This document shows positions 1 to 64,000 of a stretch of 64,000 nt of DNA, piece by piece. This DNA comes from Octopus sinensis. Its lineage: Eukaryota. The position numbers were made by a program, and so were the translations under genes. A model generated the notes under the pieces. That model searched no databases, was not told where the DNA came from, and saw only the letters and a program-made list of their open reading frames with translations. Each line of letters opens with the position of its first letter. Position 1 is the stretch's first letter. The stretch covers positions 72,912,001 through 72,976,000 of the forward strand of contig NC_043008.1 of NCBI RefSeq assembly GCF_006345805.1, read 5' to 3'.

Positions 1-672
1 TCTTGACATTGTAGCTTTCTTCTGCTGTTTACAGCAGTGCTTGGAAGGAAGATATGTAGTGTATGTTCATCGCATTGAACATGACAGAAAAAATTGAGCA
101 GAGAACCTGCATCAAATTTTGCCAAAAGCTTAGCGATACCCGTTCAGAGACCTATGCAAAGTTTTCAAAACGATTTTATCATTCTTGACACAATCGAGGA
201 GATCTTGTGCAATTGAAATCCAAGAATCTTTTTGGTCAGCTGAAAGCAGTTTGGGCACAAATTTGGCAGACATGTGTCTCATAACTAAATCTTCAGTGAA
301 ACTGAACTGAGCTGAACCATAACAAATCTGTACATCTTCTGATAACCCATGGATGGTGATTCAAGGATTTCCGCTCACAGCTGCAAACACATCTGTGATG
401 TTTTTCTTAATTCTTTTGGTTGCAGGTCTCGCAGAACATTCGTCATTATCAGCATTTTTCTGTCATCTTGAAAGCATCTGAACTGCTCATAAACTTATGT
501 GCAGTTCATACACTCCTCTCTATACACTTTCTGCCACTTTGCATTGGCCTCCAAGCATGTATCACCATGACAATTTTCTCTGGAGATCAATCTTTGCCAT
601 GCAGCTTCACTCTGCATGTTTTAGCTTTGTTACTATGGCAACAGTCTGGATACTTATTTATCAGACCTCATA
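1..672. mobile_element. Rearranged non-autonomous mariner derivative (two converging 5' ends)
   Basis: 81-188 (+) reads MTEKIEQRTCIKFCQKLSDTRSETYAK, a mariner N-terminus. About 170-540 (-) reads degenerate HTH/linker sequence (RPATKRIKKNITDVFAAV...MRHMSAKFVPKLLSADQK). A terminal repeat AGTCTGGATACTTATTTATCAGACCTCA followed by TA ends at 672. The left end lies outside the window. Confidence 0.75.
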
Positions 673-832
673 CATAAATACATACATACATACATACACA
701 CACACAGACATATATATACACACATACATGCATATATACATACACACACACACATATATATACATACATGTATGTATACATATGTATATACACGCACATA
801 TATATATACATATATATATATATAATATATAT

Positions 833-876
<44 letters not shown>

Positions 877-1020
877 GTATATATATATATATATAAATAT
901 ATATATTCATACATATATGTATATACATATATATATGCACACACACACACATATATGTATATACACACATATAGATACTGATATATAAATATCTATGTGC
1001 ATACATATACATACATATAT
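673..1020. repeat. (TA)n/(CA)n/(TACA)n microsatellite
   Basis: Seen directly in the sequence. Confidence 0.95.
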
Positions 1021-3463
1021 CAATGTGCATGTGGTCTTTCTGCATCTGTATATCCTAAGCTTATATACACACATTGCTCACGGGGTTACAGTGGTTCTCT
1101 TGTAAATTTTGGATATGATGGAAATATCTTTCATGGAGAAACACATTTAAAAGGTCAGATTTATTTCACAATTACTGCAGATGAGTTTGAATTTAGTGTC
1201 ATTGCATGGCTTTTATTTAAGCTCCATATCTAATGACAAAAATATATGCTCTCCACCACCCCAATATATTGTAATGTCAGCATTTAATCTTTAAAATACA
1301 TGTTCTCAACTGTCATTTATACATTTCAGTGAAGCAATTACTGCCAATATTTTTTATTCGGACAGTCTTTTGTTTAGTTTTTGCAGAATTATGACAAGTT
1401 TTGCTTAATTTTGGAGTCTTTACATATGAGTTTCTGTTAACCTTTATAATGCTCAAATCTGACCCTCATTAGAGTACAGCTCACATATGAGTTACTGCAG
1501 CTGCTTAGACAGTGAATTAGCCTCAACTACAAAAGTAAGACATTCAACTAATTGGCAACATTTCACCAATCAAGCACTATAATCACAGGCTTACAGACAC
1601 CACACACCATTTTCTCTCCTACTATTGCTACCACAATAGTTTGTTCTTGGAAACTAACCAGTTCCTCCTCCAGTCACCCCAACTATTTTATATTCCTTAA
1701 TCCCCACTACCACCCACGCTAAACAATTTGTGCAGTTGTTGTTCACCAGCACTTCAACCTCTAAAATTCTCTTCCCAGACACATTATTCCTGCAAAAACT
1801 GACCTATAAAATGTTCCAAATAAACAACAATGAGCCTAGGATACAACCCACATGGCAACAAGAAGAGGTAGTTGTGATGACAACATTCAAGGCAGCTAGA
1901 ATGAATTGTTGTCATGACAATGTTTATAACAACTAGAAGGAGTAGTTGATATGATAACTCTTATAGCAACAAGAAAGGTTAGTTACCATAATAACACACA
2001 TAACAATTACCTCACTTTTCTCTCGGTAATTCATTAAAAACAAAAATACTGTGTAATTAAATGTGTAAAGTGTGGTGCATAGTGCCAGAGTGGAATTGAA
2101 TTTTCTATTAATTCCTGTATGAACCTTTCTTTAACTGTAAGCAAAGGGGATTGTAGCATTCTTAAATGCAAAAGTATTGGAGCATGAGCATGTGTTCCCT
2201 GGCCTAGTGTATAAGAGTGTTACAACCCTTAGTTTAAAAATAATGAATTATAGTTCAAAACCCTGTTCAGTACTTTGTACCAATCCAAATTTTGATACCT
2301 GATCAGGATTTCAAACCAGGTGTAATTTAGTGTAGATGTAAACATTAAAACATTTATTTTTATATCTAAAGATGAAATTGACTGCAAACACAAAACATAC
2401 ATAACTAGCTAAAATAAGTAGCTAGCATGTACCATGTATTTACTAGTTGTTTTAAGTACCTAATGGTTGCATGCAGCCATAGACACCCTCTCAAGATACC
2501 TACTGAACACCAGAAAAGTGATAGCTCAGATGGGAGAAGGTTACACTAGCACTTGGCTGATATTTATCTCATCAAATATATTGGAGCAATGTGAATTAAA
2601 GTACTCAGTTCATGGACACACCACACTCCATGGTCCCCAAATCAAACTCAGGACTTCATAATCTTGAACTCAACATTCTAACCTCTAGACAACTTGTATT
2701 TACTAACTGGAAATATATTCAGAAATTAATTGTAAGCATTACACATAAAAGCTGTCATAGGCAATCTGCAGCCCACTGGACTTCCTGAATGACACACCTA
2801 ATGAACAATCTTTCTATTTTTTGTTTCTAGTTGTGTAACCCACCTGATGATAAAGCCATGTTTCATGTGGCCCACTTCTTGAAACAGTTGCCCATGCCAG
2901 CACTAAACATTTTATTATAATGTCACTTGTCATGCCATGTTATTAGTATGCCAGACTTAAGAATTAAAAAGCATTGCCCAAAAGGGAAGCAAGAAAACTG
3001 AAATTAATTTTCCTTTGCAAAATATAAAAATAAGCTGATGTAGTTTCTCTGGATGAAAAGTTGGAGTTTTATTTAATAGATACAATGTTTAAAAATAATT
3101 TGTTATAAATGAGAAATAGAGTTTATATCATTTAATAATTGTTTGAATCTATCATTATTACATTGATAATTGGCTTAAATAACTATCAATAATTGTTCAA
3201 ATATATCATTGGAATAAGCTAAATTTTTGCTCAACAAATTTCATTCTTACTTTGCATTAACTTTTCTCACCTCTGAAAATCTTTGCAAAGTAAATTTCTA
3301 CCTGTTTTTATTTATCACAAGTTAGTTATAATCATGTAGATACAGGATCAAAGACCATGTAGACCTAGATGAAGACCATCTCTCTTGTTTTTAATTCAGA
3401 TAGTAGGACAAGATATAAGGAAAATTTTGCTGCAATTTCTATCAGGGCAAGTGTCGCAATAAA

Positions 3464-3660
3464 GCTTCCTCATTGGTTCAGCTAAGTACTAGTTATGTAT
3501 TATTAAGTGAACCCAGTTGATTATTCTCTACTTCACCAAAAGGGCTTCCTCACTGGTTCAGCTAAGTACCAGTTATGTATTGGAATGAATCCAGTTGAGT
3601 ACTTTCTAGTTCACTGACAGAGATTCCTCATTTGCTCAGCTAAGGAACAGGAGTGAAACC
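3464..3660. repeat. Degenerate ~80-bp tandem repeat, about 2.5 copies
   Basis: GCTTCCTCA(T/C)TGGTTCAGCTAAGTAC recurs at 3464 and 3544, with a variant at ~3622. Confidence 0.8.
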
Positions 3661-5773
3661 AACTGATTATTTACTGCCAAAAACACTTTTAAATTTTGGT
3701 ATAGAAACAATCAAGATTAGTAATACCTTATATACTGTTATGTGAGATAACTGAAAAACCAGTAATTAGCTAGGGTCTGAGGGTGATTAAACCAACTGTA
3801 GTACTTCTGCAGAACAGGTAATGGGTGGGGATGAGGCATCAGAGACAGTAAGAAGATAAGACTAAATACATTTCTGTATGAAGTCACATCTCTTTAGGTT
3901 TATTCTAATATTCAATTCAGTGTTCATCTATGCAGGGTTAGATCAAATACCAGTAATATAGAATAAACTTGATTCAATCAACAACTCCCATACCTTCAAA
4001 AACTGGCCTGACCTTGCGATGTGCTGAAAGAAAAGAATATTAAATTCTTAAGAATATGCAGTCTCTACAGGTAATTAATATGTACTGCTTTGAGCTCTCA
4101 GAATTTTTGAAACCATATCATATCAACCTAGCAGAAACCTATCCTCTATGTCTCTGGCATTTACTTTATGGTAGTACAAAAGACTAAAGTAAATCAAGTA
4201 AATTGCACAACTCAATATCTGCAAGCTGGATTTGACCCGATGCCCCACAGCTCTACTGCTTTAAACACTTAACTGCAAATTCACTGATATTAAATAAAAG
4301 TTTGAGGTTCTTTTATAGTGACTCTTTGTCTCCGTTTCAGTAATAGTGTTCACTACAAATCGATATTTGGTAGCTTTAATTTCCCACTGCATGCAATGTC
4401 AGATCTTGTTCTAAAGAATTTAGCAAGACTTATTACATTTCATTTGGAACTTGGTAAAATTGAGAGAAATGTAAAGTTATTGACAAAAGTAAATTAGTGT
4501 GCTCACATGTAACCATCAACTGATTCACCTTGAAATACAGCTCAACCACAAAAGTATCCAACCTAAAGATATTCACTGAAACTAGCCGGTTTAGAAAATG
4601 TATATTAAAAAGAAAACAAAAAAAAAAGCCCTTAGCCTCCTGATATCAGGAACTAAATTCTGTAAGCAATTTCATATTAGACTAAAATAATGAATTGTTT
4701 GGGGTTCCATTGTTTGAGGATCCGGGCTTTGTATGCAAATGAAAATTTTGAAAGTCATTTATAGTAATTACAATAAGAATACTTTTCTTTTAAACAGAAA
4801 TAAGATCACTACTTCTATTTCTTAGTGTAATGTAAATAACTTTAGTATCCCCCAACGGCTCTTTATGCCATGGAACCGCAGCCAAGTAATGACCCTTAAA
4901 TAGATATAAGACGAAAATCAAATAATCTTGGATTAGCTGATAGCCTAGAAAAGGTCAACTAAGTAAATGATCTTCCAGATAGTCTCAATAAATAGACCTC
5001 TTTTACCACAGGCCTAGGAAGAATAAGAATACATAAGGAAGAATACATAAATCAGGAAGTGTAGGATTCTGGACAGTAACAGACTTGACAAAGGGAGCGT
5101 GGACATAAAACTTCATAAAAATAACAGAAAAGGATTTGCTTTTTTTCATCATATCCATTTTTAGAATTAATGTCTAATGTATCTGAGAGGGAATGCAGAA
5201 AAAATACTTTCTTATTGCCTTCTACAAGTGGGTTAACAAGGTAAGAAATTAAGAACATCAGAATTAAAACATGGTGTAATCAACATGATTTAATTACAGC
5301 TTGAAATCATAAAAACCAACATTCTATATGACAGTCTTCTGGTTAGAGAACACTGACGAAAATCTTTTGTCTGTCCACGCCAGTGAACATGTATGCAATT
5401 ATCAAGTGGTGAAAGGTGTTGAAAGTGGATCAGTTATGTCTTGAAAGAAGGACAGTACCTAACCATAAGAATTATTTCATTGAAATCTTGGAAAAAGAAA
5501 TAACAATTTGCATTATCCATTGTATCACATTAGTCTAGCGCATATATGGAAAATAGTTACCATTCCATCTAGGCTCATTGCCTCGTGCTTATCCTGTTAA
5601 ATCACAATCTTAACATTCATGTATTTGATTCCTAGACTGGGCAGTAGGTTGTATCCTTAAGCAAGGTACACCATTTCATGTTGCTCCATTCCACTCTGCT
5701 CAGAATGAATAATTAGTCACGTGTTGATGCAGCTCTCTCTCTCTTTCTCTCTTGCTCTCTGTCTGTCTGCCTC

Positions 5774-5812
<39 letters not shown>

Positions 5813-6589
5813 TTCTCTAGCTGTCATATCCTAGGTGTGTAGGTAGGTCAATGTTAGCACGACCAGGTGGACATTTACATCGGCTCATAACTACACTGGC
5901 ATATGAAACAATTAGCAAAAACATTGTACATATTACAAAGCCAAACTTACTTATGAGCAGCAGTTGGCTGTTCTGTACTCTTCTAAGAACACTCTCTCGT
6001 ATGAACAGCTGATTGTTGGACTGTGCCACAATGGAGAATAATAAGCCACAAACATTCTTGGGCACTTGATAAAGGATTGACTTCTTAAGAGACTGCATCC
6101 ATAATTGTCTTTGTAATGAAAATTTAGTTACATTAACAGCAACTTGCTATGCCTCACACAGTGATATGGGTGACCAACCCTCAGAACTGTCACTTGTTCA
6201 CCTACAGAAACACCTGCTCAGTAGTCTGCTTTTAATATAGATTTGGTCTGCAATCAGCAATATATCAGAGTGGAGCTGGAAGACTATTGGTCTTCTTGGG
6301 TCCCTTTGTTTAAGAAGAGCATGAAATCAGTAAGGTATAAGTTCCTCATTGTGCTAGATGTGCTGGCCAGTATGGTCAGAAAGCTAGTTGATAGTGATGC
6401 TTACGGGCTGTGTCAATATAGAAATGTACACCAATATGCAGCTATTTGGTTTAGCTTCCCAGCTAGCCTGAAATTACTACAGCTACTGCCCACTACATGT
6501 GTGTGTGTCTGTGTGTATAAGCTTTTATACATTACATGTTATAGGTCTCTCAATGTGTTTATACATCCATCCATACATACATACACATA

Positions 6590-6616
6590 TGCTCATATAT
6601 ATATACACACATACAC

Positions 6617-6672
<56 letters not shown>

Positions 6673-7157
6673 ACATGTATATGTATATGTATCTATTCAC
6701 ACAATATATTAATACACATAAGTAAGAGCATAAAAGAAAGAAATTATGCATACATGAATGTAAAGCTGGCTATAAATATACATACATCAATATATAGATC
6801 AGTATGTTTATGTGCATACATAACTACTGCAAACCATGATACAAGCCATTACACAGGTCAAAGACAAAATGATGGGGTAGGGCCTAATAGCAATAATAAC
6901 AATAACATAACTCCCACACACAGACAAATCCCCTGATCATTCATATTTTCTGATGCCTTCTGCATATAGGAGTTAATTGAGCCAGTCACAAGATAAATTC
7001 TTCTCTCGCACAGAATGTTTTGGAAATGACGTCGAAAGAAACAACTTATCTTTTTGCTATATGAATACAGCAGAGAAGAAAAAAAATAAAACAATGTGAT
7101 GTTTGTGTGTGTATATACATATACCTACACACGTGTATATGCACATATTTATATATT

Positions 7158-7200
<43 letters not shown>

Positions 7201-7306
7201 AACATATATACACATATACATACATATATACACATATCCATATATATATATACATATATATGTATATATATGCATATATATATATATATTATATATATAT
7301 ATATAT

Positions 7307-7337
<31 letters not shown>

Positions 7338-7356
7338 GTATATATGTATATATATA

Positions 7357-7408
<52 letters not shown>

Positions 7409-7421
7409 GTATGTATGTATG

Positions 7422-7475
<54 letters not shown>

Positions 7476-7500
7476 CATATGTATATATATAATTATACAA
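6590..7500. repeat. Two (TA)n-rich microsatellite blocks (6590-6700, 7120-7495)
   Basis: Seen directly in the sequence. Confidence 0.95.
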
Positions 7501-7589
7501 AAGAGAGAAAAAGGAGGTGAAAAATAGAATAGAAACTTGCCAACTTTGGAAATATATTTTTATGCCAGTTGTAATATATTGTTATGATT

Positions 7590-7832
7590 ATATTTTTGTT
7601 ATTATTAATATTATTATTGTTGCTGTTGTTGTTATTGTTTTTATTGTTGCTGTTGATACTTTAATGTCTGCAGTGCAGTGATAAGTTCTTCCTGCCAAAA
7701 CTATTGTGATAATTGTGTTTGCTTCCAATAACAGTTCAATGAAGCCAGTTATTATTATAGTTGTTGTTGTTATTATCATTATTATTATTACTATTATTAT
7801 TATATTATTATTATTATTATTATTATTATTGT
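7590..7832. repeat. (TTA)n/(GTT)n simple repeat
   Basis: Seen directly in the sequence. Confidence 0.9.
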
Positions 7833-9413
7833 GGTTCTTAGTTTTTAGTTTGTTTTTCATTTTTGTTTCCTTTCCATTATTTCGATCAACTTTCATTTAT
7901 AGCAATCCCCTTATTTGCAGATGTTTATATACATTACCTTATGACTATACATATGTATATCTATGAATATACAGAAACGTGTGTGTGTATGTGTATATAT
8001 ATATTTATACATACATATATACTCACAAAAATATATGTTATATCTAAAAGTAGTTCAAAGAGAAGAGTTGGGTTAAGATTCAACTCCTATTACATAATAT
8101 TGCTTTCATTTCGTTGAATCTTGTTTAAGCTTTATTCCAAAAGAAAGCGAGAAAAAAATTATTGAAAGTAATCACTATTTTTTTTTGTTTTCATTGTGGG
8201 TTCGAAGCTCAATTGATTTTTGTATCTTTGTGCTTTTGTTTGTTTTTCGTGACAACTGTTCGTCAGAGATAAGTATACTAAAAATTTATTATTAGCTTAG
8301 AACAGCATACATACGAGTAAGAGACCCTTGGATTTGTTCTTTGAGACATCCCCTTTAAGACTAGATGTTCTTTGGGGCTGATAAGGAAATTGCTTTCCTT
8401 TCTGAGTGACTAACCAACATTTTATTTTTAAATGTTTCTTTGAATTTGCTCATGCTAGCAGTTTGGTATAACCAAAGAGAAATGTATGACATATGAAGTG
8501 ATCTCCCTCTCTCTTTCTTTTTCACTCTCTCCCCCTTTCAGTGAATCCACACTAACGTTTCTAAAATACAAACCATAAAGAATTTTGTTTTTATGGAAAG
8601 ACAGTGCCAATTTCAGAGTTTGAAAGACTTGCTTGAAAGAGATGTTAAATAGGTTATCTTCACTCTGCAGGACTGGCTTCAATGTTTGTGTAACTGCTAC
8701 TACAAACTAGTACCTACTACAATCATGTCCTACTCATAACTGCAATCACTCATCATGTGACATGACATTTTGGCTCCCAAATTTGGACATGCTTTCTCTT
8801 TATATATATAATTTGGAAATGACCACTTGAAACATGTAGCAACATCTAGCAAGCATTGTCACATGACACCAAACCGTCTTTCTCAACAAATCCAGTTGCA
8901 TTTTCTTTATAGGTGACTTGGAGCCCTTGTTTTACTATGAATAGCAGCATTTATATCAACTTTATGCATCGCATCTTAAATAATAGAGTCTAAATTTGAA
9001 AGTAGATATACTACATGATTGGTTACTCATTATCACATTAATGAACATGAGATAAGTGTTGCAGACTGAAGTTGTTGCTACACTTATAGCCATGTGGATT
9101 CCTCCAAGGACACTCAAGAACCTAATGGTAATAATGTTCGATATCTGACATGAACATATCAACACATAAAAAATTATAACCTTATCTATAATAAAACGTA
9201 ACTTTTATTACTCTCCAAATACATGTCCAGTTTTCTATTTCCTATCATTTAAATGCTACATTTATATTTTGGAAAATTTTTGGAAAATCCTAAAGCCACA
9301 ATAACCTCATTTAATATCCAATCCTGTTGTTTTGTGGGAGTTCATTCTATTTCTCTCTTTGGTTTTTTTATATTCTTCAGTATTTCTGTTTCTTTATCAG
9401 TGAACTCATTCCT

Positions 9414-9575
9414 TTCATCATCATCATAATCATCATTATCATCATAGTCTAATACCCGCTTGGCATGGGTTGGGTGGGTTGGCAGGAGTTTGCTAGTAGG
9501 AGCCTGCACCAGACTTCTGTGTCTGTTTTGGCATGGTTTTTTACAGCTGAATGCACTACCTAACACCAACCACCC
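9414..9575 (-). mobile_element. Degenerate RTE 3'-tail fragment
   Basis: Reverse complement resembles 16140-16306, including the (GAT)n end. Confidence 0.6.
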
Positions 9576-9769
9576 TGCATATGCTCTATATAAAATGCAT
9601 TCATATGCTGGGATATCTACAAAAGATTAGATACTACCTCAACATGAGAAACAATGTTTTTTTCTAAAATATATTCTTAATTACTTGAAATTATCTCTCT
9701 CTTTTAATAATGGAATTGTTAATGAATTCCTCTTTTTTTTTTTGCTTCCTTTCTGCAACTTTGTGTAGG

Positions 9770-10002
9770 CCTCTAAGCAGGTATCGCCATGACAACTTTC
9801 TGTCAAGGTCAATGCGATGATCACACATTACACACATTACTTTGAAGCACTGCTCTAAACAGCGAGAGTGAGCTAGAGCATTAAAACTTGGTGCACATGC
9901 ACAGCAGAGGTCAAAGTCAACCTGTGCAGAACAGCTTCACTCTGCATACTTTAGCTTCATTACTATGGCAACAGTCTGGATACTTATTGATCAGATCTCG
10001 TA
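9770..10002 (-). mobile_element. Mariner 5'-end fragment, same family as 1-672
   Basis: Terminal repeat AGTCTGGATACTTATTGATCAGATCTCG followed by TA at 9973-10002; the internal sequence matches both 545-672 and 1-100. Confidence 0.75.
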
Positions 10003-11484
10003 TCTATATGTGTATACACATGTACACACACATATATATTTATATATCTATACAATGGGTTTCTTTCAGTTTCTGGCAACCAAATTTCACTGAAGCAGTC
10101 ATGGGTATGATATATTTATTGCATGACATATGGTTGTTTGAAGATAACATTACATAAAATGGATATGTCTAACTTCCTTTAGCAAAATCCATAAAAAATC
10201 AAAGTTTGCCCAATTGTTTCCAAATGGTGCTTAGTATTATTTCTGAGTATCATTTTAGGTACCATAATTAGTGCAACAGTGGCAGTGATTTGTGGTGACA
10301 CCTGTAGTTAAGACATATACATAGATGAAGGCAGGACCATCTTGGCAACATTATAGGCTCTCAAGCAAATCAATACTTGATGTCCTATAGTATATATTTA
10401 TTGACAGCAACCTGTCAAATACGTGGATTAGAATAGGGCCCCTAGACCTGTGAAGTTATTGGGCAACTGCTCAGTGTGTCTTGAGATAGTAGTGAATGTA
10501 GGTACTACAGTTAGCGAGAGTGGAAGAATTATGCTCAGTTGTAGTAGTAGGGAATTCAGTGATGAACCATTTGTGAAAACCCACTGATAGATACATCCAA
10601 TAAGAAATCAAATCAGTCGCCAAATAGCAAATACATAATCAAAGAAAGTAATCGTTGTGATACTAATGAGTATATTGGTGAAGTAATGATGACAATGAGT
10701 GAGTTAATATCTCAATAAGACCACTGATAACAATAGGTTTTGGCCCTCAAAAGGCATAGTTTAAATCCTAATGCTAACAACTAGATTAAGAAAGTGGTGT
10801 TACTTTATGTTATATGATAACATGACACAAACTCACCATCTGTAATGGTTGTGAAGTGGTATCATTATTGTTGGTGGTGGCAGTGGAGGTATTGTTGTTG
10901 TTGTTGTTGTTGGTGATCAGGAGGTAAAAAGGTGAAGGACATCACAGCTTCTCTATTGCTGTCAACTTGACAAGCCAACATTATAAATAATGATGTCTGC
11001 TTGTGTCGTTACAAATAACGGTCAGTGTGATGCTTCTGATTACACCAGTGCTGCTGTTGATGATGATGATAATGATAAGGTATATCTTGATAAGATTGAT
11101 GCTGATGTTAATGACTGTACTGCTGCTAATGATGGATTATCATGTGATAAAGCATCAACAGTGTTCTGTGAAGATTGACATAAATCTTATTAAACTTTTT
11201 CAATGATACAGTTAATAAATGATCTGGCATGATAAATGGCCACTTTAGAAATCACAATAAAAACTAAATGAAAACAACAATATTAAAGTGTTCTTTATTG
11301 ATATTTTGTTTTTTCACCTGCATGAGGTTTTCTAAGCAAATTTTTTAAATGTTTGAATTAATAATTGATCTTGTCCAATCATTCATTAGAGTAAATCAAT
11401 AAAACTGAAGCAAAGAAAATAAACATTTGATCATTCTGATACAAACTGATTAGCAACTTGAAAAGAAATTAATCCAGGGTATGT

Positions 11485-11498
11485 CAAATAGCTTCCCT

Positions 11499-11542
<44 letters not shown>

Positions 11543-11788
11543 CACACACACAGATATTCATACAACTATATATATATATACACACATACATACACAGATA
11601 CATACAACTATATATACACACACATACAAACACACACACATATATATATACATAAACACCTACATATATATATATATATATACACACACACATATATACA
11701 TACATACATACATACATACATACATACATACATACATACATACATACATACATACATACATACATACATACATACATACATACATGTA
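11485..11788. repeat. (TA)n/(CA)n/(TACA)n microsatellite
   Basis: Seen directly in the sequence. Confidence 0.95.
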
Positions 11789-12703
11789 TTGGGTTATCCC
11801 ATAAATAATGCAATTCTTTTTATACTTCTTTTATTTTTCAAAATTAGGATAAACAAAGTTCTTTTTTAATCTAAAACATACTCTCCTTCATTTTCTACAA
11901 TGCTCTTCCATCTATTTGGTAGACTTGCAAGGCCCCACTTCCAAATTTCCCTTATCTGTGATGAAAAATACACCTCCAGTACTGTTCTGATCTTGTCAAA
12001 AGAATTCATATTTTTTCCGTCCAAATGATTTTGAAAACTGTGGAATAAACTATAATCAGATGGGGCAATGTCTGGGAAATATAGTGGGTGGGACATCATT
12101 TCTCTTTCAAACTGTTCCAGCCTTTGGAATGTCATCCTTGCTCCATGTGGCCAAGCAATATCCTGATGGAAGAACATCTTTGATCTTGAAACCAAAGATG
12201 GTCATTTTCTGATGGTATGCAAGCGTTGATGAATGGTTGAATGACCAAATCCAAGCTTCAATGCTATTTCCTCAACAGTTACAATGGGATTTAGGTCCAC
12301 CAGGGTTTGTAGGACATCCTCATCAAGTGCCACAGATCTTCCATGACGTGGCTTATCTTTTAAGCTGTAGTTTCTAGTATTGAATTTCTGGAACCACATT
12401 GGCTTACGCTTATTGTCCAATCCCATATACTGTATTAATATTCCTCACACTTTCTGTTGTGTGGTTGCCTTTATTGAACTCATAAGGCAAAATATGCCGA
12501 ATATGCTCCTTTGTCACTTTCATAATAACTTTGAAAATATAACAGTTGAACTGCACTCTTCAAAACTTGCACTAAGAATAAGGACAAGGTGAAATTACTA
12601 CCTGTTTCTATAGCAAATTGATGCACAATAGTTTATCCTGTCCCCTTCTGACTTTTAATTCATGCAATTGAAAAAAAAACACATTATTTATGGGATGACC
12701 CAA
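11789..12703 (-). mobile_element. Internally deleted mariner transposon (915 bp)
   Basis: TIRs TTGGGTTATCCCATAAATAATG / CATTATTTATGGGATGACCCAA; TA on the left and TG on the right. The transposase remnant starts at 12523 (MKVTKEHIRHILPYEFNKG), with HTH in 12202-12426 and the C-terminus in 11866-12195 (HPLYFPDIAPSDY...RWKSIVENEGEY). The first catalytic D region is deleted. Confidence 0.92.
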
Positions 12704-12787
12704 TGTAATATACAGCTATATAAATATACACAGACAAATATATGTATATATCATATGCATATATATATATATATATATATATCATAT

Positions 12788-15684
12788 ATCACAGGCAAGG
12801 AACACAGGTACAAGATTTTCTGGGCAGGGAACACTGACGGAGTCGGGGGCGTGGGTATACTTCTTGCGGAGAAATGGGTAGGTAAGGTAATCGAGGTAGT
12901 CAGAGTAAGTGACAGAGTAATTAAAATTAGATTAGTTCTTCACCATAGGACAGCTACCATCATCTCGGCATATGCCCCTCAACCAGGGCTACCGGAAGGA
13001 CAAAAAGACCAATTCTATGACACCCTATTGCGGACTACCTCATTGACAAATGACAGTGACCTTCTCTTCGTGGCAGGTGATTTCAATGGACATGTTGGAC
13101 GACATGTCGGGGGCTTCCATGGCGTCCATGGAGGCTACGGTTTTGGCTCTCGAAATGAGGAAGGAACCAGGCTGCTGGAGTTCTGCGATGCAAATGACCT
13201 TATGGTCTGCAATACCCACTTCAGGAAACCCACCTCTCACCTAGTCACCTACCGTTCTGGCAGACACACCAGCCAGATTGACTACATCCTTGCCAGAAAA
13301 AGGGAAAGAGGGCTGATTATAAATGCCAAAACCTTCCCAGGCGAAGAATGTACTCCCCAACATAGATTAGTAGTTAGCGACTTCAGGATCAGAGCTAAAT
13401 GGTTGCCCAGAAGAAGACCAGCTTGGAGGAGAAGGGTCTGGAAGCTTAAAGATCCTGCAAATGGACAGAGATTTAGAGACATACTACTCGAAGCCTCTGA
13501 CGAAATAGAAGGGGATATAGCTTCACTTAATGTGGAAGACAACTGGAGATTCCTACGGGACAATCTGCTGACAGCCACTGACCAGATCTGTGGATGGAGC
13601 AAAGTACCATCTCGACCCAGAGTAACATGGTGGTGGAACACTGTGGTTGACAGGGCTATTAGACAAAAGAGACAGGCTTGGAAGGACTGGAAGAACGGTG
13701 GTAGCAGGGAATTGTATCAGACAGCCAAAAGGGAAGCTAGGAGACAGGTTTATTTAGCCAGAGGGGAAGCGGATAAGAAAAAATTTGCCAATGTTCTGAG
13801 CCGTGAGGATGAAAGACTTGAGGTATTTCGTGTTGCAAGACAGTGTGTGAGAGAGAATCGTGATGTGGTAGGAGAGAAGTGTGTTCGCATGGATGATGGT
13901 TCACTTGCGCTAAATGAGGATGCAAAGAGAGAGGTTTGGAGATGCCACTATGAAAGGTTGCTGAATAAAGAAAATGAATGGGATAAAGAGAGTCTGCCGA
14001 ATGTTGACCCAACAGAGGGACCAGCTATCCGAGTTGATAGTTCCGTGGTAGCTAAGGCAATTAGAAGCATGAAGACAGGGAAAGCCCCAGGCCCATCAGG
14101 AATTACTGCAGAGATGCTCAAAATATCTGGCAGTGTCGGCTATAACCTAGTCACCCGTATAGTCAACCAGGTGATACACGAAGGAGTCATACCCAATGAC
14201 TGGTGTAGCAGCATACTAGTCAACTGCTACAAAGGTAAAGGTGATGCCCTGGATACAAATAATTACAGAGGTATCAAGCTGTTGGATCAGGTAATGAAGG
14301 TTACGGAGAGGGTCATAGCCCAACTAATTAGAGAGAGAGTTAGTTTATTGAGATGCAGTTTGGGTTTGTCCCAGGGAAAAGCACCACTGATGCTATATTC
14401 CTGGTAAGGCAGCTGCAGGAGAAATACCTAGCCAAAGATAAGCCCCTGTACCTGGCTTTCGTTGACATGGAGAAAGCCTTTGATAGGGTCCCCCGATCCC
14501 TCATCTGGTGGTCAATGAGGAAACTAGGGATAGATGAATGGCTGGTGAGGGCTGTGCAAGCCATGTACAGAGATGCCGTAAGTAAGGTTAGAGTTGGCAG
14601 CATGTACACAGAAGAATTCAAGGTAGAGGTTGGGGTCCACCAGGGTTCAGTACTCAGCCCCCTCCTATTTATCATAGTCCTCCAGGCAATTGTGGAGGAA
14701 TTCAAGACAGGTTGCCCCTGGGAGCTCCTCTATGCTGACGACCTCGCTCTAATCGCTGAGTCACTATCAGAACTGGAGGAGAAGTTCCAGGTGTGGAAGG
14801 AGGGTTTAGAATCGAGGGGCCTTAGAGTCAACCTAGCTAAAACCAAAGTACTAATAAGTAGAAAGTTAGAAAATCCACAAATATCCTCAGGAAGATGGCC
14901 CTGCTCGATCTGTAGAAAAGGTGTAGGTAGAAACTCTATAAGATGTACCCAGTGTAAGCTATGGACACATAAGAGGTGCAGCAATGTCAAAGGTAGGCTA
15001 ACTGGGAAGATAGTTTTTGTATGTGGCAGATGCTCTGGAGCATTGACCTCCGAAAATCTGCAGAAAACAACTTCCGTCACTTTCCGGGGGGAAAAACTAG
15101 AAGTAGTTGATAGCTTCCGCTATCTAGGTGACCAAGTCAGTAGTGGGGGCGGGTGCGCTGAAAGTGTAACTGCTAGAATAAGAATAGCCTGGGCAAAGTT
15201 TAGGGAGCTCTTACCTCTGCTGGTGACTAAAGGCCTCTCGCTCAGAGTAAAAGGCAGACTGTATGATGCATGTGTACGAACAGCTATGCTACATGGCAGT
15301 GAAACATGGGCCGTGACTGCTGAGGACATGCGTAAGCTTGTGAGGAACGAAGCCAGTATGCTCCGATGGATGTGTAATGTCAGTGTACTTACTCGACAGA
15401 GCGTTAGTACCTTGAGAGAAATGTTGTACCTAAGAAGCATCAGTTGTTGTGTGCAAGAGAGACGATTGCGCTGGTATGGTCATGTGGCGAGAATGGATGA
15501 AGATAGGTGTGTGAGAAAGTGCCAATCCCTAGCAGTTGAGGGAACCCGTGGAAGAGGTAGACCCAGGAAAACCTGGGACGAAGTGGTGAAGCACGACCTT
15601 CGGACGTTAGGTCTCACCATGGAAATGACTAGAGACCGAGACCTATGGAAGTATGCTGTGCGTGAGAAGACCCGGCAAGACTAG
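12788..15684 (+). pseudogene. RTE ORF2 (APE endonuclease + reverse transcriptase + PHD finger); 5'-truncated with one frameshift near 14345
   Basis: ORFs 12662..14407 and 14353..15684 join into a continuous RTE polyprotein (...IRERVSL/EMQFGFVPGKSTTDAIF...). No internal stops appear in either segment. Confidence 0.93.
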
Positions 15685-16306
15685 TGAAGCCATAATCCGT
15701 GGCCCCTACCTGGGACGTAGTCAGTCCACCTGTGCATACCTTCCTTCTTGTGACACTTGTGAAGACCTGTTGAGGCAAGTGAGAATCGAATCGAATCAAA
15801 TCAAATCAAATCGAACCAAATCAAAATAGATGAACATCAATGGAATTGTATCCTTGTGGTACCAGTGCCGGTGGCACATAAGAAAACCATCCGAACGTGA
15901 TCCTAGCCAGTACCGCAACGACTGGCCTCCGTGCTGAGGGCACATAACAAACACCATCCGAGCGTGGCCGTCCGCCAGCCCCGTCTGGCACCTGTGTCGG
16001 TGACACATAAGAAAACACCATCCGAGCGTGGCCGTCAGCCAGCCTCGTCTGGCACCTGTGTCGGTGGCACATAAAAAACACCATCCGAGCATGGCCGTCT
16101 GCCAACCTCGTCTGGCACCTGTGTCGGTGGCACATAAAATCACCCACTACACTCTCGGAGTGGTTGGCGTTAGGAAGGGCATCCAGCTGTAGAAACACTG
16201 CCAGATCTGACTGGCCTGGTGCAGCCTTCGGGCTTGCCAGACCCCAGTTGAATCGTCCAACCCATGCTAGCATGGAAAGCGGACGTTAAACGATGATGAT
16301 GATGAT
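12789..16306 (+). mobile_element. RTE-clade LINE, 5'-truncated, young copy
   Basis: APE domain motifs (GDFNGHVG, IDYIL, HRLVV), RT with YADD at 14731, a 620-bp 3' UTR and a (GAT)5 tail. A 14-bp TSD ATATATATCATATA flanks it at 12775-12788 and 16307-16320. Confidence 0.96.
15865..16150 (+). repeat. Five 63-66 bp tandem units in the RTE 3' UTR
   Basis: The core GTG(C/T)CGGTG(G/A)CACATAA..AACACC recurs at ~15865, 15931, 15994, 16058 and 16121. Confidence 0.9.
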
Positions 16307-16326
16307 ATATATATCATATACATATA

Positions 16327-17623
16327 CGAGGGGCGTTCAATAAGTAATGCCCCTGACCCACTTCCTATAGCAGTAGAGCAACGAAACTTGGCACAGTTAT
16401 TAGTCTTTTTCTACATAGGAACCACCCAGAGTTACGCATTTCTCCCATCGTTTGATGCAGCTCTGGAGACCGTTTTTGTAGAAGACCCCAGCTTGGTCCT
16501 CCAGCCACGACGGGACTTCAGAAATCAAGGCTGCATCATCTGGGAAATGCTTTCCTTTCAAAAACAACTTCATGGCTAGGAAGAGGTGAAAATCAGAGGT
16601 TGCAAGGTCAGGAGAGTAGGGGGGATGGGGGAGGAGTTCATAGCCGCATGCCTGTGCTTCTGATCTGGCGATACGCGAGTTGTGGACCAGAGTGTTGTCC
16701 TGCAGGAGGGGGATGCCTTTGCTGATCTTGCCCCGCCTCTTGATTTTGATAGCTCCTCTTAATTTCCTCAAAAGTGAAGCATAATAGGCTCCTGTAATTG
16801 CGGTACCCTTTGCCAGGAAATCTGTCATCACTACTCCGTCCTGGTCCCAGAAGACTGTGAGCATGACCTTGCCAGCGGAGGGCTGCACCCTTGCCTTCTT
16901 TGGAGGAGGGGAGTCGCAGTGCTTCCACTACATTGACTGGGCTTTGGTCTCTGGATCATAGTGATGGACCCAGGTTTCATCCTGTGTAATCAGTCTTTTG
17001 AAAAATTTTGACTCATCTTCTTGGCACATCTCCAAATTCATACTTGAACACTCGACGCATTCTTGCTTCTGGAAAGGTGTGAGCAACCTGGGAATCCATC
17101 TGGCAGACACCTTTTGCATATGCAAATGGTCATGAATGATAGTTTCCACAGACCCAGTACTAATCTTGACCTCATGGGCTATTTGATGAATAGTTATGCA
17201 TCGATCTTCCAAAATGGCAGCCTCAACTTGATGGACAGATACCTCATCAATGGCAGAAGGGGGGGGGGCGACCAGATCTGGGAGCTGTTTCCACAGAGTT
17301 CCGACCATGTTTGAATTCACGATGCCAGCGTTTTACAAGGTCATATGATGGGGCATCATCACCATAAGTTACTTTCATTTCATCAAAAGTCTCCCGTGGT
17401 GTGCGTCCTTTCAAATACAAAAACCAGATCACTGCTCGACACTCAACAGGCTCCATTTCACACTTGACTCAGTTCAAACACATGTAAATCAGAAACCACA
17501 ATTAGTTCAGAGCTGTAATTTGCCACTTAATCTATAGAGCTAAAAATAGTTGCACATGCAAAATTTCAACTAGATCAAACAACTGCAAGTGGGTCAGGGG
17601 CATTACTTATTGAACGTCCCTCG
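16327..17623 (-). mobile_element. Full-length mariner (DD34D) transposon, 1297 bp
   Basis: 37-bp TIRs with one mismatch (CGAGGGGCGTTCAATAAGTAATGCCCCTGACCCACTT) and TA TSDs at 16325-26 and 17624-25. Confidence 0.97.
16400..17456 (-). pseudogene. Mariner transposase with one frameshift (G/C run ~17260) and one premature stop (16928-30)
   Basis: MEPVECRAVIWFL...WIPRLL...ITQDETW...LQDN...HPPYSPDLATSDF; 34 residues separate the second and third catalytic D. Confidence 0.95.
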
Positions 17624-17688
17624 TATATACATATAGACAAATATATGTATATATCATATTGATGCATATATATATATAATATATATAT

Positions 17689-18217
17689 GAGGGAACCTGT
17701 GATAGAAGTAGACCTAAGAAGACATGGAATGAGGTGGTGAAGCATCTTTGAACTTTGAGTCTCAAGGAAGCAATGACTAATGACTGAGACATTTGGCGAT
17801 GTGCTGTGCTTGAGAGGACCCATCAAGGAAAGTGTACCTGTGATGGTGGCATGTAAAGGGTACCTTTTGCACGTTGGGCCTCACAGAGGCAAAGTGGCTG
17901 AGTTTCTTTTGAGTGTTGAGCCTCACAGAGGCAATGACCAAGACCTTTGGCATTATGTTGTGCTTGAGAAAACCTGTCAAGCTGAGTACAAGTGCAGTCA
18001 CGGCAAATACTGGTGGTACACAAATTTGCACCCATGCTGGTGGCACGTAAAAGCACCCATTACACTCTCAGAGTAGTTGGCATTAGGAAGGGCATCCAGC
18101 TGTAGAAAACCATGCCAAATCAGACTGGAGTCTGGTGCAGCCTTCCAGCATGCCAGCCTGATCAAACCATCTAACTTATCCTAGCATGGATAAAGAACAT
18201 TAAATGATGATGCTGAT
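17689..18217 (+). mobile_element. RTE 3' fragment (RT C-terminus, 3' UTR, (GAT)n tail) with internal partial duplications
   Basis: EGTCDRSRPKKTWNEVVKH matches the C-terminus of the 12789-16306 element, and the tail matches. Confidence 0.85.
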
Positions 18218-18250
18218 ATATATCTATATAATATACATGCATATACATAT

Positions 18251-19720
18251 GGGAGCAGAGCAGCTGCCAAAAACTACAAGCCAAACACTCTAAATTCTCA
18301 TATCAGTAAAGTCATGAAGCGAATCATTAGAAAGAAGTAGAAAATGTTCCTAAAAGAAAATGACCTACTGCACAATACACAGCATGGCTTTCATCCAGGA
18401 AGAAGCTGCTTCACACAACTCCTACAGCACTATGACTAAGTTTTGAAACAGCTGCTTGACCGTTCATATGTCAGCATGATATACTTTGACTTTACAAAGG
18501 AATTTGAAAAGATAGATCATGGCATATGTCATAAGCAATGAGACCTTGAAATTGCTAGTAAACTGGGAAAGTGGCTGCATGACTTCCCTAAAGACAAGAG
18601 TCAGACAGTTGTAGCAAATGGTGTCCTTTCTGAAGAAGTTAAAATCCTAAGTGGCGTTTCCTAGAGAACTGTTCTGGGGCCATTTCTGTTCATAATAGCT
18701 CTCTTTGACATGCCCATGGTCACTTGGACAGCCACTGTCACTAGCTATGCCAATGATACAAAATTATCACAGGCAATAAGAAATCAAGATGACATCGCAA
18801 GTTTACAGTGGGACCTGAATTCAACATACAAGAGGGCCAAAATAAATAAATGCAGTTTAATGCTGGAAAATGTTCGAGCACTGAACTACCAACTCACAAA
18901 TGTACTACAGCCTGCATACACAGGACCCAAAGGCACTGCAATTCCAGAGTCACAGGCAGTGAAAGGTTTGGGGATCAGTATGTGCAATGACACACATCAT
19001 TTGATATGCACATTACCAAGATGGCAGTAAAGTGCAGACAACTGGCAGGATGGATACTGAGGTCCTCCAAGACAAGAGACCAAGAAACTATGTTGACCAT
19101 ATGGAAAACCTTTATTTTCAGCCACCTGGACTACTGCTCCCAGTTATGGGCACCACATAGTGCCAAACTAACAGCAGAGTTTGAAGCAGTCCAATGCCAC
19201 TACACTAAAAACATAGAAGTTATGCAGTGGATGAACTACAGGGATAGGCTGAGAAAACTGCAACTTTACTTCCTGGACTGAGGGCACAACAGGTATGTAA
19301 TAATCTACATATGGTAAACTCTAGAAGGACTAGTATCTAATTTCAGCATTGAGTGTTATACAAATGCCAGAACTGGCAGCCATCCATTCCATCTAAATCC
19401 AGGACAAGAGGTACTGCAATAGCCTAGGGTTCAAAGGCCCAAGGCTCTTCAATGCCCTGCCACAAAAATTAAGAAATCTACATAAGGTGGAAATAGATAT
19501 CTTCAGAAAAGGAACTAGACATGCTCCTATCCATGGATGAACTAAAAGCCCCACATGAGGTACTGGTGAGGGTAACAGAATCAAACTCCCTTATACACCA
19601 AATCGGCCAACAGCTGGGATAAAGGTGGTGATGTGAAACACCCAAGACTGAGGAATCAGAAAGACTACGGTGGTGCACCAGCATGACCGCAGCCACATGG
19701 CCGAAATAAGTAAAAGAATA
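18251..19720 (+). mobile_element. CR1-like LINE 3' fragment (decayed RT to 3' end)
   Basis: Pieces across frames read QHGFHPGRSC, YFDFTKEFEKIDHG, VLGPFLF, SYANDTK, HLDYCSQLWAP, FKGPRLFNALP and ESNSLIHQ. There are many stops and frameshifts. The element ends in GGTGCACCAGCATGACCGCAGCC...AAGTAAAAGAATA. Confidence 0.88.
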
Positions 19721-20032
19721 TATATACATATATATACACGCATGTGTATGTGTGTGTATGTCAATATACTATATATGTATGCATACATTATATATGTGTG
19801 TGTATGAGTGTGTGCACACACATCTATGTACAAATTTTTGTGTAAATGCACACAGGAGTGTGGGAAGAAGCTTGCTTCTGGTTTATTCTTCATTGGTTGA
19901 ACTACTGTCTTTGTGTGAAACGTGTGTGTTTAGCTGTCTTTCAGTGGTTGTGTGCAATGTCTTCCCTCTTGTTTAATGGGAGAGCATCGTGTTATGAAGT
20001 ACTAAGATTTAAGTTCTTCTTCACCAGACTTT

Positions 20033-21380
20033 ATGTCATCTGAAGAAGAATTAGCGAAAAGTCTGAAAAGAATTGACGAAGCTATAGAAATAAAAAGTTA
20101 TGCAGAAGTGGTAAAGGAAATAACCAAAGACGTAAATCTGAAGGAGTTGAGCAGGTTCAAGGAAATGATTAAAAGTAGGAGAACGATGTGAAGGTGTTCC
20201 TCCCACCCAAAGAAGTTTTAAAAGTAAAAAACAAAAAAAACGATAATTTACAGGATATATGTGGTAGCAAAGAGAAAAAATTGAAGTAGTGTCAGCAGCC
20301 CAAGTTGAAAGGTGCTGAGGCCAGTCTGTTAAAGGATTTCTTGTCTTGCCCAGAGAAGAAAGTATGGAACAGTGGAGGTTCAGTTTTGGGAGGTAGCTAC
20401 ATTTAAAAGCAACACCGTTAAAAGCAGACAAAGTGGTGCTTCTACCCATATACCTTGGGAGGTGTGCTTCTAGGGTTATGATAGAAGACATATCCCTGGA
20501 AGTGGATGTAGCCTGGCTGGTAGCTGCCATACTGCTATGCATGGAGGAGAGAGTAGTGGTCCTGGAGGTCACCAGAACACCCCACAAGAACTGGCAAGGG
20601 TAGAGCCTAGGCATGATAGTACAGGTGGCCCCAGAAGACATTGAAAATATAGTGGAGACCATCATGGTCAAAGAAGTGACACTGAGAGTTAGAGTGGAAG
20701 GGAGTATTCCGTGGTGCTATAAATGTGGCCTTTCAGGCCACATTAGAGAGGATTGTCCTCTACCATCTGTGAAGGCTAAAGAGAAACACAAGAGTGAAAA
20801 AGTAATTGGTCTTCCACCACCTGTGGAGGCTGAAGAGAAGCATAAGAAGGAGATTGAAACTGCACCACAGACAAAAACCTGTATCAGTGTTGAAGAAGAG
20901 GAGGTGAATAATGGATGGGGAAAAGTGGGAACAAAAAGAAGAGGAGAAAAAAGGTACATGTTGTAATTGACGACCCCTATCCTACACCCACCCACTCTAC
21001 TCCAACCACTCCCTACAGATACCAACCCTCTCCATACCCCACCTGACATAAACACAAACATAAGCACACAGGAGCCCCAAATTTCCCCAACCTGACCCTT
21101 GGATAAATTTGTAATACTGTACAATAGACAAAAGGAAGAACTTTGTAATGAGATAGGGATATGGGACAGAGCAATAAAAGTGGATGTAACAGGAGTGAAT
21201 GGGGGGTGTTGCCCCGAGGATATTTACTGCGTGGTGGTGGACCCAGAGTATCTTTTGAGATTAAGGAATTATTGGTGGGTTAAGAAAATGGACATAAGCA
21301 GAATGCCAAAAAAAACGGTGAGCTATTCTTATATTTTAAAGGAATTTAATATAGATATTTTCAAAAAAAATGGAAATTAG
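20033..21380 (+). pseudogene. Gag/ORF1-like remnant with a CX2CX4HX4C zinc knuckle (L1/Tx1-like); no ORF2 follows
   Basis: ATG at 20033 (MSSEEELAKSLKRIDEAIEIKSYAEVV), then LPIYLGRCASRVMI and CYKCGLSGHIREDC at 20715-20756, a Lys/Glu-rich linker and a further open segment at 21099-21380. Several stops and frameshifts interrupt it. Confidence 0.72.
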
Positions 21381-21489
21381 CTGTTGCAAATGATGTTATT
21401 AATGTTATTATAAACTAGTAGTTTAAAAAAAACAGTTGTATTAACAGGTTCAGTGAAGTTGCTCAGAGGTGGGGCTAAATAGAATCAGT

Positions 21490-21592
21490 AATAAGCTTAC
21501 AAAGAATAAGGCCTGGAGTCGATTTGTTCAACTAAAAGTGGGACTCCAGCATAGCCACAGTCAAATGACTAAAACAAGTAAAAGAATAAGAG
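21490..21592 (+). mobile_element. SINE 3' tail fragment
   Basis: Matches the 3' part of the full SINE copies. Confidence 0.8.
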
Positions 21593-21721
21593 AATACTAG
21601 CAATGCCCCCTGGCGTTGCCCAGGTGTTATGATCTACAGCCACATTGTATTATTTGTTGCTTTCTTAAGGGCAGAATCAGCACACTAGGAGTATGAAGCA
21701 AACAACTCTTCCTTATAAACA

Positions 21722-21870
21722 TGTTTTTCAGTTTCCATCTACTAAATACAGTTACAAGTCTGTGGTTGGCCTAGGGCTATAGTATAGAAACACATGCCCA
21801 AGGTACCATGCAGAGGGACTGAACGTGGAACCATGTGGTTGAGAAGCACACTTCTTGACCACACAGTAAT
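21722..21870 (-). mobile_element. SINE head/core fragment
   Basis: Reverse complement of the tRNA-like head and CCTTGGGCA core. Confidence 0.75.
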
Positions 21871-21965
21871 TCTTGCACTTAATATGTGTGGGTGTCCCTT
21901 TATCCCTTTATAGGTTTCAGTTATTTGACTATGGCCATGCTGGAGCACCGCCTTTGAAACTGGAC

Positions 21966-22029
21966 CTCCCCAGCAGGGAATCAAACTCTGGTCTCCCACG
22001 TGTCAGGCAGGGATACTTACCACTATACT
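21966..22029 (-). pseudogene. tRNA-Asp-derived sequence fused to a SINE/LINE tail (21914-21953)
   Basis: The minus strand reads AGTATAGTGGTAAGTATCCCTGCCTGACACGTGGGAGACCAGAGTTTGATTCCCTGCTGGGGAG, colinear with the eukaryotic tRNA-Asp(GTC) consensus. The 5' acceptor strand is missing and the anticodon reads GAC, so it is non-functional. Confidence 0.85.
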
Positions 22030-22445
22030 TTGTTGTTAAATCCAGTACTGTATCCCACTATGTTTCAAAGTTAGCAGTTCATCTAGCAGAGATCAATAAA
22101 ATAAATGCCAGATTGAAACTTGTACTAAGGTCAGTATGATCAATTAAAGGTGATACCCCATCTTGGCGACAGTCGAAAGACTAAACCTAGTAAAATAAAG
22201 TTTAAAGATTTAATGGCTTGATATTTAAGGTAATGGATTACTAGCCACAAGATAATGAGTTCAAAACTTCGTATTGAACTTCCTCTCTATAAAATAACAG
22301 TACATGTAAATCTCCGTCTAATTGACTTCAAACAATTAACATTTGTAATTTGAATTTGAATTGTTAGCAGTAAGAAAGGTCTCCAGATTTCTTAATAAAT
22401 TATTGTGCAAAATATTCTGAGAAAAAGTATTTTTTTCACCACAAT

Positions 22446-22483
<38 letters not shown>

Positions 22484-22948
22484 GAGATGTGTCTGTGGTA
22501 ACTTGAGCTACTGTAAATAGCAGCCAAATCTCTCTTAAAACACACCCATTCATCAAAAGAAAGATACATTTACAGCATTTCAGGAAGTAAAAAACAAACT
22601 ATGCAAGGAGTCTGCTACATCAGAGGCAACTCTGGGCTAAACAAAACACAGACAAACATACTTCACATTAAAAGATTACCTACTAAGTAATACTTATAAA
22701 ATTGACAGCATATCTTCGAAGTTTCATTCCCTGGTAAAACTCCATGTATTTTAAGATCGTTTAGGCAGATTTGAATCTCTTAGTAAAGGATCTCAAAATT
22801 GTGTGACCCAAAGCTATTGTTGTAGTAAAAAAGAGTTGTTGCACAAAAAAACATACATTATTTGATAGCTGGACAATTACTGAATCATTTGATATTTCAT
22901 ATGTCAAAATTAGCAACTCAGTTTTCAAATCCATAAGGAACATATGCA

Positions 22949-22989
<41 letters not shown>

Positions 22990-23059
22990 TCAAACTCTGT
23001 TTTATTATATAAGATATCCAAATTGTAACGGTAATAGAATTTTGAACAGAAAATCTAAG

Positions 23060-24810
23060 TTGAAGTATCTCAGGGTAAACAACAGTCTTTGTGTTATGTT
23101 TTGTCGATGTTGAATTAAATAAATTGTTGCTGCTTCCAACTCATGAGCAAGCAACATAAAATTGGCCATGGGAGAAGCATGTAGCAGAGAGATCGAGTGC
23201 AACTACCTTGAGAGAGTGACCCTGAGATTTGTAAATTGAAATACCAAAACTTAGTTTGACTGCAAACTGAAGTGTCTTAAATTCAAATGGAATATCTGTA
23301 GGTATGAGAGGAATTTTTGCAATAAGGACATTTTCTTCTTTGTGACTATATGTTATGATTGTTGCTTATATGGAAGTAACAATGAAGTGAGTTCAATTAC
23401 ACAGGTGAGATGGGTCAAGATTCCTAAGCAACATAATAGGAGCATCCAGCTTTAGTGTCAAGTTATGCAGTGGCATCCCAGTGGGTTTAAGTGTGTTCAG
23501 AATTCAACAGCCTGATTTTGATCGACTGTTATCAATTGATCATAAAGTCATTTCTAATGTATCTGTTAACTTTTGAAGAAATTCATGATTGAGTTTATCA
23601 ACCATTTCATTAGTTGGAGCGTGAATAGCTTTTTCACATAGCCAGTTTACATCAGTGTAATTGACAGATAAATTAGAAAATACTTTATCCATAAGATCCC
23701 TAAGAGAATGTATCATTTGACCGCAAGTAATTTCATGCAGCTGAATGTCAATATCCCATTACCAATCTTAAAAAGCTCATATAATCACCTTGTGAAAGTA
23801 CTCTGATACTGCTTGTAAGATGAAGTTTGTTCACATGTCTCTAAAGGTACGACTTTTTGAAGCATGCATTGGCCTCATCAGCTTTTGACCCTTTGAGGAT
23901 AACTAGCAATCTTGATGGAAATCTCCTGCAAGAACTATAACTCTCCCCATGAGTATGCTGGTGTTTTTTTATATCTTGGAGAGTACGAGCAAGTACCTCC
24001 GAAGCTCCATGATGTGACAGTGCACTCATCCCAAATAATGAAGCAAGTTTGTTGGAGAACTGCTGCCATTGCAGAATATTTGGAAATGTTGCACATTTTA
24101 GATTCTTTCATTGCAAAGTTTAGTGGGAGATTGAACTTGAAATGAACAGTTCTTCCCCCATCGTGGAGGGTAGCTGCAATACCAGGAGATGCAGCACTGG
24201 AAGAATGTTAAATTTTATTTCCTCACATTTAAGATTGCAGGCGAAAGTGACAAAAAGATCTGGTTTTTCATATGTCCCAACATCTGTCATAGCATCTTGT
24301 GCTTGTTTGTGCATATGGAGGACAACCTGTGAATGATCATGAGAAGATTATAAGATGTAACATGTTTTAAATATCACCATCTGTCCTCAGAGCATCTTGA
24401 AGATGGACATAATTTTTAGCCCGTAACTTTTTTCGATTGTTACAAATGAAGAGGAGATGCTGACTCTCAACTTTAGCATACATATCAACCAGTTATTGCT
24501 GAAATAGATGTGTAATTGATTTGATTGTTCTGGTCTTAACATCAGTTGGTAAGAATAGAAGTCATTTGATGACAACTCTTTGTATGTAATTGGCTCTCCT
24601 ATTGCAGTTTCAATCCATGGAATATTGAAATGATACCCATCTTGTGCATTCCACAAAATAAAAGTACACCGAAGAACGTGATAAGAGGGACAAGTCCTTG
24701 AAACACATTAAATTTGTTATCTCAAGCACGTACGAAAATATCAGGATTTTCATGGGGATCACCTACAATAAGGATGGCTACTTCATTAGATGTGAGCTCA
24801 TGAAAATGGT
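23060..24810 (-). mobile_element. Decayed, internally deleted Helitron Rep/PIF1-helicase
   Basis: Rep motifs EVAILIVGD, DGYHFNIP, DFYSYQLMLRP and AQDAMTDVGTYEKPDLFVTF. Helicase motifs CNISKYSAMAAVLQQ..IIWDE, PIMLLRNLDP, KSQG and CFSHGQFYVAC. Confidence 0.9.
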
Positions 24811-26282
24811 GTAAGATGTCATTTAGTATAGTTTACTATAGACATAATGAACATGGAAACACACACATACACTCATAGACACATACATATTCATACAATT
24901 GATAATATTGAAAATAGCAAAATGTACACATGCGAAGTGCAAGCAAAACAAAATGTAGTCAATATAGGTGCAAAACATACTTTCTGTAGTATAGTTATGC
25001 TATAAAAATTTTTTTAGAGAATCTTTCCAAAAGAAATATTCCAGTATCGGAAAGTCACCAATTTAGCAAAAATTATTATGCGTCACCAATGAAAGAGAGT
25101 ACAGAAACCTTTATTTGGAACATGTTCTAAATTTTATAAAATTCAGGATTGAATGTCATGATGGAGAAAGTCAAACTCCAAGAAAATTCAGAAGGCATAA
25201 TTCTTTATTTTTTTAAAGTAATTTATCATTTTACAATTTTTAAACAAATGCTGAACAAACTGTGCACAAAGAAATATGTTGCTATTGTGAATGTTAATTA
25301 ACTTAAAACATTTGCTGAAGGATGTATGTAGCAAAACATAAATTTATTTGACATCACTTACTATATATTTTAACTGTGTATGGTGATAGGCTGTAGAATA
25401 AATACTGACTAAAAAAGGTTGTGCAGTGTTGAATACTAACACTGATAAAGTAGCATAGCCCGAATAGGATAAAGACACTAGAACTGTTGAAAAAGCATTA
25501 TCTTCAAACTGGTTATAAAGACTGGAATAGCATTTCTGTAATTATATTGAAAGTGCCGCGAAGGCTTTCTATTTCGCCAAGTTTCTGAATTTGTTATAAT
25601 AATCAGAGTAAAATTTTTTTTCAGATATATTTGCGAGTGTTGTGAGTCCTGTCAAATCAGCCAAATCTTCAAGTTCATTATAAAAACTAGAATAATATTT
25701 CAGCACATAAGTAGTGATAATCATTAATGATGTTTAAAATGCAACTCTCCATTGTGAAAAGGAAAATCCAAACAGTGGTATTTCAAAATGAACGCTGTTG
25801 TTCATTCAACATCCAGGTTGCAACTAAACTAAACACTTTCAAAATCAGCATGTTTAACTGTTGGGTAGTATGGTCACATACATATACTAAGACAGAGACA
25901 CACTGACATACATTCATGCACCCCTCAATCTTATCACTGTCACTCTGTGTGTCTAGTTCTGTTTTTAGATGTATGTATGTATTTATGTATGTATGTATGT
26001 ATGTGTGTATGTATGTCAGTTGTCACAAAAATGTATGTATACTGACAGACACATGCACCATCACATACACCCATACACATACTTCTCAGTCATCAGCCTA
26101 ACATATGTAACGCACATGCAAACTCACACACACACACATACACTTACACACACATACATACTTATATAGAAAATGTGACCTCTGTGGTGTGATGGAGATG
26201 GTGGTAGTATAAGATGTCGTTTACGATAGTTGATGGATAGAAATTGAATTTTTGTAATGCAGTTATGTAAATGAAAAGTCCT

Positions 26283-26343
26283 ATGAATGGATTTGGTAGA
26301 CAAAAACTGAAAGAAGCCCATCGTATATATATGTGTGTGTGTA

Positions 26344-26380
<37 letters not shown>

Positions 26381-26562
26381 ACCAACATTGCTTGACAACC
26401 GATATTGGTGTATTTGCATCCTTGTAACTTAGCGGTTCGGCAAAAGAGACTTATGGAATAGGTACCAGGCTTACAAAAAATAAGTCCTGGGGTGGATTTG
26501 TTTGACTAAAGGTAGTGCTCCAGCATGGCTGCAGTCAAATGACTGAAACAAGTAAAAGAATA
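26283..26562 (+). mobile_element. 5'-truncated tRNA/CORE-type SINE
   Basis: Body, (TG)n and tail match the copy at 59996-60418. Confidence 0.85.
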
Positions 26563-27257
26563 TATATATATGTATGCATTCGTATATGTATGTGTATATA
26601 TGTATATAAATATGTATGTATGTATTAATATATGTATAAATACACATTTATCTTTTGTTTATCTAGTAGTCTGCCCTGCAACCATATGACCATTGCAACT
26701 CATGATCATCTAAGGGTACCAGAAGAGAACCAGGGGTTGAAATTATTGTAGTGTGGACTATCAAATAAACAAGTATGAAAATATAGTCATATCAATATCT
26801 ATAAATCTGAAATGCGAAAAGTTTGTTTGTTTGGTTTTGGAATGGGTTAAAGGTCACTAGATCCCGTCGGATTGACTCCAAAATTTACAGGGACATGTAA
26901 AATGAGATGAGGATGTGAGTGGGCTAGGTTAGAAATCCTATCTTAAAAGGTGTGGTTACTAGGGCAAAAAACGCATACTTTGACAAGTCTACTCTCATTC
27001 GCTTATCTGCCTGTCTTCCTCCATCTCTCTCTCTTTCCTCCCTTCCGTTCACTTTCTCTCTATAATATCGTTTGACAGCATCTACTATCTTTCCCCCGTC
27101 GCTTTCACCAGCGCTGTCACTATTTCTCCCACATCCCCCCTCTCTCTCTCTACGTCTGTCTGCATTCATAGAGAGAATTATCATCGCCACCACCACCACA
27201 CAATCATGAGAACAAATATTATGAATCAGATATTTATTGGGTTAATTTATATGTGTA

Positions 27258-27388
27258 TGTGTGTGTGTGTGTGTTCTATATATAAATATGTATATATGCA
27301 AAGTGTATATATCTGTATTTATATATATATATATACGTATATATATATATAATTTGTATACATTTGTATATATAATGCGTATATATGT

Positions 27389-27425
<37 letters not shown>

Positions 27426-27450
27426 CATATATATATATAATATATATATA

Positions 27451-27496
<46 letters not shown>

Positions 27497-27500
27497 ATCT
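27258..27500. repeat. (TG)n/(TA)n/(CA)n microsatellite
   Basis: Seen directly in the sequence. Confidence 0.95.
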
Positions 27501-28364
27501 GTGCATTATGTGGTCGGTTGAGCTGAAAATATGCACACCTATGTTAAAAGTGCTTGGTGAGTTTGCATGGTAACTATTTTTTTTCCTCAAATGAAAGGCG
27601 TGACCTCTAGGACAAAATTTCTCATCTTATAATATGTGGCCCAAGTATACCTGAATGAAATCGGGTTATATTAACCAAAACGTGAAAAGGGGTCTAAATG
27701 GGGCTGAAAGGGGATTAAGATTTACAGGAGCGGGTGTTTAGAAATTCTCTGTTACATCAAGCTAAAAAACTTGTGCCACCCTTTAAATCGTCAATGTGTT
27801 GCCGTCCATGATGAAGAAGTTTTGAATGCTTGCCATGGTGAATCTACTGTCGTGAGAAAGAATCACTTCAAAACTTGGTGTTTAGGAATTTTCTTTTACA
27901 TCAAGTTCAAAATTTTACGCCAGCCACTAAACTGCCACTACATTGCTGTCCGTCGTTAATAAATGCCAGCCATGGTGACTCTACTATTTTCAGATTCTAT
28001 CCCTTCAAACTTTGGTTTCCAATATTTTAAAATTTTTATTCAGCTCGCAAGTTCGTCTGGCCTTTTTAAATGTTAGTGTTTTGCTGTCTGCTTTGAAGCA
28101 GACCTTTCCGTTGTCACTGCCTGATATTTATGATTAATCTTTCAAAATATTTTCTTTCTCAACTTACTCAAGATCTTTTGTTGTTTATAAATGGGAGACA
28201 GATAGATAGAGAAAGATAGAGAGTAAGAGAAAGTGAAGGAGAGTCCGAGAGAAAGGAAGAGTAAGAGAGTGGGAAAGTGAGAGAGAAAGGAGAGAGAAAC
28301 AAAGAGGGAGAATGTGGTGATAAAAAACAGAATGGAAGCAACAGAAAGTAACAACCACACTCTT

Positions 28365-28397
28365 ACCCGCGCGTAGAGTGGGTCACCTTAAGCTAGT
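28365..28397 (+). mobile_element. Helitron-type 3' terminus (hairpin + CTAG|T); 5' end not resolved
   Basis: ACCCGCGCGTAGAGTGGGT is an imperfect GC hairpin, followed 9 nt later by CTAG and then T. Confidence 0.6.
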
Positions 28398-28967
28398 CAT
28401 TTTTATATTGAGTACTATATATAAAAGTAATCAACCTTGAATCAATGAGTTGTGGTGAAATAATAACAGACAGGCAATTATGTATACACACATTGATGTT
28501 CATCTACCAGATGAGAAGCATCTTTAAAGATGACTGATGACTTGTGTAGGTACTTTGCTTAAAGTCATGAAGAATTGCATACCACCAACCTTATACTCTC
28601 ATCATTAAATATCTTCAATCCAGTAGCAAAACTACATCAGCAAACTGGAGATGGAGAGAGATGCCTTAGATGACCAAGATATCTTACTCATAATTGTTCT
28701 CTGCACTTTGCAATACATTGCTGCAGCACCTCCCCCTTCATTGAACCATGAAGGATACTTCCACAGAGCTCACTAGACTCAATCTTCACATGCATAGATA
28801 GGTAAGCCCTAATATGCAAATTAACCCATAGGTAAAACTCTTACAGGTACTACTATTTCAAGTCAGAGTTGACCTGGGACCAAAGTGACTAAGAGATGGT
28901 TTCATGATCTTCAAAACCCTGGAACACTGAAACCAAGGCCTCACAACAAGATGCATTTTAAAGTCAT

Positions 28968-30608
28968 ACACACACACACACACACACGACAATTGCTTCG
29001 TTTTGATAGATGATAGCCATCTCATATTACAGTAGTAGTTCTCAACCAGGGTTCATATGAGGTTTAGTAATTAGAAATTATGTGCAATAAATCAGTTATA
29101 CTTCTACAATGCATAAAATATTCCAATTTTTCTTGTATACAGTCCCAAATATTTAATTATAAAAATAGGAATTTTTTAAACATCAATCGGCTAAGAGGGT
29201 CCACCCAAGTAAAAAAGGGGTCCATAGGCAAAAAATTGTCATGAGCCACTGGTTTATATCATACTGATATTCTCCATTGTGTCAATGTGGTCTCAGATGA
29301 CACTTAAGACCAGCAGCTGATCTACAAGGCTTCAAACATGTATCATCATTGTTTAACGTCCACCTTCCATGCTGGCAAGGATGGGACACAGATACAATTT
29401 CAAACTTCTACAGAGCTTGTATGGCTTACTTGTGGTATGAGTCATTTTATGCCATTTCATGAGCCTTTTCAAAGCAGAATTACTTGAACAGATATGTTTT
29501 TTCCCATATCTACGCAGGTGAAGTTACTATAAAAAGTAAGCAAACCATTGCTACTGCATCTTGGTTTTGTAAATTACAGTATGATACCATGGAACTCATA
29601 TAATCAGCTTTACACAGGCGATGTGTGTCACAAACACTGCCTTTCTAACTCATAATCTTATCTGGTGTATCCATGGTACCTCCCTTTCTCAAAGTATGTG
29701 TTAGCTTTGCATGCTGCTGTTTGACCAGCTCAAAGCTAACAATATCTTCTACACTCATACATATACAACAGATACACATGCACACACACACACACACACG
29801 ACAATTGCTTCGTTTTGATAGATGATAGCCATCTCATATTACAGTAGTAGTTCTCAACCAGGGTTCATATGAGGTTTAGTAATTAGAAATTATGTGCAAT
29901 AAATCAGTTATACTTCTACAATGCATAAAATATTCCAATTTTTCTTGTATACAGTCCCAAATATTTAATTATAAAAATAGGAATTTTTTAAACATCAATC
30001 GGCTAAGAGGGTCCACCCAAGTAAAAAAGGGGTCCATAGGCAAAAAATTGTCATGAGCCACTGGTTTATATCATACTGATATTCTCCATTGTGTCAATGT
30101 GGTCTCAGATGACACTTAAGACCAGCAGCTGATCTACAAGGCTTCAAACATGTATCATCATTGTTTAACGTCCACCTTCCATGCTGGCAAGGATGGGACA
30201 CAGATACAATTTCAAACTTCTACAGAGCTTGTATGGCTTACTTGTGGTATGAGTCATTTTATGCCATTTCATGAGCCTTTTCAAAGCAGAATTACTTGAA
30301 CAGATATGTTTTTTCCCATATCTACGCAGGTGAAGTTACTATAAAAAGTAAGCAAACCATTGCTACTGCATCTTGGTTTTGTAAATTACAGTATGATACC
30401 ATGGAACTCATATAATCAGCTTTACACAGGCGATGTGTGTCACAAACACTGCCTTTCTAACTCATAATCTTATCTGGTGTATCCATGGTACCTCCCTTTC
30501 TTAAAGTATGTGTTAGCTTTGCATGCTGCTGTTTGACCAGCTCAAAGCTAACAATATCTTCTACACTCATACATATACAACAGATACACATGCACACACA
30601 CACACACA
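28968..30608. repeat. Tandem duplication with an 812-bp period, bounded by (CA)n tracts
   Basis: GACAATTGCTTCG occurs at 28988 and 29800; CCATGGTACC at 29671 and 30483. The copies are almost identical. Confidence 0.95.
29030..29251. mobile_element. hAT-like MITE (second copy at 29842-30063 within the duplication)
   Basis: Degenerate TIRs CAGTAGTAGTTCTCAACC ... TCATGAGCCACTG. No clear TSD. Confidence 0.5.
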
Positions 30609-33600
30609 GAGTAATAGATATGAAGAAAATGAAAATGGCACAACAGTTCAATTTCATTGGTATGGTGCTAGCAAGTTTAAAATGATGGGAAACTTCTGAC
30701 AAATAGACTCTTTCCCACCACTGAATTACTGGATATGGATTAGGAAGAGCAGAAAAATTTCGAAATACAGTAAGTAAAAGGATTTTGAAGTGAAGGGGAC
30801 TTATACAGTCAATTAGATGGGAAAAATTTGATAAGTGAATTTCAGAAATAAAATTATTTAAACTAGTAAGATGGTTTTTGGGTTTGTTAATTTGGTTCTT
30901 TATAACAATGCTGCAAGCTAAAGTTGAGAGTAGGTTGTCTGCCTAATTGTCAGAATTTCGCTTCAGAAGAATTGTTGGGATTTTGACAATTATAAAACAT
31001 GAACTTAAAACTTCCAACACATGCCAATTCCCAATTGGAAGTCGACCAAAGTAGGAAATGTATTGAGTGAATTATAAATTTTGACAATAGTGAAAACTTG
31101 TTTGCTAACATAGTGAGAGAAGGAAAAAGGGTTGAAGTTGTTGTTGTTCAGTCTTGGAGAAGGAAAGCAATCGATGTGGAACAAAGCTAGATCAAGAACT
31201 TATCAAGTGGAAACCAGTTAATGAAGCAGTTTGTCATTAAAAGCAAAGGAAAGTTGATCTGAATGTTTTCCTGTAACATAGGTAACTAGAGCTTAGGTAG
31301 TTAGAGATGTTGCAACTCAATATAACTACTTCCTACATTTGTATTTAATACATTAATGCAACAATACATATATACATACATACAAATAATTGCAAATAGA
31401 AATGAGCATACATACATGTGCAATTATAGGTTTGTGGTTAAGAACTCTTCCCAACAACATGGCTTAAGGTTCAAGCTCAATGCACAGCACCTTGTGCAAA
31501 TGTTTTTTTTATAGCCCTGGGTAGATTTGTTTGAGAGAAACTAAAAGTATATCATACATAGGTACATATATATGCATTTGTGTATTTGTTTATATTAGTG
31601 CTTCTCTAAAATTTGCTTTTCTACAAGTGATGATATTACTGTCATTTCCTATGTCAACATATCCTCTGCTTTAGAATATGTGTTGAATAAGATATTCTTC
31701 ACATAAAAAAGAAATAAATGTTTATGATAGAAAGGATGTCTGCTTTAAAATTAAATCTCAATAATATAGGTCTAACCTTTTCTAGCATGGAAAAGCTGAT
31801 TTTATTACTGATGATTGAAGATGGAGAAAGAGACAGAAATATTTAGGAGTTTTTTTTTAGTAAGTTGATAAAATGCAAGAAATCTGGTCAAAAAAGTTGA
31901 TGGTTCACATCACATCCACACTATAATATTGTTTCCATAGCTATCCAATATTTTTTAGAACACTATCAATGATTACAGCTAATTGCTATGGCGTACTCTA
32001 TAATTAACAGTTAATTAACTGAGGTTAAGACCCTTGACACAGATATATTTCAGCCTACAGCAATACCACATTATCATTCACCCTCTGCCAACTACTAGCC
32101 TATTACTTTCACTTCCAGCATCTCATTACTGATGGAGATGGTTGTAAGCTGTTCCTAGGATCTTTCTCCATCTTCCTCCTTCTGTTGATATTCCATAGAG
32201 CCTGATTAAATGAACATTTGCTCTCCTACATTACACATTAAAAGTCTTTCAATCTTGAGATTTTCAGCAAACACAAGTTAGTTATCTTGAGTTTTACTGA
32301 ACATTGGCAAAGCCATCAACTCTGTCTAGTATGTGAAACTCATTGCCAAATTTCTCACCTATGTTTTAAGCCATACTTCCATTTCTTGTATAAAAATTTT
32401 CCATTTGGAATATTCTGTCACTATCTATTCTGACAGTGACAGAATTTTTCAACAGAGAACTTTCAATACAAGAAATCGAAGTAGGATTTCTCCTTGACCC
32501 ACATTTTATTAATTCTTGTATACTACAGGAAAATGATTCTTGTTTTTGTCTATTAATAATGTGCTTGCTGTTAGCTTTTACAAAATTCACTCCTGTGCAT
32601 GGTACCACCTTTCCCTCCTCAATCTGCTGCTCACAAGTATAATTTACCTTTAGCTTAAACATTTTACTTCCATGAAAAGGGAGCTGCCAGAAAATATTAT
32701 TTTAGTGTGTATCACCAAGCTGCCTTCATTACAGATAACAAGAATTCAGTCTCCTTAAACATTTCTAAAACCTTTAAAGCATCCATATGGAACCCCCCCC
32801 CCCCCCGAACAGATTTCACCTTGACTGTTACTGACCATAAAGTCCTTGTTTGCTGTAATTTATGCTTTCATCACCGCCCCGCCCCCCCCCCCACACACAC
32901 ACACTTCCTCTAACCCACCTCCTCTACTCCTCATCTGTTGCTTCAAATACCAAGTCTTATAATCCCACATCCTTCTACACACATCACAAACCCTGTGCTT
33001 CATGTTCTTCTTCAGGCAACAAAAGTGTTTCATCTGCCTTAGTGATTGACCCTCCACAAATCTTAACATCTACATATATATCTGTACCAATCTGTCTCTT
33101 TTAGAGAACTCTTGGCACTAGCACCTATCCTTGGAAAATATACACTGTAGGAGAGAAGCAAAAAGAATTTGTGGTATCAATGCTTTATTCAAGAGTATTA
33201 ATATATGGCTAATACTGACTTGTTTCAGGAATATAAAAAAACTTGTTTAAATATAGTGAAACTGTGTGTGGGTGGGGTACGTGTGTGTGCATGTATATGT
33301 GTGTACATAAAACCATGTCTTAATGGTCACACACATGAGTTGATAATGAGGTGGCCTGTAACCATCTGTAGGAGGAAAGTAATAAATATGTTTTATTTAA
33401 AATTTTCCAGTCATGTACTTTAACACTAAGCATTTTAACATTGTAACTGAAGTTAATAACATTGGCATATATAGTTATTTCCATTATTTGTTAATAAGCA
33501 TGTTGTGTATATCTTTACCTCTGTCTGTCCCTTTTATTTTATTCTGATATTCAGGTGTTAATATATTTCCAAGTTTAATGCACTATAGTCTAAATAGCTG

Positions 33601-34240
33601 CAGGAATTTCTACAATAGAAATATGAATAAATAACACATTTTTCAGTAGATTCACCACTTGTTAAGGTACAGTGCTATTTATCTCAATTTCCTTATTTTA
33701 TCAAATATTAGATATTACAAATTGTTATATATATTTTTTCTTTTTAGATTCTTTCTTGAGTTAATAGAAATAGTGTTATAGTTGTAATATTTCAGTAACA
33801 TCTTATAAAATTTTATTATCGCTATTGATTCTTTAAGAAAATACAGAGAAGTGAAACAGCTGAGGTGTCAGACAGGTATAAGAGATACATCTCATATCCT
33901 GTAATTGGCATTGCACTGTCTCTATGTCCAAAACACTCATACTGCTTCAGTTCACCAATGTACAGTACTGCAGGAGATGACATATCACTACAGCCAGTTT
34001 GTCATGCTCCTAACAAAAAATAGCATTCAACTTATTTGTATTTGTCAGACTGACAAGTACAACAATTCCCATTCTTGTCGACTATAATTAGAAAACATTT
34101 CATTAGCTTAAGGTAATGAGTTCAAGCCCACCACTGAGCTTGGGAAAAATCTGAAGCGAATCTGTGATAGCTCTCAGCTTTACAACTGTGGAGCACATTC
34201 ATCATTAGATAGAAGCCTTGCGTCTAATTAGTTTCACATA

Positions 34241-34447
34241 CGAAGGGGTGCTGATAAGATCGAGGCTTTAAGGGTATTGCAAAGGGCCTGGTTGAAGGCC
34301 AAACCTTTCAAGTTCTTTTACAGGGCTTAGAAAAACTGAAGGACTGCCACAGTAAATGTGGGAATCTGAGAGGAGAATATGTTGAATAAAATCATAATTA
34401 ACGGATCCTCTTTCACCCAAAGCCAGGACCTTTTCAGCACCTCCTCA
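34241..34447 (+). mobile_element. Mariner-derived MITE (207 bp)
   Basis: TIRs CGAAGGGGTGCTGATAAG / CTTTTCAGCACCTCCTCA with TA on both flanks. The interior reads GLEKLKDCHSKCGNLRGEYVE*, a mariner C-terminus. Confidence 0.82.
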
Positions 34448-37400
34448 TATCATGGTTGGTGTACCACAGGGTCACATTAATTAAACTCAATGTTTACAAG
34501 TATTCATTTCGAAAGTAACCATCTTAATTCAAGAGATTATTTACAAACAATGATCTCAATTAGTTGACAATCTTTTAACACTTTAATCATGGAAAAGAAT
34601 TTTCTTTTGACAAATTCATTATCTAGGTATTAATCACCTAGCAAATCTTTAAGATTATTTATTGCAATTTAGTACTGTAAAATAATACGAATGCTATGTG
34701 CTCTATAAGTCTGTTATGTTTTAAATGTCAGACATAAGTAAAATGTTTTTTGCTGGGTACCTAACAATATCAGTGCAATTTTTAAGCTGTATCCCTGTAG
34801 AGAAACCCTCTACATACACTGCCTGCTTTGCACCCAACCCTATACTACATGCACTAGGAATAAGTCCTTCAAAACTACCCCTTTCAACATCACCAGCACC
34901 AGGCAGTCACATCAAACCAATACAGCCACTGATGCTGGCTACATTCTTTCTATTATGCTTCATCGATGCATACTAGAGTTATCGCTATTCTTACTGAACT
35001 CATTAATCTCTGTCTCTGTCTCATCTCTCTGTGTCTCTCTCTATCTTTCTCGCCCCCACCCTCTCTCTCTCTCTCTCTGTATAGATCTTTCCTTATTTCT
35101 AGAAGCATGCTACAGTGTGGACAATCTTTATACCCAACTTAATGTGAATGTCTTGTCAGAACACCAAGTACTATGCTATTAGCCTTCAGAGGACCTGTCA
35201 TATAGGTGCTAGGTGCATAAAAGCACATGTAGAATGTAGCAGTCGAGAATCACCTGTTATGGGCTTTGGAACTCTCATATATGATCTCAGTCTACTGGAC
35301 ATCATCAGTGGGAGGCATCTGGTCACAGCATGCCAGGAAAATCTTGCTGCGACAATATATAGAATATCAGCATCAATTTGGACACTGATGTCACAAATAG
35401 CTTGGACAGAAGTAATGTTAGTAAGAAAAGGCAATTTTGATATCCAACTTAACATGGATGACTTGTTAAAACACCAAATACTATGTTATTAGCCATGAGA
35501 GAACCTCTCATACAGGTGCTTGCTACTTAAAAGCTCACACATAGATTGTAGCAGATGAGGATCATCTGCTGTAGATGCAGGAAATTCCTCATTACTCATT
35601 ACACACACAGTATTTGGTTTTCTAACAAGACATCCATGTTAAGTTTGCCTTTTGGTGCTAAAACTGTTTCTGTCATTAATAATTAATGCTACAGTGTATT
35701 CCATTCCCAAAAATGGGCACTGCCTTTGACCCTCCCAATAACCATCCTATTACACTTAATAGCAACATCTCAAAGATGCCCATGACATCTATTAACAATA
35801 AACTGCAATCCCATAAACATTTCTCTCAGCAATGATCAGTATTACAGCTTTCATGAATTGAGACTTATAAAAAAAATCTACTATCCTATGTCACCAATGA
35901 GTTCTCAGCATTGAAAAATTTGGCTAAGAAGTGTTCTTGCTCTTAGCCTCAGTTAAGACATGTCTGTTAGTTGAGCTACCAATACTAACAGGTAAGATAC
36001 AGTTTTACAAGTTCCTTGTGTGTGGTAGTAGGGATAGCATAACTAATAGGTTGTGTCTTCACTGTTAGTAGTGATTTCTTACGGATTGACGTTAAGTAGG
36101 TGAAAGATTGGTAAGAGAAAACTGTTGATTATAGCTTCATGCTCATCTTTAAGATATTGGAAGTGAGTATGGTAATAGAGTACTTGACATGGGACTGATC
36201 TTTTAGGGAATACAACATACAGCAGTTAAGATATATCTTTGCATGAGGAGAGAGAGTGAGAGAGAGAGAGAGTAAAGCATTTGTTGAGGGTAGGAGCCAG
36301 TTTTAGTTCTAGGTGCAGTGTTTGTGAATATGGGAACGAATAGTGTCAGGACCAATGACTTTGTTGGTTTGAAATAACTGCATTTTCTTTGGCTCTTAGC
36401 ATGCATATATGTGCACAATGGGGAGCCAAGTGGCATTGAAGGGTTAGTTTTGGGAGTGGATTTCTGTCAAGTATTCAATGTGGAGTTGAAGTTTAGTACA
36501 ATGCAGGCAACACATAAATCATAATTGGTTAAGAAATTAACATGAGTTATGGAAATGTTATTTCAACTTCTTTTTATTAAATCTTAACTTGAATTCGCAA
36601 ACCTTAATAGTTACAAAGATTTTTAAACATGTTCTATGACATTACATGCTAAGGTATGAAATATGTCTGTACAGATATTGTTTTCTAATCCAGATTTTGT
36701 CGAATTATATGTCAAAAATACAAAATATTGATATAGTTAAGGTTTCATAATCCATACATCTTTATATTTGAAATGAAGTCATCAATGACAGCAAGATGAA
36801 CACTAGTAACTGATATATTCCAACCACCTCATTAAGCTGATAGAATCATCAAGAAAAGATACTGCATAATCTTACTGAAAACAGATATATTGATCATTTT
36901 TATTCAATACATTGATATTTGGAGAATGTATTAACAAAGTCCCCAACTTGAGTGTGTAGATTATAGCAACCTTCCTGTTTCCAATATAGGCAGGAAGAAA
37001 GTTAATAATGAAGAGGAAACAATGAACATTATTGATGGAAATTCTTCACAACGAAGAGTTGAATAAATTTCATGATTAGCATCGTTATTGTAATGAATGT
37101 TTTTCCATGCTGGTAGGAATCAGATGGGTTTTCTGTAAAGGATGTTGCAAGTCATTTCAATCCTATTGTAATATCGCTAGGGCCTGGCTTCTGAGATCTG
37201 AACTCTGTTCTTTGTGCACTTTTTTGTTCTATAACAAATTGCTGATAGTATAGGTGTATCACTAGTAATATATATATGTACCACTATGATATATTATAAA
37301 CAGGTACATTCAAGAGAACCACTAGTTGCATATCTACCTTCAACTGTGTTATATCACAAATAGATTATTACAGTCACAGTTACATATACACTTGTGGTAT

Positions 37401-38139
37401 ATCTAACCATGACTGCTATAATAGATGTAAGGATAGTTCTAGTGGGACATCTAACAGCTGTGATATATCACTAATAATATTCTCCTTGTTTTTATCCTCC
37501 AGTGGTATTATATGTCCATACAAGTGCAGTTATCTCTCCTGCATATATCTGATAATGTGTGTACTTTTAGTATCCAGCCACACTCAAGTACTCTTTATTC
37601 CAAGTCAATGTTACTAATACAGATTTAACCAGCTCCAGATCTTTCAGAATCAACGCTCCAAACTCACTTCTATGTAATAACATAATACTTATTAGTGCTT
37701 AATACAGTTCACCATTTTTATGAAGAAAGGAACTTGCTTAGCTTCAGTTCAATTGCGATTGAACAAATCTTTGATCAAAGGCATTCTAGAGATATTTTAG
37801 AGATATTTATGACTACATTATCTAATACATCCGTCTCTTTTGAAATAAGGTAGCGTATATTTTAAATAAGTCAGAGCTGTTATTTGTAGCAGGTTCAGTG
37901 ACCACATCAAAACTCTCTCATTAGCACTCAAATGTCTTCCACTGTTTATTGTACTTTAACTATTCTTGAGAACTTGACATGAATTCATTCATTTACTATA
38001 AGGCACCACCTACAGTTAGCATTTACATTCTGTCAGACCTAAATCAATACAGAATTTCTATTAAAATATCTTTAGAATTGTTTACAGCTCTAACAAGGAA
38101 CTTCACAATACTGTCAATGTTGTCTCTATAATGAGGTGG

Positions 38140-38500
38140 GTGCAATAGCAATGTATATTGAGGTATCACATAATAATGTGATACATCACTGTTAGATGTA
38201 GGGTACCACTTGAGGTATACCTACAAACCTCCGTGATATACCACTGACAGAAATAAAGGTAGCACTAGCGGTATATTTACATACTACCTCAGTATATCAC
38301 TGAGGTAGTATGTAAATACTTAAGGATGCCACTTATGGTATATTTATATACATGATGCTATATCAGGGATAAATATAGGGTAGCCCTACTGAGGTACTCC
38401 TAATAGTATGTTTACCCACAACTGTGATATATTACTTGTTGTATACCTACATACTACTATTAGTGATATACTAATAGCTACTATTAGTGGTATACCAACC
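38140..38500. repeat. Degenerate CCACTGAGGTATA-like minisatellite containing a perfect 20-bp inverted repeat
   Basis: Motif variants recur about every 25-40 bp; the arms are 38274-38293 and 38299-38318. A related tract lies at 37255-37510. Confidence 0.6.
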
Positions 38501-38637
38501 CACCATAGCTTTTATATTTACATTGTTTCGTTTGTTAACCAATGTAAGACTGAATATTTTAGTTGCTTCAGGAGTGTTTCTTTCAGTAAAAATAATATGA
38601 TGTTCTCCATTCAGAGATATTTTTAGAATTTCAAACA

Positions 38638-39305
38638 TTTACTCTTTTATTTGTTTCAGTTATTTGACTGTGGCCATGCTGGAGCACCACCTTTAGACAA
38701 GTAAATCGACCCAGGACTTATTCTTTGTAAGCGTAGTGCTTATTCTATAGGTCTCTTTTGCTGAACTGCTAAGTTATGGGGACGTAAACACACCAGCATC
38801 GGTTGTCAAGCAATGTTGGGTGGACAAACACAGACACACAAACATATACACACACACATGCACATATATATATACATATATTAATAAATAAAACATATGC
38901 ATATATACATAAATATATGTACGTACCTACCTCTACATGTATATATACACGCATATATGAGTACAGGACACAAAAAAAAAACGTCGAACACAATGAGAAA
39001 CGAAAACATAGACACAACCCAAGGAACTGGACATTTTTCTTAAACAACAAAAAAATAGGGTACAGGACAAATAACACAAGGAAAAAAAACCCCTTCTTCA
39101 GTTGCCATGGTTTCATCTACTCTACGTTTCGAAGGTGATATATATACACACATATATACAATGGGCTTCTTTCAGTTTCCATCTACCAAATCCACTCACA
39201 AGGCTTTGGTTGGCCCGAGGCTATAGTAGAAGACACTTGCCCAAGGTGCCATACAGTGGGACTGAACCCAGAACGATGTAGTTGATAAGCAAGCTATTTA
39301 CCACA
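38638..39305 (-). mobile_element. Full tRNA/CORE-type SINE with a nested insertion (~38955-39135) in its central microsatellite
   Basis: Tail and body at 38638-38840 and head at 39160-39305 are the reverse complement of 59996-60418. Confidence 0.88.
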
Positions 39306-39775
39306 CAATATGTTAATTATATCTGCTGATGTTGTGGCAAACAACATGGCAATAACTCAGAGTAATGAAAACTAGCTTACTAATGAAATTTATATTTAAG
39401 AGACATGTAACAAGTGTGTCTGTAATAAGACAGTTACAAGTGAAACAGGGTGAGTAAATGGTTGACTAAATCTTACCATCTGATTTAAAAGCAGTGGGCC
39501 CCTGTAAAGGATCTGAGTTTTACACTTCCTCTTCAGAACACACCATAAAATAAAATATGTTGGTGTGGCTGTGATAAGAAGTTTGCTTCCTAACTATACG
39601 GTGCTGTGTGGCACCTTGGGAGAGTGTCTTCTACGATAGCCACAGAAAGACCAATTTCTTGTGAGTTGATTTGGTACATGAAAACCAAAAATAGCATGTT
39701 GTGAGAGTTCAAGCTTTTCAGGCTAACTCTGATAGCTTAGGAAGCATAGAATATTGAGTTAACATCTCTAAACAT

Positions 39776-40191
39776 AGGCACAGATGTGGTTATGTGGTAA
39801 GAAGCTTACTTCCCAACTACATGGTTCTAGGTTCAGTCATACTGCGTGGCACCTTGGGCAAGTGTCGTCTACTATAGCCTCAGGCTGACCAAAGACTTGT
39901 GAGAGGATTTGGCAGACAGAAACTGAAAGAAGCTCGTCACTCACACACACACACACACACATATTTGTGTGTGTGTATCTTTGTGTCTGTGTTTATCCCC
40001 ACCACCACTTGACAACCGGTGTTGGTGTATTTACACCCTTGTAACTTAGTGATTTGGCAAAAGTGATCAATAGAATAAGTACCAAACTTTAAAAAACAAA
40101 ACAATTACTGGAGTTGATTCATTTGATTAAAAATTCTTCAAAGCAGTGCCCCAGTATGACCACAGTTTAATGACTAAAACAAATAAAAGAT
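39776..40191 (+). mobile_element. Full tRNA/CORE-type SINE (a degenerate head also at ~39555-39690)
   Basis: Head, core, (CA)n, body and tail are colinear with the other copies. Confidence 0.88.
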
Positions 40192-41923
40192 ATGCTTAAT
40201 AATCTGATGATGCTATAAACTATTTACCTAATTCATTTAGACACGAAAATTAGTGGGTTTCTGAGACTTATAGTTAATTTAATGAAAATATTTTTGCACA
40301 GTGTGAGAGAAAACTATCTGTGATTCATAATCGATCCCCTTATCTCTGTTAGCTAATTCTTTCACTGAAGTCATTGCAGACCCATCCAACATAAACCATC
40401 TTGGAATCACAAACAGATATTAAAGTAATGTTGCTGATAATAATAGATATTACATTCATATAGGGAAATTTTTCTAGCAATAGACAAATCAAGAAATTTG
40501 TGGAACATTTCAGGAATCAATCCAAACTACACTGCCAAGGGAGTGTTTATATAAGAGATCATTAAGTTCAGCTGGAGTGAGGATGAAGGAAGAAGGTAAA
40601 ATAATGCAGTTGGTTCTTTGGTTAGGGACATGTATATGGTAAAGAATGGAAATGAAAAAGTAATATGGTATGTGAACAGGGAGGAAGTTAGAAATGAAAA
40701 GTGAAGGTGGATAAAACAGAAGGAGGAGGATGAGGAGGGGTTCATGTGGAGCAGGGAAAAGAGAGAAATAGTAATTGATGGGAGCAGGAGACCAAAGAAT
40801 GACCATATTTAGAATATTGTTTTAAAAATATTTAAATATAGAACACTAGTGGGATTCATAAGATATAGAAAGGTTGGTGTAGAGAGTTAAGAAAGGAGGC
40901 GGGTGAGAGGTGGCATGTTGGAGTGGAAGATGGACAAAGAGGAAGAAATTTAAGAATTTTGGATTTTTAACGTATGTCATTGTGGAATCTTCTGTGCTTT
41001 GATACGTGTAAGTTTTTCTTTCATCTTGTGAATTTGTTCCAAAAGATGATAGTTCCTGTAGCAAATTCTGGCTATAGGTGACTATTTATCTCTTACAAAA
41101 CACAAGCATTAGTCAATGTTGTCTATCCCTCTCCCCACTCACCACTGCTCAGTGAAGTTGCTGCCAGATTTGGTTCTTTGAACAAAACCATATGACTCAA
41201 TAGTTCATACAAAACTACTGGATGATACAACGTAAAAACGAGATAGAGAGAGGAGGAGGAAGAGGAGAAAGGGGGAAGAGGAGAGGATAGGAAGGGGTGG
41301 GACAGACAGAGAGAAAGACAAAGAAATACAACAGAATAATCATTATCATCATCATATTTCAAGTGATGTGAAATGAAAGCTGCCTATAGATATAGAATGT
41401 TCATTCACTGGATATAAAGTATGAAAATAAATGTGGACGACATAAATAACTTAAAGTGTTAAATATTCTTTTATTCAAACATAATAAAAGCTGACAATAT
41501 TTTTAGATGACCAGTGTGTGTATCAAAAAGCAAATAGACAAGAAAGTACAATGTTAAAGAAGACGACTGTAATAGTGCTTGCTTTCATCAAAGTAGCTCT
41601 CTTTACACAACAAAAATAAAGACTTCAATATGGCAATAAAAGAAAATATTTTTTTGTGTGTATGTTTACTTAGTTTTTATTTTTCATATTGTACATTTTA
41701 TTTTAATTCTCACTTATTATTGCATTTTTTTAATATTACGATTTTCAGTAGAGGGACAGCCCCCATTGCTATTGTAGTTTTTCTCAAATTAGGGACATGG
41801 AGCTGTGATTTTTCAGCTATTACACACATAAAATTGTGTCAGTAGGGAAAACAAAAACACAGATTCCAGATTCTGAAGACAAAGGATTGGATAAAGTGTT
41901 TTATGTTATGATTACTTTTGAAA

Positions 41924-42116
41924 TGTGGCACGTAAAAAGCACCCACTACATTCAAGGAATGGTTGGCATTAGGAAGGTCATCCAGCTGTAGAAACACTGC
42001 CAGATCAGACTGGAGCCTGGTGCAACCTCCTGGCTTCCCAGACCCCGGTCGAACTGTCCAACCCATGCTAGCACGGCAAATGGCAATTAAACGATGATGA
42101 TGATGATGATAATGAT
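41924..42116 (+). mobile_element. RTE 3'-tail fragment
   Basis: Matches 16125-16306 and ends in (GAT)n. Confidence 0.88.
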
Positions 42117-42119
42117 GTA

Positions 42120-42465
42120 CAGCTGTGGGTTAAGACACTTGCTTCCCAACACCATGGTTCAGGTTTCGGTCCGACTGCTTTGTAAAGTGATAGGTGTTAG
42201 AGAGGGCATCCAACTGCACCAGGTTCTAAATTAGACTGGAGCTTGGTGCAGTTCCCCTGCTTGCCAGTTCTGGTCAAACCGTCCAATGCTTACGACCAGC
42301 GTTGGTTTATTTACATTCTTGTAACTTAGCAGTTCAGAAAAATAGATAAAAAAAATAAGTACCTGCCTTTATAAAAATAAGTAGTGGGATCGATTTGTTC
42401 AACTAAAACCCTGCAATGCAGTGCCCCGGATAGCCACATTCAAATGACTGAAACAAGTAAAAGAA
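42120..42465 (+). mobile_element. Composite of SINE head, RTE tail piece and SINE tail
   Basis: Head 42120-42180; AGGGCATCC...GGTGCAG piece ~42200-42290; SINE tail 42290-42465. Confidence 0.65.
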
Positions 42466-42484
42466 CATCCCCCTATTCTTCATT

Positions 42485-42625
42485 GGTACTTCTTTTATTG
42501 ATTCTAAATGATTAAAGGAAAAGTTAAACATTAGTCGGACTTGAACTCAGAATGCAGAGGTTCAGAATAAATACCATATGACATCCTATCCAATGCTTTC
42601 GTGATTCTTCCGATTGGCCACCTGG
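42485..42625 (-). mobile_element. Degenerate SINE of a second family (Nin/Meta-domain-like)
   Basis: The minus strand reads CTGAGTTCAAGTCCGAC...TTTCCTTTAATC...AATAAAAGAAGTACCAA. The family name is tentative. Confidence 0.45.
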
Positions 42626-42974
42626 TACATCACTGCTTAATCCAGATAATATGAGTTATTATATACACAAGAAGCTGGGAACATCATTGACTTGAACCAA
42701 ATAACAACAACATTAGGTATAGAATTGGTAAATATGCTTTAGTTTGGGCTTCATCTGTAAATATAGTCTACGATCCATGAACAATATACAGAATGCCAAT
42801 GTAAAAGGTTGAAAGAACCCTTTTTTGCTTGTTCTATATTGAGTTTCTCTCAGGAGAAAATTGAAGAAACTTAAAAAAAACAAAAACTGAAGAATATTTC
42901 ACTTTTTTTTTTATCCATCACCAGAGAGAGTTTTAATATCATGGCATAAATGTATTTGAATAAATAAAAGCATA

Positions 42975-43240
<266 letters not shown>

Positions 43241-43642
43241 AACTGAAAGAAACTGTTTATTACAGGCAAATGTAAATAAAAGTAAACCTGAGTAAGAGGT
43301 TGAATGTAGATAGAAATATACCAGAGGAGGAATCATGAATGACCTTGAACAGCAGGTGAATTAAAAGCTAATTACTTAGTAGGGATTACAGAGTACTGGA
43401 AAAGAATTTATATACTGAGTGAGCCAAAGATCATGGTCTATAAACGTGCAGTTGGTGCAACAGATGAAGGCACCAGATTATCTTTTGCTTGATTTAGTGA
43501 TTGGACTGTGGCCATGCTGGTGCACTGACTTGAAGGGTTTAATCATACAAATTGATCCTAGTACTTATTTTTAAAAGGCTGGTATGCATTCTATTGTGTG
43601 GCCTTAGTTCACATTGTGTACAGTGTATGTAGTTTATACCCA

Positions 43643-44360
43643 CACATCATCATCCTCATTATCTTTTAATGTCTGCTTTCCATGCTGGCAAGGGTTGGAC
43701 GGTTTGACCAGAACTGGAAAGCTGGGGAACTGCACCAGGTTCCAGTCTAATTTGGAACCTGGTGCAGTTGGATGCCCTCTCTCATGCCTACCACTTTACA
43801 AAGTGTGCTTGGTGCTTTTTATGTGGCACTGGCACGGGTGCTATTAAATGGCACCAGCATGGGTACTTTTTATGTGACCCCAGCACAGGTACTTTGTACA
43901 TGGCACTTGCATGGTTGCTTTTTTTTTCTGTGGCACCGGCACAGGTGCTTCTTATGTGGCACCTTTTTCTACATATCAAGCAAGGCCATTTCCTTGAAGG
44001 TACAAGGATTCTATCTTCTTCCTTACTTGCAAAATCCTTTGTCATTTCTGAGTTTACCTAAAGACTTCTCAATTGTAGATTTAGATTCCATGCCTGGAAT
44101 TTCCTCTTTGACTCCAACTCCCATGCTAAATTCATCACTGATGTCATTGCTGACTTTGAGTTCACTTACTGCATCTTTGCACATGACCTCCTTAGTTCTC
44201 AGAAGCCAGTCATCAATGCCTAGTTTTCTTAGTGACCACCAGATTTCCATATGTGGTATGCTGTTGAGTGTCTTCTCCAAGTCAATGAAAGCCAAAGTAA
44301 TGGTTTACTCTAAGCCAAGTATTTCTCCTGTTGTTACCTCACTACAAAGATTGCATCTAT
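43643..44360 (-). mobile_element. Internally deleted RTE fragment (RT piece joined to 3' UTR and tail)
   Basis: ORF 44023..44295: AFIDLEK..IWWSLRKLGIDDWL matches RT of the main copy; an (ATC)n tail lies at 43643. Confidence 0.85.
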
Positions 44361-44432
44361 CAAACAGCTCTCAGACACCTAACCAAAATGCATCTTATTT
44401 ACTTTGTCACAAATCAATTGTGTGGGATATAC

Positions 44433-44625
44433 GTGTGCCAGTACCAGGTTAAAAGCACCCATTATGCTCTGTAAAGGGGCTGGTGTAAAGAAGGGTATTC
44501 AGTCATAGAAACTATACCAAAAGAAACAAAATGGAGCCTGGGCTGCTCTCCAGTTGGTTAGAGCCTGTCAAACCATCCAACCCATGCCTGCATGGGGACA
44601 GACATTAAATGATGATGATGATGAT
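44433..44625 (+). mobile_element. RTE 3'-tail fragment
   Basis: Tail similarity and a (GAT)n end. Confidence 0.8.
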
Positions 44626-44659
44626 ATGTATGAGTGCGTGTGTACATATATATAAGTGT

Positions 44660-45790
44660 GTATAGCTTTCATGTGCAGCAGATGCACAGGGGCAATAGAC
44701 ACCATTGATACTCAGAAAACAGATTCCATTACACTCCTTGGGGAGAAACTAGAAGTAGTTGATAGTTTCTGCTACCTAGGTGACCAAGTTAGTAGCAAGG
44801 ATGGATGCTCAGAGAGCGTTACCAATAGAATAAGAATAGCCTGGGCAAAGTTTAGAAAGCTTCTCCCCCTACTGGCGACAAAGGGTCTCTCGCTCAGAGT
44901 GAAAGGTAGATTGTATGATGCATGTGTGCGAACTGCCATGCTTCATGGCAGTGAAACATGGGCTGTGACTGCGGAGGACATGTGTAGGCTTGAAAGAAAT
45001 GAAGCTAGCATGATCCGCTGGATGTGTAATGTCAGTCTCCATGCATAACAGAGTGTAAGTGCCCTGAGAGAAATCTTGGACATAAGAAGCATCAAATGTG
45101 GTGTGCAAGAGAGACAACTGCTCTTGTATGGTCATGTACTATGAATGGATGAGGAGAGATGTGTGAAGAGGTGCCACTCCCAAACTGTTGAAGGAATCCG
45201 GGGTAGAGATAGACCCAGGAAGACATGGGACGAGGTGGTCAAGCATGACCTTCGTACTTTGAGCCTCACAGAGGCTATGACAAAAGACTGAGACCTCTGG
45301 AGATATGCTGTGACTTCAAAGACCCGACAAATGAAGTGAGTTCATGGCTCGTAGGATGGCTTGCTATGCTAACCTTGGATCGTAGAGTGACCCACTGTTC
45401 TTGAGGAGACTTGTTGAGTCAAGTATGTCAACATCAAAATAAAAATTCAAATGGAAATTGCAGTTGAGACGCCCATACCAGTGACACGTAAAAAGCACCA
45501 TCCAAACATAGCAGATACTAGTGCTGCCTGACTGGCATCCATGTCGGTGACATGTAAAAGCACCAACCGATCATGGCCGTTTACCATCCTCCTCTGGACC
45601 CTGTGCCAGCGGCACGTAAAAAACACCCACTACACTCACGGATTGGTTGGCATTAGGAAGGGCATCCAGCAGTAGAAACACTGCCAAATCAGACTAGAGC
45701 CTGGTGCAGCCTCAATGGCTTGCCAGACCCCGGTCGAACCGTCCAACCCATGCTAGCATGGAAAACGGACGTTAAATGATGATGATGATG

Positions 45791-45791
<1 letters not shown>
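44660..45791 (+). mobile_element. RTE 3' fragment (end of PHD to tail), older copy with stops
   Basis: FMCSRC...LGEKLEVVDSFCYLGDQV...LRVKGRLYDACVRTAMLHGSETW, followed by the 3' UTR repeats and (GAT)n. Confidence 0.92.
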
Positions 45792-45840
<49 letters not shown>

Positions 45841-46544
45841 CAATACTCACACTAATGAGTATGCATGATTAAAATCACTTCATACCGATATGTATGTGTG
45901 TATATGTGCATTTATAAATAACAGGTGTATACATGAGCATGCTTGTTTATTAAACTGGATGTATAAAGCCGACACTTACTAGCTTAAATAAGGACATGCC
46001 TCCAAGTAAGTATTATAATATAATACAGAGATAAATCTACTGAAGAAATTTATCACATAATTTACATACAAGCTTTATTGGAATACAAAAATACAAAGCA
46101 AACAGAAAAAATACCATTTCTCAGTGGAAATATTTATGTATAAATATCTACAACAAAGGAGGTGGGGAGCATGTTGTGCCTCCAGAAGTCTTATTCTAAA
46201 TGCATCATGTTTTTGGATTATTTGTCTGTTTTCAATCTATAATAGATGCGTGAAAGATCAACATTAGCAGTAATCTATATTGGTACTACTAATTACTTGT
46301 TATCGGTACCAGAGCTCTTGGTCAGGTTCTTGTTTATATATTATTTTAATTTTCTCTTCTTTAATTTGTATTTTTGCAACCACAATGCTACGTTCAACTT
46401 TCTTATCATTTGTTGTGGTGCAGAAGTCTGTTTTGGCAGTTCAGCAAGCTGCCAATTCTATTCTATTCCCCACCACTTCTATAATATAAAACCATAACTA
46501 CGGCTGGTGTAGAATTATGATGATTTTAGAAATATTACTGATTG

Positions 46545-46772
46545 AACCTTAACCTCTCTCCCTCTCTCTCTTTCTCTCTCACTCTCCCTCACTCTTTTTC
46601 TCTCTCTTCATTTCTCTCTAAACTTTCTCAGTATTCTCTCACAGTTCTTCATTTCCTTTCAATCTCATTCTCAGTCTTTCCCCACTTCAAGCAGCTTCTT
46701 ACAATGTTTCTCCTCACCCAATCTTTCTCTTGCTTCTTCTTTCCAAACGTCTTTCTCTTGCCTTCACTATTA

Positions 46773-46809
<37 letters not shown>

Positions 46810-46885
46810 CTCTCTCTCTCTCTCGTCTTTCTCTCCCTATTTCTCTCAGTCACTTTCTCACACTCTCTGCACTCTCCCTTGAGTT
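46545..46885. repeat. (CT)n-rich low-complexity tract
   Basis: Seen directly in the sequence. Confidence 0.85.
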
Positions 46886-47829
46886 CTTTTGCCCAATGAT
46901 TTTCATTATCGGATTCTCCCTCATTTTTACATTTTCTTTTTGTATTTAAGATAGTTTTAATTAGGCTACAATGACACAGACAGATCATAGTTAGGTGATG
47001 TATGTTGTAGATTTCTCTGTGTGTGATATGGGATGTCATAAAGATACTCAGTAGAGGTGGGGTACAGGAAAAAGGAAGTGATGGTCAGCATTAACTGAAA
47101 TTACAAGGAAAAAAATACAATTAAACATAAAGGTTGGTGATAGGCTGGCATGTCAATGTTTCCCAGCAGATGCTTACAAATATCAGAGTGTTTATGTATG
47201 TTTTATACACATATATGTTATACACATACACACATGTATAAGATCTGAGGAGCAAGATCACTGTGTCAAGCTCTCATATCTGCTTCAGCAAGATTTCCAA
47301 CTGTGGTCATCATGCTAGAGCAGTGCTGTAGCTCAACGTACTCCCCTGGTTCAGATCCTGCTGATCCGCCCAATCCATGCCAGCAGGGAAGATGGACATC
47401 TTTCATTCCACCTTAAACTATTGCACATACACCACACAACACATGACATACATGCAATACTTTGAATGAAGACATGACAATGTCATCTTCAAAAAGCACC
47501 AAACCACAGTTGCTACATATTTTTAGGAATTTAGTCTCAATCTAAATACCTTTTCTTGCAGTCTCAGGTAAAACTTTTACAAAGGCACTCCAAAGATCAT
47601 GTTTTCCAGTCAGGGTCAAAGTATTTTAGCTTAAGCTGATTATTTACTGAAACTTCTAGAAAGTTCATTTGAGACCTAAATTGAAATTATACTTACATAT
47701 GTTGGATGGTGTTGCCACTGCTGCACACACTAACATCCAGTACTGGATTGAAAGAAGGGTGTTTGATACATTGTCAAAGACTTACTCAACAACAAACCAC
47801 AAATACTGAGCTAAGGTTATTGTTTTTAC

Positions 47830-48122
47830 TATCTGTACTTGAGAAGACATGTCAAGCTAAGTGGAATGGTGGTTATGACCAATGCCAGTGACACATAAAA
47901 GCCACACATGCAAATGCCACATAAAAGGGATAACCCATGCTGGTGGCATGTAAAAGACACCCAGTACACTTTGTAAAGTGGTTGGAATTGAGAAAGGCAT
48001 CCAGTTATAAAAACAAAGCCAAAACAGATGACTGGAGCCTGGTACAGCTCTCCAACTTACCAGCTCCAGTGAAACCAGCATGGAAAAAGAACATTAAAGG
48101 ATGATGATGATGATGATGATGT
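47830..48122 (+). mobile_element. RTE 3' fragment
   Basis: CTTGAGAAGACATGTCAAG, then UTR motifs and (GAT)n. Confidence 0.8.
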
Positions 48123-48131
48123 TATGTATAT

Positions 48132-48162
<31 letters not shown>

Positions 48163-48879
48163 TCTAGATGTTATCAACAATTTCAACAAGAAAAAGAGAA
48201 AGATTGAATTAACATTTAAATAAAATAGGGATTTATCTAGCAGTCTCAAACAGCGTTATTTATTACAATTAATGACACCGGATATTACTACCAGGTATAA
48301 CCCCTTTCTACTAGCAATGCCAGTCAACTAGTGATTTTTCCCACTTATTGTTCCATTCATCTAATTGAAGAAATGTACACACACGTGGAATCTTAAAGGA
48401 CACAAAAATGTAAGCCCTAAAGACTTTTTTTTTTTTTTCTAGTTTCAGCTCAGAACTGCGGCCATGCTGAAGCACTGCCGTTTAAACATTTTACATTTTT
48501 TCCTTTTTCCTTACCTTTTCCTTTTTCTCCTCTCTATATTCCTCCAATAAACTTTAAATTATTCTAACAATGTTTGTTAAATGGAACGAGATAAATGCAA
48601 ATTTACTTAAAAAATAACAAACTGAAACAACTGTAAATGTTTTTCAACTACAATTAAACTATGACATTTTAATACCAATGATCAACTTCTAGCTGTTCAT
48701 TGTTGCACCATTTCTTTTCTTATCTGAATATATTAAACCATGGTTTGCCATTTAAATTACCAACTACTGTTAACCTTATAGCAAAGACTATACATAGTGA
48801 GGTGATACACCAGTAGTGCCTACAGATACATTTATCCTTAGACGGCAGCATAACCTGTAGCTCATAATTTATATATATG

Positions 48880-48910
<31 letters not shown>

Positions 48911-48913
48911 GTA

Positions 48914-48970
<57 letters not shown>

Positions 48971-50006
48971 GTTGGACAAAATAATGGAAACACCTAGCAT
49001 CATAGCATCATAATTTGAAAATATCTATAAAACCGTCAAAAGCTTATTTATTTTTATGTTGATTTTTGATATATCATTAGTATTGGTTAATATGTTTTGC
49101 TAAAATTGCTGTTTCTTTTCAGATATCATCAGAAAAAGGTAATTAAAATTCATTAAAATGACAGATGTATCAGACTTTCAAAGAGATCAAATTGCTGGTG
49201 CTTGTATAGCAGGTGCTAGCATAACGAAAACAACTGAAACATTTGATGCATCAAGAACTACCATCTTGAAAGTAATGACAGCCTTTGAGAAAAAGGGAAA
49301 AACCTCCTCATCAAAACAAAACTATAGAAGAAAACCAAAACTTTCAGACAGGGACCATCAGACTCTTATGCGAATTGTTAGAAAGGATCACAAAAGTACA
49401 GGTCCCAAAATTCCTGCAGAGCTTAATGACCACCTCGAGAACCCAGTTTCCACAAAAACTTCACCAGGAGCTGCACAAAGCCAGATTTCACAGGAGGACT
49501 GCAATCAGAAAACCACTCTTTCAAAAACAAACGTTGCAAAGCATTTAGAGTTGAGTAAAAACCTACAGAATTGGTCCCTAGATCAGTGGAAGAATGTTAT
49601 TTTCTCAGACAAGTCATCTTATACCTTATTTCTGACCACTGGCTGAGTACATGTGTGGAGACAACTAAAAGAAGCATTTGACCCAGACTGCATTCTTCCA
49701 ACTGTTAAACATGGAGGAGGATCTGTGATGATCTGATGGGGCTACATCTCGGAAATCCACCGGCCCAATGGTTTCCCTTCATGGCAGAATTAATAGTCAA
49801 TACTATTTGAGCATTTTATCTGATCAAATTCATCCTATGGTTACGAAACTGTTTGCAGAGGGAAACAATTATTTAGGATGATAATGCACCAATTCACACT
49901 GCTAAAGTTGTTAATAAATGGCAGGAAGAACATTCTAGTGAAGTTGAACATCTTCTCTGGCCCCAACAGTCCCCAGATCTCAATATTATCGAACATTTAT
50001 GGTGCA

Positions 50007-50186
50007 TACAGTTAAGAGATGAAGAATTATGTACATTATTTACATTATTTACGTTTGATGGATATCTGTCCTCATCTTATTTGTTGTTAACACAATGTTT
50101 CAGCTAATATACCCTCCAGCCTTCATCAGGTGTCTTGGGGAAATTTCGAACCTGGATTCTCATTCCTAAGGTATTTTTCGATGTTG

Positions 50187-50230
<44 letters not shown>

Positions 50231-50401
50231 TGGGTCACTGCCTGGAATCGAACTTCGATATATCAGTGCTAAAATTCACTCCGTAATTGCCCATGGGCAT
50301 ATGGCTTAGTGATTAAGAGCCTGGGCTACTGACCCCAAGATTATAATAATAATAACGAAAAATACATTAGAAATGAGAAGCCAGGTTCAAATGAATAATG
50401 T
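50007..50401. mobile_element. Foldback insertion: tRNA-like head, (TAA)n and a Penelope-type hammerhead-bearing tail
   Basis: Flanked by the 12-bp direct repeat ATTTATGGTGCA (49995-50006, 50402-50413). Inverted arms lie at ~50145-50185 and ~50353-50390. A-box-like TGGCTTAGTG on + (~50298) and B-box GTTCGATTCC on - (~50243-50252). Confidence 0.75.
50089..50134 (-). ncRNA. Minimal (stem III-less) type I hammerhead ribozyme motif, decayed
   Basis: The minus strand reads GACAC-CTGATGA-AGGCTGGAGGGTATATTAGCT-GAAA-CATT-GTGTT. Stem I is GACAC/GTGTT; stem II is weakened by substitutions. Confidence 0.7.
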
Positions 50402-50590
50402 ATTTATGGTGCAATATCCTCCAACATCAACACTTCAAGAGACTGTTTTAGCTGAAGAATGGACAAAAATTCCTTTGGAAACAATTCAAACTATGCACCA
50501 GTCCATACCTCATAGAAATCAAGCTGTAATTACTGCTAAAGGTGATCGTACCCCATATTAAAAGATGTTTCCATTATTTTGTCCAGCCCT

Positions 50591-50630
<40 letters not shown>

Positions 50631-50999
50631 TTTTAATTTTCTCCTGGTTTACGGAATTGATGTTATTTTGCGGTTAAAGCTTTTGGCTGTTATTTCTAGT
50701 GGGTGAATGGCCTATTATGGCCGTTCCTTGATTGTGATGTTGAACTTAAAAATGGTCTATGACTATTTAATTTTTTCCCACTAGGCCGCTGGTGGCAAAA
50801 AAAATTCTACAAAATTTTTTTGCCACCCTATATTGATTAATTATGAATTTTCTGGTTAATTCCGTAATGGAATCGGCGGCTTATATTTATTTGCTGCCGA
50901 TAAATTTGGCGCGAGTGCGATGATTTGAAAATTTTAGGTCAGATATTGCCGAGGCAGGGACGGGAATGCCTCGTGAAAAATATCTGTTCCGACTTGGCT

Positions 51000-51106
51000 A
51001 TTTCTTACTGATGAATCTAAGGGCCTATGGTAGATTGGCTTGATTTAATTTAATCAGGTTAGTTTACCATTAAACAGTAGACGAAACGGTGCATCGTATA
51101 AGAAAT
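51000..51106 (+). ncRNA. Type I hammerhead ribozyme motif, copy 1 (predicted cleavage after 51098, GUA)
   Basis: Stem I ATTTCTTA (51000-07) / TAAGAAAT (51099-106) is a perfect 8 bp. CTGATGA lies at 51008-14, the extended stem II at 51015-82 and GAAA at 51083-86. Stem III is A-C-G-G/T-C-G-T with a TGCA loop. Confidence 0.88.
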
Positions 51107-51490
51107 TACAGGGTAAATGTTTTTTAATTTTCTCCTGGTTTACGGAATTGATGTTATTTTGCGGTTAAAGCTTTTGGCTGTTATTTCTAGTGGGTGAATA
51201 GCCTATTATGGCCGTTCCTTGATTGTGATGTTGAACTTAAAAATGGTCTATGACTATTTAATTTTTTCCCACTAGGCCGCTGGTGGCAAAAAAAATTCTA
51301 CAAAATTTTTTTGCCACCCTATATTGATTAATTATGAATTTTCTGGTTAATTCCGTAATGGAATCGGCGGCTTATATTTATTTGCTGCCGATAAATTTGG
51401 CGCGAGTGCGATGATTTGAAAATTTTAGGTCAGATATTGCCGAGGCAGGGACGGGAATGCCTCGTGAAAAATATCTGTTCCGACTTGGCT

Positions 51491-51597
51491 ATTTCTTACT
51501 GATGAATCTAAGGGCCTATGGTAGATTGGCTTGATTTAATTTAATCAGGTTAGTTTACCATTAAACAGTAGACGAAACGGTGCATCGTATAAGAAAT
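51491..51597 (+). ncRNA. Type I hammerhead ribozyme motif, copy 2 (predicted cleavage after 51589)
   Basis: Identical to copy 1 and offset by 491 bp: CTGATGA 51499-505, GAAA 51574-77. Confidence 0.88.
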
Positions 51598-51719
51598 TAC
51601 AGGGTAAATGTTTTTTAATTTTCTCCTGGTTTACGGAATTGATGTTATTTTGCGGTTAAAGCTTTTGGCTGTTATTTCTAGTGGGTGAATGGCCTATTAT
51701 GGCCGTTCCTTGATTGTGA

Positions 51720-51752
<33 letters not shown>

Positions 51753-51756
<4 letters not shown>

Positions 51757-52215
51757 GGGGTACCCAAAAGAAGCCAGAATTTTGCAATATCATTTTATTG
51801 ACTTAGTTTTACATTTTTACACTTTTATATCACCTTCAAAGTATTCTCCATTTGAAGCAATGCATCAACCCAGATACATTTTCTACTGTTCAAAGCACTC
51901 CTGGAACTCCTGTGAAGTGATGACTTTTAATGCCTCCATCGTTTTTGTCTTCACCTCTTCTGTCTGCAAAATGTTTTTCTTTAAGGGCTTTTTCATCTAA
52001 GGGAAACAAAAAAGTCCGGGTCAATTTCCAACACATTTTTCAGTTCACGATATGCATTCAGTCATGATTGCCTTTGATCTTCTGTAAGCAAGCGAGGCAC
52101 TAATTTAGCTACAACTCTTTTCATTTGCAAATCCTCACTCAAAATTCATTGGCAGGAAATTGAGGACCTAGCAGTCACATCAACCAGTTCGTCAGTTGTT
52201 CAGTGATGGTTCTCC
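51753..52215 (-). mobile_element. Deleted mariner fragment with one TIR
   Basis: TA|TGAGGGGGTACCCAAAAG terminus; the minus strand encodes a mariner-like C-terminus ending EYFEGDI. No second TIR was seen. Confidence 0.65.
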
Positions 52216-53049
52216 AAGAGTAGAAGAATAGAGAAGGGAGGGAGAGAAAAACAGAAAGGATGTAGAACAAGAGAGGGAGAGAGATAGACAGAGAAGAGAT
52301 AGTAAAGAAGAAGAATGCGCATCATAATTATTAAGATAAAACTTACTTGGAAAAGGATGTGTGGCGTTCGATCATATAATAATATAAATAATATTTAAAT
52401 ATATGCATATATTCATACATATATGTACATACCTACATACATATGTATATATACATGCATATATGGGTACAGGACATCAAAAAATGTTATTATATATATA
52501 TATATATATATATAGTTGGAGTTTATAAAAAAACAATAAAAAGACGAAGATGGGTGTGTAAACAACAAACAGATGTATTAGTTTAACGGTCATAAGAATA
52601 TTTTTATTAATTTCGAGACAATGTGAGATAATTCTGTTTTGGAATGGTAGATCTTGAAGCAAATAAATTCTTCAACTTTTTCTATCAAGAGTCAGTGAGT
52701 GGCAACATTTCACCAATGATTTCCTGGGGAAGGATTCCTAACCCTGAAATATTGAAATACCTGGTAAGACTATCAACCTGTTTTATTTTTATAAATTGAT
52801 TATTTTGGCTTTTAAAAATTATCGGTATAAATGCACGCACACAAATATTTACACACATATACACTCACACCCATATGCATACATTTTTGTAATTGCAAAC
52901 TCATGCTAACAAATAGTAATAGAAAACAAGAATGATGCAACAGATGAGACAACATTGATTAAAAAAGTTCTTGGTAATCCACATCATTAAAGGTACTGAA
53001 ATTTAATAGTTGAAAATATAAGATTATTTTGGGAAAATATTTCTTTAGC

Positions 53050-53320
53050 TCCAGATGGTAACTAATAACTACATCTTGGCCCTGCTTCACTAAAATAGTG
53101 CTCAATGGCCATAATCATGTATCGGATTCCTTATCAGGTTATAGGACTTTGAGCAGCTTATTTTAGCTAAGCATGCAACAGTAATCCGAATTTGAATTTT
53201 GTCCAATAAAGCATAGATTTTGACTTCTTATCAGCCAAGTCCAATAGACTCACATTTAGAACAGCTCAAATATTGGAAGACACAAGTTTTAGTTCCACCA
53301 CATTAATCTCTTCATCAATA
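53050..53320 (-). pseudogene. Possible ancient hAT transposase C-terminal (dimerization) remnant
   Basis: One frame with several stops reads ...DKKSKSMLYWTK...MAIEHYFSEAG, resembling the hAT 'L.WWK...SER.FS.AG' pattern. Confidence 0.4.
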
Positions 53321-56300
53321 TAATGGATTTTCCAGAGTATTTATAAATGAGATAGCTTCCTTATTTTTTGCTTGTTTTGTTTTTTCTTAATGTATTCTTT
53401 TTTTTTTTTTTGCTTATTTGTCTTTTAAATACACAAATGCTGAATAATGACTATTACCGTTTTGTTTTGTTAAAAAATAATAGAAACAAACAAAAAAAAG
53501 TTATTGAAGTAACATTATAGACTAGGACAGTGCAGAACTTATGATATTCAATATAAAAATAATGAGTTCAAATCATGTCAAAAGAAACACTTCTTCACAC
53601 ATTATTCTTTACTGTGTTGTTCTTTTGTTACCATATTTCTGTTGAAACATTGTCTTTATTCTAAATAATTTTGAAAATGAAGTAAAATGTAGGAAAAATA
53701 AATATCAGTCATTATTGAAGTTGGTATTTGGGACATAAATTAAAATGGTATTTTGATGGAAGGTTTTAATTATTTCAGTCACTTAAGACAGGAAGTTGGT
53801 TTCATGGTGGGGTGAGATGTTCTCAGGCAAAATATGCTAAAAAGTGTTCTTATGACAGTAAATAATTTATGATAAAAATTTCTTCACAGCAAAACTGAAG
53901 TCTACACAATAGAACTGTAGTAAGTCATGCTCTACTTGGTGCCATAGAAAGTCAACCAGCCATTGAAAATAAAATTCTTTCTGACAAAATATTATATTTT
54001 ATATTTATTTCAATTACTGACAGGAGTAATTTTTCTGGGCAAAATTTTCTTTGTGGTATACCCAAAGATTTTAGCTGTTACTGTCTTTGTAAATTCATTA
54101 AATGTATCAATTAAATTTACTTGATATACAAAGCCTTCATTAATGTTATGTTTATTATACAGCCTCACCATAATTAGCAAAACAGGTATTAACTGGATGT
54201 TACTATTTCTGGCTAATCATATCTTCATCAGCAATCAATATTTATTAGCCCTATATTTATGGATAGATCAATGATAAGGATTCATTTGTGTAATCCTTTG
54301 GATTACCTAGTTATGTAATTAGCATGAAGTGGCCGAGTATAGCAATGACAGACGCATTCAATGTAATTTTCTGGCAGAATCAGCATGATCTAGCATGTGA
54401 CAAGACAGCACAATGCAATCCGTCCAGCAGGCTTCTATACAGTTTCCATCTACGTAACTTTGATCACAAAGAATGGGTCAACATGTAGCTATAGAAAATG
54501 ATATTTGTCTGAGATGCCACACAAAAAGATCGAAATTGAGACCATGTGAAGGCAAAGCAAATTTTTTAACTGTGCCTATTTGTAACACTAATAGTACAAA
54601 CATATTTTGTAAATTACCACCAGGTTACCATGGTGACTTTGTAGAAGAAACATCTTCACAGGTTTTGATGATCAATACACAGGAGCAGGTTCTGTTTGTG
54701 CTCTCCAGGTACACAGGAGGATCTAAATTCAGAACCACAAACTACTAAACCCACATTAATTATACAATGAAGAAAAGTACCTAGCTCATAGAGCTAGGTT
54801 GACTGGACACTATACAAATGCTTCAATATAAACCATTAATGCTTCAGTTGGTATTCCAGCATCCTACCACTTCAGCTGTGTCATACTACAAACATAAAGT
54901 CAACAACACTGAGAAAATTAAAGTTACATTAATGTGTGTGTTTGTGTGTGTGTGTGTGAGAGAGAGAGAGAGTATGAGTGTGTGTGGGTTTGAGTTGATA
55001 TCAATATCTAAACTAGTTATGTATATTCTGACACTAATAACAAGAGCCATGCATACACTTATAAATAATATACACCTCCTGTATTCATCAACAGAGGCAG
55101 GAAAATGGACACATTTCATATAATGGCAAGAACAGAATCTATGTTTAGATAACTGTAATGTGGTAAACTCTAATAAATGACACAGGTGTATTTTGGTAAA
55201 TGGAATCGCTATCTTATTAATCTATTAGTAAAGTATTTATGACATTCCAAATAAAATTGAGAAAGGAAGCTTTCATTTCTTTGTAATGTGAGAGCAAAAG
55301 AACCATTTAATCTGTCAACATTGGGTATATTCTATACAGCTAACCCCTTTACCATTGCATTCATCGTGCTTTACCAATTATCTACAAGCAATGTCATGAT
55401 CAGTTAAGTGTGATAAAGCAGAACTTTGAAGATATCCCAAGTGAACAGATTTGGAAAGTATGGAACATGAAATATTGCTCAAACAACAGACTATTCAGCT
55501 ACTGCAATGTTGATTCAGTCAAATGCTATCCTACACAGCTTTCCATGTATAAACTAGAAATTTACATGGAAATATTATGTGCAACAAGTCTTGAGAGACT
55601 TCTTTTCCAAAACGGCTTCTACTCTGCTATTCTTACAACAAAGTACTTTCCATTTCCATTTACAACATTGTTTTCATAGGTTCGAGTCTTTTACACAGTT
55701 TTCTCCCTAATGTTTTCAAATGGGTATTTTGGCTGCTCAGGATTTGGCTGGTGTTTTGCAGACTGTTGTGAATGGTAACAGACAGGCAGCAGTATCCTGA
55801 CATTGTTATTCTTTCATACCAGATTATTTACATTATCCAAACCGCTGTAGGAATCAATACATAACAATATTGCCAATGTGATTAAAAAACACAGAACTAA
55901 ACAGCAGGTGCTAAATATTTAGTAGATTTCATGGTAGATAACTGGTAGTATATTCTACTGCAAAAGAACATACATATTTGGTTTATTTGGTTAGGTTTTG
56001 CTATATTTTATCTTGTGTGAGGGAGAGAGAGAGAATGTGTGTGTGTGGGGGGGTGTAAATTTAATCTAGTATTTCTGTAGCAATTATCAAAATACAGTCT
56101 TATGAAATGGGAAACTATTCTTGTCGTCACTGGATGATGGTGTACCATAAAAATATATAAACCCTTTGCTAAAAGTTCTGTGTTTGTACAGCTTTTATTA
56201 GTGTCTACGCCTCATAAATATCTTTCAGGTTTTTTTTATAAACTGTATAAGATATCTATGTAAAATAAATTAATTGTATTATAAGAATTATAAATGTATT

Positions 56301-56984
56301 TCTGAACCAAAGAATCTCATATGCAGAGTTTTGTTTTTGTTTTAAATTTGCAGTGTGAAATAGACTAGAAGTAGGTATACTTATATATGATTACCAATAC
56401 ATATCAACCAATACATATCTACCAATATATATCTACCTACATATGTCTACCAATCAAATTTAGCATGAAGTTTTGAAAATCTACAATGGAGATCCTCAAA
56501 ATGTTTCTTCATTGGTGAAGAATTTTAGCAAAAATGCTTTATGTTGAATGCCTGGTTATGAATGGCATACATTGATCAGCTAGTGAAGGACTATTCAGGT
56601 GCCCGATAATGAGAAAGGTGCCTGAAAATATGGTTAATGCTTATGACTTCCTTCCATGAGGACTACTGCCAAACAATCAGTCAGCACTCTAATATGACAG
56701 AATTAATTATGGTGTCTGACAGGAAAACCTCAACATGTATCACATTGTTATAAAGTTTTCCCTCCGACTTTTGACATTCAGTAATGATCATCCACCTTGA
56801 CATGTGCATGATTAGTTTTCTTATAAGGCTTCAATCACACATCACGATGCTGCTACTTTGGATAAACTTTATTATCAATAGCAAGGGACAAACTTTGTAG
56901 CAACAAAAAGCATGTTTAAGTTTTCTATGCACGCACACATCAGCTCACAGCCTCTCACTTCATAGCTATCTGTTTCATGTGCTG

Positions 56985-57190
56985 GTACAGACATGTCCTC
57001 CATCTTCTGCTGGATGATTCTATCAGGGCTTTACTCTCATTCAACACAGGCTGGAAGAGGCCTCATAGCAGATCCCATACCAAATAGCTGGACGTGATTG
57101 GGGATTGAGGCTCAACATCACCTTGGAGGATGCAAAAAGGCTGCCTCAGCTCTATCAAGCAAGAGCATGGAGCAAGCAAGGTTTCCTCTA
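56985..57190 (+). mobile_element. Old RTE-like RT C-terminal remnant
   Basis: RHVLHLLLDDSIRALLSFNTGWKRPHSRSHTK*LDVI resembles the 'GHV.R...GWKRPRGRP..W.D' pattern. Confidence 0.45.
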
Positions 57191-57291
57191 AGAATCTCCT
57201 AGCAGACTCCATACATGATTCTGATCATGTGAGAGAGTTGATGGATTATTCAATGATATTTTTTAAGGAGGAGTTCACAAATTTTCCCAAT

Positions 57292-57672
57292 AGGTACAGG
57301 CAAGGTTGTGTGGTTAAGAAACTTGCTTTTCAACTAGATGTTTTAGGGTTCACTCTCAGTGTCCGATATCTTGAGCAAGTATCTTCTATTAGAGCTCTGG
57401 GATGACCAATGTCTTGTGAGTGAATTTGGTAGATGAAAACTGTGTAGAAGCCTGTCATATATATGTGTGTTTGTCTTTATGTCTGTATTTGACCTCCAAA
57501 CCACAACTGGTGTTGGTTTGTTTCTGTCCTTACAGCTTAGCAGTTTGGCATAAAAAATTGATAGAATAAATGCCATATTTTAAAATAAGTACTAGGGTGG
57601 GCGTCAATTTGTTCAACTAAAAGCCTTCAGCATGCAGCATTGCTGCTGTCAAACGACTGAAACAAACAAAAG
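57292..57672 (+). mobile_element. Degenerate full tRNA/CORE-type SINE
   Basis: Colinear with the other copies. Confidence 0.8.
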
Positions 57673-59995
57673 ATCTTTTCTGTTGTTTTGTTATGTACTG
57701 ATCAACCTGAACAATTATCATCTTGAGCTGACACTCAACTATTCTTCAAACATGGTGACACATAAACCAGTGTTTGACCAACAGAATGTTTGCAAAAAAC
57801 CTAACTAAGCCTTTTGAAGATCTCATCTATAGATGTGCTGAGCTTTGTGTATAAAATTTGAGGCCAGCAAGTTGCTTATATCAATAATCATAAAAATCCA
57901 TTAAACTATTTTTTCACACCGCAACAAAAATTCAGTATTTGACCCTGGACTGATAGCATGAAGCTTATTTGGTAATTGACTCAGTAAGCAGTCATTATCA
58001 GTCACACATATATTTCTGTTAAGCAGTATAATCACTGTACATGCAGTTTGGAAACTTTCCACTAACACCTCATATTAGGTAGGCAACAAATCATTTAGAA
58101 AAGGTTGGTTCCAATTCTTAACAGTTATATGAAGTGGCTCCTGTAGAATTTAATGCCCACCCCAGCTTTGCGGTGCATGATGGGACTCATTGGTTATCTT
58201 GCTGGAACTTTCTCCAAGTTCATAACACTATTGTTCAGGATAGCATATAATTTTTATTACTAATTAGGACATAAGACATGAAATTTGAGAGAAAAGGGTT
58301 AATCAGTACATTCACTACAGTACTTGTCTGGTACTTTATATCATCAACCCCAGAGGGTTGACCCCTGCAGGATCCGAACTCAGAAAGTAAAGGACTTCAT
58401 ACGATAAGAAGGAAATATTATTACACAAATTAAAAAGATAGGTAGTCAGCTGATTTAATCCAAGATCAAAGGTTTCATACTACCACAGTATTGAATAACT
58501 AAACAGTTAACTATCAACATCAGGGACCACCTGGCTGTATATATGTACTATATAGTGACACAGTTCAAAATTGAAAGTGATGTGAATGAAGTGATAAAAG
58601 GGTTACCTGTAGTAGTTTCTCAGTAAGTTAGCATTCCCAGATGATGCTAGTACCTATTGCCAACAGCTAGATGACCCAAGGTGTGTAGAAGGAAGAATAA
58701 GGCTCAATGAAAATGTTTACAGTAACTTTGAACCATAATCTCAAGCTCATTTCATTTGTACTTGGATAAGAGAGCTTTCACTAATGAACTTGGTGGTAGA
58801 TTCAATCCAGTGCCCAATTTAAACCAGCACCTAGCTTTTGTGTACCATCAATGGCATTTGAATCAAGTTATTCATGCCAAGTCCCTTTTCCAAGTTATAG
58901 GATTTCTAAAAGGATTTTTTTCCCCTCCTCTTTAACAATTAAGAAGTAATTGTTAGATAAATGTTATTTTAAAATCTATCAACCCTGATGACACTTTAAA
59001 ACTCTCTTTGAGTAACACACAGATCTAGCGCCAGGAAATCTATCAAAATCTTGCTATTTAAGTTACTGATATGATTTCCAGGTGATAATGGACAATAAAA
59101 AGTTACAGTTTATTTAATCTGTCGTGCTAAAATGTATGAAGTCAGTCATGTCTTTTCAAACTATTATCCAGATACCCATGTCATTGTCCACTTTCTAACA
59201 CTGATATCTGTGAATATCTTCGCTAATTCTTTCATTGTTATATTTTACTATTGTTTTCTATGTCTACTGTGATTCCTATCATCATGTTATTAAGTTTTAT
59301 TATGCATTACCACTATTGCGTATTATTATAGTATGTAAATCAACATACACTAATATATATTATTATTGTTATATATATATATATTATTGTTATTTGATAT
59401 TATTACTCTATTTATTATTGTTATTGTGTGTTGTTATATCTTTGTGGTTTAGAAATGTATGAATCATTATTAGAATTTACCTATAAAGAAATTATTCTTT
59501 GTCAGAATACAATAACAATAAATTGTTTTGAATATATAATATTTTACCAAATTGAATAGCTTCTATGTTTAATCTTAAAGGTAATTTTGGTACAGACTTT
59601 GAAATATTTTTTCCTTGTGTTTCCTTTGCTGTCAATTATCACCAATACAGAGCTTATGTAATCATCTTGTTATGATCTTCAAACATGGCCGTTCTATTGG
59701 AGTTGCAAGAGAGATCCTGCAAAGCTAGATATTGCTTTTCTTCCAAATAATCTAATTAATGCAAGACAATTAGAAAAATCACATAAGCACAATAAAGAGA
59801 AGCAGTGATTAGAACAAAGCTGTATTTTATGTAATACTATATCCCACTCACATATTACTGTAGAGGGACTCTAAAAATGTTTACATATGCTCTAGGTTGT
59901 AAAAAAAATCTCACTCTCCATGGAATTAAGCTTTAATGGCAGCAAATATGATTGTTGCTATTTTTAGATCTGTTTTAAAACTTAACATAATTTAT

Positions 59996-60418
59996 AGGCA
60001 TAGGAGTGGCTGTGTGGTAAGTAGCTTGCTTACCAACCACATGGTTCCGGGTTCAGTCCCACTGCATGGCACCTTTGGCAAGTGTCTTCTACTATAGCCT
60101 CAGGCCAACCAAAGCCTTGTGAGTGGATTTGGTAGATGGAAACTGAAAGAAGCCCATTGTATATATGTATGTATATATATATGTGTGTGTATGTGTGTGT
60201 GTCTATGTTTGTGTGTCTGTGTTTTTCCCCCCAACATCGCTTGACAACTGATGCTAGTGTGTTTATGTCCCCATAACTTTGTGGTTCAGCAAAAGAGACC
60301 GATAGAATAAGTACTAGGCTTACAAAGAATAAGTCCTGGGGTCGATTTGCTCAACTAAAGGTGTGCTCCAGCATGACCACAGTCAAATGACTGAAACAAA
60401 TAAAAGAGTAAAAGAGTA
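59996..60418 (+). mobile_element. Full tRNA/CORE-type SINE (OR-like octopus SINE, tentative)
   Basis: tRNA-like head (GTGGCTGTGTGGTAAG...GGGTTCAGTCCC), GGCACCTTTGGCAAG core, central (TA/TG)n, body and an (AAAGAGT)n end. Confidence 0.9.
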
Positions 60419-61028
60419 TAATTCTTAATTACAGTCCTAAAATCCCTAGATCATCAATAGACCTGTTAATTTATGATTAATGTTGATGACAATTAACAAA
60501 CAATCACAGATCAAATATAGATTAAAATCAAAAGGGCAGCTAAGAAAATCATTAAAAGTGAGTTAAACAGAATGCTACTCGGGTACACAGTTGCTTCACC
60601 AATTCTGAGATAAGTCTCTTACAGCGATGGTGCAAAAATGTACCAATTTTAATGAATACAGAATACAGAATACAGAATACATAGGCATAAGAATGCTAAT
60701 GAATTAATGAAGCAGCCCATTTGGCAGATCCAGGGCACAGAAACTTAATTGCTTTTAATAAAATATTTATTACATGATATAGTGAGTATATTATAGAATG
60801 AACCAACAAAAATACAAGTACACACAATAATTTCACAACACATTACTGTTTCAGAAATTCCTTGAATAGTATTCCTTTTGAATTGAAATTATCTTTTTGT
60901 TATGCACACTAGACACCATTGTACTGTAATGTATTGTTGATATATACACTACATCTCACTGTACAGAGAATCAGTGTTTGGCATATGTACGTGTTTGGCA
61001 TATGCACGTGTTTGGCATATGCACTGCT

Positions 61029-61200
61029 AGGTGTAGGAGTGGCTATATGGTTGAGAAGTTTACTTCCCAACTATATAACTTGGATTCCTGTCCCATTGCA
61101 CAGTACCTTGGGCAAAGAACTTCCATTGTAGTCCTAAGGCAGCCAAAGTCTCATGAGTGGAATTGTAAGATGAAAACTGAAAAAAGTTCCTCATATATAT
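61029..61200 (+). mobile_element. SINE 5' half, abutting an inverted full copy
   Basis: Head and core up to the microsatellite. Confidence 0.8.
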
Positions 61201-61203
61201 ATA

Positions 61204-61626
61204 TACTCTTACTCTTTTACTCTTTAACTTGTTTCGGTCATTTGACTGTGGCCATGCGGGAGCACCAACCTTTAGTCGAGCAAATCGACCACAGGACTTA
61301 TTCTTTGTAAGCCTAGTACTTACTCTATCGGTCTCTTTTGCCAAACCACTAAGTTAAGGCGACGTAAACACACCAGCATCAGTTGTCAAGCGATGTTGGG
61401 GGGACAACCACAGATGCACAAACATATACACACACATATATATACATATATATACATATATACAACAGGCTTCTTTCAGTTTCCTTCTACCAAATCCCCT
61501 CACAAGGCTTTGGTCAACCCGAGGTTATAGTAGAAGACACTTGCCCAAGGTGCCACGCAGTAGGACTGAACCTGGAACCATGTGGTTGGTAAATAAGCTA
61601 CTTACCACACAGTCACTCCTATGCCT
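61204..61626 (-). mobile_element. Full tRNA/CORE-type SINE
   Basis: Reverse complement of 59996-60418. Confidence 0.9.
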
Positions 61627-61877
61627 ATATGTGCATGTGTGTTTATGTTTGTGTGCATGTGTATGCTTTTGTCTCATTATCCTGATGTCATCTGATAGTT
61701 CTAAATGAGTCATACAAACAGTGGCATTCATTTCATATATTTGAAGAAAATATGTCTGGGTATGGGAAAACATTTGCTAGTTCAGATACAAATGCAGGTT
61801 AATGACAGGAAGGGCATCAAGCTGTAGAAAAATCTGCTTCATTAAACTGTATCCCACCCACATAAGTATGGAAAAAT

Positions 61878-62278
61878 AGGCGTAGGAGTGGCTGCGTGGT
61901 GAGTAGCTTGCTTACCAACCACATGGTTCCAGGTTCAGTCCCACTGTGTGGCACCTTGGGCAAGTGTCTTCAACTATAGCCCCGGGCTGACCAAAGCCTT
62001 GTGAGTGGATTTAGTAGATGGAAACTGAAAGAAGCCCACTGTATATATGTATATATATGTGTGTGTGTGTGTTTGTATGTCTGTGTTTGTCCCCCCCCCA
62101 AACATCATTGACAACCAATGCTGGTGTGTTTACATCACCTTAACTTAGTGGTTTGGCAAAAGAGACCGATAGAGTAAGTACTAGGCTTACAAAGAATAAG
62201 TCCTGGGGTCGATTTGCTCGACTAAAGGTGGTGCTCCAGCATGGCCACAGTCAAATGACTGAAACAAGTAAAAGAGTA
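61878..62278 (+). mobile_element. Full tRNA/CORE-type SINE, preceded by an RTE tail piece (~61800-61870)
   Basis: Colinear with 59996-60418. Confidence 0.9.
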
Positions 62279-64000
62279 TTAGATTAACGCCATTGTACTA
62301 TGATGAACTATCTGCCATACAAGCTTTATACCACTGAACTGAGAGGTAATGTTTGGTATGCACAGAATATTTTCAGTTGATACTGCTGCTCTGAGAGCCA
62401 CTGTATTCGTAGGTCCTGCTGGGGGAGGATGTTACATTACAAAACCTCATTTATTTTAAAATCTAAGTAGATTTACAAATAAATGAAGGCAAACCATAAA
62501 TAACACAACAAACAACTGGCAGACAGGTATATAATAATTAGGTTGAAGGTAGGAAGAGAGGAGAATTCACAGTTTCTGACAACATTATATGATCAAGAAG
62601 AGGGACAAAAATGTTGAAGACTTGCATGTGAATAATTGTTTTGATTTTGGCAAATGATTGATGTAGGTATTATTGTAGGTAGAATGAGGGCTTGCAGATG
62701 GAGAGAGTAAGAGTTGGGGATGATACACACCAGAAGGCTTAAGAATGTATGTAAGCTTGTTTGTGTCACAAATGTGTGTAGGGTAGTATATGTGAGCATA
62801 TTATGAGTGTGTAGTAAATGCTCTGTAGAATATAATTAGATATAATTTGCTATTGCATGAACTGTGAGTCTGAAACAAATAAATTCGATGTTCCTTCTTC
62901 ATAGTTTATCCAAGATGAGAAATGACGAAAGCAAGGTTTGCATTTTGAAATTGAAGATTTGCACATCACTGAGGGTAACTATGTTATGCTGCTAATGTTC
63001 AGTTGTTTTACCTCAAAAAATACAGTACAAATGGCATGATATGGCATGTAGACTATAGGTGTTTCTAGTCAAACCTCTGCTTTTATGTTATTCATTCATA
63101 ATTCCTATCATTGGTTTAGTTCTTGCATATATTTTCTCTTTATGCCACCAGAATAAAGTGACTTAGAAAAATAATGTTTTAAGTTGCCACATACTAATCC
63201 AATGAAACTAATACTGTTTCTGTGATATAAACTTCCTGATTTAAAATCATCTAAATTTAAATTTTCCATATTAATTTATGTTTCAAACATCATCTTAATA
63301 ATTCTAAAGTTATTTTATTAAATTTTTCATTATTTTCAAAATTAACTAAAACAAAAGCAGTGTGTTTTCACAGAAATATAGTAACAAAAAGGGTTAAAAT
63401 GGCACATTCCTGAATCAAGCATATCTCAGAGTTCTATTATGTTTGAATACTTTGTTAAAACAACAGCAACTCATTATACATCTAAAATTATATCATTGCA
63501 TCTTCTAAAGCACTTCCATGACCACCTCTGCCTGCTGGCAAGCTATGGGAGCTCATAGTCCATTGCTGCCACTGTGACTGATGTTGTACTGGAAATTTCC
63601 TTGCTTGTGTTTGTGCCTTCTGTAATCAACCACCCACTTTCTTATCTAGCATTAATTAGCATTATTTTCTTTCTTCTCTATTATGAAGCTAAAAAAAAAC
63701 AAATTAAAACTGAAATCTATAAAATACTGAAATATTTTTATATCTAATTATGTTTTACGGCTATTCAGTTGATATTACTCTTTTATTCCATGACCAAGTT
63801 GATGTTTACATGCATTAGCATTGGGTTTATACAGATATTTATTTATGTTGATATTACCAAATGTCTAAACAATGCCAAAGCAGACATTGGAGCATGGTGC
63901 TGTGCTCAGGCCTGTTAGTTCTGTAAAACAATCCAATCCATGCCGGCTTGAGTGATGATAATAATCATGATAATGGTGATGTTAATGAGGATGATGATGA

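What the first reader, a model, noticed from the sequence alone, without database searches (positions are those of the whole stretch)
50626..51721. Tandem 491-bp array with one type I hammerhead ribozyme per unit: a retrozyme-like, circRNA-producing element in a probable cephalopod genome
Seen in sequence: 2.23 nearly identical non-coding units. Each complete unit has stem I (ATTTCTTA/TAAGAAAT, perfect 8 bp), the CTGATGA core, stem II, GAAA, a short stem III closed by a palindromic TGCA loop, and a GUA cleavage triplet (sites after 51098 and 51589). Established: tandem repeats carrying type I hammerheads with short, palindrome-capped stem III define non-LTR retrozymes in metazoans (e.g. newt satellite 2, schistosome Sm-alpha, corals, mussels) and Penelope-like element pseudo-LTRs. 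Their transcripts self-cleave to monomers that can circularise. Inference: transcription of this locus would release a 491-nt monomer (51099-51589), which is longer than the few-hundred-nt monomers I recall for animal retrozymes. I do not know of a described cephalopod family with this architecture, but I could not search for one.
Basis: partly seen in the sequence, partly recalled or inferred. Interest (0 to 1): 0.93.

Follow-up and report, generated by a model that had tools for sequence, protein, structure and literature searches.

The report
Hammerhead-ribozyme tandem retroelement in octopus DNA
A 1.1-kb, non-coding, 2.2-copy tandem repeat sits in a TA microsatellite of an octopus-like genome and carries one hammerhead self-cleaving ribozyme motif per 491-bp unit; it looks like an ordinary member of the known animal "retrozyme"/Penelope-associated repeats, and its ribozyme activity remains untested.

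Summary
Window 50626-51721 is a 491-bp tandem repeat of 2.2 copies with a single mismatch. It is non-coding and 36.5% GC. Each full unit carries a complete type I hammerhead: an 8-bp helix I, CUGAUGA, helix II, GAAA, a weak quasi-palindromic helix III, and a GUA cut site after 51098 and 51589. A descriptor scan found only these two motifs in the window and none as good in 400 random sequences. The unconstrained fold of the two-copy transcript is a textbook double hammerhead.

Helix II opens with an A10.1·C11.1 mismatch in place of the conserved G-C pair. Helix II is a 68-nt G·U-rich hairpin. No Rfam hammerhead model matches, even at E≤10.

The array splits a perfect (TA)n tract, which is the preferred target of several Penelope-like element clades. 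Its 3' junction lies 132 nt past the cut site and has no homology to the target, as in Penelope-type internal initiation.

My best reading is a young non-LTR retrozyme or Penelope-derived non-autonomous insertion in an Octopus-like genome. That makes it a new member of a known kind. The 491-nt unit length is not unusual. Self-cleavage, circular RNA, copy number and the autonomous partner could not be tested.

The parts
50626..51721 (+). Tandem array of 2.23 units of 491 bp. In cleavage-site coordinates it spans monomer positions ~20-491, 1-491 and 1-132. It is non-coding and 36.5% GC.
   Evidence: TRF. Alignment with one mismatch. Blastn finds no other copy in the window and the longest open frame is 39 aa. 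GC content.
51000..51106 (+). Hammerhead copy 1 (type I). Helix I 51000-51007 pairs with 51099-51106. CUGAUGA is at 51008-51014. Helix II is 51015-51082, made of A10.1·C11.1, then UCUA/UAGA, an internal loop, and a 19-bp helix 51027-51045/51052-51070. GAAA is at 51083-51086. Helix III is 51086-51097. A17 is at 51098, with the cut after 51098.
   Evidence: Sequence read. Descriptor hit. Fold (z = -4.8). Chance test.
51491..51597 (+). Hammerhead copy 2, identical to copy 1. The cut is after 51589.
51099..51589 (+). Predicted 491-nt monomer released if both hammerheads cleave. It is a candidate linear or circular RNA.
   Evidence: Inference from the two cut sites. Linear MFE is -148 kcal/mol with z = -5.2. 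Circular MFE is -144 kcal/mol with 60% of bases paired, and helices I and II are retained in the global fold.
51086..51097 (+). Quasi-palindromic helix III segment ACGGUGCAUCGU, repeated at 51577-51588. As a hairpin it is weak (-1.2 kcal/mol). As a copy-to-copy duplex it forms 12 bp (-17.5 kcal/mol).
   Evidence: In the unconstrained MFE of 50980-51625 the two segments pair with each other and the helices I form in trans.
50593..50627 (.). Left half of the split (TA)n target microsatellite, (TA)17.5.
   Evidence: TRF. Sequence.
51722..51753 (.). Right half of the split (TA)n target microsatellite, (AT)16. Removing the array rejoins the halves into one in-phase (TA)~33 tract, so no target-site duplication can be discerned.
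   Evidence: TRF. Sequence.

Best explanation
This is a young insertion of a non-autonomous, hammerhead-bearing tandem retroelement. It is either a metazoan non-LTR retrozyme or, equivalently, a non-coding derivative of a Penelope-like element (PLE). The host genome is octopus-like.

Shown directly:
- A 2.23-unit, 491-bp, non-coding, AT-rich direct repeat splits a perfect (TA)n tract.
- Each unit carries every invariant hammerhead core nucleotide in type I order.
- Helix III is too weak as a hairpin, but the two copies pair through it, and the minimum-energy fold of the two-copy transcript is a double hammerhead.

Inferred mechanism:
1. The locus, or a longer donor array elsewhere, is transcribed as an oligomer.
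2. Adjacent hammerheads act as a dimer and cut after the GUA triplets, releasing a 491-nt monomer with 5'-OH and 2',3'-cyclic phosphate ends.
3. A host tRNA-type ligase can close this monomer into a highly base-paired circular RNA.
4. A PLE reverse transcriptase/GIY-YIG endonuclease supplied in trans nicks AT-rich or (TA)n DNA.
5. It starts reverse transcription at an internal RNA site about 130 nt downstream of the cut site, without homology to the target.
6. It copies more than one unit length, from a partly processed oligomer or a circle, which gives the partial tandem seen here.

The A10.1·C11.1 mismatch probably makes cleavage slow or factor-dependent, as reported for PLE hammerheads.
For: Array and hammerhead:
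- The array and the near-identity of its units are shown. It is non-coding.
- The complete core and three helices occur once per unit. They are the only such motifs in the window, and none of 400 random sequences gave one as good.
- The helix III hairpin is -1.2 kcal/mol against -17.5 kcal/mol for the 12-bp inter-copy duplex.
- A double hammerhead is the unconstrained MFE of 50980-51625.
- The monomer is strongly structured (z = -5.2; 60% paired as a circle).
- The 19-bp helix II extension holds 5 G·U pairs, so it forms only on the hammerhead strand.
- GC content is 36.5%.

Insertion site:
- The array lies between (TA)17 and (AT)16.
- (TA)n is the preferred target of Neptune, Naiad and Hydra PLEs (PMC8557442).
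- The 3' junction is 132 nt downstream of the cut site and has no homology to the target. In the Anolis PLE, reverse transcription starts 85-92 nt downstream of the hammerhead cut at a site not homologous to AT-rich cleaved DNA (PMC11167929).

Literature context:
- Retrozymes co-occur with PLEs and are related to PLE pseudo-LTRs (2026 preprint).
- O. vulgaris carries 31 PLE families (PMC13282606).
Against: - No Rfam hammerhead model matches, even at E≤10 on the 126-nt motif.
- The most conserved helix pair, G10.1-C11.1, is replaced by an A·C mismatch. Natural active examples with a mismatch are U·U, said to be the best-tolerated mispair (PMC3088659).
- Helix I is an uninterrupted 8 bp with no evident loop 1. 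Helix II is a 68-nt hairpin. The usual loop 1/loop 2 tertiary contact is therefore not recognisable.
- Only one locus is available. I found no second copy in the window, in the protein-based look-ups, or in three DNA collections. Family membership, mobility and covariation are therefore untested.
- No PLE coding remnant is near the array. A crude GIY-YIG regex over six frames was negative.
- There are no expression data.
Confidence: 0.62

Rival explanations
1. It has the same evolutionary origin, but it is not an independent retrozyme family. It is a tandem of pseudo-LTR sequence left by an autonomous, already catalogued octopus Penelope-like element. It could be a partial-tandem insertion severely 5'-truncated before the ORF, or the result of an ORF deletion.
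For: - PLE insertions are typically partial tandems with a hammerhead in the pseudo-LTR (PMC8557442; PMC4209133).
- Retrozyme consensuses in Xenopus are sister to PLE pseudo-LTRs.
- O. vulgaris has 31 PLE families.
- The (TA)n target and the non-homologous internal 3' junction are PLE signatures.
Against: - Two full units follow each other with no ORF between them, and no RT or GIY-YIG remnant is in or beside the array.
- PLE min-hammerheads usually lack helix III and keep G10.1-C11.1 with an extra nucleotide after A9. This motif has a 4-bp helix III with a loop and an A·C mismatch.
- The unit could not be compared with any PLE library.
Confidence: 0.2
2. It is a hammerhead-derived repeat that is now catalytically dead. 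The G10.1-to-A change, a single transition from the classical CUGAUGAGUC...GACGAAAC arrangement, inactivates cleavage. On this reading the locus is a fossil that produces no monomer or circular RNA.
For: - The A·C mismatch sits at the most conserved helix pair. The literature states that mispairs other than U·U are less active.
- No tertiary loop-loop motif is recognisable.
- Rfam models fail.
- PLE-type hammerheads show low or protein-dependent activity even when canonical.
Against: - All other invariant positions are intact in both copies.
- The units differ at 1 of about 600 compared positions, so there has been little time for decay.
- Hammerheads with reduced or even absent helix II keep some activity (minizymes, PMC544870).
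- Both copies carry A10.1. It was therefore already in the template that transposed, unless the second copy arose by later local duplication.
Confidence: 0.3
3. It is an ordinary local tandem duplication or minisatellite that carries a hammerhead-like motif by chance. It would have no ribozyme ancestry and no retrotransposition.
For: - Only one locus has been seen.
- Rfam models do not match.
- Relaxed descriptors do give chance hits: 7 loose hits in 400 random windows, and two weak relaxed hits elsewhere in the window at 30983(+) and 50129(-).
Against: - No random sequence reached the observed helix lengths. My rough extrapolation is about 1e-4 per 63-kb window before requiring a tandem repeat or the palindromic loop.
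- The 12-nt quasi-palindrome lies exactly between GAAA and the cut site and yields a double hammerhead as the MFE.
- The 19-bp helix is strand-specific and G·U-rich.
- The array splits a (TA)n tract precisely.
Confidence: 0.07
4. It is a fragment of hammerhead satellite DNA, like newt satellite 2 or cricket pDo500, that grew or shrank by unequal crossing-over. On this reading it is not a retrotransposed insertion.
For: - Satellites of about 500 bp with hammerheads exist (PMC2837043).
- Tandem organisation and near-identical units are also what unequal exchange or gene conversion gives.
Against: - Only 2.23 units are present, embedded in a transposon-rich euchromatic-looking region.
- The ends are clean and non-unit-phased, and they abut the two halves of one microsatellite. 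This is the footprint of an insertion.
Confidence: 0.08

Closest known systems
Metazoan non-LTR retrozymes (Cervera & de la Peña 2020, PMC7229834; corals, mussels, axolotl; Li, Clavereau & Pollet 2026 preprint)
   Same: Short non-coding tandem repeat. One type I hammerhead per unit. GC below 50%. No LTR, primer-binding site or polypurine tract. Highly self-paired monomer. Weak palindromic helix III implying dimer action, as in amphibian retrozymes. The host genome also carries PLEs.
   Different: Helix II is a 68-nt hairpin with a 19-bp G·U-rich helix instead of about 4 bp plus a loop. The 10.1/11.1 position is an A·C mismatch. No loop 1/loop 2 contact is recognisable. Rfam does not detect it. 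Expression, circularity and copy number are unknown. No cephalopod family is described in the papers I could search.
Hammerheads in pseudo-LTRs of Penelope-like elements (Cervera & de la Peña 2014, PMC4209133; Craig et al. 2021, PMC8557442; Frangieh et al. 2024, PMC11167929)
   Same: Type I hammerhead acting as a dimer. Helix II longer than usual. Partial-tandem insertion. AT-rich or (TA)n target. The 3' junction is internal to the RNA and not homologous to the target, roughly 100 nt downstream of the cut site.
   Different: There is no RT/GIY-YIG ORF between the repeats. PLE min-hammerheads usually lack helix III, have a short helix I (4-5 bp), keep G10.1-C11.1 and have one extra nucleotide after A9. 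Here helix I is 8 bp, helix III is 4 bp with a UGCA loop, and 10.1/11.1 is A·C.
pDo500 satellite of Dolichopoda cave crickets (PMC2837043), and newt satellite 2 / Schistosoma Sm-alpha (the last two from general knowledge)
   Same: Tandem units of a few hundred to about 500 bp, each with one type I hammerhead. Double-hammerhead (dimer) folding.
   Different: Those are high-copy satellites or SINE-like families with shown in vitro cleavage. This is a single 2.2-unit array of unknown family size and untested activity.
Plant LTR retrozymes (PMC4918200)
   Same: Non-autonomous retroelement whose transcript is cut by hammerheads into a monomer that circularises.
   Different: Plant elements have type III hammerheads inside about 350-bp LTRs, a primer-binding site, a polypurine tract, 4-bp target duplications and Ty3-type mobilisation. 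None of these is present here.

Membership tests
Hammerhead ribozyme, type I | Invariant core: C3 U4 G5 A6 N7 G8 A9, G12 A13 A14, the A15.1-U16.1 pair, and H17 (not G) at the cut site | tested here: met
   CUGAUGA is at 51008-51014, GAAA at 51083-51086, U16.1 at 51097 and A17 at 51098. Copy 2 is identical at +491.
Hammerhead ribozyme, type I | Three helices around the core, with helix I open (type I order) | tested here: met
   Helix I is 8 bp, helix II is 4 bp plus a 19-bp extension, and helix III is 4 bp including one G·U. The order is I-5', core, II, GAAA, III, cut site, I-3'.
Hammerhead ribozyme, type I | Conserved G10.1-C11.1 pair closing helix II | tested here: not met
   A10.1 (51015) faces C11.1 (51082). 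Natural active exceptions are known for U·U only (PMC3088659).
Hammerhead ribozyme, type I | Match to the curated covariance models (Rfam Hammerhead_1 and related families) | tested here: not met
   No hammerhead hit at the gathering threshold, at E≤10 on 1.2 kb, or at E≤10 on the 126-nt motif. The 68-nt helix II is the likely reason, but I could not test that.
Hammerhead ribozyme, type I | Loop 1/loop 2 tertiary contact that gives fast cleavage at physiological Mg2+ | tested here: inconclusive
   Helix I has no internal loop within its 8 bp. An internal loop in helix II (AGGGCCU/UAAACAG) sits where loop 2 would be. No contact can be asserted from one sequence.
Hammerhead ribozyme, type I | Site-specific Mg2+-dependent self-cleavage | not testable with these tools
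   This needs in vitro transcription of 50980-51625.
Metazoan non-LTR retrozyme | Head-to-tail tandem repeat of roughly 150-450 bp (up to 972 bp reported) with one type I hammerhead per unit | tested here: met
   Period 491, 2.2 copies, with one motif per full unit.
Metazoan non-LTR retrozyme | Non-coding, GC below 50%, no LTR, primer-binding site or polypurine tract | tested here: met
   Longest open frame is 39 aa. GC is 36.5%. The array is a plain direct repeat with no terminal repeat structure. No tRNA-like sequence is in the window.
Metazoan non-LTR retrozyme | Monomer RNA predicted to be highly self-paired | tested here: met
   Linear z = -5.2. The circular fold has 60% of bases paired. 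Caveat: the minus strand has the same z-score, so the excess over shuffles is not strand-specific. Only the G·U-rich helix II is.
Metazoan non-LTR retrozyme | Multi-copy dispersed family in the genome (mobility) | not testable with these tools
   No eukaryotic genome collection was available. There is no second copy in the window, and all indirect searches were negative.
Metazoan non-LTR retrozyme | [quoted passage not shown] | not testable with these tools
   No transcriptome access.
Penelope-like element (autonomous) | ORF with telomerase-like RT and GIY-YIG endonuclease between pseudo-LTRs | tested here: not met
   There is no ORF longer than 39 aa in the array. No GIY-YIG-like motif appears in six frames of the window (a crude regex). 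The flanks are a Tc1-like element (DDE_3) and a mariner-like remnant.
Penelope-like element (insertion signature) | Partial tandem, AT-rich or (TA)n target, 3' junction internal to the RNA and not homologous to the target | tested here: met
   The array has 2.23 units. It is flanked by (TA)17 and (AT)16. The junction reads GTGATG|ATAT where the unit reads GTGATG|TTGA.

The most novel reading that the evidence does not exclude
The hammerhead may be gated by A-to-I RNA editing. A10.1 sits opposite C11.1 at the foot of a helix II with about 23 bp in all, 5 of them G·U pairs. An adenosine opposite cytidine in double-stranded RNA is the classic preferred ADAR substrate. Inosine at 10.1 would restore the conserved pair as I-C. 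Self-cleavage and circular RNA release would then be switched on only in tissues with high ADAR activity, which octopus nervous tissue is known for. The G·U-rich helix could itself be a fossil of earlier A-to-I editing fixed by reverse transcription. Nothing here tests this idea. It rests on the mismatch, the long strand-specific helix and general knowledge of ADAR and of hepatitis delta amber/W editing.
Probability: 0.04. Interest if true: 0.85.

Novelty: new member of a known kind. Interest (0 to 1): 0.35.

Why it matters
If confirmed, this would add octopods to the animals known to carry hammerhead retrozymes. It would also give a clean single-insertion example that links retrozyme arrays to Penelope-type integration: a split (TA)n target and a non-homologous internal 3' junction about 130 nt past the cut site. 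It also shows that covariance-model annotation with Rfam misses hammerheads carrying large helix II insertions, so cephalopod counts such as the 235 loci in giant squid are likely underestimates. The unusual A·C position and the long double-stranded helix II make it a convenient natural test of how much the 10.1/11.1 pair matters in a dimeric hammerhead. None of this changes the current picture of retrozymes.

Tried and rejected
1. Rfam cmscan was run at gathering threshold on the whole window, at E≤10 on 50560-51800 and at E≤10 on 50990-51115. It found no hammerhead or other ribozyme family on either strand. The only hits were weak microsatellite and hairpin look-alikes (mir-297, rliF and similar), which I dismissed.

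2. I looked for other copies of the unit:
- Blastn with word size 7 against the window found none.
- A composite query of all sixteen open six-frame peptides of at least 24 aa from the unit, searched against 5.8 billion proteins, gave no hit at E≤0.01.
- Exact look-up of the junction ORF 51689-51997 was not on record.
- Pattern scans of metagenome, viral and prokaryote-genome collections gave four AT-rich contigs, L001-L004 (L001 and L003 have the same length and match coordinates). They meet the pattern but have no helix I, so they are not hammerheads and are unrelated. Two further scans were empty.

3. I tried to find the source genome or an orthologous empty site. Exact look-ups of two window LINE ORFs were not on record. 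An O. vulgaris locus, L005, fetched through a homologous RT, shares only transposon copies at 78-93% nucleotide identity (86-90% for the LINE copy), is not orthologous, and has no unit copy.

4. I looked for a PLE partner in the window. A GIY-YIG regex over six frames was negative. Supplementary files of PMC8557442 are not held, so no octopus PLE consensus could be obtained.

5. A relaxed min-hammerhead scan allowing the U3-A8 variant and no helix III gave two weak hits, at 30983(+) and 50129(-, inside the Tc1-like element). They have a non-canonical core or a non-palindromic 15.2/16.2 and I judged them chance.

6. I considered strand asymmetry of folding energy (-144 against -107 kcal/mol) as evidence for a functional strand. 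I rejected it as a general argument because both strands have the same z-score against their own shuffles. Only the G·U-dependent helix II is truly strand-specific.

7. I checked for a tRNA or SINE origin. ARAGORN found no tRNA-like sequence in the window.
Full report
**1. The observation**

Tandem Repeats Finder reports one array at 50626-51721 with period 491, 2.2 copies, 99% matches and no indels. Aligning the two full units and the 114-bp third unit shows a single difference, G/A at 51200. Blastn of the unit against the window finds no further copy. The longest open frame in six frames of the circularised unit is 39 aa. The unit is 36.5% GC and T- and G-rich on the plus strand.

**2. The hammerhead**

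Reading the sequence and scanning with my own descriptor gives the following for copy 1:
- Helix I: AUUUCUUA 51000-51007 pairs with UAAGAAAU 51099-51106, a perfect 8 bp.
- Core: C3-A9, CUGAUGA, at 51008-51014.
- Helix II: 51015-51082.
- G12 A13 A14 A15.1: GAAA at 51083-51086.
- Helix III: ACGG-UGCA-UCGU at 51086-51097, 4 bp including one G·U, with a palindromic loop.
- A17 at 51098, with the cut after it.

Copy 2 is identical, shifted by 491, with the cut after 51589. The strand order is type I.

The descriptor finds only these two sites on either strand of the 64-kb window. In 400 first-order Markov sequences of 63 kb, scanned on both strands, it gave 7 loose hits and none with helices as long as those observed. 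A rough extrapolation takes six extra base pairs at about 0.4 each. This puts a chance motif of this quality near 1e-4 per window, before asking that it sit once per unit of a tandem repeat and carry a palindromic loop. I therefore do not regard the motif as chance.

**3.

- Helix II does not begin with the conserved G10.1-C11.1 pair. A10.1 (51015) faces C11.1 (51082). Next come UCUA/UAGA, an internal loop, and a 19-bp helix (51027-51045 with 51052-51070) containing 5 G·U pairs. Helix II is 68 nt in all.
- A single G-to-A transition separates this from the classical CUGAUGAGUC...GACGAAAC arrangement.
- Perreault et al..1-11.1 the most conserved pair after 15.1-16.1. They describe natural active ribozymes with a U·U mismatch there, noted as the best tolerated of all mispairs (PMC3088659). 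An A·C mismatch is therefore likely to cost activity, though hammerheads with reduced or absent helix II still cleave (PMC544870).
- No Rfam hammerhead model matches. This held at gathering threshold, at E≤10 on 1.2 kb and at E≤10 on the 126-nt motif alone. The long helix II insertion is the likely cause, but I could not test that because the tools do not accept an edited sequence.
- Helix I has no internal loop, so the usual loop 1/loop 2 contact is not recognisable.

**4. Dimer action**

Helix III as a hairpin is worth only -1.2 kcal/mol. The 12-nt segment ACGGUGCAUCGU is quasi-palindromic, and two copies form a 12-bp duplex of -17.5 kcal/mol.

I folded the natural two-copy transcript 50980-51625 without constraints. 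It gives exactly the double hammerhead: 51086-51097 pairs with 51577-51588, and each helix I forms between the 5' strand of one copy and the 3' strand of the other.

This is the arrangement described for newt, avocado sunblotch viroid, cricket and PLE hammerheads (PMC4209133; PMC3088659; PMC2837043). With two motifs, the locus could release exactly one 491-nt monomer, 51099-51589.

That monomer is strongly structured. Its linear z-score is -5.2, and the circular fold has 60% of bases paired with helices I and II kept in the global fold. The minus strand has the same z-score, so overall structure is not strand-specific. The G·U-rich helix II is strand-specific, because it collapses on the minus strand.

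**5. Surroundings and insertion footprint**

The array lies between (TA)17.5 at 50593-50627 and (AT)16 at 51722-51753. Removing it rejoins an in-phase (TA)~33 tract, so no target duplication can be read.

The same ancestral microsatellite was hit by other elements:
- A Tc1-like element spans 48964-50594. Its inverted terminal repeats were found and a DDE_3 domain. It lies between (TA)49 and the left (TA)17.
- An internally deleted mariner-like remnant starts at 51754.

(TA)n is the preferred target of Neptune, Naiad and Hydra PLEs (PMC8557442).

In cleavage-site coordinates the insert is monomer positions ~20-491, 1-491 and 1-132.
- The 3' junction (GTGATG|ATAT, where the unit continues TTGA) is 132 nt downstream of the cut site and shares nothing with the target. 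In the only PLE studied in vitro, reverse transcription starts 85-92 nt downstream of the hammerhead cut. That start site is internal to the RNA and not homologous to the AT-rich cleaved DNA, and sequences further 3' are needed for binding (PMC11167929).
- Here a perfect 13-bp hairpin (monomer positions 184-220) lies 52-88 nt 3' of the junction. This parallel is an inference only.
- The 5' end lies only about 19 nt from a cut site, which has a chance of about 4-8%. This suggests the template may have been an oligomer already cleaved at its 5' end. That too is inference.
- The one mismatch among about 600 comparable positions indicates a recent event or ongoing homogenisation.

**6. Host**

The window is a transposon-rich animal sequence. 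It contains a LINE with Exo_endo_phos_2, RVT_1 and PHD domains and a mariner Transposase_1. The LINE reverse transcriptase has as best named relatives Octopus bimaculoides (85% identity) and O. vulgaris (82%). An O. vulgaris chromosome segment carries copies of the same LINE family at 86-90% nucleotide identity. "Cephalopod" is therefore supported, and specifically an Octopus-like octopod. The species is not identified.

**7. Comparison with what is known**

[quoted passage not shown] They also match the view that these are non-autonomous derivatives of PLE pseudo-LTRs (2026 preprint).

Unit length is not exceptional. pDo500 is about 500 bp and retrozyme consensuses range from 51 to 972 bp.

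Cephalopod hammerheads are already annotated, with 235 Hammerhead_1 loci in the giant squid. O. vulgaris has 31 PLE families. In the searchable library I found no description of an octopus or cephalopod retrozyme family.

Differences from typical members are the 68-nt helix II, the A·C pair and invisibility to Rfam.

**8. Verdict**

My best explanation is a young PLE-mobilised hammerhead retrozyme insertion in a (TA)n tract, with confidence 0.62.

The main rivals are:
- a pseudo-LTR remnant of a catalogued PLE (0.2);
- the same origin but catalytically dead because of A10.1 (0.3, which overlaps with the main reading);
- satellite dynamics (0.08);
- a chance motif (0.07).

Novelty: a new member of a known kind. 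Interest: 0.35.

The most novel reading not excluded is an ADAR-gated hammerhead, in which A10.1 opposite C is edited to inosine. I give it a probability of about 0.04.

Noticed in passing
window 48870-51753: One ancestral (TA)n microsatellite appears to have been hit at least three times by TA-targeting mobile elements. These are a Tc1-like element at 48964-50594 (24-nt terminal inverted repeats with 3 mismatches, a DDE_3 domain and a broken ORF), the hammerhead array, and a mariner-like remnant starting at 51754. Remnants of the tract survive as (TA)49, (TA)17 and (AT)16.
   Followed up: partly
window 51754-52200 (minus strand): A mariner-like element with an internal deletion. N-terminal helix-turn-helix-like residues are joined directly to the C-terminal end of the transposase, and its terminus GAGGGGGTACCCAAAAGAAGCC abuts the (AT)16. 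Pfam did not recognise the short pieces.
   Followed up: partly
window 12662-16310: A LINE with Exo_endo_phos_2, RVT_1 and PHD-finger domains in two overlapping frames. It is followed by a 63-bp x 3.2 tandem repeat at 15939-16139. Related tail copies are seen around 45527-45794 and in the O. vulgaris locus L005. Best named protein relatives are from Octopus bimaculoides and O. vulgaris.
   Followed up: partly
window 16400-17320 (minus strand): Two adjacent ORFs of a mariner-type transposase (Pfam Transposase_1), inserted right after the LINE tail.
   Followed up: partly
window 50791-50827 and 51282-51318: Each unit holds a near-perfect hairpin, GGUGGCAAAAAAAAUUCUACAAAAUUUUUUUGCCACC, with a 13-bp stem. 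It weakly resembles a miRNA precursor model (mir-5728, E = 0.72, far below threshold). It lies 52-88 nt downstream of the array's 3' end point in unit coordinates and could be a protein-binding element for the mobilising reverse transcriptase.
   Followed up: no
window 51200: The only difference between units (G in units 1 and 3, A in unit 2) breaks a small GGCC/GGCC hairpin and is not compensated.
   Followed up: no
L001 5718-5808(-), L002 1443-1533(-), L004 1603-1693(-); L003 has the same length and match coordinates as L001: AT-rich viral or metagenome contigs contain CUGAUGA-AUCUA...UAGA-CGAAAC followed at once by a 7-bp hairpin ending in U-A. They have no helix I. This is probably a coincidence forced by the search pattern, and I did not examine it further.
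   Followed up: partly
window 30983-31090 (+) and 50090-50135 (-): Two weak matches to a relaxed minimal-hammerhead descriptor. One has a UUGACAA variant core. The other lies inside the Tc1-like element with a non-palindromic 15.2/16.2. I judged both to be chance.
   Followed up: partly
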